From positions 12,462,001 through 12,526,000 of the forward strand of contig CM126230.1 in NCBI GenBank assembly GCA_052327205.1: a stretch of DNA of 64,000 nucleotides, in the 5' to 3' direction. The notes under the pieces were generated by a model. That model saw only the letters and a program-made list of their open reading frames with translations, was not told the origin of the DNA and ran no database searches. A program made the position numbers and the translations under genes. Positions 1 to 64,000 of this stretch are shown here, one piece after another (position 1 is the stretch's first letter; each line of letters starts with the position of its first letter). This DNA comes from Somniosus microcephalus. Lineage: Eukaryota.

Positions 1-3000
1 CGCCCCCTCCCGACCCCGATCGCCCCCTCCCTACCCCCGATCGCCCCCTCCTTCCCCCCCCGATCGCCCCCTCCCTCCCCTCCGATCTCCCCCTCCCTCA
101 CCCCGATCGCCCCCTCCCTCCCCCCGATCGCCTCCTCCATCCCACCGATCGCCCGCCCCCTCCCCCTCCCCCGATCGCCCCCTCCCTCCCCCCGATCAGC
201 CCCCCTCCCCCGATTGCACCTCCCCTCCCCCCGATCGCCCCTCCCACCCTCCGATCATCCCCTCCCTCCCCCCGATCGCCCCCTCCCTCGCCCCCGATCG
301 CCCCCTCCCTCTCCCCGATTGCCCCCTCCCCCCCGATCGCCCCCCCTCGATCATCCCCCTAAATCGCCCCCTCCTGATTGCCCCCTCCCTCCTGATCGCC
401 CCCTCACTGCCGATCGCCCCACCCTCCCGATCACCTCCTCCCTCCCGAGCGCCCCCTCCCTCCCCCCAATCGCCCCCTCCCTCCCGATTGACCCCTCCCT
501 CCTGATCGCCCCCTCCCTCCCGATCGCCCCCTCCCTCCCGAGCGCCCCCTCCCTCCCCACAATCGCCCCCTCCCTCCCGATTGATCCCTCCCTCCTGATC
601 GCCCCCTCCCTCCCGATCGCCCCCTCCCTCCTGATCACCCCCTCCCTCCCAATCGCCCCCTCCCTCCCGATCACGTCCTCCCTCCCTCCCCCCCGATCAC
701 CCCATCCCTCCCCCCATCACCCCCTCCCTCCCTCCGTTCGCCCCCTCCCTCCCCCCGATCACCCCCTCCCCCGATCACCCCCTCCCTCCCCCCGATCACC
801 CCCTCCCTCCCCCCGATCAGCCCCCTCCCCCCCGATCACCCCCTCCCTCCCTCCCGATCACCCCATCCCTCCCCATCACCCCCTCCCTCAATCCGACCGC
901 CCCCTCCCTCCCCCCCCGATCGCCCCCTCCCTCAGCCATCACCCCATCCCTCCCTCCGATAGCCCCCTCCCTCCCCCCGATCACATACTCCCTCCCCCCC
1001 GATCGCACCCTCCCTCCCCCCGATCGCCCCCTCCCTCCCTCCGATCGCCCCCTCCCTCCCCCCCGATCACCCCTCCCTCCACCCGATCGCCCCATCCCTC
1101 CCCCTCGATCGCCCCCTCCCTCCCCCTCGATCGCCCCCTCCCTCCCCCTTGATCGCCCCCTCCCTCCCGATCGCCCCCTCCCTACTCATCGCCCCCTCCC
1201 TCCCGATCGCCCCCTCCCTCCCGTTCGTCCCCTCCCTCCTGATCGCCCACTCCCTCCCGATCTCCCCCTCCCTACTCATCACCCCCTCCCTCCCTATCGT
1301 ACCCTCCCTCCCTCCTGATCACCCCCTCCTTCCCGATCACTACTTCCCTCCCTCCTGATCACCCCCTCCTTCCCGATCACCCCTTCTCTCCCTCCCTCCC
1401 TCCCTCCTGATCGCCCCCTCCCCCCTCCCGATCACCCCTTCCCTCCTGATCACCCACTCCCTCCTGATCACTCCCTCCCACCCGATCGCCTCCTCCCTCC
1501 TGATCACCCCCTCCCTCCCTCCCGATCAAACCCCCTCCCGATCACCCACTCCCTCCGTCCCTCCCTCCCTCCCAATCGCCCCCTCCCTCCCGATCACCCC
1601 TCCCTCCCTCCCTCCTTCCCGATCACCCCCTCCTTCCCAATCACCCCCTCCCTCCCACCCTCCCTCCTGATCGCCCGCTCCCTCCCTCTTGATCATCCCC
1701 TCCTTCCCGATCGCCCCCTCCCTCCTCATCGCCCCTTCCCTCCCGATCACCCCCTCCCACCTGATCGCCCCCTCGCTCCCTCCCGATCGCCCCCTCCTTC
1801 CTGATCGCCCCCTCACTCCCGATCACCCCCTCCCTTCCTCCCGATCACCCCATCCCTCCCCCCATCAACCCCTCCCTCCCTCAGATTGCCCCCTCCCTCC
1901 CCCGATCACTCCCTCCGTCCCCCCGATCACCCCCTCCCCCCGATCGCCCCCTCCCTCCCGATCACCCCATCCCTCCCCCATCACCCCCTCCCTCCCTCCG
2001 ATCGCCCCCTCCCTCCCCCGATCGCCCCCTCCCTCCCCCCCGATCGCCCCCACCCCCCTCGATTACCCCCCATCGCCTCCTCCCTTCCCCCGATCACACC
2101 CTCCCTTCCCCTGATCACACCCTCCCTCCCCCCTGATCGCCCCCTTCCTGCCCCCAATCGCCCCCTCGCTCCATCCCGATCGCCCCCTCTCTCCCCCCAA
2201 TCGCCCCCTCCCTCCCTCCCGATCGCCCCCCCCTCCCGATCGCCCCCTCACTCCCGATCGCCCCCTCCCTCTCGATCGCCTCCTCCCTCCCGATCGCCCC
2301 CTCCCTCCTCATCGCCCACTCCCTCCCGATCGCCCCCTCTCTACCGATCGCCCCCTCCCTCCCCCCCGATCACCCCTCCCTCCCCCCGATCGCCCCCTCC
2401 CGCCCCCCCGATCGCCCCCTCCCTCCCCGCTGATCGCCCCCTCCCTCCCGCCGATCACCCCCTCCCTCCTTCCCGATCGCCCCCTCCCTCCTCATCGCCC
2501 CTTCCCTCCTGATCACCCCCTCCCTCCCGATCACCCCCTCCCTCCCTCCCGATCACCCCATCCCTCCCCCATCAACCCCTCCCTCCCTCCAATTGCCCCC
2601 TCCCTCCCCCGATCACCCCCTCCCTCCCCCCGATCGCCCTCAACCTTCCTCCTGATCGCCCCTCCCTCCCTCCTGATCGCCTCCAACCTCCCTCCTGATT
2701 GCCCCCTCCCTCCCGATCACCCCCTCCCCCCTGATCGCCCTCTCCCTCCCTCCCGATCACCCCATCCCTCCCCCATCACCCACTTCCTCCCTCTGACCGC
2801 CCCCTCCCTCCCCCCCCGATCGCCCCCCCTCACCCATCAACCCTCCCTCCCTCCGATCGCCCCCTCCCTCCTCCGATCGCCCCCTCCCTCCCCCCCGATC
2901 GCCCCTCCCTCCCCGATCGCCCCCTCCCTCCCCCTCGATCGCTGCCTCCCTCCCCCTCGATCGCCCCCTCCCTCCCCCCCGATCGCCCCCTCCCTCCCCC

Positions 3001-6000
3001 GATCGCCACCACCCTCCCCCTCGATTGCCGCCTCTCTCCCCTCCCGCCCCTCGATCATCCCCTCCCGCCCCACCCGATCACCCCTCCCTCCCCCCCGATC
3101 GCCCCCTCCATCCACACAATCACCCCCTCCCTCCCCCCGATCGCCCCCTCCCACCGATTGCCCCCTCCCTCCCCACAATTGCCCCCTCCCTCCCCCCGAT
3201 CAACCCTCCCTCCCCCCCGATCACCCAATCACATCCCCCGATTGCCCCCTCACTCTCCCCCAATCGCCCCCTCCCTCCCCCCGATCGCCCCCTCCCTCCC
3301 CCGATCGCCCCCTCCCTCCCTCCCGATCGCCCCCTCCCTCCCTCCTGATGGCCCCCTCCCTCCCGATCACCTCCACCCTCCTGATCACTCCCTCCCTCCC
3401 GATCGCCCCCTCCCTCCCGATCACCTGCTCCCTCCCGATCGCCCCCTCCCTCCCGATCACCCCCTCCCTTCCTCCCGATCGCCCCCTCCCTCCCGATCAC
3501 CCCCTCCCTCCCTCCCGATCACCCCCTCCCTCCCTCCCAATGGCCCCCTCCCTCCTGATCACCCCCTCTCCCTCCCGATCGCCCCCTCCCAACCAATCGC
3601 ACCCTCCCTCCTGATCACCCCCTCCATCCCTCCCTCCCTCATCATCGCCCCCTCCCTCCTAATCGCCCCCTCCCTCCTGATCACCCTCTCCCTCCCTCCT
3701 GATCGTCCCCTCCCTCCTGATCACCCCCTCCCTCCCTCCCGAACACCCCCTCCCTCCCACCCGATCGCCCTCTCCCTCCCCCGATCGCCCCCACCCCACC
3801 TCGATCACCCCCCATCGCCTCCTCCCTACCCCTGATCGCCCCCTCCCTCTTATCACTCCCTCCCTCCCGATCGCCCCCTCCCTCCCGATCACCCGCTCCC
3901 TCCCGATCGCCCCCTCCCTCACCCATCACCCCCTCCCTCCCTCCGATCGCCCCCTCCCTCCCCCCGATCGCATACTCCCTCCCCCCCTGATCGCCCGCTC
4001 CCTCCCCGCGATCGCCCCCTCCCTCCCCCTCGATCGCCACCTCCCTCCCCTCCCATCACACCCTCCCCCCCTCGATCACCCCTCCCTCCCCCGATCGCCC
4101 CCTCACTCTCCCCCAATCGCCCCCTCCCTCCCCCCAATCGCCTCCTCCCTCCCCCGATTGCCCCTCTCCCCCCGATCGCCCCACCCCCCCTCGATCACCC
4201 CCCGATCGCTTCCTCCCTTCCCCCGATCGCTCCCTCCCTCCCTCCCAATCGCCCCCTCCCTGCTCATCGCCTCCTCCCTCCCTATCGCCCCTTCCCTCCC
4301 GATCACCCCTCCCCCCCTCCCTCCCACCCTCCTGATCACCCCTTCCCTCCTGATCACCCACTCCCCTCCCGATTACTCCCTCCGTCCCAATCGCCCCCTC
4401 CCTCCCGATCATCCCCTCCTTCCCAATCGCCCCTTCCTCCCGATCGCCCCCTCCCTCCCGATCACCCCCTCCCTCCCTCCCGATCACCCCCTCCCTCCCT
4501 CCCAATGGCCCCCTCCCTCCTGATCACCCCCTCTCCCTCCCGATCGCCCCCTCCCAACCAATCGCACCCTCCCTCCTGATCACCCCCTCCATCCCTCCCT
4601 CCCTCATCATCGCCCCCTCCCTCCTAATCGCCCCCTCCCTCCTGATCACCCTCTCCCTCCCTCCTGATCGTCCCCTCCCTCCTGATCACCCCCTCCCTCC
4701 CTCCCGATCACCCCCTCCCTCCCACCCGATCGCCCTCTCCCTCCCCCGATCGCCCCCACCCCACCTCGATCACCCCCCATCGCCTCCTCCCTACCCCTGA
4801 TCGCCCCCTCCCTCTTATCACTCCCTCCCTCCCGATCGCCCCCTCCCTCCCGATCACCCGCTCCCTCCCGATCGCCCCCTCCCTCACCCATCACCCCCTC
4901 CCTCCCTCCGATCGCCCCCTCCCTCCCCCCGATCGCATACTCCCTCCCCCCCTGATCGCCCGCTCCCTCCCCGCGATCGCCCCCTCCCTCCCCCTCGATC
5001 GCCACCTCCCTCCCCTCCCATCACACCCTCCCCCCCTCGATCACCCCTCCCTCCCCCGATCGCCCCCTCACTCTCCCCCAATCGCCCCCTCCCTCCCCCC
5101 AATCGCCTCCTCCCTCCCCCGATTGCCCCTCTCCCCCCCGATCGCCCCACCCCCCCTCGATCACCCCCCGATCGCTTCCTCCCTTCCCCCGATCGCTCCC
5201 TCCCTCCCTCCCAATCGCCCCCTCCCTGCTCATCGCCTCCTCCCTCCCTATCGCCCCTTCCCTCCCGATCACCCCTCCCCCCCTCCCTCCCACCCTCCTG
5301 ATCACCCCTTCCCTCCTGATCACCCACTCCCCTCCCGATTACTCCCTCCGTCCCAATCGCCCCCTCCCTCCCGATCATCCCCTCCTTCCCAATCGCCCCT
5401 TCCCTCCTGATCACCCCCTCCCTCCCGATCGCCCCTCCCTCCCCCGATCGCCCCCTCCCTTCCCCCAATTGCCTCCAAACTCCCTCCTGATCGCCCCCTC
5501 CCTCCCTCCCGATCGCCCCCTCCCTCCTTATCAATCGCCCCCTCCCTCCCTCCCTCCCTCCTGATCGCCCCCTCCCTCCCTCCTGATCACCCCCTCCCTC
5601 CTGATCGCCCCCTCCGTCCCGATCACCCCCTCCCCCCCGATTGCCCCCTCCCTCCCTCCCGATCACCGCATCCCTCCCCACGATCGCCCCCTCCCTCCCT
5701 CCGATCACCCCCTCCCCCCCGATTGCCCCCTCCCTCCCTCCCGATCACCGCATCCCTCCCCACGATCGCCCCCTCCCTCCCTCCGACCGCCCCCTCCCTC
5801 CCCCCGATCGCCCCCTCCCTCCCCCCGATCGCCCCCTCCCTCCCTCCTGATCGCCCCCTCACTCCGATCACCCCCTCCCTCCCTCCTGATCGCCCCCTCC
5901 CTCCCGATCACCCCATCCCCCCCTCACCCATCAACCCCTCCCTCCCCCTCGAACGCGGCCTCCCTCCCCTCCCATCGCCCCCTCCCCCCCTCGATCACCC

Positions 6001-6382
6001 CCTCCCGCCCCTTCACTCTCCCCCGATCGCCCCCTCCCTCCCCCCTGATCACCCCCTCCCTCCCGATCGCCCCCTCCCTCCCTCCCGATCGCACTTCCCC
6101 CCCGATCGCCCCCTCCCCTCCGATCGCCCCCTCCCTCCTGATCACCCCCTCCCTCCCGATCAGCTCCTCCCACCCCGATCGCCCCCTCCCCCCACAATCG
6201 CCAACTCCCTCCCTCCCGATCGCCCCCTCCCTCCCGATCGCCCCCTCCCTCCCGATCACCCCCTCCCTCCCTCCCGATCGCCCCCTCCTTCTGATCGCCC
6301 ACTCCCTCCCGATCACCCCCTCCCTCCCAATCGCCCCCTCCCTCCTGATCACCCCCTCCCTCCCTCCCGATCGCCCCCTCCC

Positions 6383-6612
6383 TGTGGTAAACCACTGTAT
6401 TGTATATTGCCACCTCTGGGTGGCGCTGTGTATGGAGGCATGCCTCAGCTGACTCCACCCACCACTGTGTGGGTTTCGTTCAGACTTGTTCAGTCACTCA
6501 CGAAGAAGCATGGTCTCTTCTTAGCTAATAAAAGCCTTATTCATCTCTTCTTTCGACTCGTCATCTCTTCTTCAACTCATCACCTTTTATGAAGTAATTG
6601 ATAAGCGTATCA
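6383..6612 (+). mobile_element. Solo LTR (230 bp) of the adjacent Gypsy element
   Basis: TG...CA termini, identical by eye to the LTRs at 7085 and 11208, flanked by CTCCC on both sides, no internal sequence. Confidence 0.95.
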
Positions 6613-7084
6613 CTCCCTCCCAATCGCACGCTCCCTCCTGATCGCCCCCTCCCTCCCTCCTGATCGCCCCCTCCCTCCTGATCGCCCTCTCCCTCCTGAT
6701 CGCCCTCTCCCTCCCTCCTGATTTCCCGTCCCTCCCGATCACCCCCTGCCTATCGCTCCCTCCCTCCCGATCACTCCCTCCCTCCCTCCCTCGCGATCAC
6801 CCCCTCCCTCCCGATCACCCCCTCCCTCCCAAACGATTGCACCCTCCCTCCTCATTGCCCCCTCCCTCCTGATCGCCCCCCTCCCTCCCGATCGCCCCCC
6901 CCTCCCACCCTCCGTCCCGATCACCCCCTCCCTTCTGATCACCCCCTCCCTCCCTCCCGATCGCCCCTTCCCTCCTGATCACCCCCTCCCTCCCAATCGC
7001 CCCCTCCCTCCCGATCACCCCCTCCCTCCCAATCGCCCCCTCCCTCCTGATCACCCCCTCCCTCCCTCCCGATCGCCCCCTCCC

Positions 7085-7314
7085 TGTGGTAAACCACTGT
7101 ATTGTATATTGCCACCTCTGGGTGGCGCTGTGTATGGAGGCATGCCTCAGCTGACTCCACCCACCACTGTGTGGGTTTCGTTCAGACTTGTTCAGTCACT
7201 CACGAAGAAGCATGGTCTCTTCTTAGCTAATAAAAGCCTTATTCATCTCTTCTTTCGACTCGTCATCTCTTCTTCAACTCATCACCTTTTATGAAGTAAT
7301 TGATAAGCGTATCA
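7085..7314 (+). repeat. 5' LTR
   Basis: TGTGGTAAACC...GCGTATCA; AATAAA at 7229-7234. Confidence 0.95.
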
Positions 7315-7315
7315 A

Positions 7316-7328
7316 TTTTATTAGCTAA
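7316..7328 (+). promoter_or_regulatory. Primer-binding site, self-priming type (complementary to LTR 7223-7235)
   Basis: TTTTATTAGCTAA lies 1 nt after the 5' LTR and is the exact reverse complement of TTAGCTAATAAAA in the LTR. There is no TGG-initiated tRNA PBS. Confidence 0.8.
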
Positions 7329-7335
7329 AAGTTAA

Positions 7336-9909
7336 ATGGCGACACCTGAGGAGCAACAACAGCAACGGATACAGCAGACATTGCTGAGAGCCCTCAGACC
7401 ACCACGCCTGGACCTCGACCCTCAAGAGGTGGGTGCATCAGCCAAGTTTGAACACTGGCTGAGCTGCTTTGAATCCTTCCTCGCAATCTCACAGGTTACA
7501 GAGGAGGATCACAAACTGAAAATTTTGACCGCCCAGGTGAGCCATCAAGTATATATGCTAATCCGGGACTCTAATACGTACGTGGCGGCCCTCGAGCTAC
7601 TAAAAGGGCAATATACGCGCCCAGTGAACACAATTTACGCCCGACACCTCTTGGGATCCCGCAGGCAGCAACCGGGAGAATCGGTAGGGGCATTTGCACG
7701 GGCGCTACTGGCACTCTGCAGAGACTGCGATTGTAAAGCGGTAACGGCTGTGGAGCACGCGCAGGGACTCGCCTGTGATGCCTTCGTCAGGGGCCTCCAG
7801 TCAGACCACACCCGGCAGAGACTGCTAGAAAGCAAGGAACCCGACCTGAAGACGGCCATTGCCCTTGCGCTCTCGTTAGAGGAGGCCCACCGAAACCTCG
7901 AGGCATACCCCCGTAACGGCGCCGAGACATGGCAATCGAAACCGTGGGACACGGGACCGCCGCCCCCGGCACCAACCGCTGCAGCGACCCAACCGAGACA
8001 GCAGCCTCCGGTAAGAACTGCTTCGATGCCCAGTAACCAGGCCCAAAGATGCTATTTCTGTGGCCAGTTAAAACATCCCAGAGCGCACTGCCCAGCTAAG
8101 ACAGCTACCTGCTCGGGCTGCGGGAAGAAAGGCCATTACGCTAACGCCTGCAAGGGGAAGCCAGCCAGCAGCGCAGCGTGCGGGCCGTGGGAGCAGCCAT
8201 CTTATCCGCCATTTTGTGTACCCCCGGCCGCATGGCATCCGCCGCCATCATATCCAACGCACTCAACCGCCATTTCGTCACCGGAACCGACCACCGTCTC
8301 GGCGGATGACTATAGTGACTCACTAAGCCACATACTGGCCTCCGTGACGCTGGATCAAGCCCTCCCTCACCATCTATCCAGCTCCATGATGGATATCGCG
8401 GTAAACGGCCGCGCCACCAGTTGCCTGATCGACAGCGGGAGCACAGAGAGTTTCGTCCACCCCGACACGGTACGTAGCCACTCCCTCACGATTCTGCCAA
8501 CGCACCATCACATTTCTATGGCGTCCAAGTCCCAGTCAATGGACATCAGCGGCTACTGTGTGGTGACCCTGTCAGTAGGGGGCACTGAATATAAAAAATT
8601 TAAACTGCTAGTCCTGCCCCGTCTTTGCGCTGCCGTCCTGCTAGGGTTGGATTTTCAGTGCCACCTTAAGAGTGTCACACTAGCATACGGTGGACCCCTC
8701 CCCCCACTCACAGTCTGCAACCAACAACTTTTAAATCGCCCGCTGCAAACCACCTGCAGCCTTTCCACATTAAAAGTCCCCCCCCCTCCCCTGTTCGCTA
8801 ACCTCACCCGCGACTGTAAACCCATCGCTACCAAAAGCAGGCGGTACAGTGCCGGGGACAGAGCTTTTATCAGCTCTGAGGTGGAGCGGCTATTGAAGGA
8901 GGGCATTATCGAAGGTAGCACTAGCCCCTGGCGAGCCCAGGTTGTAGTCGTTAAAACCACTGCAAAACGCCGCATGGTAATCGACTACAGCCAAACCATA
9001 AACCGGTACACCCAGCTGGACGCGTACCCCCTCCCTCGCATATCTGATATGGTCAATCAGATTGCGCAATACAAAGTATTCTCCACCATCGACCTTAAGT
9101 CAGCGTACCACCAGCTGCCCATCCGCCATGAGGACCGCCAGTATACTGCCTTCGAGGCAAACGGCCGCCTCTACCACTTCCTTAGGGTCCCCTTCGGCAT
9201 CACCAACGGGGTTTCGGTCTTCCAAAGGGAGATGGACCGAATGGTTGACCAGAACGCGCTGCGGACAACCTTCCCCTATTTGGATAACGTCACCATCTGC
9301 GGCCACGACCAGCAGGACCACGACGTTAATCTAGCAAATTTCCTCCGTACGGCCCAACGGCTGAACCTAACGTACAATAAAGAAAAATGTATGTTTCACA
9401 CCAAGCGCCTGGCCATCCTCGGCTGCGTGGTGGAGAACGGAGTCATCGGGCCCGACCCCGACAGAATGCGCCCCCTAATGGAGCTACCCCTTCCCCACTG
9501 CCAAAAAGCACTGAAGAGATGCCTGGGGTTTTTCTCCTACTACGCCCAGTGGGTGCCCCTCTATGCAGACAAAGCCAGGCCCCTCATCAAAGCCACCTCC
9601 TTCCCCCTGACACCAGAGGCGTGTGCAGCCTTCACTCTTATCAAGAACGATATCGCGAAGGCCGCAATGCACGCGGTGGATGAGTCCATCCCCTTCCAAG
9701 TGGAGAGCGATGCCTCCGACTTCGCCCTAGCCGCGACCCTTAACCAGGCGGGCAGACCCGTGGCCTTTTTCTCAAGGACCCTCCAGGGCCCCGAGACGAG
9801 ACACTCCTCCGTCGAAAAGGAGGCCCAGGCTATTGTAGAAGCGGTGCGTCACTGGAGCATTACCTGGCCGGGAAACGATTTACCCTGCTCACTGACCAGC
9901 GTTCAGTAG
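7336..9909 (+). CDS. gag-pol: Gag-Pol polyprotein, N-terminal part: Gag with two CCHC zinc knuckles, aspartic protease, reverse transcriptase, RNase H (frameshifted at ~9856)
   Basis: CYFCGQLKHPRAHC and CSGCGKKGHYANAC knuckles; LIDSGS protease motif; RT motifs IDLKSAYHQL, VPFG and YLDN; RNase H motifs ESDASD and EKEAQAIV. Confidence 0.93.
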   Translation: MATPEEQQQQRIQQTLLRALRPPRLDLDPQEVGASAKFEHWLSCFESFLAISQVTEEDHKLKILTAQVSHQVYMLIRDSNTYVAALELLKGQYTRPVNTIYARHLLGSRRQQPGESVGAFARALLALCRDCDCKAVTAVEHAQGLACDAFVRGLQSDHTRQRLLESKEPDLKTAIALALSLEEAHRNLEAYPRNGAETWQSKPWDTGPPPPAPTAAATQPRQQPPVRTASMPSNQAQRCYFCGQLKHPRAHCPAKTATCSGCGKKGHYANACKGKPASSAACGPWEQPSYPPFCVPPAAWHPPPSYPTHSTAISSPEPTTVSADDYSDSLSHILASVTLDQALPHHLSSSMMDIAVNGRATSCLIDSGSTESFVHPDTVRSHSLTILPTHHHISMASKSQSMDISGYCVVTLSVGGTEYKKFKLLVLPRLCAAVLLGLDFQCHLKSVTLAYGGPLPPLTVCNQQLLNRPLQTTCSLSTLKVPPPPLFANLTRDCKPIATKSRRYSAGDRAFISSEVERLLKEGIIEGSTSPWRAQVVVVKTTAKRRMVIDYSQTINRYTQLDAYPLPRISDMVNQIAQYKVFSTIDLKSAYHQLPIRHEDRQYTAFEANGRLYHFLRVPFGITNGVSVFQREMDRMVDQNALRTTFPYLDNVTICGHDQQDHDVNLANFLRTAQRLNLTYNKEKCMFHTKRLAILGCVVENGVIGPDPDRMRPLMELPLPHCQKALKRCLGFFSYYAQWVPLYADKARPLIKATSFPLTPEACAAFTLIKNDIAKAAMHAVDESIPFQVESDASDFALAATLNQAGRPVAFFSRTLQGPETRHSSVEKEAQAIVEAVRHWSITWPGNDLPCSLTSVQ

Positions 9910-9914
9910 CTTTT

Positions 9915-11165
9915 ATGTTTAATAATAAGCAGAGGGGTAAAATCAAGAACGACAAGATCTTGAGGTGGAGAATCGAACTCTCCACCTACAATTATGATAT
10001 CTTGTATCGGCCAGGGAAACTCAATGAGCCCCCAGATGCCCTATCACGTGGTACATGCGCCAACGCGCAGAGTGATAGGCTGCAGTCCCTCCACAATGAC
10101 CTCTGCCACCCGGGGGTCCCCAGGTTTTTCCATTTTATCAAATCCCGTAACCTGCCCTACTCCATCGAGGAGGTCAGGACCATGACCAAGAGCTGCCAAA
10201 TCTGCGCCGAGTGCAAACCGCACTTCTATAGGCCGGACAGAGCAAGCCTGATCAAGGCCACCCGCCCCTTCGAACGCCTGAGCGTCGATTTTAAAGGGCC
10301 CCTCCCCTCCGCTGACCGCAATGTGTACTTCCTCAACATAGTTGATGAGTACTCCCGTTTCCCCTTTGCCATCCCTTGCCCAGACATGACCAGTACCACG
10401 GTCATCAAGTGTCTGAATGACATCTTCGCTCTGTTCGGGTTCCCCAGCTATATACATAGCGACAGGGGCTCATCGTTCATGAGCGACGAACTTCGGCAGT
10501 ACCTGCTAACAAGAGGTATCGCCACGAGCAGGACCACCAGTTACAACCCCCGGGGGAACGGCCAGGTGGAAAGGGAGAACGCGACGGTTTGGAAGGCAGT
10601 CCTCTTAGCACTAAAATCTAAGGGCCTTCCGACCTCCCGCTGGCAGGAGGTCCTCCCTGCAGCGCTCCACTCCATTCGGTCACTGCTTTGTACTGCCACT
10701 AATGCGACCCCTCATGAGAAAATGTTCGTTTTCCCCCGGAAGTCTACATCGGGAACCTCGCTACCGGCATGGTTGACTTCTCCTGGGCCCGTCCTACTGC
10801 GGAGGCACGTGAGGACGCATAAAATGGACCCCCTGGTCGAGCGGGTGCACCTCCTACACGCCAACCCCCAGTATGCCTGGGTGACATACCCAGACGGGCG
10901 GGAGGACACGGTCTCCATACGAGATCTCGCACCCTCGGGTACCCCTGAATTACCACCGTTATCCCCCTTACCACCGTTATCCCCCTTACCACTGTTATCC
11001 CCCACCACCCCTCCCAACCCAACCCCTGCAGACGGCATGCCAAAGCCCCAGGAATCTTCGCCAACCACCCAGACACCAGACCCGACGTCGGATGCTGCAA
11101 CACCACCGCCGCCACCACGACGATCAGGACGTCAGACAAGGCCTCCTGATAGACTTAACTTGTAG
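9915..11165 (+). CDS. pol: Pol C-terminal part: end of RNase H and DDE integrase (reading frame actually continues from ~9858)
   Basis: HHCC (HNDLCH...CQIC); DDE motifs VDFKGP, SDRGSSF and NGQVER; C-terminal RRSGRQTRPPDRL. Upstream in the same frame is HYLAGKRFTLLTDQRSV. Confidence 0.93.
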   Translation: MFNNKQRGKIKNDKILRWRIELSTYNYDILYRPGKLNEPPDALSRGTCANAQSDRLQSLHNDLCHPGVPRFFHFIKSRNLPYSIEEVRTMTKSCQICAECKPHFYRPDRASLIKATRPFERLSVDFKGPLPSADRNVYFLNIVDEYSRFPFAIPCPDMTSTTVIKCLNDIFALFGFPSYIHSDRGSSFMSDELRQYLLTRGIATSRTTSYNPRGNGQVERENATVWKAVLLALKSKGLPTSRWQEVLPAALHSIRSLLCTATNATPHEKMFVFPRKSTSGTSLPAWLTSPGPVLLRRHVRTHKMDPLVERVHLLHANPQYAWVTYPDGREDTVSIRDLAPSGTPELPPLSPLPPLSPLPLLSPTTPPNPTPADGMPKPQESSPTTQTPDPTSDAATPPPPPRRSGRQTRPPDRLNL

Positions 11166-11193
11166 TACCCTTCACCCCGCCGGACTTCACATT

Positions 11194-11207
11194 AAACAAG
11201 GGGTGAA
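11194..11207 (+). promoter_or_regulatory. Polypurine tract (plus-strand primer)
   Basis: AAACAAGGGGTGAA directly 5' of the 3' LTR. Confidence 0.8.
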
Positions 11208-11437
11208 TGTGGTAAACCACTGTATTGTATATTGCCACCTCTGGGTGGCGCTGTGTATGGAGGCATGCCTCAGCTGACTCCACCCACCACTGTGTGGGTT
11301 TCGTTCAGACTTGTTCAGTCACTCACGAAGAAGCATGGTCTCTTCTTAGCTAATAAAAGCCTTATTCATCTCTTCTTTCGACTCGTCATCTCTTCTTCAA
11401 CTCATCACCTTTTATGAAGTAATTGATAAGCGTATCA
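11208..11437 (+). repeat. 3' LTR
   Basis: Identical to the 5' LTR; followed by the CTCCC TSD. Confidence 0.95.
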
Positions 11438-12979
11438 CTCCCTCCCAATCGCACGCTCCCTCCTGATCGCCCCCTCCCTCCCTCCTGATCGCCCCCTCCC
11501 TCCTGATCGCCCTCTCCCTCCTGATCGCCCTCTCCCTCCCTCCTGATTTCCCGTCCCTCCCGATCACCCCCTGCCTATCGCTCCCTCCCTCCCGATCACT
11601 CCCTCCCTCCCTCCCTCGCGATCACCCCCTCCCTCCCGATCACCCCCTCCCTCCCAAACGATTGCACCCTCCCTCCTCATTGCCCCCTCCCTCCTGATCG
11701 CCCCCCTCCCTCCCGATCGCCCCCCCCTCCCACCCTCCGTCCCGATCACCCCCTCCCTTCTGATCACTCCCTCCCGATCGCCCCTTCCCTCCTGATCACC
11801 CCCTCCCTCCCAATCGCCCCCTCCCTCCCGATCACCACCTCCCTCCCGATCACCCCCTCCCTCCCAAACGATCGCACCCTCCCTCCTCATCGCCCCCTCC
11901 CTCCTGATCTCCCCCTCCCTCCCGATCGCCCCCTCTCTCCTGATTGCCCCCCCTCCCGATTGACCCCTCCCTCCCTCCCGATCACCCTCTCTCTCCCAAT
12001 CGCCCCTTCCTCCTGATCGCCCCCTCCCTCCCTCCTGATCGCCCCCTCCCTCCCGATCACCCCCTCCCTCCTGATCACCCCTCCCTCTTGATCTCCCCCC
12101 CACCTCTCCCAGGACCTACCTGAGGGCCGTGCCAGCGACACAGTGACCTTAAATTGAAACCCTCTTTGCCGGCGAGCTGCCTGGCGACGCCCAGTCTAAA
12201 TGTGACCCAATATCAGGTGCGCCTTGGTCTGGCCCGCTGCGGTGCAGCGATCGTTCCCTCACCCAGGCACAAACCAATTTCTCGGACTACATCTCTTAAA
12301 GAACACAGCAGGAGCCCTAACACACTAAGAATTTGAATTCAGGCATTCTGTGGAATATTTGTAAAATTGCTGTTATTATCACATCACAGAGCGTGTTAAA
12401 AACAGTGCTAAAATCACATGCAAGATTACACAATTCATACCAACACATTAGCCTAATTCAGCAACGCCGATAAAAAAACCACAGGGGTGTGAAATATCTA
12501 TCAACACTATAATTGCACAGTATTCCATTGTAGTTTAGGCCAAAACAGCATTTAAAGGTATCAACACATCACTTGTAATACACACCTTTATTTTAGAGGC
12601 TCGGAGGATTTGTCTCCTCGTTCCCCGGCTAATTGTAGAAGTTAGCTTTTCTTTGAGAGGCGGCTGGCACATGACAAGGAAATGGGGAGTAATTACTGTT
12701 CTGACAATAAGATACAAGAGGGTCTTGACAGAAAGCATTTGGAACTCTAAAGGGCAGGGGAGTATGCCACAGGGAAAGAGGCTGGGAAAGGAAACAGATT
12801 GTCAGGGATTACGCCACCGAGTCAAATCAGGTCCTAACCCTCTGAGACTGAGATCAGAGAGTAGCCACAGAAGCAGCAGAGAGATCCCTGACTCCACAGA
12901 AAGGACATTCTCAAGGTTTCACCCTAACGGTTTTAAGGCTACAATATGAAAGAAAGAAAAAACAAACAAACGGAAGAAA

Positions 12980-13270
12980 GATTTGCATTTATATTGCGTC
13001 TTTCATGACCTCAGGTCGTCCCAATGAAGTACTTTTGAAGTGTAGTCACTGTTGTAATGTCAGAAATGCGTCAGCTATTTGGCACACAGCAAGCTTCCAC
13101 AAACAACAATTAGATTATGACCAGATAATTTGCTTTAGTGATGTTGGGTGACAGATAAATATTGGCCAGGACACCGGGGAGAGCTCCCCTGCTCTTCTTC
13201 GAGTACTGTCACGGGATCTTTTACGTCCACCTTAGAGGGCAGACGGTTTAACATCTCATCTGAAAGACGG
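12980..13270 (-). mobile_element. Deu-domain SINE (SacSINE1-like), 5'-truncated
   Basis: Deu-core-like CCCTGCTCTTCTTCG...GGGATCTTTTACGTCCACC...CTCATCTGAAAGAC; homologous to the copies at 14.2, 20.5 and 60.7 kb. Confidence 0.8.
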
Positions 13271-13934
13271 GTGTCTGGAGTAAAACATGTTTAGGATATG
13301 GCTGCATCACTCAGTATTATAACAAAATACTACACTACTATGGCATACACCAAGAGCCATGCACTCTTCCATTGGGTTCAAAATATGAGATTTCAAGAGA
13401 CACTGGTGCTCAGTTTGTGCAAGGCCTTGGTGGTGTACTGCTCTAAACAATGGAATGATTTGCAAGGCGCTCCCCAGCTGTGTTATACCACACAGTGTCT
13501 TCTCAGTCTTGGCTGGGTTGCCTTGTGGAAGCAAGGAGTGGCACGTGCTTTCCCCAATCGGGAAGGAAGGAAAGCTGAAGGGAATGTCTCAACAGCATTA
13601 CTCTTGTTAACTTGCAAAAGGACAGCTATAAAGAACTATTGACACCCCCAAACCTACGATCTCTGTATTGATTTCTTTGTGGGTTCAATGACGAGACATT
13701 TATGAAAGAGAATGTCTTTTAATCTAAAGTCTGTTCAACTCTTTATACAGCATTCAGGAGACACCTTGCTAGTGATGCATCTAGAACGAAACTGAAACTA
13801 AACCCAAACTGCTTGTCTCTCACATGACCTCTGCTGGTCAGGCATAAGTAATCAATACCTGCAAACATGCTATTAAGGCATCATAATCGAACAGGCAAAT
13901 ACCATCTCTATTTGCTGATATCATTACAATCTCC

Positions 13935-14135
13935 ACCACCTAGAAGGTCAAGGACAGGAGCTGCAGGAGAACACCATCACCTCCAAGTTAACTTCAAAAT
14001 CACACACTATTCTGAATTGGACATATATCGCCATTCCTTCATCGTTGCTGGGTCATAATCCAGGAACTCCCTCCCTAACAGCACTGTGGGAGTACCTTCA
14101 CCACACGGACTGCAGCGGTTCAAGATGAAGGCTCG
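13935..14135 (+). mobile_element. LINE (L2/CR1-group) 3' fragment
   Basis: GGAACTCCCTCCCTAACAGCACTGTGGG...GGACTGCAGCGGTTCAAG resembles the WNSLP-region end of a LINE ORF2. Confidence 0.6.
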
Positions 14136-14137
14136 CA

Positions 14138-14480
14138 GAATTTGCACACAGCAAGCTCCCACAAACATTAATGTGATAATGACCAGATCATCTGTTTTAG
14201 TGATGTTGATTGAGGGATAAATATTGGCCCAGGACACTGGGGATAACTCTCCTGCTCTTCTTCGAAATAGTGTCATGGGATCTTTTGCGTCCACCTGAGA
14301 GAGCAGACCGGTTTAATGTCTCATCCGAAAGACAGCACCTCCAACAGTGCAGCACTCCCTCAGCACTGCACTGGAGTGTCAGTCTAAATTTATGTGCTCA
14401 AGTCTCTGGAGTGGGACTTGAACCCATGACCTTCTGACTCAGAGGTTAGTGGTCTACTCACTGAGCCATGGCTGACACTG
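14138..14480 (-). mobile_element. Deu-domain SINE (SacSINE1-like) with tRNA-derived head
   Basis: Deu core plus head with a B-box-like GGTTCAAGTCCC on the minus strand. Confidence 0.8.
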
Positions 14481-14879
14481 TTCCTTTTTATGGTGTTTAT
14501 TCAAAGGATTAATAGTCCATTGGTTATTTGGACCTAAGGCTGCTTAAGTGGCCATCGCTGCATCACGATTGGGAAAGAAATGCATGTCCTGTGGCATAAC
14601 AAGGACAATCTGTTAGAAAGTTCCACACTTCCTATGTTTCTTGTTTTGTGTTTTCACCAGAACATAACGGCTCCTCTGAGGATTTCCGGGCAATTCTCAC
14701 CAGTAACACAGGAGGAACCGTAAGCCCATCAGTGTTGAGAGATTTAGCCGCACTTCTGTCAAAACTCGTTGGGGGCAATTCTAACTTTTGACAATAGTGC
14801 AAAATGGGTGAGATCAAATCAGTTGTCTGTTATAGATCTCTCCTGCCCAATATCTGCGATAATATTTATCTACTACCTA

Positions 14880-15275
14880 AGTAACATAGGAATAGGAGGA
14901 AGCAATTCGAACCTGCTCCACCATTCAATTCGTTTATGGTTGCTCTGTACCTCAATCCCATTTACCCGCCTTTGCTCCATATGCCTTGATACCGTTACCG
15001 AACAAAAATCTACCCGTCTCAGCCTTGAAAGCTCCAGTTGATCCCCAACATCCAAAGCCTTTTGGGGGAGAGAGTTCCAGATTTCTGCTAACATTTGCGG
15101 GAAGATACGCTTCCTGATTTCACTACTGAAGGGCCCAGCTCTAATTTTAAGAATATGGCCTCCTGTTCTGGATTCCCCTGCCAGAGGAAGTACATTCCCT
15201 TTATCTACCCTATCGAATCCTTTTATCATTTTAAACACCTCAAACAGATCGACCTTCAATCTTCTAAACTCTTCT
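14880..15275 (-). mobile_element. CR1 LINE 3' fragment
   Basis: Translation EEFRRLKVDLFEVFKMIKGFDRVD...IWNSLPQKA followed by a CR1 3' UTR. Confidence 0.85.
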
Positions 15276-15432
15276 AAAGGGAAGCTAGATAAGCACATGA
15301 GGGAGAAAAGAATAGAAGGATATGCTGACAGGGTGAGATGAAGAGGGGTGGGAGGAGGCTCGTGTGGAGCAGAAACACTGGCATAGACCAGTTGGGCCTG
15401 TTTCTGTGCTGTAAGTTCCATGTAATTCTATG
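15276..15432 (+). mobile_element. CR1 LINE 3' tail fragment
   Basis: Near-identical to the tail of the CR1 at 60117-60275. Confidence 0.75.
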
Positions 15433-16189
15433 GAAACTCAAGGGAATACCAGCCAAGTTTATGCAACCTGTCCTCTTAATTTGTCCCTTTAACACCTAGT
15501 ATCATTCTGGTGAATCTGCACTGCATCCCCTCCAAGGCAAATATATCTTAAGATAAAACCTTATACAACTTAAGATGCCAGTAATCTTGTTTGTTCTTCT
15601 CCTAACCCTCCCCCACCCACCAAATCCTAATTCTCAGTTAGTCATGTTGGCCCTGGCATTCATGGCCGTTCTGGTGGGCTCCTGCCATAGCTTCAGTGAG
15701 ATTCTGCCAGAATGGCTGCAAACTCAGCCTGGACCTGGATACACCTGGGCGCAGATTCTCGGAGAGGTTACTAGCCTTCAACATGTGGGGTGGCGAGACC
15801 GGAGGCAGAGACTACCTAAATCAACAGTTCCATTCTCCGGCCCTCAGTTGGCATCTGGCATGAGGTCACTGTAAGTACACCTGGTATGCCTTGCTGGCAG
15901 GGGATGATGTGAGGTCACTCAAGGGTCCAGGCCAGGATCGGGGCCTTCACCCCCAAAGATGAGGAGCCAATTTTTATATGTACGAGAGAGAGAGAGAGAG
16001 AGATAATACAAGCGGCCCCCTTTCTCAGGGGACCACTGGGGGCAGCCCTTTCCGAAGTGGCACCCATCACTCCCCCCCAGTTCACCAGTTCAGCAAGCTA
16101 TAGCCAGCATTTCTGGGCTCTTTGAGGGGGGGAAGTGGAGTGCCCCAAACTACTTCTCACGACCCCGCCCCTAATCGCATGACCTTTGA

Positions 16190-16678
16190 TGGTGTCAGCG
16201 AGGGAGCGCAGATTCACCAGAATGACACCGGGGCTAAAAGGATTAAATTATGAGGGCAGGTTGCACAGACTAGGCTTATATCCCCTCAAGTATAGAAAAT
16301 TAAGGGGTGATCTAATCGAGGTGTTTAAGATGATTAAAGGATTTGATAGGGTAGAGAGAGAGAAACGATTTCCTCTGGTGGGAGAGTCCAGAAAAAGGGG
16401 ACATAACCTTTAAATTAGAGCCAGGCCGTTCAGGGGTGATGTCAGGAAGCACTTCTTCACACAAAGGGTGGTGGAAATCTGGAACTCTCCCCCCCCAAAA
16501 AGCTGTTTAGGCTGAGGGTCAACTGAAAATGTCAAAACTGAGATTGATAGATTGTTGTTAGGGAATGGTATTAAGGGTTACGGAACCAAGATGGAGTTAA
16601 GATACATATCACCCATGATCTAACTGAGTGGCAGAAAAGGTTCAAGAGCTGAATGGCCTCCTTCTGTTCCTATGTTCC
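16190..16678 (+). mobile_element. CR1 LINE 3' fragment
   Basis: RRFTRMTPGLKGLNYEGRLHRLGLY...RGDLIEVFK; 3' stem-loop and TGTTCCTA tail. Confidence 0.88.
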
Positions 16679-17569
16679 GAAGAACATTATTTGTTTCTTA
16701 TTCCTCCCTCCCCAAAGGCTTTCTTTTTCTCAGTTATTTACGTGATGATAAATATATTTTTCTCCACCTCAGCCCCCGCTTTCTGTGGTTGATTTTCCAC
16801 GGTAGCTCTTGCTAAAGCTATCACTGGTGCAGTACCTCACCAGGAAGGGTTGTCCCACTGTCAAGTCTCCAATGGGCAACACCTTGAGGAGGTCCAATGG
16901 ACCGAGCCTTACTAGCTGACTGACTCCAGCTGTAATGTCCCAGGTTGGCAACAAAATCCTTCAAAAACATCCTTCTCCAGAACCATCAGAAGTCCTGCTC
17001 AACAACACAAAGAAACCTTATTCCAAATTAGCCCCAAGTCTTCCTATTTAATGGTGAATGAATGAAATTATGGAATTAAATGAAGAATTTTTTTTTTTTT
17101 GCTTTTTCACTTTTTCTCTGTCATTTGCACCTCATAATTGCTCTTTTGATATGTTCTGTCTGGTTATCATGCACAAGGCTGTCATGCCTGTTGTAGATTC
17201 GCAGGAGCAGGGTGAAAACTACAACTTTTGTGATGCATTTATCTCACACACAGAACTGGTTACAAAGCTGGAAATGTTCAGAAGCTGAGTGAAATTCCCA
17301 CTGCTGGGCCTAAAGTGGAATCAAAGTGAGAAGGGCAGGGTTGGGCAGACACAACTTCTTGCAGGTACGTTTGACTTTAAATAACTAATTAATCTTAAAT
17401 GTAGTGACAATTTTGCAGAATGGTTTTTTTTATTTGTGTGTTCTGTTATGTGTTTTTTTGCTGCATAAATTTTATGTGAGGATGGAAATGAGTTCTGAAA
17501 AATTGTTTAAGAAAATTGATTGGTTTGATTTGCAGTAGTTGTTGGTTTCTAATTGAACAAAAACACTGT

Positions 17570-18072
17570 AATTTGATTGGTTGAGTTTGTGCCGGTTGTT
17601 GATTATTTGATTGGTTGGGTTTGTTGATTACGATTGGTTGGGTTTGTTGATTATGATTGGTTGGGTTTGTTGATTATGATTGGTTGGGTTTGTGCTGGTT
17701 GTTGATTACGATTGGTTGGGTTTGTGCTGGTTGTTGCTTATGATTGGTTGAGTTTGTTGATTATGATTGGTTGTGTTTGTGCTGGTTGTTGATTATGATT
17801 GGTTGAGTTTGTTGATTATGATTGGTTGGGTTTGTTGATTACGATTGGTTGGGTTTGTGCTGGTTGTTGATTATGATTGGTTGGGTTTGTGGCGGTTGTT
17901 GATTATGATTGGTTGGGCTTGTGGTGGTTGTTGATTCTGATTGGTTGGGTTTGTGGTGGTTGTGGTTTATGACTGGTTGGACTTGTGGTGGTTGTGGATT
18001 ATGATTGGTTGGGTTTGTGGCGGTTATTTAATATGATTGGTTGGGTTTGTGTGGTTTCTTGATTATTTGATT
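17570..18072. repeat. T/G-rich minisatellite with 22/32-bp units (GATTGGTTGGGTTTGT[GCTGGTTGT]TGATTAT)
   Basis: Many tandem GATTGGTTG-anchored units. Confidence 0.9.
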
Positions 18073-19377
18073 GATAGCTTTCCCTATATATCAATACTTG
18101 AGCAAATTAGAATGGTTAATTTAATAGGTAGTAGTTAGTTGAACGATGAAAATTATCCAGCAGAACAATTAGAAGTTAGAAACTTTGGAGGGAGCATTTT
18201 GAGTTTTACAACACTTAAAGTGAATTAGAAAGAAAGAACTTGCAAGAGATATTAAAATCAATGGAATTTTTTTTAAAATAATTATATCAGGAAAAAGTGT
18301 GTGGTCCTCTTGAAACCTGATAATGGAGATATTGTCAATGATAATAAGGAAATGGCGGACATGTTGAATAATTACTTTGCATCAGTATTTACAGTAGAGA
18401 AAGTGGATAGCATGCCGGACATCCCAAGGAAACTAATATTGAATCAGGGACAGGGACTCAACAAAATTAACGTAAGCGAATGGCACTAAAGAGTGACAAA
18501 TCCCCAGGACCAGATGGTTTCCATCCCCGGATTTTAAAGGAAGTAGGCAAGTACACTGCAGATGCCTTCACTTTAATCTTCCAAAGTTCTCTCCATTCAG
18601 GAACTGTTCCTTTAGATTGGAAAATTGCGCATGTCACTTCGCTATTTAAGAATGGTGAGAGTCGGAAACCAGGGAATTATAGTCCAGTTAGCCTAACATC
18701 TGTTGTTGGGAAATTATTCGAGTCTATAATAAAGGATAAGGTGACTGAACACCTCGAATATTTTCAGCTGATCAGAGAGAGCCAGCATGGATTTGTGAAA
18801 GGTAGGTCATGCCTGACAAACCTGATTGAATTTTTTGAAGAGGTGACTAAAGTAGTGGACAGGGGAATGTCTATGGATGTTATTTATACAGACTTCCAGA
18901 AGGCATTTGATAAAGTCCCACATAAGAGAGTGTTAACTAAGGTTAAAGCCCATGGAATTGAGAGCAAATTATTGATCTGGTTCGGAAATTGGCTGAGTGG
19001 CAGGAGACAGAGTAGGGATAATGGGCAGGTACTCAAATTGGCAGGATGTGACTAGTGGTGTCCCGCAGGGATTTATGTTGGGGCCTCAACTATTCACAGT
19101 ATTTATTAACGACTTAGATGATGGCACAGAAAGTCATATATCCAAATTTGCCAATGACACAAAGATAGGCGGCATTGTAGGCAGTGTAGATGAAAGCATA
19201 AAATTACAAAGGGACATCGACACATTAAGTGAATGGGCAAAACTGTGACAAATGGATTTCAATGTTAGCAAATGTGAGGACATCCACTTTGGACCTAAAA
19301 AGGATAGAACAGGGTACTTTCTAAATGGTGAAAATCTAAAAACAGTGGAGGTTCAAAGAGACTTGGGGGTCCAGGTA

Positions 19378-19646
19378 CAGGAAACTCTTTTTTATCCGGC
19401 ACCGACGGGACCGGCGTGGTGCCGGTTGATCAAAAAGTCCGGATTACAGAGAGGTATACTTACTAAGGTACGAGAGCCCCGTACACGGCCACAGATCCAG
19501 GCGTCCCTGTTGCATGGCAACAGGTGCAGGAACCCCGGTTACACGACCACTAATATGAAGAAAAACTTACCTGAACCTACTCCTGAATTTTGCCGGTTAA
19601 GAGAGATTTCTGGTTATTTAGATGCCGGTAAAAAGAGAGTTTCCTG
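19378..19646. mobile_element. MITE (Tc1/mariner-pogo type), 269 bp
   Basis: ~24-bp imperfect TIRs CAGGAAACTCT...AGAGTTTCCTG; TA TSD. Removing it restores the CR1 sequence GGTCCAGGTACATAGATC. Confidence 0.9.
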
Positions 19647-20021
19647 TACATAGATCATTAAAATGTCATGAACAAGTACAGAAAATATTCAAAAAGGCTA
19701 ATACAATGCTGGCCTTTATATCTAGAGGACTAGAATACAAGGGGGTAGAGGTTTTGCTACAGCGATACAAAGCCCTGGTTAGACCACACCTGGAGCACTG
19801 TGTTCAGTTCTGGGCACCACAACCTAGGAAGGATATATTGGCCTTGGAGGGAGTGCAGCGTAGGTTTACCAGAATGATACCTGGACTCCAGGGGTTAAAT
19901 TACGAGGAGGTGATTGCATGATTGTATTCCCTGGAACTTAGTAGGTTAAGGGGTGATTTGATCGAAGTTTGCAAGATATTAAGGGGAACAGATAGAGTAG
20001 ATAGAGAGAAACTCTTTCCGC

Positions 20022-20122
20022 CAGTTCTGATGAAGGGTCATCGACCTGAAACGTTAACTCTGATTCTCTCTCCACAGATGCTGCCTGACCTACTGAGTAT
20101 TTCCAGCATTTTCTGTTTTTAT
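20022..20122 (+). mobile_element. 101-bp retroposed Penelope-type terminal-repeat fragment
   Basis: Flanked by a 12-bp TSD AACTCTTTCCGC (20010-20021, 20123-20134); contains a hammerhead core. Confidence 0.8.
20023..20059 (+). ncRNA. Minimal type I hammerhead ribozyme motif
   Basis: AGTT-CTGATGA-AG-GGTC-ATC-GACC-T-GAAAC-GTT-AACT: conserved CUGAUGA and GAAA boxes, stem II GGTC/GACC, palindromic AACGTT stem III, stem I AGTT/AACT. Confidence 0.72.
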
Positions 20123-20424
20123 AACTCTTTCCGCTGGTTGGGGAGTCTAGGATTAGGGGACATACTCTAAAAATTAGAGCCAGACCTTTCAGGAGTGATT
20201 CTACACACAAAGGGTGGGAGAAGTTTGGAACTCTCTTCCGCAAACGGCAGTTGATGCTAGATCAATTGTTAATTTTAAATCTGAAATTGATAGATTTTTG
20301 TTAACCAAAGGTATTAAGGGATACGGGGCAAAGGCGGGTATACGGAGTTAGGGCACAGGTCAGCCATGATCTCATTGAATGGCAGAACAGGCTCAAGGTG
20401 CTAAATGGCCTACCCATGTTCCTA

Positions 20425-21165
20425 TTTATGTAGCATCTTTCACATCCTCAGGATGTTTCAAAGCGATTCACAGCCAAAGAAATATTTTTGAAGTGCAGTT
20501 ACTGTTGTAAGATAGGCAGACATGGCAGCCAATTTACCCACAACAAGCTCCCATAAACAGCAAGGATGTAAAGGACTGGATAATCTGTTCCCATGGTGTT
20601 GGTTGAGGGATAAGCACTGCCCAGGATACTGGGAGAACTCCCTGCTCAGACATCACAGACATCACAGAAACCCCACAGTGCAGATAGAGGCCATTTCGGC
20701 CCATCGAGCCTGCACCGACACATAACCCACCCTATCCCCGTAACCCCATGTATTTAATCCCCCTAACACTAAGGGTCAATTTATCATGGCCAATCAACCT
20801 AACCCGCACATCTTTGGACTGTGGGAGGAAACCGGAGCACCCGGAGAAAACCCACGCAAACACGGGGAGAATGTGCAAACTCCACACAGACAGTCACCCG
20901 AGGCCAGATTCGAACCCGGGTCCCTGGCGCTGTGAGGCAACAGTGCTAACCACTATGCCACCGTGCTCCTTCTTCAAATCGTGCCACAGGATATTTTATG
21001 TTCACCTGAAAGGGCAGGTTTAGCAGCTCATCTGAAAGACGGCACCTTTGACTTTGCAATGAAGTGTCAGGCTAGATTATGTGTTCACATATCATGAGAG
21101 GGGCTTGAACCCACAACCTTCTGACTCGGAAGCAAGAGTGTTACCACTGAGCCACAGCTGACATC
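20425..21165 (-). mobile_element. Deu-domain SINE (SacSINE1-like), split by a V-SINE
   Basis: Tail, Deu core and tRNA-like head are collinear on either side of 20648-20967. Confidence 0.78.
20648..20967 (-). mobile_element. HE1-type V-SINE (tRNA-derived)
   Basis: Minus strand GCACGGTGGCATAGTGGTTAGC (A box), GGGTTCGAATC (B box), V-domain GTGTGGAGTTTGCACATTCTCCCCGTG, CR1-like tail. Confidence 0.88.
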
Positions 21166-21284
21166 TAAAGATCAACTCTCAATGATTAGAGGCCTGTCAT
21201 TGGTAGCGGTAAGGGTAGCAGAAATTTGAAGTGATGAATTAAGAGCATCCCCGTGTCCTGAAACTAAGACTCAATGTACTGATA

Positions 21285-21820
21285 TGTGCCTTTGTCACCG
21301 CCAGCCTGGACTACTCCAATGCTCTCTTGGCCGGCCTCCCAGCATCCACTCTCCACAAACTTCAGATCATCTAAAACTCTGCTGCCCTTTCACCCCTGTC
21401 CTCAGTGAACTTCATTGGCTCCTGGTTCACCAAAGCTTCAAATTCAAAATTCTCATCTTTGTTTTTAGATCCCTCCATGACCTCGCCCCCTCCTTATCTC
21501 TGTAACCTTCTATAGCATTACAGACCCCCAAAACGCTCTGGCCCCCTGACTCTAGGCCCTTGAACCACACCCGCACCCTCCCTTCACCCCACTGTTGGTG
21601 GCTGCCTTCAACTGCCTAGGCCTGTCATTGGTCGGGTAGCAGAAGTGCTCAATGCGCTATGCTCTGGAATTCTCTCCCTAAAACCCTCTTTCTCTCCACC
21701 TCTCTCTACTTTTTTAAGACCCTCCTTAAATTCCACCTCTTTGACCAAGTATTTCATCACCCCATCTAATATCTCCTTTGGCTTGGCGCCCATTTTTGAT
21801 TATGCCTCTGTTAAATGTTT
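21285..21820 (+). mobile_element. L2 LINE 3' fragment
   Basis: GCCTTTGTCACC...GGACTACTCCAATGCTCT, TPVL-x-LHWL...FKIL motifs and an L2-type tail. Confidence 0.8.
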
Positions 21821-24624
21821 GTTAATCATCCTACTCTACTCTAACTCATTCTTCCTAAAGACCTGAAAACTTTGGAAATGTTTATTTCCTCCCTCGACTG
21901 TTCTTCTTCCTCCAATCCTCTTCTAGTATCAAAGCTTGGTAATCAGTACTGTCTCATCTCTTTCACCTTAGTGACATTTGATACTAGTCGACCTTGACCC
22001 TTCATTTTGGATTTTGTATTTGTTCTCGAGAACTGAGTTACACTGCCAACGTCACATTTATTACCCATCCCTAGTAACCCTGAAGTAGCATTTGTTCGTA
22101 CAACTGGACCAGGGTCACATGCAGGGGAACCAGGTTCCTTTCCCCGATGGGTGTTTGTGAAAATCTGACAACTTTCATGGCCATTTTTTCTGCTGCCAAT
22201 TCAAAAATGACCAGATTCATCAAATTCACAGCTTATCATGACGGGATTTGAACTAACAACCTCTCGCTTACTAATCCAGCACCACAAAACTAGCTTTCTC
22301 AATAAAATAGCGACTTGGTGTAATTTTTCTCGTATTTTTTTGGTGCCAGAGCATTAAATAAACTTAATAACACTGCGAATTGCCTTTAACTAATTGTATT
22401 TTGACAGCGTTAATGTGGCTGGCCTGACTAGGAGCTGCCGTTCATTCCTGGTCAAACTTTATTTGAAATATTTTCCATTCTCGTTGATACAAAAATTGTG
22501 CATCGTTATGGTTACAGTATAAGTGCTTGCAATTTTGAATTTAAAAAAAACCCAGAAACAAAACAAAAATCTTTCTGGGGAAACCACTGCCCAGGGATGG
22601 GACCCAGAGAGTGTTTTGATTGTGTGGTGAATGACAGGTGGATATTGTAATGCCTTGTTGATGAGCACCAATCAGCTGATCCCTTTCTGCCTTGTTGTCA
22701 TCTGGCGCTCTCAGTAAAGATGAATTTGATTGACAGATGCATCAAGGTCACAGTTTATTGGTTTCTGCAAAAGAGCCAGATATGCCAATTTAGACAGAGA
22801 GTGACAAAAAGTTTCCATCTAAATGGAATAATTTTACTACAGGGAATTCTAGGCCAAGGAAGAACGGAGGCAGCATTTTTAACAAGGACTGAATGACAAA
22901 CATATACGACACTTAAAGGCTGACAGAACATCGACTTTGACACTTCACTGGGGAGCTATGAAATAAACAATAGGGAGAGAATTGAATTACAACCAGTGAA
23001 GAACACATACTAAAGAAGGAATTGGTTCAGGGCAGACAGCAGTCTCAAGTATAAAACAAATAAGTCAGCCTTAACATCAAGCAGAATTTTTTTTTTAACT
23101 TTCCCTTGCTATTCCACATGGAGTTTCTACCAGACATTAGCACTGATGTTTATCATCTTTCTACTACAGTACACACCAGTTAATGGGCCCCCTTGTTAAT
23201 GACAATTTCTCTCTTTAAAAGGGAACATTTGTTCAGGCACTGATTTATTCCCTGAGTGTTGAGCGATTGCTTAATAGAAATGATTGGATAACTCGGTTAT
23301 TTTGCCCACTAGAAAGGCTGCTGTAAAGCCTATTCCTATCACAGATTACAGTTAAGCCGGGGGAGGGGGCTGGTTATACGAGATTAGGAGGCATAGAAGA
23401 TAAGTATTAAACTATGTTCCTGATTTTAAAGAAAAGTTAAAGCATAAACATACAAGATTTTATAAATCTCTTTGAACAAGGTCCATACAATCATTTTTTT
23501 AATTTCTCATTTCTGATCTATGCATATATCTATAGGTTGAGCACCTAGCGCTAATCCATTGCATCACATCTTTCAAAGACATCGCACCTGAAAGTGTCAC
23601 ACTTCACGGTGTCACAACTTGCGGCCTCATAGCTCAGGGCGTTACGCACTTAGTGATTGGCTGAAATAAGGATTTGTATGTTAAACTACCAATCACATAT
23701 CGGATTGACTAAGTATAAGCAAATCAAAAGCCGTTCGATTCAGTCAGCAAGCACCAATGAGGAACAAATAAGCAGCAGGAAACAATGTAATTATGTGTAC
23801 AATTTCCACACCACTGCCCCTTGGCGAGTGCTGGAAGCACATACGGCGGAACTGCCCACACCCAGCCCAAGATTTCACATCCAATAAAGTTAGTGCAATG
23901 AAAATCGCAGGCTGTGAGCATGCCAAGGGGTAGCGCAGTGACCTTTTAACCCCCATTTCCTCACATTTTGTTTATAATCTACCAACCTGAACTAGCGAGT
24001 GAAATGAAATAGCAGTCCCAAACCAGCCAGTAGCAGGAATTGAGCAATCAAAGTGCTCCAAAAAGTTTGTTTGAGCCACCATCTTGAATTTTATTGCTAG
24101 CTGAAACTTTACCAGTAAAGTAAATTTATGACATAAGAAACCCATAAAGGTGAAACCCTTTTTCATAAGATACTTATTCTTACTTATAGATTTGTACCTA
24201 TAGTGTTGTAAATCTCTGGGAAATGTTGTTTGCTCCAGTGTTAGGAGCCAGAAACCCAGTTTGTAGTCTTGGTTTGGAATTTGCTGACCTTTTATCTGAA
24301 AATGCCTTGGTTTCTACTGATTGACTGCAGTCCACATTACTGAGTGCATACCCCTCTCCTCTTCACTTTGGATCCAGAATGCAGTTATGGATTATTTGTT
24401 TCTGAGTCCACGGAGGAAAAGTGACTCTCACAGATTTTTTTAATGATCAGTAACAAAACTAGTCATTCACAGAATAGGCCAGAACTTGCTGTTTGTAAGT
24501 CTTGCACCCTCTCTCTGCTGTCCAATGATGGAAGTGCTCAGGAGCCCGTGCAACAGTAAAAACAACTGAACTGTTTCTGTATAAAAACATGACAATAATG
24601 TAAGCTATGAACTTCTAAACGATG

Positions 24625-25235
24625 TAAATAACAAGAACAACTAGCACTTTTAATGTAGTAAAACATCCCAAGGTGCTTCACAGGAGCGTTATCAAACAAG
24701 TTTAACACCAAACCACGTAGGAGATATTAGGACAGCGGACCAAAAGCTTGGTTAAAGAGGTAAGTTTTAAGGTGCATCTTCAAGGAAGAGAAAGAGGTAG
24801 AGAGACGAGGAGGTTTAGGGAGGGAATTTCAGAGTTTAGTGCCTTGGCAACTGAAGGCGCGACCATCAATGATGGAGTGATGAATTGGGGATGCGCAAGA
24901 GGCCAGAATTGGAGGGGCTCAGAGATCTCGGGGGGCTGTGGGGCTGGAAAAGGTTACAGAGATAGGGAGGGGCGAGGCCATGGAGGGATTTGAAAACAAG
25001 GATGAGAATTTTAAAATCGAGGCGTTGCTGGACCGGGAACCAATATAGGTCAGCGAGCACAGGGGTGATGGGTGAACAGGACTTGGTGCGAATTAGGATA
25101 CGGGCAGCCGAGATTTGGGTGAGCTCAAGTTTATGGAAGGTGGAAGGTGGGGAGGCCAGCCAGGACAGCGTTAGAATAGTCGAGTCTGGAGGGAACAAAG
25201 GCATGGATGAAGGTTTCAGAAGCAAATGAGCTGTG
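24625..25235 (-). mobile_element. L2 LINE 3' fragment
   Basis: IHAFVPSRLDYSNAVLAG and ITPVLADLYWFPVQQRLDFKILILVFKSLHGLAPPYL. Confidence 0.9.
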
Positions 25236-25289
25236 GCAGTAACGGTAATATATCTCATGTTTTTTTTGAGTTGTCAGCTTTTTAAAATA

Positions 25290-25610
25290 CAGAACCTTTC
25301 GATTTACAAGCACCTAAATAACCGGAAATCTCGGTTAACCGGCAAAATTCAGGAGTAGGTTCAGGTAACTTTTATTACTTGCCTTCCTCCATCTGTTGCT
25401 GTGCAAGGGTGTGGCTGCAGCTGTTGCTAAGCTACAGAGACGCTTGCAACTTGTGGCCATTGTTCTGAACCTGTTGCTAAGCAACAGGGTTTGTTGCTTT
25501 ATACGGAGCTCTCAGCTCCGTATCTTTTACTATAGCTTTCGGTTATCCGGAATTTTTGATGAACCGGCACCACGTCGGTCTCGTCTGTGCCGGATAAAAA
25601 AAGTTTCCTG
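25290..25610. mobile_element. MITE related to 19378-19646, opposite orientation
   Basis: TA...TA flanks; shares AACCGGCAAAATTCAGGAGTAGGTTCAGGTAA and the GTGCCGGATAAAAAAAGTTTCCTG end with the first copy. Confidence 0.85.
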
Positions 25611-25671
25611 TATATGAGTTTCTCTGAAGCCGTTGTTCAGCTTTTGCTAGGAATTTAGGTTGGCATGAATC

Positions 25672-25845
25672 CAGTGTTCCCGATAAGCTGCACTTTGTTC
25701 TGCGTGGCCTGTTTCTCTCAATGCGCGGTCCCTTTAAATTTCTGTGCACGGGCGGTATTTCCAAAATAAAAGCTTGTGAGCGCCTGCGCGGGACCGCGCA
25801 GCTTACTGCATGGCCACACACGTGCGCAGCTTAGAGGGAACATTG
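25672..25845. mobile_element. Non-autonomous hAT element (MITE), 174 bp
   Basis: TIRs CAGTGTTCCCGATAAGCTGC / GCAGCTTAGAGGGAACATTG; perfect 8-bp TSD CATGAATC (25664-25671, 25846-25853). Confidence 0.92.
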
Positions 25846-25911
25846 CATGAATCACTATGGAAGAGGAGGAGAGTCTTGAGTAAGGAAGGGGAGAGGCAGA
25901 AGTGGAAGGGA

Positions 25912-25936
25912 AGAGAGAGAGAGAGAGAGAGAGAGA
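25912..25936. repeat. (GA)n microsatellite
   Basis: Direct reading; another lies at ~15984-16003. Confidence 0.9.
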
Positions 25937-26184
25937 AACAAAAAAAATCTTCATAAACAGTGCTAAGTGCTGGAAGGATTGTACCATTAATTAAGTTGGA
26001 AGGCATTTTCTGAATAAAAGTCCTGAATGTAGACTATTATTTGATCAGAGCCTTTAAACATTTCCAGAGATATTTGGTAAAGAAGGAATAAAGTAAATTA
26101 GTCTTGCAATTTTTATACTTTCCTCGAATTGACTATAGCCTCAACACTTGGAGATAGATTTTGCTCTTTAATCTGGGTCGACAG

Positions 26185-26685
26185 CCAGATTGGAGAAGGA
26201 GAAATATGCAAGCCTACGGAGAAAGAACAGGGGAGTGGGACTAATTGGAGAGCTCTTTCAAAGAGCCGGCACAGGCACAATGGGCCGATTGGCCTCCTTC
26301 TTTGCTGTAACATACAATATTCTTACAGGGCTTGACAGGGTCGATGCAGGGAGGATGTTTCCCCCTGGCTGGGGAGTCTAGAACCGGGGTCACAGTCTCA
26401 GAATAAGAGGTCGGCCATTTAGGACTGAGATGAGGAGAAACCTCTTCACTCAGAGGGTGGTGAATCTTTGGAATTCTCTACCCCAGAGGGCTGTGGAGGC
26501 TCAGTCGTTGAGTATATTCAAGACAGAGATTGATAGATTGTTGGATATTAAGGGAATCAAGGGATATGGGGATCGGGCAGGAAAGTGGAGTTGAGGTAGA
26601 AGATCAGCCATGATCTTATTGAATGGCGGAGCAGGCTCGATGGTCCAAATGGCCGACTCCTGCTCCTATTTCTTATGTTCTTATA
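26185..26685 (+). mobile_element. Two adjoining CR1 3' fragments (junction ~26308)
   Basis: An old CR1 tail followed by TYNILTGLDRVDAGRMFP...WNSLP and a CR1 3' UTR ending TTCTTATG. Confidence 0.85.
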
Positions 26686-27046
26686 TATCATTCCATGATT
26701 CTATGACTGCCTTTTATAGAAACTGCCTGGCTTTCATTCCATTGAAATTAATGGAGATAAAATTAGGCGGGTTCTATAAGGAGCAGGCGATCCACTCTGC
26801 CAGCTCACCATCGAGGTGGTGAAGGGAAACATTACCCCATGGACCGTTAATGTAAAATGGCGCTATCCATATTACATGCAGAGATTTATCTATTCACATA
26901 ACTCTAGCATTTATTAATTCATCTATCTGCAGTGAGTAAAGCAAACACTATTTATTTTACAGGAACCAATCAAAAAACTTCTTTCAGCGAAAAAAGAGAA
27001 AGAACCATTTGGCCCATCCTGCTGGCAAAGGAACGATGGGCCGAAT

Positions 27047-28280
27047 AGCTATCTAACAGAAGGCAGAGAGTTGGGATAAATGGTTCATTCTCAGACTGGC
27101 AATCAGTAACTAGTGGTGTTCCGCAGGGGTCAGTGCTGGGTCCCCAACTCTTTACAATCTATATTAACGATTTGGAGGAGGGGACCGAGTGTAACATATC
27201 AAAGTTTGCAGATGATACTAAGATGGGAGGGAAAGTAGTGAGTGAGGAGGACATAAAAAACCTGCAAGGGGACATAGACAGGCTAAGTAAGTGGGCAGAG
27301 ATTTGGCAGATGGAATACAATACTGGAAAGTGTGAGGTTATGCACTTTGGCATGAAAAATCGTAGAGCAAGTTATTATCTTAATGGCAAGAAACTGGAAA
27401 GTACTGAAGTACAAAGGGATCTGGGGGTCCTGGTGCACGAAACTCAAAAGGTTAGTATGCAGGTGCAGCAAGTGATTAAGAAGGCCAATGGAATGTTGGC
27501 TTTCATTGCTAGGGGGATAGAATATAAAAATAAGGAGGTATTGCTTCAGTTGTACAAGGTATTGGTGAGACCGCACCTGGAATATTGCATACAGTTTTGG
27601 TGTCCATACTTAAGAAAGGACATACTTGCTCTCGAGTCAGTACAAAGAAGGTTCACTCGGTTAATCCCGGGGATGAGGGGATGGACATATGAGGAGAGGT
27701 TGAGTAGATTGGGACTCTACTCATTGGAGTTCAGAAGAATGAGAGGCGATCTTATTGAAACATATAAGATTGTGAAGGGGTTGGATCGGGTGGATGCGGG
27801 GAGGATGTTCCCGATGATGGGTGAAACTAGAACTAGGGGGCATAGTCTTAGAATAAGGGGCTGCTCTTTCAAAACTGAGATGAGGAGGAACTACTTCACT
27901 CAGTGGGTGGTAGGTCCATGGAATATGCTGCCCCAAAAAGCTGTAGAAGCTACATCATTACATAAATTTAAAACAGAAATAGACAGTTTCCTAGAAGTAA
28001 AGGGAATTAAGGGTTACGGGGAGCGGGCAGGAATTTGGACATGAGTCTAGGTTCGGATCGGTCATGGCCCTGTGGGTAGCGGAGCGGGCCCAGCGGCTGT
28101 GTAGCCTGATCCTGCTCCTATTTCGTGTGTCTAATTCTGTTAGATTCAGGAGATGGTTCTGTGATAGTGGATTGGCGGTTAGGATCAGGTCAGCCATGAT
28201 CTTATTGAATGGCGGAGCAGGCTCGAGGGGCCGATTGGCCTACTCCTGCTCCTATTTCTTATGTTCTTATGTTCTTATGT
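27047..28280 (+). mobile_element. Young 5'-truncated CR1 LINE (family B); open RT C-terminal ORF to 28044
   Basis: GVPQGSVLGP, FADD, RPHLEYC; (TTCTTATG)n tail; highly similar to 52365-53586. Confidence 0.95.
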
Positions 28281-29462
28281 TCTTCTCTGCTGTATGATTC
28301 TATGAACTTGCATTGCGATACTGCTTTTCATGACCTCAGGACTCCTTACAGCCAATGAAGGATTTTAAAGTGTAGTCTCTGTTGTAAATGCAGGAAGCAC
28401 GAACATCTCACTCCCAGTAACACCATAGGAGATCTCGATAGTCATTCGTTTTCAATATAAATTCCTAATTTCAGTTCATATTAGACAGAATTAAAGAATT
28501 GCATAGCACGGTAATAGTCCGTGGATTAGTTGATAATAATGTAGGTATTTCAATACAGTTTCCAATAATAAAATCTGTTTCAGCTCTTAAAAGATTTAAA
28601 TTGAATGTTCCTCTTGAGCCTGTTGGATGAACTGATGCAAATTGTGTCTGCAAAAATTTCAACAGCGGTTGTAACAGGATGTAACAGGAAGCTGTTATGG
28701 AGATGAGAAAAGTGTGGCATGCCTGGACTGACTGATAGATTCACCGTCTGCAAGGATCCAAGTTGGAATCATTCCAGGTTATTTGATGAAGGAAGTATAG
28801 AGGGTAGCCCATGGGTGCCAGTGTGAAATAATATTTTTACAAGAAGTGGACCTGATGAGTAGTGAAGCCGCAAGTGTTTAATGTCCAGTTAGTTAAAACA
28901 GTGTGTTGCCCTTGTACCGATGGTGCTAAGCAATAAGACAATTAAAGTAATGAGAATTGTCAGACCATGCATCATACAACAGAGATTTTCCTCACAATAC
29001 ACTTGGTTTCTTTTTTTCAATTTGTGCTGTAATTGCTTCTGAGTGTCCTAGGAGCTGACTGCCACAGTGGTGGGGCATTGTTAAGTTCTTCGTGGCCCCT
29101 CTCGATGCAGTATTGCCCTAGTGCTATTTCAGCAGTGCCTTTTTTTTTCAATGAAAGAAGGGCCAGGGCCCATAAGAGAACAAACCAGCAAGGCTGAGAA
29201 GAGTAAAATATGAATCACTGTTGCTGTGCTGGCATTACAGAACTGGTAGTATTGTACCCATCATAATATACTAGCGGTATTGCAGTACTGATATAACATG
29301 AGTGGATTTGTACTAGAAGTATATTGGAGGTATTGTACTTGTAATATTATATGAGTGGTATTTTACTATGTTATTGTTATTGTCATTGTTATTGTTATGA
29401 ACGACGTTTACCACAGATAAAGTTAAAAAGTTATATAGTGTAAAGTATAATGACCGATTTTC

Positions 29463-29720
29463 ATCACTCCACCATCGGTGGCCGTGCCTTCAGCTGCCGA
29501 GGCCCCAAAGTCTGGAATTTCCTCCTGAAACCTCTCTGCCTCTCTCTCTCTCTTACCTCCATTAAGGCTCCTTAAAACCTACCTCTTTCCCATTGATTTT
29601 GGTCACATGGCCTAATATCTCCTTATGAGGCCTGGTGTCAATTTTTTTTGATAATGCTCTTGTAAAGCATCCTGGGATATGTTAAAATATGCTATATAAA
29701 TACAAGTTGTGGTTGTTGTT
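29463..29720 (+). mobile_element. L2 LINE 3' tail
   Basis: CCACCATCGGTGGCCGTGCCTTCAGCTGCC...GCTATATAAATACAAGTTGT(TGT)n. Confidence 0.8.
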
Positions 29721-29782
29721 GATATTGGGGCATAGCTATAAAGGAGCAGATACCAGCAAGTAGGGGCATAGGAATGTAGGAA

Positions 29783-30563
29783 AAACAGGAAGGCAGATTA
29801 TTATCTAAATGGCAATAGATTGGGAGAAGGGGAAGTGCAACGAGACCTGGGTGTCCTTGTGCAGCAGTCGCTGAAGGTAAGCATGCAGGTGTAGCAGGCG
29901 GTTAAGAAGGCAAATGGTATGTTGGCCTTCGTAGCGAGAGGGTTTGAATACAGGAACAAGGATGTCTTGCTGCAGCTGTACAGGGACTTGGTGAGACCAC
30001 ATCGTGAGTATTGTGTGCAGTTTTGGTCGCCTTATCTGAGGAAGGATGTTCTTGCCATGGAAGGAGTTCAGCGAAGATTCACCAGGCTGATACCTGGGAT
30101 GGCAGGAATGATGTATGAGGAGAGATTGGGTCGATTGCGTTTGTACTCACTGGAGTTTAGAAGAATGAGAGGTGATCTCATTGAAATTTATAAAATTCTG
30201 ACAGGACTGGACAGACTAGATGCAGGATGTTCCCGATGGTCGGGGAGTCCAGAACCAGGGGACACAGTCTAAGGATAAAGGGTAGGCCATTTAGAACAGA
30301 AATGAGGAGAAATTTCTTCACCCAGAGAGTGGTGAACCTGTGGAACTCTCTACCACAGAAGGCGGTGGAGGCCAGTTCATTAAATATATTCAAGAAGGAG
30401 TTGGATATACTTCTTAAGGCTCAAGGGATCAAGGGGTATGAGGAGAAAGCAGGGACCGGGTACTGAATTTGGATGATCAGCCATGATCGCATTGAATGGC
30501 GGAGCAGGCTCGAGGGGCCGAATGGTCTACTTCTGCTCCTATCTTCGATATTTCTATGTTTCT
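29783..30563 (+). mobile_element. 5'-truncated CR1 LINE (family A) inserted at the left edge of the 24-bp satellite
   Basis: CR1 RT C-terminus with a stop and a frameshift; (TTTCTATG)n tail; 9-bp TSD ATGTAGGAA (29774-29782, 30564-30572). Confidence 0.93.
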
Positions 30564-33060
30564 ATGTAGGAAGACCATTCTACAGGAACACAGGTAGACC
30601 ATTCTACAGGAACACAGGTAGACCATTCTACAGGAACACAGGTAGACCATTCTACAGGAACACAGGTAGACAATTCTACAGGAACACAGGTAGACCATTC
30701 TACAGGAACACAGGTAGAACATTGCATAGGAACACAGGTAGACCATTGTACAGGAACACAGGTAGAAAATTCTACAGGAACACAGGTTGATCATTCTACA
30801 GGAACACAGGTAGATCATTGCACAGGAACACAGGTAGACTATTCTACAGGAACACAGGTAGACCATTCTACAGGAACACAGGAAGACCATTCTACAGGAA
30901 CACAGGTAGACAATTCTACAGGAACACAGGTAGACCATTCTACAGGAACACAGGTAGACCATTCTACAGGAACATAGGAAGACCATTCTACAGGAACACA
31001 GGTAGACAATTCTACAGGAACACAGGTAGACCATTCTACAGGAACACAGGTAGATCATTACACAGGAACACAGGTAGACTATTCTACAGGAACACAGGTA
31101 GACTATTCTACAGGAACACAGGTGGACCATTGCATAGGAACACAGGTAGACCATTCTACAGGAACACAGGTAAAACATTGCATAGGAACACAGGTAGACC
31201 ATTGTACAGGAACACAGGTAGAAAATTCTACAGGAACACAGGTCGACAATTCCACAGGAACACAGGTAGGCCATTGCATAGAAACAGAGATAGACAAATA
31301 TACCGGAAGACAGGTAGACGATTCCATAGGAACACAGGTAGACGATACTACAGGAACACATTTAGACCATTCTACAGAAACACAGGTGTACCATTCAACT
31401 GAAAAACAGATAGACCAGCCTAATGAAACAAATATACACCATTCTACAGGAGCACAGGTTGACTCTTCTACATGAACACAGACAGATCATTCTACAGGAA
31501 CACAGGTAGACCATTCTAGAGGAACACAGGTAGATCATTCTACAGGAACACACATTTAGACCATTCTACAGGAACATAGGTAGACAATTCTATGGGAACA
31601 CAGGTAGAGAATCCTACAGAAACATAGGTAGACCATTCCACAGGAACACAGGCAGACCATTCTGCAGGAACACAGGTAGACCATTCAACAGGAACATGGA
31701 TAGAGAATGCTACAGGAAAATAGATTGAACATTCTGCAGGCGCACAGGTAGACCATTCGACAGGAACACAGGTAGACCATTCTACAAGAACACAGGTAGA
31801 CCGTTGCATTGGAATACAGTAGACCATTCTACAGGAACACAATTAGACCATCATATTGAAACACAGGTCGAGCATTCTACAGGAACCCAAGTAGACATTG
31901 CTACAGGAACATAGGTAGACCATTCTACAGGAACACAGGTAGATCATTCTACAGGAACATAGGTAGACAATTCTATGGGAACACAAGTAGACCATTCTAC
32001 AGGAACAAAGGTACATGATTCTACAGAACATAGGTAAACTATTCTATAGGAACACAGGTAGACCATTCTACAGGAACACAGGTATACCATTCTACATGAA
32101 CACAGGAAGACCATTCTACAGGAGCACAGGTGTACCATTCTACATGAACACAGGAAGACCATTCTACAGGAACACAGGAAGACCATTCTATAGGAACACA
32201 GGTAGACAATTCTACAGGAACACAGGTAGACCATTCTACAGGAACACAGGTAGACTATTCTATGGGAACACAGGTGGACCATTGCATAGGAACACAGGTA
32301 GACCATTCTACAAGAACACAGGTAGATCATTCTACAAGAACACAGGTAGAAAATTCTACAGGAACACAGGTAGACAATTCCACAGGAACACAGGTAGAGC
32401 AGCCTACAGAAACACAGGTAGACCCTTCCACAGGAACACAGGTGGACTATGCTACAGGAACACAGGTAGATCATTCAACAGGAACATGGGTAGACAATGC
32501 TACAGGAACACAAGTAGACATTTCTACAGGAACACAGGTAGACCATTCTACAGGAACACAGGTAGATCATTCTACAGAAACATTGGTAGGCAATTCTATA
32601 GGAACACAGGTAGACCATTCCACAGGCACACAGGTAGAGCATTCTACAGAAATTGAGGTAGACCATTCTACAGGAACACAGGTAGAATATCCTACAGAAA
32701 CACAGGTAAAACATTCTACAGGAACACAGGTAATCCATTCTACAAGAACAAAGGTACATGATTCTACAGAACATAGGTAGACCATTCTACAGGAAAATAG
32801 GTAGAACATTGCACAGGAACACAGTTAAAAAAAATTCTACAGGAACACAGGTAGACCATTCCACAGGAATACAGGTAGACCATTCTTCAGGAACACATGT
32901 GGACTATTCTAGAGGAAAACAGCTGGACCATTCTACAGGAACTCAGGTCGGCCATGCCACAGGAACACGGGTAGACCCTTCTACAGGAACACAGTTAGAA
33001 TGTTCTACAGGAACATTGGTAGAACATTCTACCAAAACACAGGTAGACCATTCTACAGGA

Positions 33061-33266
33061 AACATAGAAACATAGAAGATAGGAGCAGGAGTAGGTCATT
33101 CGGCCCCTCGAGCCTGCTCCGCCATTCAATAAGATCATGGCTGATCATCCAAATTCAGTACCCTGTTCCTGCCTTCTCTCCATATCCCTTGATCCATTTA
33201 GCCTTAAGAAATATATCCAACTCCTTCTTGAATATATTTAATGAATTGGCCTCTACTGCCTTCTTT
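33061..33266 (-). mobile_element. Short CR1 (family A) 3' end inserted in the satellite
   Basis: KAVEANSLNIFKKELDIFLKAKWIKGYGEKAGTGY plus 3' UTR and ACATAGAA tail. Confidence 0.92.
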
Positions 33267-33870
33267 GAACACAGGTAGACCATTCTACAGGAACAAAGGT
33301 AGATGGTTCTACAGGAGCACAGGTAGAACAATGTACAGTAACACAGGTAGACCATAATACTGAAACACAGGTAGTGCACTCTACAGGAACACAGGTAGAC
33401 CATTCTACAGCAACACAGGTAGACCATTCTACAGGAACAAAGGTTGACCAGTCTACAGGAAAACAGGTAGAACATTGCTTAGGAACACAATTAAACCATT
33501 CTACAGGAACACAGGTAGAACTTTCCACAGAAATACAGGTAGACCATTGTATACGTACACAGGTAGATGATTCTACAGGAACACAGGTAGAACATTGTAC
33601 AGGAACATAGGCAGCCTATTTTACAGAAACACAGGTAGATCATTCTACAGGAACACATGTAGACCATTCTACAGGAATACCGGTAGACCCTTCTGCAGGA
33701 ATGCAGTTAGAATGTTCTACAGGGACATTGGTAGAACATTCTACAGAAACACAGGTAGACCATTCTACAGGAACACAGGTAGACCATTTTACAGGAACTC
33801 AAGTAGACCATTCTAGAGCAACAAAGGCAGAACATTGTACAGCAACACAGGTAGACCATCCTACTGAAAC

Positions 33871-35614
33871 ATAGAAACATAGAAACATAGAAGATAGGAG
33901 CAGAAGTAGGCCATTCGGCCCTTCGAGCCTGCCCCGCCATTCAATGAGATCATGGCCGATCATCCAAATTCAGTACCCTGTCCCTGCCTTCTCCCCATAT
34001 CCCTTGATCCCTTTAGCCTTAAGAAATATATCCAACTCTTTCTTGAATATATTTAATAAACTGGCCTCCACCGCCCTCTGTGGCAGAGAATTCCACAGGT
34101 TCACCACTCTCTGGGTGAAGAAATTCCTCCTCATTTCAGTCCTAAATGGCTTACCCCTTATCCTTAGACTATGACCCCTGGTTCTGGACTCCCCGGCCAT
34201 CAGAAACATCCTTCCTGCATCTAGTCTGTCCAGGCGTGACAGAATTTTATAGGTTTCGATGAGATCCCCTCTCAATCTTCTAAACTCCAGTGAGTATAAG
34301 CCCAATCGAAACAATCTCTCCTCATACGTCATTCCTGCCATCCCAGGTATCAGCCTGGTGAATCTTCGCTGCACTCCTTCCATGGCAAGAACGTCCTTCC
34401 TCAGGTAAGGCGACCAAAACTGCACACAATATTCAAGGTGCGGTCTCACCAAGGCCCTGTACAACTGTAGCAAGACATCCTTGTTCCTGTACTCGAGCCC
34501 TCTTGCTACGAAGGTCAACATACCATTTGCCTTCTTAACCGCCTGCTGCACCTGCATGCTTACCTTCAGTGACTGGTGCACAAGAACACCCAGGTCTCTT
34601 TGCACTTCCCCTTTTCCCAATCTATTGCCATTCAAATAATAATCTGCCTTCCTGTTTTTGCCACCAAAGTGGATAACCTCACATTTATCCACATTATAGT
34701 GCATTTGCCATGTTTCTGCCCAATCACCCAACCTGTCCAAATCGTACTGGAGTTTCACGACATCCTCCTCACAGCATACCCTCCCACCCAGCTTTGTGTT
34801 GTCTGCAAATTTGGAGATATTACATCCAATTCCCTCGTCCAGATCATTAATATATATTGTGAACAGCTGGGGTCCTAGGACCGATCCTTGCGGTACCCCA
34901 CTAGTTACTGCCTGCCACTCGGAAAACGATCCGTTTATTCCAGCTCTTTGCTTTCTGTCCACCAACCAGTTCTCTATCCAAGTCAATACCTTGCCCCCAA
35001 TCCCATGTGCCTTAATTTTGCATGCTAATCTCTTATGCGGGACCTTATCAGAAGCCTTCTGAAAGTCCAAATACACCACATCCACTGGTTCTCCCTTATC
35101 TATTTTACCAGTTACATCCTCAAAAAATTCCAGTAGATTAGTCAAGCATGATTTACCTTTTGTAAATCCATGTTGACTTTGTCCGATCCTGTCACTGCTT
35201 TCCAAGTGCTCTGCTATTACATCTTTTATAATGGACTCTAGCATTTTCCCCACTACCGATGTCAGGCTTACTGGTCTATAATTCCCCGCTTTTTCTCTAC
35301 CACCCTTTTTGAATAGTGGGGTAACATTAGCTACCCTCCAATCCATGGGTACTGTTCCAGAGTCTATCGAGTTCTGGAAGATGACCAGCAATGTATCTAT
35401 TATTTCTAGGGCCACTACCTTAAGTACCCTGGGATGTAGATTATCAGGCCCTGGGGATTTATCGGCCTTCAGTCCCATCAATTTTCCTAACACCATTTCC
35501 CTACAAATACTGATTTATTTCAGTTCCACCCTTTCATCAGACCCTATGTTCCCCGGCATCTCTGGGAGGTTATTTGTGTCCTCCTTTGTGAAGACAGAAC
35601 CAAAATATGTATTT
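33871..35614 (-). mobile_element. 5'-truncated CR1 (family A) with an uninterrupted RT ORF
   Basis: ORF 33970-35496; tail (ACATAGAA)n joined to satellite GAAACA. Confidence 0.96.
33970..35496 (-). pseudogene. CR1 ORF2 reverse-transcriptase domain (no endonuclease; catalytic FADD changed to FADN)
   Basis: 508-aa open frame with all RT motifs but FADN. Confidence 0.88.
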
Positions 35615-38600
35615 ACAGGTAGAGTGTACTGCAGAAACACAGGTAGAACATTCTACAGGAAAATAGGTGGACCATTCTACAGAAACACAGGTAGACCATT
35701 CAACAGGATCGCAGGTAGACCATTCTGCAGGAACATAGGTAGATAATTCTATAGGAACACAGGTAGAGCATTCCACAGGAACACATGTAGACCATTCTAC
35801 AGGAACTCTAGTAGACTATACCACAGGAACACAGGTAGACCATTGAATAGGAACAAAGGTAGAAGGTTCTACAGGAACACAGGTAGAACATTGTATCGCA
35901 ACATAGGTGGACCATCAAACTGAAACACAGGTAATGCACTGTACAGGAACACAGGTAGATTATTCTACAGGAAGATAGGCAGGCAATTCTATGGGAACAC
36001 TGGTAGACCATTCCACAGACACACAGGTAGACCATTCAACAGGAACAAAGGTAGAATATTCTACAGCAACATAGGTAGACCATTCTACTGGAAAACAGGT
36101 AGAATATTGCATGGGAACAGAGTTAAACTATTCTACAGGAACACAGGTATACCATTCCACAGAAATGCAGGTAGACCATTCTATAGGTACACAGGTAGAC
36201 AATTCTAAAGGAACACAGGTAGAACATTGTACAGTAACACATGTAGACCATTCTTCTGAAACACAGGTAGATCGTTCTACAGTAACATATGTAGACCATT
36301 CTACAGGAACACAGGTAGACCATTCTACAGGAACACAGTTAGAATGTTCTACAAGGACATTTGTAGAACATTCTACAGAAGAACAGGTAGGCAATTCTAC
36401 AGGGAGACAGGGAGAACAATCTATAGCAACTTAGGTAGATTATTCTACATAAACACAGGTAGACCATTCTACAGGAACACAGGTAGAACGTTCTACAAGA
36501 ACATAGGTAGAAATTTCTATGAGAACAGATGTAGCCCATTCTACAGGAATACAAGTAAAGCATACTACAGAAACACATGTGTGCCATTCTAATGGAACAC
36601 AGGTAGACCCTCCCACTGAAACAAAGGTAGACCATTCTACAGGAACACAGGTAGCTCATTCTATAGAAACACATGTAGATCATTCTTAAGAAACACAGAT
36701 AGACCATTCTTAAGAAACACAGGTAGACCATTCTACTGGAACATAGGTAGACAATTCTATGGGAATACAGGTAGACCATTCCACAGGAACACAGGTAGAT
36801 CATTCTGCAGGAACACAGGTTGAAAATTTTACAGGAAGATAGGTAGCCCATTCTACAGAAACACAGGTAGACCGTTCTACAGGAACACATGTAGACAATT
36901 CTACAGGAACACAGGTAGACCATTCTACAGGAACACATGTAGACCATTCTACATTAACACAGATAGACCATTCTACAATACCACAGGAGAACATTCTACA
37001 GGAACTTAGGTAGATCATTCTACAGAAGCACAGGTAGACTATTTTAGAGGAAAATAGCTAAACCATTCCATAGAAACACAGATAGAGCATCCGACAGACA
37101 TACAGGTAGATGATTCTACAGAAACACAGATAGACCATCCCACTGCATCAAAGGTAGACCATTCTACAGGAACACAGGTAGACCATTCCACAGGAACACA
37201 GGTAGACCATTCTACAGGAACACAGGCAGATCATTCTGCAGTAACACAGGTGGACCATTGCATAGGAACACAGGTAGACAAGTCCACAGGAACACAGGTA
37301 GATCATTGTACAGGAACACAGGTAGATCATTCTACAGGAGTACAGCTACACCATTCTACAGGAACAAAGGTGGACCATTCTATCAAAACAAAGGTAGACC
37401 ATTCTACAGGAACAGTGCTAGACCATTCTACAGGACACAGGTAGAACATTCTACAGGAACATAGCTAGATCATTCTACAGCAACACTGGTAGACAATTCT
37501 ACACGAGCATAGTTAGACAATTCTGTGGGAACACAGGTAGCCCATTCCGCAGGAACACAGGTAGAGCGTACTACAGAAACACAGGTAGAACCTATACAGG
37601 AACACAAGTAGATCAAGCCACAGGAACAGAGGTAGACCATTGTATAGGAACACAGGTAGATGATTCTACAGAAACACAGGTAGAGCATTCTACAGGAACA
37701 CATTCAGAATGTTCTACAGGAACATTGGTAGAACATTCTAGAGAAACACAGGTAGACCATTCTACAGGAACACAGTCAGAATGTTCTACAGGAACATTGG
37801 TAGAACATTCTAGACAAACACAGGTAGATAATTCTACAGGAGCACAGGTAGACCGTTCCGTAGGAACACAGGTAGAGCATCCTACAGACATGCAGGTAGA
37901 CCATTGTACAGGAATACAAGTAGACAATTGCATAGGAAAACAGGTAGACCATTCTACAGGAACACAGGTAGATGATTCTACAGGAAAACAGGCAGATGAT
38001 TCTACAGCAACATAGATAGACCATGCTACTGCAACAAAGATAGACCATTCTACTGGAACACAGGTAGACCAATCTACAGGAACACAGGTAGAACATTCCA
38101 AAAGAACACAGGTAGACCATTCCAAAAGAACACAGGTAGACCATTCCACAGTAAAACTGGTGGACCATTGCTTAGGAACACAATAGGCAATTCCACAGGA
38201 ACACAGGTAGATCATTCTACAGGAACACAAGTAGACCATTCTACAGGAACACAGTTAGACCATTCTACATGAACACAGGTAGTTCATCCTACTGAAACAC
38301 TGACAGAGCATTCTACATGAACACAGGTAGACCATTCTACAGGAACACAGGTAGAACATTCTACAGGAACTTGGATATATGGTTCTACAGGAACATAGGT
38401 AGACAATTGCATAGGAAAACAGGTAGATGATTCTACAGGAAAACCGGTAGACGATTCTACAGAAACACACATAGACCATCGTACTGCAACAAAGGTATAA
38501 CTTTCTACAGGAACACAGGCAGAACAATCTACAGGAATACAGGTAGAGCATTCTACAGGAGCACAGGTAGAACATCCTATGGAAACAAAGGTAGAACATT

Positions 38601-41600
38601 CTTCTGGAACACAGACAGACCTTCCTACCAATACAAAGGTAGACCATTCTTCAGGAATAGAGGAAGATCAGTCTACAGGAACACAGGTATAAAATTCTAC
38701 AGGAACGCAGGTAGGTCAGTCTGCAGGAACACAGGTAGATCTTTCTGCAAGAACACTGGTAGAATATTCTACAGGAACATTGATAGACCATTCTACAGAA
38801 GCATAGGTAGACCATTCTAAAGGAACATAGGTAGATCATTCTACAGGAACACAGGTAGACCATTCCACAGGAACAAAGTTGGAGCATCCTAAAAAAACAC
38901 AGGTAGACCATCCTCCTGAAACACATAGGGACCATCCTATCAAAACAATGGTAGACCTTTCTACAGGAACAGAGGAAGACCAGTCTACAGAAACACAGGT
39001 AGATCATTCTACAGGCTCCTTTGTAGACAATTCAATGGGAAAACAGGTAGACAATTCCACATGCACTCAGGTAGAGCATCCTACAGAAATGCAGGTATAA
39101 CATTCTACAGGAACAAAGGAAGACAATTGCATAGGAATACAGGTAGACCAGTCTACAGGAACATAGGTAGATCATTCTGCAGGAACACAGGTAGGACATT
39201 CTACAGGAACATTGAGAGACCATTCTACAGGAACACAGGTAGAGCATTCTACAGGAACACAGGTAGACCATTCCACAGGAACAAAGGTAGAGCATCCTAC
39301 AGAAACACAGATAGACCATTCTACTGAAACACAGATATACCATCCTACCGAAACAACGGCAGACCATTCTACAGGAACAAAGGAAGACCAGTCAACAGGA
39401 ACACAGGTACATCATTCTGCAGGATCATTGGTAGACGTTTCTATGAGAACAAAGGTAGACCATTCCACATGCACTCAGGTAGAGCATCCTACAGAAAAGC
39501 AGGTATAACATTCTACAGGAACACAGGTAGACAATTGCATAGGAATACAGGGAGAACATTCTCCAGGAAAACTGTTAGGTGTTTCTACAGGAAAACAGGT
39601 AGACAATTCTACAGAAACACAGAGAGACCATCCTACTGCAACAAAGGTATACCTTTCTACAGGAACACGGGTAGAACAATCTACAGGAATACAGGTAGAG
39701 CATTCTACAGGAACACAGATAGACCTTCCCACCAAAACAAAGGTAGACCATTCTTCAGGAACAGAGGAAGATCAGTCTACAGGAACACAGGTATAAAATT
39801 CTACAGGAATGCAGGTAGGTCATTCTACAGGAACACAGGTAGATCGTTCTGCAAGAACACAGGTAGAACATTCTACAGGAACATTGATAGACCAATCTAC
39901 AGAAGCACAGGTAGACCATTCTACAGGAACACACGTAGATGATTCTACAGGAATACAGGTAGACCGTTCCACAGAAACAAAGTTAGAGCATCCTACAGAA
40001 ACACAGGTAGACCATTCTACAGGAACAGAGGAAGACCAGTCTACTGAAACACAGGTAGATAATTCTACAGGATCCTTGGTAGACAATTCTATGGGAACAC
40101 AGGTAGACCATTCCACATGCACTCAAGTAGAGCATCCTACAAAAATGCAGGTATAACATTCTACAGGAACACAGGTAGACAATTGCATAGGAATACAGGT
40201 AGATCATTCTACAGGAACACAGGTAGTTAATTATACAGGAACACAAGTAGTCCATTCCACAGGAACATAGGCACAGCATCCTACAGAAACACAGGTTGAC
40301 CATTCTACTGAAACACAGATAGACCTTCCTACCGAAACAAAGGTAGACAATTCTACAGGAACACAGGAAGATCATTCTACAGGAACACAGGTAGACCATT
40401 CTTCAGGAACACAGGTAGATCATTCTGCAGGAATACAGGTAGAAAATTCTACAGGGACATTGATAGACCATTCTACAGAAGCACAGGTGGACAATTCTAC
40501 AGGAACACAGGTAGACCATTCTACAGGAACACAGGTAGACCATTCCACAGGAACAAAGTTGCAGCATCCTACAGAAATACCGGTAGACTATCCTACTGAA
40601 ACACAGATAGACCATCCTACCAAAACAACGGTAGACCATTCTATAGGAACAGAGGAAGGCCAGTCTACAGGAACACAGGTATACCATTCCACATGCACTC
40701 AGGTAGAGCATCCTACAGAAATGCAGGTATAACATTCTACAGGAACACAGGTAGACAATTGCGTAGGTGTACAGGTAGACCAGTCTACAGGAACATAGGT
40801 AGATGATTCTACAGGAACACAGGTAGACCATTCTAAAGGAACACAGGTAGATAATTCTGCAGGAACACAGGTAGAACATTCTACAGGAACATTGATAGAC
40901 CATTCTACAGAAGCACAGGTAGTCCATTCTACAGGAACACAGGCAGAACATTCTACAGGAACACAGGTAGACCATTCCACAGGAACAAAGTTAGAGCATC
41001 CTACAGAAACACAGGCAGCCCATTCTACTGAAGCAATGGTAGACCATTCTACAGGAACAGAGGAAGACCAGTCTACAGAAACACCGGTAGATCATTCTAC
41101 AAGATCATTGGTAGACAGTGCTATGGGAACAAAGGTAGACCATTCCACATGCACTAAGGTAGAGCATCCAACAGAAATGCAGGTATAACATTCTATAGGA
41201 ACACAGGTAGACAATTGCATAGGAATACAGGTAGTCCATTCTACAGGAAAACAGGTAGATGATTCTACAGGAAAACAGGTAGGCGATTCTACAGAAACAC
41301 AGATAGACCATCCTACTTCAACAAAGGTATACCTTTCTACAGGAACACATGTAGAACAATCTACAGGAATACAGGTAGAGCATTCTACAGGAACACAGGT
41401 AGATCATCCTACACAAACAAAGGTAGAACATTCTACTTGAACACAGATAGACCTTCCTACCAAAACTAAGGTAGACCATTCTTCAGGAACAGAGGAAGAT
41501 TATTCTACAAGAACACACGTATAACATTCTACAGGAACGCAGGTAGGTCATTCTATAGGAACACAGGTAGATCATTCTGCAAGAACACAGGTAGAACATT

Positions 41601-44600
41601 CTACAGGAACATTGATAGACCAATCTACAGAAGCGCAGGTAGACCATTCTACAGGAATACACGTAGACCATTCTATAGGAACACAGGTAGACCATTCCAC
41701 AGGAACAAAGTTAGAGCACCCTACAGAAACACAGGTTGACCATTCTACTGAAACACAGATAGACCTTCCTACTGAAACACAGGTAGACCATTCTACAGGA
41801 ACGCAGGAAGATCATTCTACAGGAACACAGGTAGACCAGTCTACAGAAGCACAGGTAGACAACTCTATAGCAACACAGGCGAAGCATTCTACAGGAAGAA
41901 AGGAAGACCATTCCACAAAAACACAGTTAGACCATTCTATAGGAACAAAGGTAAAACATTCAACAGGAATATATGTTGACCATTCTACAAAAACACTGGT
42001 AGTCCATTCTACAGGAACATAGGTAGTTAATTCTACAGAAACACATGTAGTCAATTGCACAGGAACATAGGCACAGTATTCTACAGGAATACAGTTGGAC
42101 CATTCTAATGAAACACAGATAGACCTACCTAAAGAAACAAAGGTAGACCACTCTACAGGAACACAGGAAGATCAGTCTATAGGAACACAGGTAGAACCTT
42201 CTACAGGAACATTGATAAACCATTCTACTGAAGCACAGACAGCCCATTTTACAGGAACAAAGGTAGACCATTCCACAGGAACAAAGGTAGAGCATCCTAC
42301 AGAAACACAGGTAGACCATTCTACTGAAACACAGATAGAACATCCTACCAAAACAATGGTAGACCATTCTACAGGAACAGAGGATGACCAGTCTACAGAA
42401 ATACAGGTAGATCATTCTACAGGATCATTGGTAGACAGTTCTATGGGAACACGGATGGACCATTCCACATGCACTCTGTTAGAGCATCCTACAGAAATGC
42501 AGGTATAACATTCTACATGAACACAGATAGACAATTGCATTGTAATACAGGTAGAACATTCTACAGGAAAACAGGTAGATGATTCTACTGGAAAACAGGC
42601 AGACGATTCTACAGAAACACAGACAGACCATCCTACTTCAACAAAGGTATACCTTTCTACAGGAACACAGGTAGACCATTCCACGGGAACAAAGGTAGAG
42701 CATCCTACAGAAACACAGGTAGACCATTCTACTGAAACAGATAGACCATCCTGCCAAAACAATGGTAGACCATTCTACAGGAACAGAGGAAGACCAGTCT
42801 ACAGAAACACCGGTAGATCTTTCTACAGGATCATTGCTAGACAGTTCTATGGGAACAAAGGTAGACCATTCCACATGCACTCAGGTAGAGCATCCAACAG
42901 AAATGCAGGTATAACATTCTACAGGAACACAGGTAGACAATTGCATAGGAATACAGGGAGACCATTCTATGGTAGATGATTCTACAGGAAAACAGGTGGA
43001 GGATTCTACAGGGACACTGGTAGACCAGTCAACAGGAACACAGTTAGGGCATTCCACAGGAACACAGGTGGACTATTCCACAGGAGTAGAGGTAGACCAT
43101 TCTACAGGAACACAGGTAAAGCATTCTACAGGAGCACAGGTAGACAATTTCGCAAAAACACAGTTAGACCATTCTAGAGGAACGAAGGTAGAACATTCTA
43201 CAGGAACACAGGCAGATCATTCCACAGAAACAAAGGTAGAGCATTCTACAGAAACACAGGTAGACCATTCTACTGAAACACAGATAGACCATCCTACCAA
43301 AACAACGGCAGACCATTCTACAGGAACAGAGGGAGACCAGGCTACAGAAACACAGGTAGGTCATTCTACAGGGTCATTGGTAGACAATTCTATGGGAACA
43401 CAGGTAGACCATTCCACATGCAATCAGGTAGAGCATCCTACAGAAATGCAGGTATAACATTCTACAGAAGCACAGGTAGACAATTGCATAGGAATACAGG
43501 TAGATCATTCTACAGGAAAACAGGTAGATGATTCTACAGGAAAACAGGTAGACAATTCTACAGAAACACAGATAGAACATCCTACTGTAACAAAGGTATT
43601 CCTTTTTACATGAACACAGGTAGACCAACCTACTGAAACAAAGGTAGACCATTCTACAGGAACACAGGTAGACCATTCAACAGGAAAACAGGTAGAACAT
43701 TCCAGAGGAACACAGGTAGACCCTTCTACAGGAACAGTGGAAGAGCAGTCTACAGAAACACAGGTAGTTCATTCTACAGTATCATTGGTAGACAATTCTA
43801 TGGGAACACAGGTAGACCATTCCACATGCACTCAGGTAGAGCATCCTACGGAAATGCAGGTACAACATTGTACAGGAACACAGGTAGACAATTGCATAGG
43901 AATACAGGTAGACCATTCTACATTATACATGAACACAGGGGGAACATTCTACAAGAACACTTGTAGACCATTCTGCAGGAACACAAGTAGATCATTCTAC
44001 AGGAACATAGGTAGACAATTCAATGGGAACACAGGTAGACCATTCAACAAGAACTTAGGTACTGTATGCTACAGAAACACAGATAGAACATTCTATAGAA
44101 AAACAGGTAGACCATTCTACAGGAACACAGGTTGACATATTTATAGGAACACAGGTAGATGACTCTACAGGAACACATGTAGACAATTCTACAGGCGCAC
44201 AAGTAGAATATTGCATAGCAACACCGGTAAACCATTCTACAAGAACACATGTATACCATTCTACAGGAACAAAGATATGCCATTCTACAGGAACACAAGC
44301 AGGCCAATCTGAGGAACACAGGTGGAGCATTCCACAGGAACACAGGTAGAACATTCTACAGGAACATTGATAGACCAATCTACAGAAGCACGGGTAGAAC
44401 ATTCTACAGGAACACAGGTAGACCATTCTACAGGAACACAGGTAGACCATTCCACAGGAACATAGGTAGAGCATCCTACAGAAACGCAGGTAGACCATTC
44501 CACTGAAACACAGATAGACCATCCTACCGAAACAACATAAACCATTCTACAGTTACAGAGGAAGAACAGTCTACAGGAACACAGGTAGACCATTCTACAG

Positions 44601-47600
44601 GAACACAGGTAGACCATTCCACAGGAACAAAGGTAGAGCATCCTACGGAAACACAGGTAGTCCATTCTACAGGAACACAGGTAGACAATTCTACAGGAAC
44701 ACAGGTAGAACATGCTACAGGAACATAAGTAGTCAATTCTACAGGAACACAGGTACACCATTCTACAGGAACACAGGTAGACCATTCCACAGGAACATAG
44801 GTAGAGCATCCTACAGAAACACAGGTTGACCATTCTACTGAAGCACAGATAGACCATCCTACCAAAACACCGGTAGACCATTCTACAGGAACACAGGTAG
44901 ACCATCCTACTGAAACACTGGCAGAACATTCTACAGGAACACAGGCAGAACATTCTACAGGAACACAGGTAGAACATTCTACAGGAACACAGGTAGACAA
45001 TTCTATAGGAACACAGGTAGTCAATTCTACAGGAACACAGGTAGAGAAGCTTACAGACACACAGGAAGACCATTCTACAGGAAAAATGTTAGACCACTTT
45101 ACAGCAACACAGGTAGTCCATTCCACAGGAATATAATCACAGCATCCTACAGAAACACAGGTTGACCATTCTACTTAAACTCAGATAGTCCTTCCTACCG
45201 AAACACATTCTAGAGGAACACAGTTAGATCATTCTACAGGAACACAGGTAGAACATTCTACAGGAACATTGATAGACCATTCCACAGAAGCACAGGTAGA
45301 TCATTCTACAGGAACACAGGTAGATCATTCTACGGGAACACAGGTCAACCATTCCACAGAAACACAGGTAGAAAATTCCACAGGAACATAGGTGGAGCAT
45401 CGTACAGAAACACAGGTAGACCATTCTACAGAAACACAGATAGACGATGCTACCGAAACAATGGTAGACCATTCTACAGGAACAGAGTAAGACCAGTCTA
45501 CAGAAAAACAGGTAGATCATTCTACAGGAACACAGGTAGACTATCCTACCAAAACACTGGCAGAGCATTTTACAGGAAAACAGGTAGAAAATTCTACAGG
45601 AACACAGGTAAAGAATCCCACTGAAACAGTGGCAGAGCATTCTACAGGAACACAGGTAGAGCATTCTACAGGAACACAGGTAGACCATTCTACAGGAACA
45701 TAGGTAGTCAATTCAATGGGAACACAGGTAGACTATTTCACAGGAAGAGAGTAAGAGCATCCTACAGAAACACAGGTAGACCATTGCATAGGAACACAGG
45801 TAAACAATTCTATGGGAACACAGGTAGACCATTCTATGGGAACAAAGGTAGACCATTGTACAAGAACATTGATAGACCATTCTGCAGAAGCACAGGCAGA
45901 CCATTCTACAGGAACACAGGTAGACCATTCCACTGGAACATAGTAGAGCTTCCAATAGAAACACAGGCAGTCCATTCTACTGAAACACAGATAGACCATC
46001 CTACTGAAACAGTGGTAGACCAATCTACAGGAACACAGGAAGACTAGTCTACAGAAACACAGTTAAACCATTCTACAGGAACACAGGTAGACCATCCTAC
46101 TGAGAAACTGGCAGAGCATTCTAAAAGAACATAGGTAGAACATTCTACAGGAGCACAGGTAGAACATTCTACAGGAACACAGGTGGAGCATTCTACAGGA
46201 ACATAGGTAGACAATTCTATGGGAACACAGGTAGAAAATTTTACAGGAACAATGGTAGACCATTCTACAGAAGCCCAGATAGACCATTCCACAAAAACAC
46301 CAGTAGACCATTCTATACGAACATGGGAAGAACATTCCGCAGGAACATAGGTTGAACATACTACAGTAACACAGGTAGACCATTCTGCAGGAACACAGGT
46401 AGAACATTCTACAGGAACACATGTAGACCATTCTGCAGTAACACAGGTAGAACATTCTACAGGAACATTGGTAGACCATTCTACAAAAGCCCAGGTAGAA
46501 CATTCTACAGCAACACAGCTAAAGCATTCTACAGGAACAAAGGTAGACCATCCACAAAAACATAGGTAGAGCATTCTTAAGGAATCTGGGAAGAACATTC
46601 TACAGGAACACAGGTAGACCATTCAACAGGAAAACAGATAGTCAATTCTACAGGAACACAGGTAGATCATTCTACAGGAACACGGGTAGACCATCCTATT
46701 GAAACACTGATAGAGCATTCTACAGGAACACAGGTAGACCATGCTTCAGGAACACAGGTAGACTATTCCACAGGGACACAGGTAGATCATTCTACAGGAG
46801 CATAGATAGACAATTCTATGGGAACAAAGGTAGAACATTGTACAGGAACATTGGTAGAACATTCTTCAGAAGCACAGCTAGACAATTCTACAGGACCAAA
46901 GGTAGAACATTCTGCAGGAACATAGGTTGAACATTCTACAAAAACACAGGTAGACCATTCTACAGGAACACAGGCAGAACATTGCATAGGAACACTGGTA
47001 AACCATTCTACAGGAACAAAGGTAGACCATTCCACAGGTACACAGGTAGAACGTTCTACAGAATCATTGGTAGACCATTCTACAGAAGCCCAGGTAGACC
47101 ATTCCACAAAATCACAGGTAGACCATTCTACAGGAATACGGGAAGAACATTCCGCAGGAACATAGGTTGACCATTCTACAGTAACACAGGTAGACCATTC
47201 TAGAGGAACACAGGTAGATCATTCTACAGGAACACAGGTAGACCATCCTACTGAAACACTGATAGAGCAATCTACAGAATACAGGTGGACCATTCTACTG
47301 GAACACGGGAAGATCATTCTACAGGAACATAGGTTGACCAGGCTACAAGAACACAGGTAGAACCTTCTACTAGAACACAGGTAGACGATTCTACAGGAAT
47401 GCACATATACCATTGCATAGGAACACAGTTGGACCATCCTACTGAAACACAGGTAGACCATTCTACAGGAACACAGGTAGACCATTCTTCAGGAACACAG
47501 GTAGAACTTTTTATAGGAACACAGGTAGACCACTCCACAGGAACACTGGTAGGGCATCCTAGAGAAACACAGATAGACCATTCCACAGGAACACATGTAC

Positions 47601-50600
47601 AGAATTCTACAGGGACACAGGAAGCACATCCTAATTAAACACGGGCAGACCATTCTACAGGAACACAGGTGGACCAATCTACAGCAACACAAGTAAACAA
47701 TTCTATAAGAATACAGTTAGCTCACTCTACAGGAATATGGGCAGACCATTGCACAGGAACACAGATAGAACATTCTATAGTAACACAGGTAGACCTTTCT
47801 ACAGGAGCACAGGTAGACCATTGCATAGGAATACAGGTAGACCATTCTACAGGAACACAGGTAGATCTTTCTACAGGAACACAAGTAGACCATTCTACAG
47901 AAGCACAATTAGATCATTCTACAGGAAAATGGGCAGACCATTCTACAGGAACACAGGAAGACCATTGCATAGGAACAAAGGTAAACCATGCTACAGGAAC
48001 ACAGGTAGAACATTCTACAGGAACAGATGTAGATCATATAATAGCAACACAGGTAGAACATCCTACAGAAACACATGTAGGCCATTCTGCAGGAACTCAG
48101 GTAGACCATTCTACAGAAACACAGGTAGACCATTCTACAGGAACACAGATAGACAATTCTGCAGGAAAGCAGGCAGACCATTCTTCAGGAATACAGGTAG
48201 ATATTCAATAGTAACACAGGTAAACCATTCTTCAGGAACACAGGTAGACCATTCTGCAGGAACTCAGGTAGAACATTGCATAGGAACACAGGTAGGCCAT
48301 TCTACAGCAACACAGGTAGACCATTCCATAGGAGCACAGGTAGACAATTCTACAGAAACACAGGTGTACCATGCAACTGAAATACAGATACAACATCCTA
48401 CTGAAACAACGGTAGACCATTCTACAGGAACACAGGTAGTCCTTTCTACAGGAACACAGGTAGACCATTCTACAGGAACATAAGTAGACCATTCTACAGG
48501 AACACAGCAGCATTCTAGAGGAACATAGGTAGAACTTGATACAGGAACACAGATAGACAATTCTACAGAAATACAGTTAGACCATTCTACAGGAACACTG
48601 GTAGAACATTCTATAAGAACACAGCAAGACCATTCAACAGGAACACAGGTAGAACATTCTACAACAGCACAGGTAGGCCATTCTACAGGAACACAGGTAG
48701 ACCATTCTACAGGAACACAGGTAGGCCATTCTACAGGAACACAGGTAGGCCATTCTACAGGAACACAGGTAGGCCATTCTACAGGAACACAGGTAGACCA
48801 TTCTACAGGAACACATGTATTATATTCTATGATAACACAGGTAGAGCATTGTATAGGAACACAAGTAGTCCATTCTTCAGGAACACATGTATTTAATTCT
48901 ACAGGAACATAGGTAGACAATTCTATTGGAACACAGGTAACCATTCTACAGGAACACAGGTAGAGCATCCTACAGAAACACAGGTAGACCATTCTTCAGG
49001 AGCACAGGTAACCATTCTACAGGAACATAGATAGAACATTCTACAGGAACACAGGTACAACATTCTATAGGAACATGGGTAGAACATGATACAGGAACAC
49101 AGGTAGACAATTTTACAGAAATACAGTTTGACCATTCTACAGGAACACAGGTAGACCATTCTACAGGAACACAGGTAGACCATTCTACAGGAACACAGGT
49201 AGACCATTCTATAGGAACACAGGTGGAACATTCTATAGGAACACAAGTAGATCATTCCACAGGAACATAGGTAGAACATTCTACAGCAGCACAGGTAGAC
49301 CACTGCAATAGAACGAAGGTCGACCATTCTAAAGTAACACAGGTAGACTATTCTACAGGAACACAGGTAAACCATTCTACAGGAACACAGGTTGAAAATT
49401 CTATAGTAACACAGGTAGACGATTCTACAGGAATGCTGGTATTATATTCTATTGTAACACAGGTACATCGTTCTCCAGGAACACAGGTAGATTATTGCAT
49501 AGGAACACATGTAGACCATTCTTCATGAACAAAGGTAGAACATTCATAAGGAACGCATATAGACCATTGCCTAGGAACACAGTTGGACAATCCTACTGAA
49601 ACACAGGTAAATGATTCTACAGGAAGACAGGTAGACCATCCTACAGGAACATAGGTAGACCATTCTATAGGAACTCAGGTGGACCATTCCACAGGAACAC
49701 AGGTAGAGCATCCAAGAGAAACACAGTTAGACCATTCCACAGGAACACAGGTACAGCATCCAAGAGAAACACAGCTACAACATTCTACAGGAACACAGGT
49801 AGACCATGCTATAAGAACACAGGTAGACAATTCTATAGGTACACAGGTAGATCATTCTACAGGAGCATAGGTATACCATTCTAATAGAACATAGGTAGAC
49901 CATTCGACAGGAACATAGGTAGACCATTCTACAGGAACACTGGTAGACCATTCTATATGAACACAGGTAGTCCATTCCAAAGGTACACAGGTAGATCATA
50001 CTACAGGAACACTGGTTGACCAATCTATAGGACCTCAGGTAGACCATCCTATAGAAACACAGGTAGACCATTCTACAGGAACATAGGCAGACCATGCTAC
50101 AGGAACACAGGTAGAACATTCTACAGGTATACGGTTTGTCCATTCTCCAGGAGCACAGATAGAGCATTTCACAGGAAAACAGATAGACCATTCTACAGGA
50201 ACACATGTTGACTAATTCCAAAGGAACTCAGGTAGACCATTCTACCAGAACACATGGAGACCATTCTGCAGGATAACAGAAAGATCATCCTAAATAAACA
50301 CAATGTAGACCATTCTACAGGAACACAGGTAGACCATTCTACAGGAAAACAGGCTTACCCTTCTATAGGAACACAGATATAACATTCTGCAGGAATAGAG
50401 GTAGACCATTCTACAGAAATACAGGTAGACCATTCCAAAGGAAAACATGTTGACCATTCTAGAGAATCACAGGTAGAACATTCTACAGGTACACAGGTAG
50501 ACCAACATAGAGGAACTCAGGTGGACCATTCCACAGGAACACAGGTAGAGCATCCTAGAGTAGCACATATAGACCATTCCACAGGGAAACAGGTAGTGTA

Positions 50601-52364
50601 TTCTACAGAAATGCAGGTAGAACATTCTACAGCAACACAGGTAGACCATTCTGCAGGAATACAGGTAGACCATTCTACAGGAACACAGGTAGACAATTCC
50701 ATAAGTACACAGGTAGATCATTCTACAGGAGCATAAGCAGATCATTCTAATGGAACATAGGTAGACCATTCAACAGGAACATAGGTAGACTATTCCATAC
50801 AAACACAGGTAGTCCATTCCAAAGGAACACAGGTTGACCATTCTACAGGAACACTGGTTGACCAATGTATAGGACCTCAGGCAGACCATCCTATAGAATC
50901 ACAGGTAGAGAATTCTACAGGAACACAGGTAGAACATTCTACAGTTACACTATTTGGCCATTCTCCAGGAACACAGATAGAGCATTCCACAGGAAAACAG
51001 ATAGACCATTCTACAAGAACGCATGTTGACCAATTCCAAAGGAACTCAAGTAGACCATTCTACAGGAACACAGGTAGACCATTCTGCAGGATCAAAGATA
51101 GATCATCCTAAAGGAACACGATGTAGACCATTCTACAGGAACACAGGTAGACCATTCTGCAGGATCAAAGATAGATCATCCTAAAGGAACACGATGTAGA
51201 CCATTCTACAGGAACACAGGTAGACCATTCTGCAGGATCACAGGTAGACCATCCTAAAGGAACACAATGTAGACCATTCTACAGGAACACAGGTAGACCA
51301 TTCTACAGGAGCATAGAACACAGGTAGAACATTCCAATGGAACACAGGCAGGTCTACAGGAACACTGTTTGACCATTCTTCAGGAACAGAGATAGAGCAT
51401 GCCACAGGAAAACAGATAAACCATTCTACAGGAATGCATGTTGACCAATTCCAAACACAATGTAGACCATTCTACCAGAACACAGGTAGACCATTCTGCA
51501 GGATCAAAGATAGATCATCCTAAAGGAACACGATGTAGACCATTCTACAGGAACACAGGTAGACCATTCTGCAGGATCAAAGATAGATCATCCTAAAGGA
51601 ACACGATGTAGACCATTCTACAGGAACACAGGAAGACCATTCTGCAGGATCACAGATAGACCATCCTAAAGAAACACAATGTAGACCATTCTACAGGAAC
51701 ACAGATATAACCTTCTACAGGAACACATGTAGAACATTCTACAGGCACACAGGTAGTTCCTTCTATATGAACACAGGTAGAACATTCTACAGGCACACAG
51801 TTGGTTCCTTCTACATGAACACAGGTAGAACATTCTACAGGAACACAGTTAGACCATTCTACAGGATCACACATTGACCATTCTATAGGAGCACAGGTAG
51901 AACATGCTACAGGAACACAGGTTGACCATTCTACAGAAACAAAGTTAGACAATTCTACAGCACACAGTTCGACCTTTCTACCGGAAAACAAGCAGACTAT
52001 TCTATAAGAACATAGGTAGATCATTCTACAGGAACACAGGTAGACCATTCTATAAGAACACACCTAAACCATTCTACAGGAACAAAGGTAGATCATTCTA
52101 CAGGATCACAGGTAGACCATTCTACAGGAACAGGGGAACACCATTGCATAGGAACACAGGTAGACAATTCTGTATGTACACAGGAAGATCATTCTACAGG
52201 ACTAATAGGTAGACCATTCTAATGGAACATAGGTAGACCATTCGACAGGAACATAGGTAGATCATTCCAATGGAACACAGGTAGACAATTCTATATGTAC
52301 ACAGGTAGATCATTCTATAGGAGTAATAGGTAGACCATTTTAATGGAACATAGGTAGACCATTC

Positions 52365-54786
52365 ATAAGAACATAAGAAATAGGAGCAGGAGTAGGCCAA
52401 TCGACCCCTCGAGCCTGCTCCGCCATTCAATAAGATCATGGCTGATCTGATCCTAACTGCCAATCCACTATCACAGAACCATCTCCTGAATCTAACAGAA
52501 TTAGACACAGGAAATAGGAGCAGGATCAGGCTACACGGCCCCTGGGCCCGCTCCGCTACCCACAGGGCCATGACCGATCCGAACCTAGACTCATGTCCAA
52601 ATTCCTGCCCGCTCCCCGTAACCCTTAATTCCCTTTACTTCTAGGAAACTGTCTATTTCTGTTTTAAATTTATGTAATGATGTAGCTTCTACAGCTTTTT
52701 GGGGCAACGTATTCCATGGACCTACCACCCTCTGAGTGAAGTAGTTCCTCCTCATCTCAGTTTTGAAAGAGCAGCTCCTTATTCTAAGACTATGCCCCCT
52801 AGTTCTAGTTTCACCCATCATCGGGAACATCTTCCCCGCATCCACCCGATCCAACCCCTTCACAATCTTATATGTTTCAATAAGATTGCCTCTCATTCTT
52901 CTGAACTCCAATGAGTAGAGTCCCAATCTACTCAACCTCTCCTCATATGTCCATCCCTTCATCCCTGGGATTAACCGAGTGAACCTTCTTTGTACTGACT
53001 CGAGAGCAAGTATGCCCTTTCTTAAGTATGGACACCAAAACTGTACGCAGTATTCCAGGTGCTGTCTCACCAATACCTTGTACAACTGAAGCAATACCTC
53101 CATATTTTTATATTCTATCCCCCTAGCAATGAAAGCCAACATTCCATTGGCCTTCTTAATTACTTGCTGCACCTGCATACTAACCTTTTGAGTTTCGTGC
53201 ACCAAGACCCCCAGATCCCTTTGTACTTCAGTACTTTCCAGTTTCTTGCCATTAAGATAATAACTTGCTCTACGATTTTTCATGCCAAAGTGCATAACCT
53301 CACACTTTCCAGTATTGTATTCCATCTGCCAAATCTCTGCCCACTTACTTAGCCTGTCTATGTCCCCTTGCAGGTTTTTTATGTCCTCCTCACTCACTAC
53401 TTTCCCTCCCATCTTAGTATCATCTGCAAACTTTGATATGTTACACTCGGTCCCCTCCTCCAAATCGTTACTATAGATTGTAAAGAGTTGGGGACCCAGC
53501 ACTGACCCCTGCGGAACACCACTAGTTACTGATTGCCAGTCTGAGAATGAACCATTTATCCCAACTCTCTGCCTTCTGTTAGATAGCCAATTCTCTATCC
53601 ATGCCAGAATATTACCCCCAATCCTGTGATTTTTTATCTTAAGCAATAATCTTTTGTGTGGCACCTTGTCAAATGCCTTTTGGAAGTCTAAATACATTAC
53701 GTCCACTGGTTCCCCTTTATCCACCCTATATGTTACTTCCTCAAAGAACTCCAGCAAATTTGTCAAACATGACTTCCCCTTCATAAAACCATGCTGACTT
53801 TGTCCTATTAAATTATGATTATCCAAATGTCCTGTTACTGTCTCCTTAATAATGGACTTCAAAATTTTACCTACCACAGATGTTAGGCTAACCGGTCTAT
53901 AGTTTACAGCCTTCTGTCTACTGCCCTTTTTAAATAAGGGTGTTACATTAGCAGTTTTCCAGTCTGCCGGGACCATTGCCGAGTCCAGGGAGTTTTGGAA
54001 AATTATTACCAATGCATCCACAATCCCTACCGCCACTTCCCTCAAGACCCTAGGATGTAAGCCATCGGGTCCAGGTGATTTATCCGCCTTGAGTCCCATT
54101 ATTTTACTGAGTACCACTTCCTTAGTGATTTTGATCATGTTTAGCTCCTCCCCCCTTTAGCCCCCTGTTTGTCCAGTGTTGGGATATTCTTAGTGTCTTC
54201 TACTGTAAAGACTGATATAAAATATTCATTCAGTGTTTTTGCCATCTCCATATTTCCCACCATTAATTTCCCGGTCTCATCCTCTAAGGGACCAACATTT
54301 ACTTTAGCCACCCTTTTTCTTTTTATATAACTATAAAAACTCTTACTATCTGTTTTTATATTTTTTGCTAATTTACTTTCATAATCTATCTTCCCTTTCT
54401 TAATCAATCTTTTTGTTATTTGTTGCTGTCTTTTAAAGTTTTCCCAATCCTCTATCCTCCCACTAGATTTGGCTACCTTATATGCCCTTGTTTTAAGTCG
54501 AATATTATCCTTAATTTCTTTACTTAGCCACGGATGGCTGTCTTTTCTTTTACACCCTTTTCTTCTCAGTGGAATATATATTTTTTTGGAAGTTGTAAAA
54601 TAACTCCTTAAATGTACACCACTGATCATGTATCGTCTTACCCTTTAATCTATTTTCCCAATCCACTCTACTCAATTCCGCTCTCATACCTTCATAGTCT
54701 CCTTTATTCAAGCTTAGCACGCTTGTTTGAGATCCAACCTTCTCACCCTCTAATTGAATATGGAATTCAACCATGTTATGGTCACT
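52365..54786 (-). mobile_element. 5'-truncated CR1 (family B) in the satellite
   Basis: ORF2 segments joined by frameshifts near 54140 and 54590; TSD CATTC (52360-52364, 54787-54791); (ACATAAGA)n tail. Confidence 0.96.
52591..54138 (-). pseudogene. CR1 ORF2 RT domain, 515-aa open segment
   Basis: KSPGPDG, QHGFMKGKSC, GVPQGSVLGP, FADD; the upstream part is frameshifted and the endonuclease largely missing. Confidence 0.88.
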
Positions 54787-56254
54787 CATTCGACAGGAAC
54801 ATAGGTAGACCACTCTACAGGAACACAGGTAGACCATTCTAATGGAACATAGGTAGACCATTCGACAGGAACATAGGTATACCATTCTAATGGAACATAG
54901 GTAGACCATTTGACAGGAACATAGGTAGACCATTCTACAGGAACACAGGTAGACCATTCTATAGTAACACAGGTAGTCCATTCTAATGGAACACATGTAG
55001 GCCAATCTACAGGAACACTGGTTGACCAATCTATAGGTCCTCAGGTGGACCATCCTATAGAAATACAGGTAGGCCATTCTACAGGAACATAGGCAGACAA
55101 TTCTACAGGAACACATGTAGAACATTCTACAGTTACACTGTTTGGCCATTCTCCATGAACACAGATAGAGCATTCCACAGGAAAACAGATAGACCATTCT
55201 CCAGGAACGCATGTTGACCAATTCCAAAGGAACTCAGGTAGACCATTCTGCAGGATCACAGATAGACCATTCTACCAGAACACAGGTAGAACATTCTGCA
55301 GGATCACAGATAGACCATCCTAAAGAAACACATAGTAGACCATTCTACAGGAGCAGAGATAGACCATTCTACAGGAATGCATGTTAACCAATTCCAAAGG
55401 AACTCAGGTAGACCATTCTACAGGAGCAAAGGTACATCATTCTGCAGGATCACAGGGGAATTTATAATGGGGAACAAAGAAATGGCAGACCAATTAAATA
55501 TATACTTTGGTTCTGTCTTCACAAAGGAGGACACAAATAACCTCCCAGAGATGTCGGGGAACATACGGTCTAATGAGAGGGAGGAATTAAATGAAATCAG
55601 TATATGTAGGGAAATGGTGTTAGGGAAATTAATGGGATTGAAGGCCGATAAATCCCCATGGCCTGATAATCTACATCCTAGGGTACTTAAGGAAGTGGCC
55701 CTAGAAATAGTAGTTGCATTGCTGGTCAACTTCCAAAATTCTATAGACTCTGGAACAGTTCCCATGGATTGGATGATAGCTAATGTTACCCCACTATTTA
55801 AAAAGGGTGGTAGAGAAAAAAATGGGGAATTATAGACCGGTAAGCCTGAAATCGGTAGTGGGGAAAATGCTAGAGTCCATTATAAAGGATGTAATAGCAG
55901 AGCACTTGGAAAACAGTGACAGGATTGGACAAAGTCAACATGGATTTACAAAAGGTAAATCATGCTGGTCTAATCTACTGGAATTTTTTGAGGATATAAC
56001 TGGTAGAATAGATAAGGGAGAACCAGTGGATGTGGTGTATTTGGACTTTCAGAAGGCTTTTGATAAGGTCCCGCATAAGAGATTAGCATGTAAGTTAAGG
56101 CACATGGGATTGGGGGTAAGGTACTGTCTTGGATAGAGAAGTGGTTGGCAGACAGGAAGCAAAGAGTTGGAATAAACGGATCTTTTTCCAAGTGGCAAGC
56201 AGTGACTAGTGGGGTACTGCAGGGATCGGTGCTAGGACCCCAGCTATTCACAAT

Positions 56255-57009
56255 GGCGCAGAAATTCAGGTCGGAGGCTTCCCGCGGGTGCAAACATCCG
56301 ACCTAGCGCACTGGCCATTGTGTTGTGGGCCCGCGTGGGATTCCGATCCTGGGCCTGCTCCAACTGCCGGCGCGCAGTGCTTGCGTATCCCAGGGGCGCA
56401 GTTAGTTTGATGTGACCCCTGAGATCATGTGGGCCATGGAGAGCCAATGGTAGCAGGGAATCTGTATTCATAGATTTGACAGGAAGACCTGTCAAATCTA
56501 TGAATACAATTCAGCCCCAAAACATCAGTAAAACTTCAAATAAATTTTTTTTAAATCACATTTTTAAAATAACTATAAATTACATAAAATAACTATTTTA
56601 AACAATAATTTAAATTTTTGAAAGAATTAAATACAGTTTCTAACAGGGTTAAAAATAAACTTACCTTTCTTTAAAGTATTTAAAAATAGTAAACCTGTGG
56701 AAAAAATGTTTTAATTTTACTTAATTCACCACTTATCTTGTTAAAAGCAGGCCTTGCAACTACTTTTTATAAGCGTAGCTGCTGGAGACTTACCCTCCTG
56801 GAAAAACCTGCAAAAAAACGGAAGTTCCAGGCGTACGCGCTGCCTCTCTGGTGCACGTGTTCGACCTGTGAACCCCTTCCTTTAAGGGAACGGAAGTTCT
56901 GGTTTCCCACGCATGCACAGTGCATGCACGAAACCGGCACTTTCGTTGGGCCTACGCATGAGTACCCAGCGCGTACTCACGCGTGGGGACCAGAAGTTCT
57001 GGCCCATTT
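56255..57009. mobile_element. Non-autonomous DNA element of uncertain superfamily, ~755 bp
   Basis: Interrupts the CR1 at TTCACAAT; imperfect TIRs AATGGCGCAGAAATT / AAGTTCTGGCCCATT; apparent AAT duplication; internal hairpins and an AT-rich core. Confidence 0.75.
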
Positions 57010-57019
57010 AATATATATA

Positions 57020-57684
57020 CAGGTAGACTATCCTTTATCCAAAAACCTCGGGACCAGCTGTGTTTCGGTTTTCGGAGAATTTCGGATTTCGGAAGGTGGG
57101 TCGGCGGGGGTCCGCGGGGGGGGTCGGCAGGGGTCGGGGCGGGCGGGGGTCCGCGGGGGTCGGGGCCGGCGGGGGTCGGCGGGGGGGGTCGGCAGGGGGG
57201 TCGGGGCCGGCGGGGTCCGCGGGGGGCGGGGGGGTCGGTGGGGGGTCGTGCGCACGACTTACGCTGACGCTCAGCGTAAGTCGGTGGGGGCCGGGGTCGG
57301 CGAGGGTCCGCGGGGGGGTCTGCGGGGGGGTCGGGGTCGGCGGGGGGGTCCGCGGGGGTCCGCGGGGGGGTCCGCGGGGGTCGTGCGCACGACTTATGCT
57401 GACGCTCAGCGTTAATCGGTGGGGGTCGGGGTCAGCGGGGGTCCGCGGGGGGGGTCGGCGGGGGTCGGGGTCGGCGGGGGGGTCGGCGGGGGTCCGCGGG
57501 GGTTCCGTGGGGGGTCGTGCGCACGACTTACCCTTTATCCGAACTTCCGAAACCGAAACCCTCTAAAAACCGAAGGTTTTTTCGTTCAGCGTAAGTCGTG
57601 CGCACGACTTACGCTGAACGAAAAAACCTTCGGTTTTTAGAGGGTTTCGGTTTTCGGAAGTTCGGATAAAGGGTAGTCTACCTG
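57020..57684. mobile_element. MITE (Tc1/mariner-pogo type) with G-rich internal repeats and a terminal fold-back
   Basis: 21-bp TIRs CAGGTAGACTA[T/C]CCTTTATCC with 1 mismatch; TA TSD; subterminal TTTCGG repeats. Confidence 0.92.
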
Positions 57685-59169
57685 TAAATGATCTAGACAA
57701 GGGAACTAGATGTAAAATCTCAAAGTTTGCAGACGACACAAAGCTGGGTGGGCATGTGTGCTGTGAGGAGGAAGCCGAGAAACTCCAATATGATTTGGAC
57801 AGGTTGGGTGATTGGGCAGATGCATGGCAAATGCAGTATAATGTGGATAAATGCGAGGTTATCCACATCGGTGGCAAAAACAGGAAGACAGATTATTATC
57901 TGAATGGCAATAGATTGGGAAAAGGGGAAGTGCAATGAGACTTGGGTGTCCTTGTGCACCAGTCGCTGAAGGTAAGCATGCAAGTGCAGCAGGCGGTTAA
58001 GAAGGCAAATGGTATATAGGTCTTCATAGCGAGAGGATTCGAGTACAGGAGCAAGGATGTCTTGCTGCAGTTGTAGAGGGCCTTGGTGAGACCACACCTT
58101 GAGTATTGTGTGCAGTTTTGGTCGCCTTATCTGAGGAAGGATGTTCTTGCCATGGAGAGAGTGCAGCGAAGATTCACCAGACTGATACCTGGGATGGCAG
58201 GAATGATGTATGAGGAGAGACTGGGTCATTTAGGCTTATATTCACTCGAGTTTAGAAGAATGAGAGGGGATCTCATTGAAACTTATAAAATTCTAACAGG
58301 ACTAGACAGACTAGATGCAGGAAGGATGTTCCCGATGGCAGGGGAGTCCAGAACTAGGGGTCACAGTATATAAGGATAAAGGGTAAGCCATTTAGGACTG
58401 AGATGAGGAGGAATTTCTTCACCCAGAGAGTGGTGAACCTGTGGAATTCTTTGCCACACAGGGCAGTTGAGGCCAATTCATTAAATATATTCAAGAAGGA
58501 GTTGGATATATTTCTTAAGGCTAAAGGGATCAAGGGATACGGGAAGAAACCAGGGACAGGGTACTGAATTTGGATGATCAGCCATGATTTCATTAAATGG
58601 TGGAGCGGGCTCGAGGGGCCAAATGGCCCACTCCTGCTCCTATCTTCTATCACAGATAGACCATCCTAATGAAACACAATGTAGACCATTCTACAGGAAC
58701 ACAGGTTTACCCTTCTACAGGAACACAAATATACCATTTTACAGGAACACAGGTTTATACGTCTACAGGAACACCAATATACCATTCTACAGGAACACAG
58801 GTTTACCCTTCTACAGGAACACAAATATACCATTCTACAGGAACAAAGGTAGACCATTCTACAGGAAAACATGTTGACCATTCCACAGGAACACAGGTAG
58901 ACAATTCTACAGGAACAGAGGTAGACCATTCTACAGGAACACAGGTAGACAATTCTACAGGAACACAGGTAGACCATTCTACAGGAACACAGGTAGACCA
59001 TTCTACAGGAACACAGGTAGACCATTCTACAGGAACACAGGTGGACCATTCTATTTGAGTTCATATCTGCTGGTAAGGAATGATCACCATTGTTGTTCGC
59101 CATGGCACCTCTATCTTTCTCATCCCTACTCCCTCCCATTTTGCCCTATCCGTTAATATCCTTACTTCT

Positions 59170-59440
59170 CAAGTAAGTTTCTAACTCCCTTTTATCTTTT
59201 CATTTGTGGCTGTCTGGGCCAGTGAATTCTACATTGTCTCAATCCATTGTATGAAGAAGATTTTCCTGAATTAACTTTTAACTGACTTATTTTGAATTCT
59301 AAGGTGATGTCATCTTGTTCTGGAGTTCCCAGTTACAACAACAACAACAACAATAATAATATTGCGCCTTTAATGTAGTATTAGAGGAAAGAGTCGTTGA
59401 TAACCTACCCTGTCAATTCCCTTCATTATTTAAAAAACCT
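59170..59440 (-). mobile_element. Old CR1 3' fragment
   Basis: Degenerate match to the CR1 RT C-terminus (ACCCTGTCAATTCCCTTCATTATTTAAAA, GAAGAAGATTTTCCTG). Confidence 0.55.
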
Positions 59441-59549
59441 TTTTGTGTCTGGAGGAAACACTCCTGCTCCTCCTAACCCACAAGCTGTGCTGTAAATGTT
59501 CTTACCTCATGGATCCTGCTCTTCTCACCTCCTCTTCACTGCTTGGATA

Positions 59550-60275
59550 GTCTAAATGGGGTAGGGGAGCTGAGGTATCTAGGGGTACAGATACACAAAT
59601 CACTAAAAGTAGCGATACAGGTTAAGAAGGCCACAAAAAAAGCAAACAAAGCACTGGAGTTCATTTCTAGAGGGATAGAATTGAAAAGCAGAAAAGTGAT
59701 GTTAAACTTGTATAGACGTTGGTTAGACCACACTTGGAATACTGTGCACAGTTGTGGTCTCCATATTATAAAAAGGATGTATAGAGTCATTGGAGGAGGT
59801 GCAAAAAAAATCACAATGATGATACCAGAACTGAGAAGTTCTAACTATCAGGAAAGACTAACTGGCTAGGACTCTTTTCTCTAGCAAGGAGAAGGCTGAG
59901 GGTTGACCTGATAGAGGTCTTTAAGGTAATGGAAGGGATTGATAGGGTAGAAAATGTTTCCACTTGTGGGGGAGACCAAAACTAGAGGCCATGAATATGA
60001 GACAGTCACTAATAAATCCAATAGGTAATTCAGGAGAAACTTCTTCACCCAAAGAGTGGTAAGAATGTGGAACTCGCTACCACAAGGAGTAGTTGAGGTG
60101 AATAGTATAGAAGCATTTAAGGGGAAGCTAGAGAAACACATGAGGGAGAAAGGAATAGAAGGATATGTTGATAGGGTTCGATGAAGAGGGACGGGAGGAG
60201 GCTCGTGTGGAGCAGAAACACCAGCATGGGCCAGTTGGGCCGAATGGCGTGTTTCGATGTAACTTGATGTAATTT
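59550..60275 (+). mobile_element. Decayed CR1 3' fragment
   Basis: YLGVQIHKSLKVAIQVKKATKKANKALEFISRGIELKS; CR1 tail. Confidence 0.88.
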
Positions 60276-60574
60276 ATTTACGGCAGCACATGCAACAAAA
60301 ACCAGTCCGGGTACAAAACATTGCTCATGCTCATCCTGCAGAGCTGAGGGAGAAGGTTTCAGGCAAGGCAGACAGGTTCCCACCTAAAAACCGAGGCACA
60401 GACTTATATCCCTCTCTGCCTCGCTCTGGCCTGCCTCTCTCCCAAGCCGTATCCCTGTTTCAGCCAATGAAATGATTCCAGCGCCCTGGGCTCAGAACTA
60501 ATTGTCTGGAGCCAGTTTCAGCAGGAGCCTGTTTAAAGCAGCACAACCTTCCGGGGAAAGGGAGAGGGAACTTT

Positions 60575-60930
60575 AGCGCAGTACTGAGGGAGGGCTGCAC
60601 TGTTGGAGGTGCCATCTTTCTGATAAGATGTTAAACTGAGGCCCTGGCTGCCCCCTCAGGTGGGCATAAAAGATCCCGTGGCACTATTCTAAGAAGTGCA
60701 AAGGAATTCTCCCCAGTGTCCTGGCCAATATTTGTCCCTCAGCCAACATCACTTAAATAGATGATCAGGTCATTTTTCACATTGCTGTTTGTAGGAGCTT
60801 GCTGTGTGCATATTGGCTGGCTTGTTTCCCACATTACAAAATGTAATTTTCAAAAATTTGCTGTAAAGCACTTTGGAGCTGCCTGAGGGATGCACGAAGC
60901 TATATAAATGCAAGTTCCTTCTTTCTTTCT
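60575..60930 (+). mobile_element. Deu-domain SINE (SacSINE1-like)
   Basis: Reverse complement of the SINEs at 13.0 and 14.2 kb; ends GCTATATAAATGCAAGTTCCTTCTTTC. Confidence 0.82.
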
Positions 60931-61276
60931 AATTTCTGGATATGTTTGTGATTTTTAAGTGTTTGTTATGTGATTCGTTTAATATTTAGGGTTACATAGT
61001 TGGATGGATGTGCATCGTAAAATTATTTTGCTTGACTATGATTGGGTAGAATTATTTTCTGGTGGAATGTGATGCGGGAGAAAATTGAAAGTGGGCAGAA
61101 AGGCTTTATGCAATATGATTGGTGCATAGAGGAAATCCATAATAACCAACTGGTAAAGAGAAAATCACAGGCTTAACATTTAACCCAATCAGGAAAAAGG
61201 GAGTTTACTATTGATTCAATCAGAATTTATATTGCAGCTTGATATCCATGACAGAAATAGGACGTTTTATTTTAAA

Positions 61277-61336
61277 GATAGATAGACAGATAGATAGATA
61301 GATAGATAGGTAGATAGATAGATAGATAGATGGATG
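61277..61336. repeat. (GATA)n microsatellite
   Basis: Direct reading. Confidence 0.95.
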
Positions 61337-62027
61337 GAGTACATATGTTCTTAGTGTGGGTGTTTTTATGCCGAAGTCATGCATCAGTAGATAGACCTGT
61401 CCAGTTTATTCAGTGATTCAGAGGAAATCCACATCCCCAGCTGCTGTGTGAATGTGTCTTCTCTTTCTTGGCTTAGTTCATCTACAATTTGCAAGTGAAA
61501 TGTCCTGCTGAGCTCTGGTGAAACAGCCACGCAATTAACCCTTTCCTGGCCTGTCCCAGCAGTACCCCTGAGGCTCTCTGTACAGTGTTCAGTGCTGCCT
61601 GAACATTATGCGAGGAACTGGCTCCAGTTTTTATTTGCATATTATTTTTAGAATTTTACTAAATTTCCATTAATTTATTTCTCTCTGTGTATTTCATTTA
61701 GATAACAAACCGACGCAGCGATGCAAACAGAAGTGTTGATTAATCAAGTGGGCCTTTGGTTGAATTCTAAATGTGGGTTTTGCTGGTGATGCCAATTCTC
61801 TCTCCTCCTCTCCTGAAGGTTTGATTCTTGCTGGTGGAGTTGCACAGAAATACACATGCCCTTCAATACCTTGCGCAAGTGGCCATTTCTTTGTATGCTA
61901 GTCTATACAGAGAGTGTTGGCCGGCAACTCGTCTATGGGGCAAGTCAGGTGGACCTGAACGTGTCCTAACCCAATGCCTAACATACCTAGATTTTCCATC
62001 TGGGGTTGCTGCATAATAATCAAGGCA

Positions 62028-62400
62028 AAAACATAGAAACTAGGAGCAGGAGTAGGCCGTTCGAGCCTGCTCTGCCATTCAACGAGATCATGGCTGATCA
62101 TCCAAACCCTAGCACCCGGTCCCTACACCGACAGCCATCCCACCCAAGCCCTATCCCCGTAACCCCGTAACCCCACATATTTAATCCCCCCTAACACTAA
62201 GGGCCAATTTTTTTTATCATGGCCAATCAACCTAACCCACACATCTTTGGACTGTGGGAGGAAACCGGAGCACCTGGATGAAACCCATGCTAACATGGGG
62301 AGAATATGCAAACTCCACACAGACAGTCACCCGAGGCCGGATTTGAACCCGGGTCCCTGGTGCTGTGAGGCAACAGTGCTAACCACTATGCCACCGTGCT
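62028..62400 (-). mobile_element. HE1-type V-SINE (62110-62400) abutting a CR1 3' tail (62028-62104)
   Basis: Closely similar to 20648-20967; the CR1 tail begins ACATAGAAAC. Confidence 0.86.
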
Positions 62401-62577
62401 GCACTTGGCTTCTGTCTCCTCTACCCAACTCAGGGCTGCTGAATCCAACACCACAGGTCTGAAATCCAACCCAGAACTTTTTAACCAGTTTAGCTCGGTA
62501 GTACAGCCAGACCTCCACCTAGAAGGCAACTGTAAGACTGATGAATGGTCATTATCAGGAAATCAAATAGACCGGGA

Positions 62578-62727
62578 ATAAAACTGAGATTGATAGATTT
62601 TTGTTAGGCAAGGGTATTAAGGGAGATGGAACAAAGGCAGGTAAATGGAGTTGAGATACAGATCAGCCATAATCTAATTGAATGGTGGAGCAGGCTCGAG
62701 GGGCTGAATGGCCTCCTCCTGTTCCTC
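62578..62727 (+). mobile_element. CR1 3' tail
   Basis: AAAACTGAGATTGATAGATT...GGAGCAGGCTCGAGGGGCTGAATGGCCTCCTCCTGTTCC. Confidence 0.85.
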
Positions 62728-63504
62728 TGACCATGGCGCTCAACAGCAGTGTAAGTAGGTGGAAGCTCATTCCTCAGCCCCCTGTCAGTCACAGATCTCA
62801 CTGGAGCAGCACAGGACGCTTCCTTCAGCAGCCAGGAACTGCTGCACGAGGGACGGGAGATAAAGGAGATGGGCACGAAGAAAAGAACAGGAAATAGAGG
62901 GCAAGGCAACCCAAAATAAACATTGAGATTTGATGCAAAGTGCTTCAATGGGTTTGCATTTAGCATGTCTTCTAATTGGCTATTGTTTTAATTAGAATAA
63001 TTATACAATCAAATTAGTTTTTTCTTACAGGGAGAGAGAAGAAGGCACACATGCAATCGTTCTTTTCTATTAGAAATTTAAAACAGCTAAGAACTCTTTA
63101 TTGATACGGATTCTGCAAATGTGATCATGCTGTACATGAATACATTGTTCCTAATTACATCAGTTATGTGTAATGATATTGGCTGCAAGGATTCTCATCC
63201 ACTGGCATATCAACAAAACCTGATGGCACAACGGCTTTACACTTCAGCACACATGATTAGATACACGATTTGTTATAAATAAGATTATTATAATTAACGT
63301 GTCATGCACAACTCTTGAATATTCACTTGTTGGTGTACCGTGTCCTGTGATGTACTTGGCTCAGCCCCACAGTGCCCCACAATAGATGAGGCAATTCTAC
63401 ACTTTAGGACTACTTTCTGAAAGTCTCATTTGTGATGCAATTCATTTGAGAGAGATTTTCAAATGATTTCAGTGCAATTTATAAATAGAATGATAAATGC
63501 AAGT

Positions 63505-63632
63505 TCTTTATGTCTTTCTCTCTTTCTGTTGCTCTTTCTTTCTGTCTCTCTTTCTGTTTTTCCTGCTGTCTTTCTTTGATACATTCTTTCTCGCTTTCTG
63601 TTCTTTCTTTCTGTCTGTCTTTCTTTCTTCTG
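63505..63632. repeat. Pyrimidine-rich (CTTT/CTGT)n low-complexity tract, probable expanded SINE tail
   Basis: Follows ATAAATGCAAGTTC, the SINE 3' end motif. Confidence 0.7.
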
Positions 63633-64000
63633 ACAGAGACATTATTTTAGACCTGGGTGTGACAGATATTTTTGCTTACAGTAGATGGGTTTCCTCTCTG
63701 TACTGTGTTTTAAGAAAGATATTTTACAATATTGGATAATATTTTAAGAAAGATATCGCTCTATAAATGGATTCTACAGCAGCTTAGTCAGATTCTTTTG
63801 GCTCTGCATGAAATATATAAGAAATAAGCCAGATATTTGCATCCGGTAAACAATCATCGGCACAGCTAAATGCTGAAAATAATCAGCACCTATTACTGGG
63901 AAGTTAATCAATGGCAGAATTTAATGGAGATAGTTGTAACACAGATAGCACTAGTTAAATATCACAGATGGCCATCAGTGTGCCTTTACGTTTGTGATAT

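What the first reader, a model, noticed from the sequence alone, without database searches (positions are those of the whole stretch)
7219..7336. Gypsy element with no tRNA PBS: self-priming RNA structure in a Mag-like (non-chromovirus) lineage
Seen: the 5' LTR ends at 7314 and gag ATG is at 7336, with no TGG-initiated tRNA PBS between them. Instead 7316-7328 (TTTTATTAGCTAA) is the exact reverse complement of LTR 7223-7235, extendable to 16 bp with one bulge (7219-7221/7329-7331). The would-be primer 3' end (7235) pairs 1 nt from the LTR edge, the geometry needed for minus-strand strong-stop synthesis. Two more helices lie inside the loop: TTATTCAT 7239-7246 with ATGAAGTAA 7291-7299, and an 8-bp hairpin AATTGATA-agcg-TATCAATT 7298-7317. 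The primer segment overlaps the AATAAA poly(A) signal. Established: Tf1/sushi-group chromoviruses self-prime by RNase-H-dependent cleavage of their own 5' end, using a similar multi-helix fold. Inference: the protein here (twin CCHC knuckles, RRSxR tail, no chromodomain) is Mag-like, so this would be a tRNA-independent priming system outside the Tf1/sushi clade. I cannot check whether this family is already catalogued as self-priming.
Basis: partly seen in the sequence, partly recalled or inferred. Interest (0 to 1): 0.8.

Follow-up and report, generated by a model that had tools for sequence, protein, structure and literature searches.

The report
Self-priming Gypsy clade with Mag-type Gag
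This young jumping gene and dozens of relatives from many animals have no tRNA landing site; instead the spot where DNA copying must start pairs letter for letter with a stretch of the element's own end-repeat, so the group likely starts copying itself with a piece of its own RNA, a trick known mainly from fission-yeast Tf1-type elements.

Summary
Observation confirmed. The 5' LTR (7085-7314) is followed by one base and a 13-nt exact complement (7316-7328) of LTR 7223-7235; there is no TGG tRNA site. It is a lineage-wide trait, not damage: 30 of 30 copies share it, and 21,002 junctions of the lineage lie in this genome. Across sister families and metagenome relatives, 34 of 39 distinct pairs keep a 13-bp duplex in the same register (429 of 442 cells Watson-Crick, 4 G-U), with both sides changing together. 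The register equals that of tRNA sites and of sushi self-primers in the same genome. Best reading: self-primed reverse transcription (0.75); the cut itself is inferred. Differences from Tf1: no chromodomain; Mag-type capsid; the primer usually ends on the poly(A) hexamer; a helix starts right after the primer; sister families place TATA about 71 nt upstream, so the primer is probably internal, not the 5' end. Pol forms its own long-stemmed clade, outside Mag A+C and outside the sampled sushi; a sister relation to either is not rejected. RNA-seq gave no start or cut site. This scan reported the same trait before in other genomes. Paper searches found no description for this clade; Repbase and GyDB were not searchable.

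The parts
7085..7314 (+). 5' LTR, 230 bp, TG..CA; identical to the 3' LTR; lacks the TATA box that sister families have; U5 carries an extra stretch of about 20 nt made of near-repeats
7223..7235 (+). predicted self-primer segment in R; contains AATAAA (7229-7234); predicted primer 3' end at 7235
   Evidence: exact complement of 7316-7328; covaries across the clade
7236..7243 (+). 5' arm of helix P2, starting at the first base after the primer; in this copy predicted to pair with 7302-7310; RCCT/AGGY in most relatives
   Evidence: folds; at least 4 bp in 21 of 34 pairs versus 9.0 on average in shuffles, maximum 19
7298..7317 (+). alternative hairpin across the LTR end; competes with P2 and with the first two bases of the primer site
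   Evidence: sequence; forms in the predicted folds of L032 and L033
7315..7315 (+). single spacer base between the LTR end and the primer site
   Evidence: gap of 1 nt in 53 of 58 loci with an exact duplex of 11 bp or more; A in 33 of 34
7316..7328 (+). primer-binding site complementary to the element's own R segment, not to a tRNA 3' end
   Evidence: no TGG near the LTR end in any of 34
7336..9909 (+). gag-pol, first part: Mag-type capsid, two CCHC knuckles, protease, RT, start of RNase H; in this copy broken by a frameshift in the RNase H region (about 9850-9915)
9915..11165 (+). gag-pol, second part: end of RNase H, integrase, proline-rich tail; no chromodomain
11194..11207 (+). polypurine tract, ending GAA directly before the 3' LTR
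   Evidence: similar in relatives
11208..11437 (+). 3' LTR; here no primer site follows, so the poly(A) signal stays free of that duplex
6383..6612 (+). third identical LTR copy, 702 bp upstream, followed by the same flank as the 3' LTR

Best explanation
This is a young Ty3/Gypsy retrotransposon of a compact, Mag-type-Gag, chromodomain-free clade whose primer site is a perfect complement of a segment of its own LTR, so it likely primes minus-strand DNA synthesis with its own RNA. Shown: duplex P1 (7223-7235 with 7316-7328) lies one base from the LTR end, as tRNA sites and sushi self-primers do, and is kept across the clade with changing letters. Inferred steps: (1) the genomic RNA starts upstream of 7223 and folds P1, with helix P2 stacked right after it; (2) the RNA is cut at the P1/P2 junction (7235|7236), most likely by the element's RNase H as in Tf1 (about even odds for this step); (3) RT extends the new 3' end over the spacer base, U5 and the rest of R, then jumps to the 3' R; (4) plus-strand synthesis copies the primer back into the primer site, which would explain why the pairing stays almost purely Watson-Crick while its letters drift; (5) as a side benefit P1 would hide the poly(A) hexamer in the 5' LTR only.
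For: Family state in 30 of 30 copies; 1,581 exact junctions of this family and 21,002 of the lineage in G000, 0 for the reversed controls. 58 of 70 loci have an exact duplex of 11 bp or more, 53 of the 58 with a 1-nt gap. 34 of 39 distinct pairs score 11.5 or more of 13, against a maximum of 11.0 in 208 coding-region controls; 429 of 442 cells are Watson-Crick, against a permuted mean of 295 and maximum of 328. In 23 selected rows, 11 of 13 pairs change on both sides and 0 of 500 shuffles reach this. Pairing stops sharply on the LTR side (0 of 34 pair at the spacer base) and fades to background after position 16; G-U is 4 of 433 pairs in P1 versus 14 of 99 in P2. No TGG in any of 34. Same-genome controls: Mag A, Mag C and CsRN1-like elements have TGG sites and self-matches of at most 7 nt (Mag A and CsRN1-like, Mag C site only); sushi elements have an 11-bp self-duplex with the same 1-nt gap. 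RNase H acidic motifs are kept in 73-92 of 92 full-length relatives. The Tf1 mechanism, and copying of its primer into cDNA, are from passages of PMC7175516 and PMC11042837.
Against: No direct evidence of a cut, a start site or an RNA-DNA junction: two RNA-seq runs cover the element but show no pile-up of ends in the LTR. The Tf1 pretzel helices are not enriched. If the TATA of sister families is real, the primer carries about 40 extra 5' bases, unlike Tf1, and nothing was found that would stop plus-strand copying there (an upstream hairpin is not enriched, mean z 0.12). 5 of 39 pairs fail the test (L070, L081, L105, L115, L118); some look decayed or mis-anchored, but this was not checked for each. 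The G-U contrast is not fully neutral, because the P1 score weighted G-U at half. Only 4 distinct host tRNA sequences could be tested.
Confidence: 0.75

Rival explanations
1. Own-RNA priming, but from another copy of R: the 3' R of the genomic RNA, or short LTR-only transcripts ended at the LTR poly(A) site, anneal to the primer site and are trimmed back by a 3' exonuclease or the host 3'-end machinery.
For: The primer ends on or one base after AATAAA/ATTAAA in 22 of 34 pairs. The pairing data cannot tell the 5' from the 3' R. It would fit a start site well upstream of the duplex.
Against: P2 begins exactly at the first base after the primer and pairs with U5 in cis, which suits a cut in the folded 5' leader. 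The intramolecular duplex is predicted in all 34 folds. Using the 3' R as primer would compete with strand transfer (inference).
Confidence: 0.11
2. The duplex only hides the poly(A) signal of the 5' LTR to prevent premature polyadenylation; priming uses something else that is unknown.
For: The hexamer lies inside the duplex in 22 of 34 pairs and in all intact shark-type families. The duplex can form only at the 5' LTR.
Against: Five pairs with perfect 13-bp duplexes lack AATAAA/ATTAAA inside them (L061, L062, L063, L069, L078), and L062 has its AATAAA 27 nt further on. Occlusion needs neither a fixed 1-nt register to the LTR end nor the near-absence of G-U pairs. No other primer site exists in the 16-45 nt leaders.
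Confidence: 0.07
3. The duplex is a translation, dimerisation or packaging switch next to the gag start codon.
For: The AUG lies a few bases after the duplex in many families, and alternative folds are predicted.
Against: The distance to the AUG varies widely while the distance to the LTR end is fixed. The rival leaves priming unexplained.
Confidence: 0.04
4. A host tRNA half or another small RNA is the primer, and the LTR match is secondary.
For: Half-tRNA primers are known in Ty1/copia lineages (PMC6317226, passages). The host tRNA set was not fully screened.
Against: 26 different 11-nt primer-site sequences, several in one genome, each track their own LTR. The best match to 4 host tRNA sequences is 7 nt. 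No Rfam hit in the element.
Confidence: 0.03

Closest known systems
Tf1/Tf2 (Schizosaccharomyces pombe), Tj1 and the Tf1/sushi group of chromoviruses (passages of PMC7175516, PMC10085805, PMC11042837)
   Same: No tRNA site; a short LTR segment pairs with the site just after the 5' LTR; the same 1-nt register as sushi-type elements of this genome.
   Different: No chromodomain or SH3_Tf2-1; Mag-type capsid; separate Pol clade; duplex 13-16 bp, A/U-rich and usually ending on the poly(A) hexamer; TATA about 71 nt upstream in sister families versus a TA-rich box 30 nt upstream in the sushi controls; pretzel helices not enriched; short U5 and leader.
Mag lineage of Ty3/Gypsy (A/B and C clades; labels given here by recalled primer-site motifs and knuckles)
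   Same: Capsid and nucleocapsid homologous; twin CCHC in 87 of 92 relatives; single gag-pol frame; similar C-terminal tail.
   Different: Mag A and C elements of this genome have TGG tRNA-type sites; RT-RNase H only 24-27% identical; Mag A+C group together without this clade (97/93 and 99/96).
Cigr-1 of Ciona intestinalis / RepeatMasker class Gypsy-Cigr (details recalled; PMC6238403 passages confirm only that a Cigr-1 clade exists in tunicates and molluscs)
   Same: Recalled: LTR about 245 bp, one frame of about 1,210 codons, capsid closest to a sea-urchin Mag-type element while RT is not. Median length of relatives here is 1,203 aa.
   Different: No Cigr-1 sequence was available, so identity is untested. 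I saw no statement on its priming.
TAR lineage (Houba, Osr-1) of plant Ty1/copia (PMC6317226, passages)
   Same: Self-priming predicted from LTR/primer-site complementarity outside chromoviruses.
   Different: Other superfamily and kingdom; it shows that independent origins are already proposed.
Conserved Hairpin Site of fungal GalEa copia and polypyrimidine site of Dictyostelium Skipper (passages of PMC6934838, PMC5006619)
   Same: No canonical tRNA site.
   Different: Their sites do not pair with the LTR.

Membership tests
Ty3/Gypsy LTR retrotransposon | LTRs, TSD, PPT, domain order protease-RT-RNase H-integrase | tested here: met
   best PDB match Ty3 RT, E 1e-35
Tf1/sushi chromoviruses | Chromodomain / Tf2-type SH3 after integrase | tested here: not met
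   absent in the window ORFs and in a full-length copy; present in the sushi control
Tf1/sushi chromoviruses | RT nested within the group | tested here: inconclusive
   separate from 3 sushi rows by long, fully supported stems; sister relation not rejected (AU 0.098, 0.27); fungal and plant chromoviruses not sampled
Tf1/sushi chromoviruses | LTR segment complementary to the site next to the 5' LTR | tested here: met
Tf1/sushi chromoviruses | Three-duplex pretzel with PBS-flanking helices | tested here: not met
   helices 3' of the site and at the LTR end no longer than shuffles: 5.68 versus 5.66 and 4.38 versus 4.57; pseudoknots not modelled
Tf1/sushi chromoviruses | Primer is the first bases of the transcript | tested here: inconclusive
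   RNA-seq shows no start; TATA spacing in sister families argues against
Tf1/sushi chromoviruses | RNase H-dependent cut makes the primer | not testable with these tools
   only the presence of RNase H motifs could be checked
Mag lineage | Mag-type Gag with two CCHC arrays | tested here: met
Mag lineage | RT groups within Mag A/B/C | tested here: not met
   Mag A+C exclude it; joining with Mag A alone borderline rejected, AU 0.049; joining with Mag C alone not run; sister to all Mag not rejected, AU 0.34; few Mag rows, all from one genome
Mag lineage | TGG tRNA primer site | tested here: not met
   0 of 34, versus present in Mag controls
Cigr-1 clade | RT groups with Cigr-1 | not testable with these tools
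   no reference sequence found

The most novel reading that the evidence does not exclude
An independent invention of tRNA-free priming in Ty3/Gypsy, from a Mag-type ancestor and spread across many animal phyla, in which the primer is an internal piece of R cut out at the end of the poly(A) signal. One duplex would then both silence the 5' poly(A) site and supply the primer, and would rewrite its own binding site every cycle; not yet described for this clade.
Probability: 0.4. Interest if true: 0.75.

Novelty: new variant of a known kind. Interest (0 to 1): 0.6.

Why it matters
In the papers read, self-priming among Ty3/Gypsy elements is a mark of the Tf1/sushi chromoviruses. A second, animal-wide clade with Mag-type Gag, and over 20,000 junctions in one vertebrate genome, would show that escape from tRNA priming is common and probably arose more than once. 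It bears on whether self-priming or tRNA priming came first. It would put these elements out of reach of host tRNA fragments that block tRNA primer sites (own knowledge). It explains why tools that require a tRNA site miss or misclassify them. The many natural primer/site pairs and the short leader (loops of 20-79 nt) give a compact test system for how an RNase H might cut RNA in an RNA-RNA junction.

Tried and rejected
Viral contig scans found no relatives. No listed holder was on record as RNA. Two raw RNA runs of the same species label as a DNA holder cover the element, mostly in sense over gag, but gave no start, cut or poly(A) site; LTR reads largely run into unrelated flanks. A conserved hairpin upstream of the primer as a plus-strand stop: rejected clade-wide (3 of 34 with z below -1). 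Pretzel helices: not enriched. Host tRNA screen: the Rfam search returned mostly one tandem array, so only 4 distinct tRNA sequences were tested. Gmr1 outgroup search found nothing; BEL outgroup search and one homolog search failed, so the trees are unrooted and have no Gmr1, errantivirus, fungal or plant rows. Naming the clade: motif searches in the supplements of PMC6238403 and PMC8556966 found nothing (some files were pictures or not fetched); the Saci-2, Tf1-primer and Tf1-review papers were not held. Mismatched copies as replication intermediates: L224 and L156 differ only in the 5' LTR, L231 only in the site, L226 is ambiguous; not decisive. One search used a structure shifted by one column and was redone. 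The pair-probability column was mis-indexed and is not used. One search returned nothing through a script error and was redone.
Full report
What is there. The window holds a complete Ty3/Gypsy element at 7085-11437 with identical 230-bp LTRs, a CTCCC target duplication, a polypurine tract at 11194-11207, and gag-protease-RT-RNase H-integrase, broken in this copy by a frameshift in RNase H. The genome is 6.4 Gb and the nearest named proteins are from sharks and rays, so the host is probably a cartilaginous fish (inference). The leader between LTR and ATG is 21 nt. Bases 7316-7328 are the exact complement of LTR 7223-7235; 0 of 20,000 LTR shuffles and 2 of 20,000 shuffles of the AT-rich end reach 13 nt. 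The predicted fold stacks 7236-7243/7302-7310 directly after the duplex.

Not a damaged copy. All 30 fetched copies have the same leader. The exact 38-nt junction occurs 1,581 times and a looser lineage pattern 21,002 times, with 0 for the reversed controls. In the first 100 listed matches, the two free letters next to the hexamer and their partners were visible in 90. By eye, 88 of 90 were Watson-Crick complements, in five different combinations; one was a mismatch and one G-U, and one further row mismatched at another free position.

Relatives. A protein search gave 1,359 relatives; those named come from cartilaginous fishes, cnidarians, an echinoderm, nematodes, insects, molluscs and a fluke. 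The metagenome scan kept 80 loci; 46 had a gag start and 41 enough upstream DNA. With the window and 28 of 30 sister-family loci from G000 this made 70 loci. Of these, 58 have an exact duplex of 11 bp or more starting 0-3 nt after a CA, 53 of the 58 with a gap of exactly 1 nt; where a 3' LTR defined the end cleanly it agreed with that CA. Many loci are near-copies: they collapse to 39 distinct pairs, of which 34 score at least 11.5 of 13 in the fixed register, while 208 control windows in coding DNA never exceed 11.0. 429 of 442 cells are Watson-Crick, against 295 on average (maximum 328) when sites are permuted among families. On an alignment of 23 of the 34, chosen for intact duplexes, all 299 cells pair, 11 of 13 pairs change on both sides, 0 of 500 shuffles match this, and slid registers give 24-53%. 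None of the 34 has TGG near the LTR end.

Anatomy. Pairing ends abruptly on the LTR side (0 of 34 at the spacer base), is nearly complete over positions 1-13, partial at 14-16 and at background beyond. G-U pairs are 4 of 433 in this duplex but 14 of 99 in the neighbouring helix P2; the scoring mildly favours this contrast. It fits templated copying of the primer into the site, which is established for tRNA-primed retroelements (own knowledge) and reported for Tf1 cDNA (PMC11042837, passages). P2 starts at the first base after the primer (GCCT or ACCT in 25 of 34) and reaches 4 bp or more in 21 of 34, against 9.0 in shuffles; in the window copy it is bulged. An AATAAA or ATTAAA ends on or one base before the primer end in 22 of 34; five perfect duplexes lack it. 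All 6 sister types from G000, and 9 of the 11 loci for which one search gave values, have a TATA match 69-73 nt upstream of the duplex. One of the two exceptions shows TATATAAG in the printed sequence; the other is the window's own family, which has lost the box. Only 4 of 27 metagenome pairs show a TATA-like match. If that TATA is used, transcription starts about 40 nt before the duplex (inference from the usual spacing).

Controls from the same genome. Lineage labels rest on Pfam domains and on primer-site motifs that I recalled. Sushi-type elements (DUF4939, SH3_Tf2-1, Chromo) have an 11-bp self-duplex with the same 1-nt gap, and a TA-rich box 30 nt before it, as Tf1 geometry predicts (box read by eye). 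Mag A-type and CsRN1-like elements have TGG sites after a 1-nt gap and self-matches of at most 7 nt. Mag C-type elements have TGG with no gap. So the duplex sits where a primer must sit.

Placement. In RT-RNase H (37 rows) and RT-to-integrase (20 rows) trees, the clade is one side of a fully supported long branch (1.55 and 1.46). Mag A+C group without it (97/93; 99/96), and sushi groups with CsRN1-like elements (97/95; 86/80). The tool warns of long branches meeting. AU tests do not reject clade+sushi (0.098, 0.27) or clade+all Mag (0.34), and borderline reject clade+Mag A (0.049). The capsid profile hits Mag A and C Gag strongly and sushi, CsRN1-like and Barthez not at all. The element is thus Mag-like in Gag, its own clade in Pol, and not a chromovirus by domains. 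An origin independent of Tf1/sushi is the simpler reading, since the nearest Gag kin use tRNA sites, but the trees are unrooted and thinly sampled. From memory the clade resembles Cigr-1 of Ciona; this is a lead, not a test.

Expression. Two raw RNA runs of a matching species label cover the element (1,069 and 1,489 reads on 7085-8000), mostly in sense over gag, but show no pile-up of ends in the LTR and no poly(A) ends among the rows shown.

Mechanism. Shown: the duplex, its register, its covariation, and the absence of a tRNA site. Inferred: folding of the 5' leader, a cut at the P1/P2 junction, most likely by the element's RNase H as in Tf1 (PMC7175516, passages), extension, strand transfer using the R left between the cut and the poly(A) site, and copying of the primer into the site. 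Masking of the 5' poly(A) signal is a plausible second use but cannot be the whole function. Priming by another copy of R is the main open rival.

Literature. I saw passages of PMC3601003, PMC6934838, PMC6238403, PMC3670739, PMC6317226, PMC5006619, PMC2582038, PMC2774666, PMC7175516, PMC10085805 and PMC11042837, ran motif searches in the supplements of PMC6238403 and PMC8556966 (some files unread, which could hold clade sequences), and saw only listings for the rest. These tie self-priming to Tf1/sushi and propose it for plant copia TAR. Ten searches returned no description for an animal non-chromovirus Gypsy clade. Subscription journals, Repbase and GyDB were not searchable, so prior description remains possible. 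Earlier notes of this scan report the same trait in other genomes; they are unchecked AI notes, my reading was formed before seeing them, and they are not counted as evidence.

Verdict. A real, conserved feature; a new variant of a known mechanism in a lineage where it appears undescribed. Self-priming from the folded 5' leader 0.75; interest 0.6.

Noticed in passing
window 6383-7084: A third identical LTR plus 472 bp of flank precedes the element. The flank equals that after the 3' LTR for 330 bp, then diverges slightly. Probably unequal exchange in the surrounding minisatellite, or a tandem copy that lost its inside; an assembly artefact is not excluded.
   Followed up: partly
window 7160-7200 versus L158: The window's family, with 1,581 exact junctions and near-identical copies, has lost the TATAAAG box that sister families keep at a fixed distance, and has gained about 20 nt in U5. 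A recently expanded, TATA-less family.
   Followed up: partly
G000 C1:11385075 and 11389199; C1:45122915 and 45127039; C1:92896014 and 92900099: Three pairs among the first 100 listed junctions lie about 4.1 kb apart, the size of tandem elements sharing one LTR. Sushi-type elements show 4.64-kb tandem arrays too. Tandems are typical of the integrase-independent route of Tf1 (PMC11042837, passages).
   Followed up: no
L147-L150: Young sushi-type chromoviruses with an 11-bp self-primer, a 1-nt gap and a TA-rich box 30 nt upstream live in the same genome.
   Followed up: yes
L151, L152: A sister-family copy is inserted into the RT of a Mag A-type element, at the same site on two contigs.
   Followed up: partly
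G000 C24:42.90-43.07 Mb: Tandem array of tRNA-Cys(GCA) genes with a period of about 1.59 kb, more than 50 copies listed.
   Followed up: no
window 1-7084 and 11438-12110: The element sits in a long C-rich minisatellite (units of about 18-22 nt); several sister copies also lie in tandem repeats.
   Followed up: no
window about 30400-59200: A long tandem repeat giving many low-complexity spurious ORFs, interrupted by LINE-type RT frames at 33970-35496 and 52591-54138 (LINE type judged from the translation, not tested).
   Followed up: no
L081:100-250: The LTR end plus primer site is present twice before the start codon in this relative.
   Followed up: no
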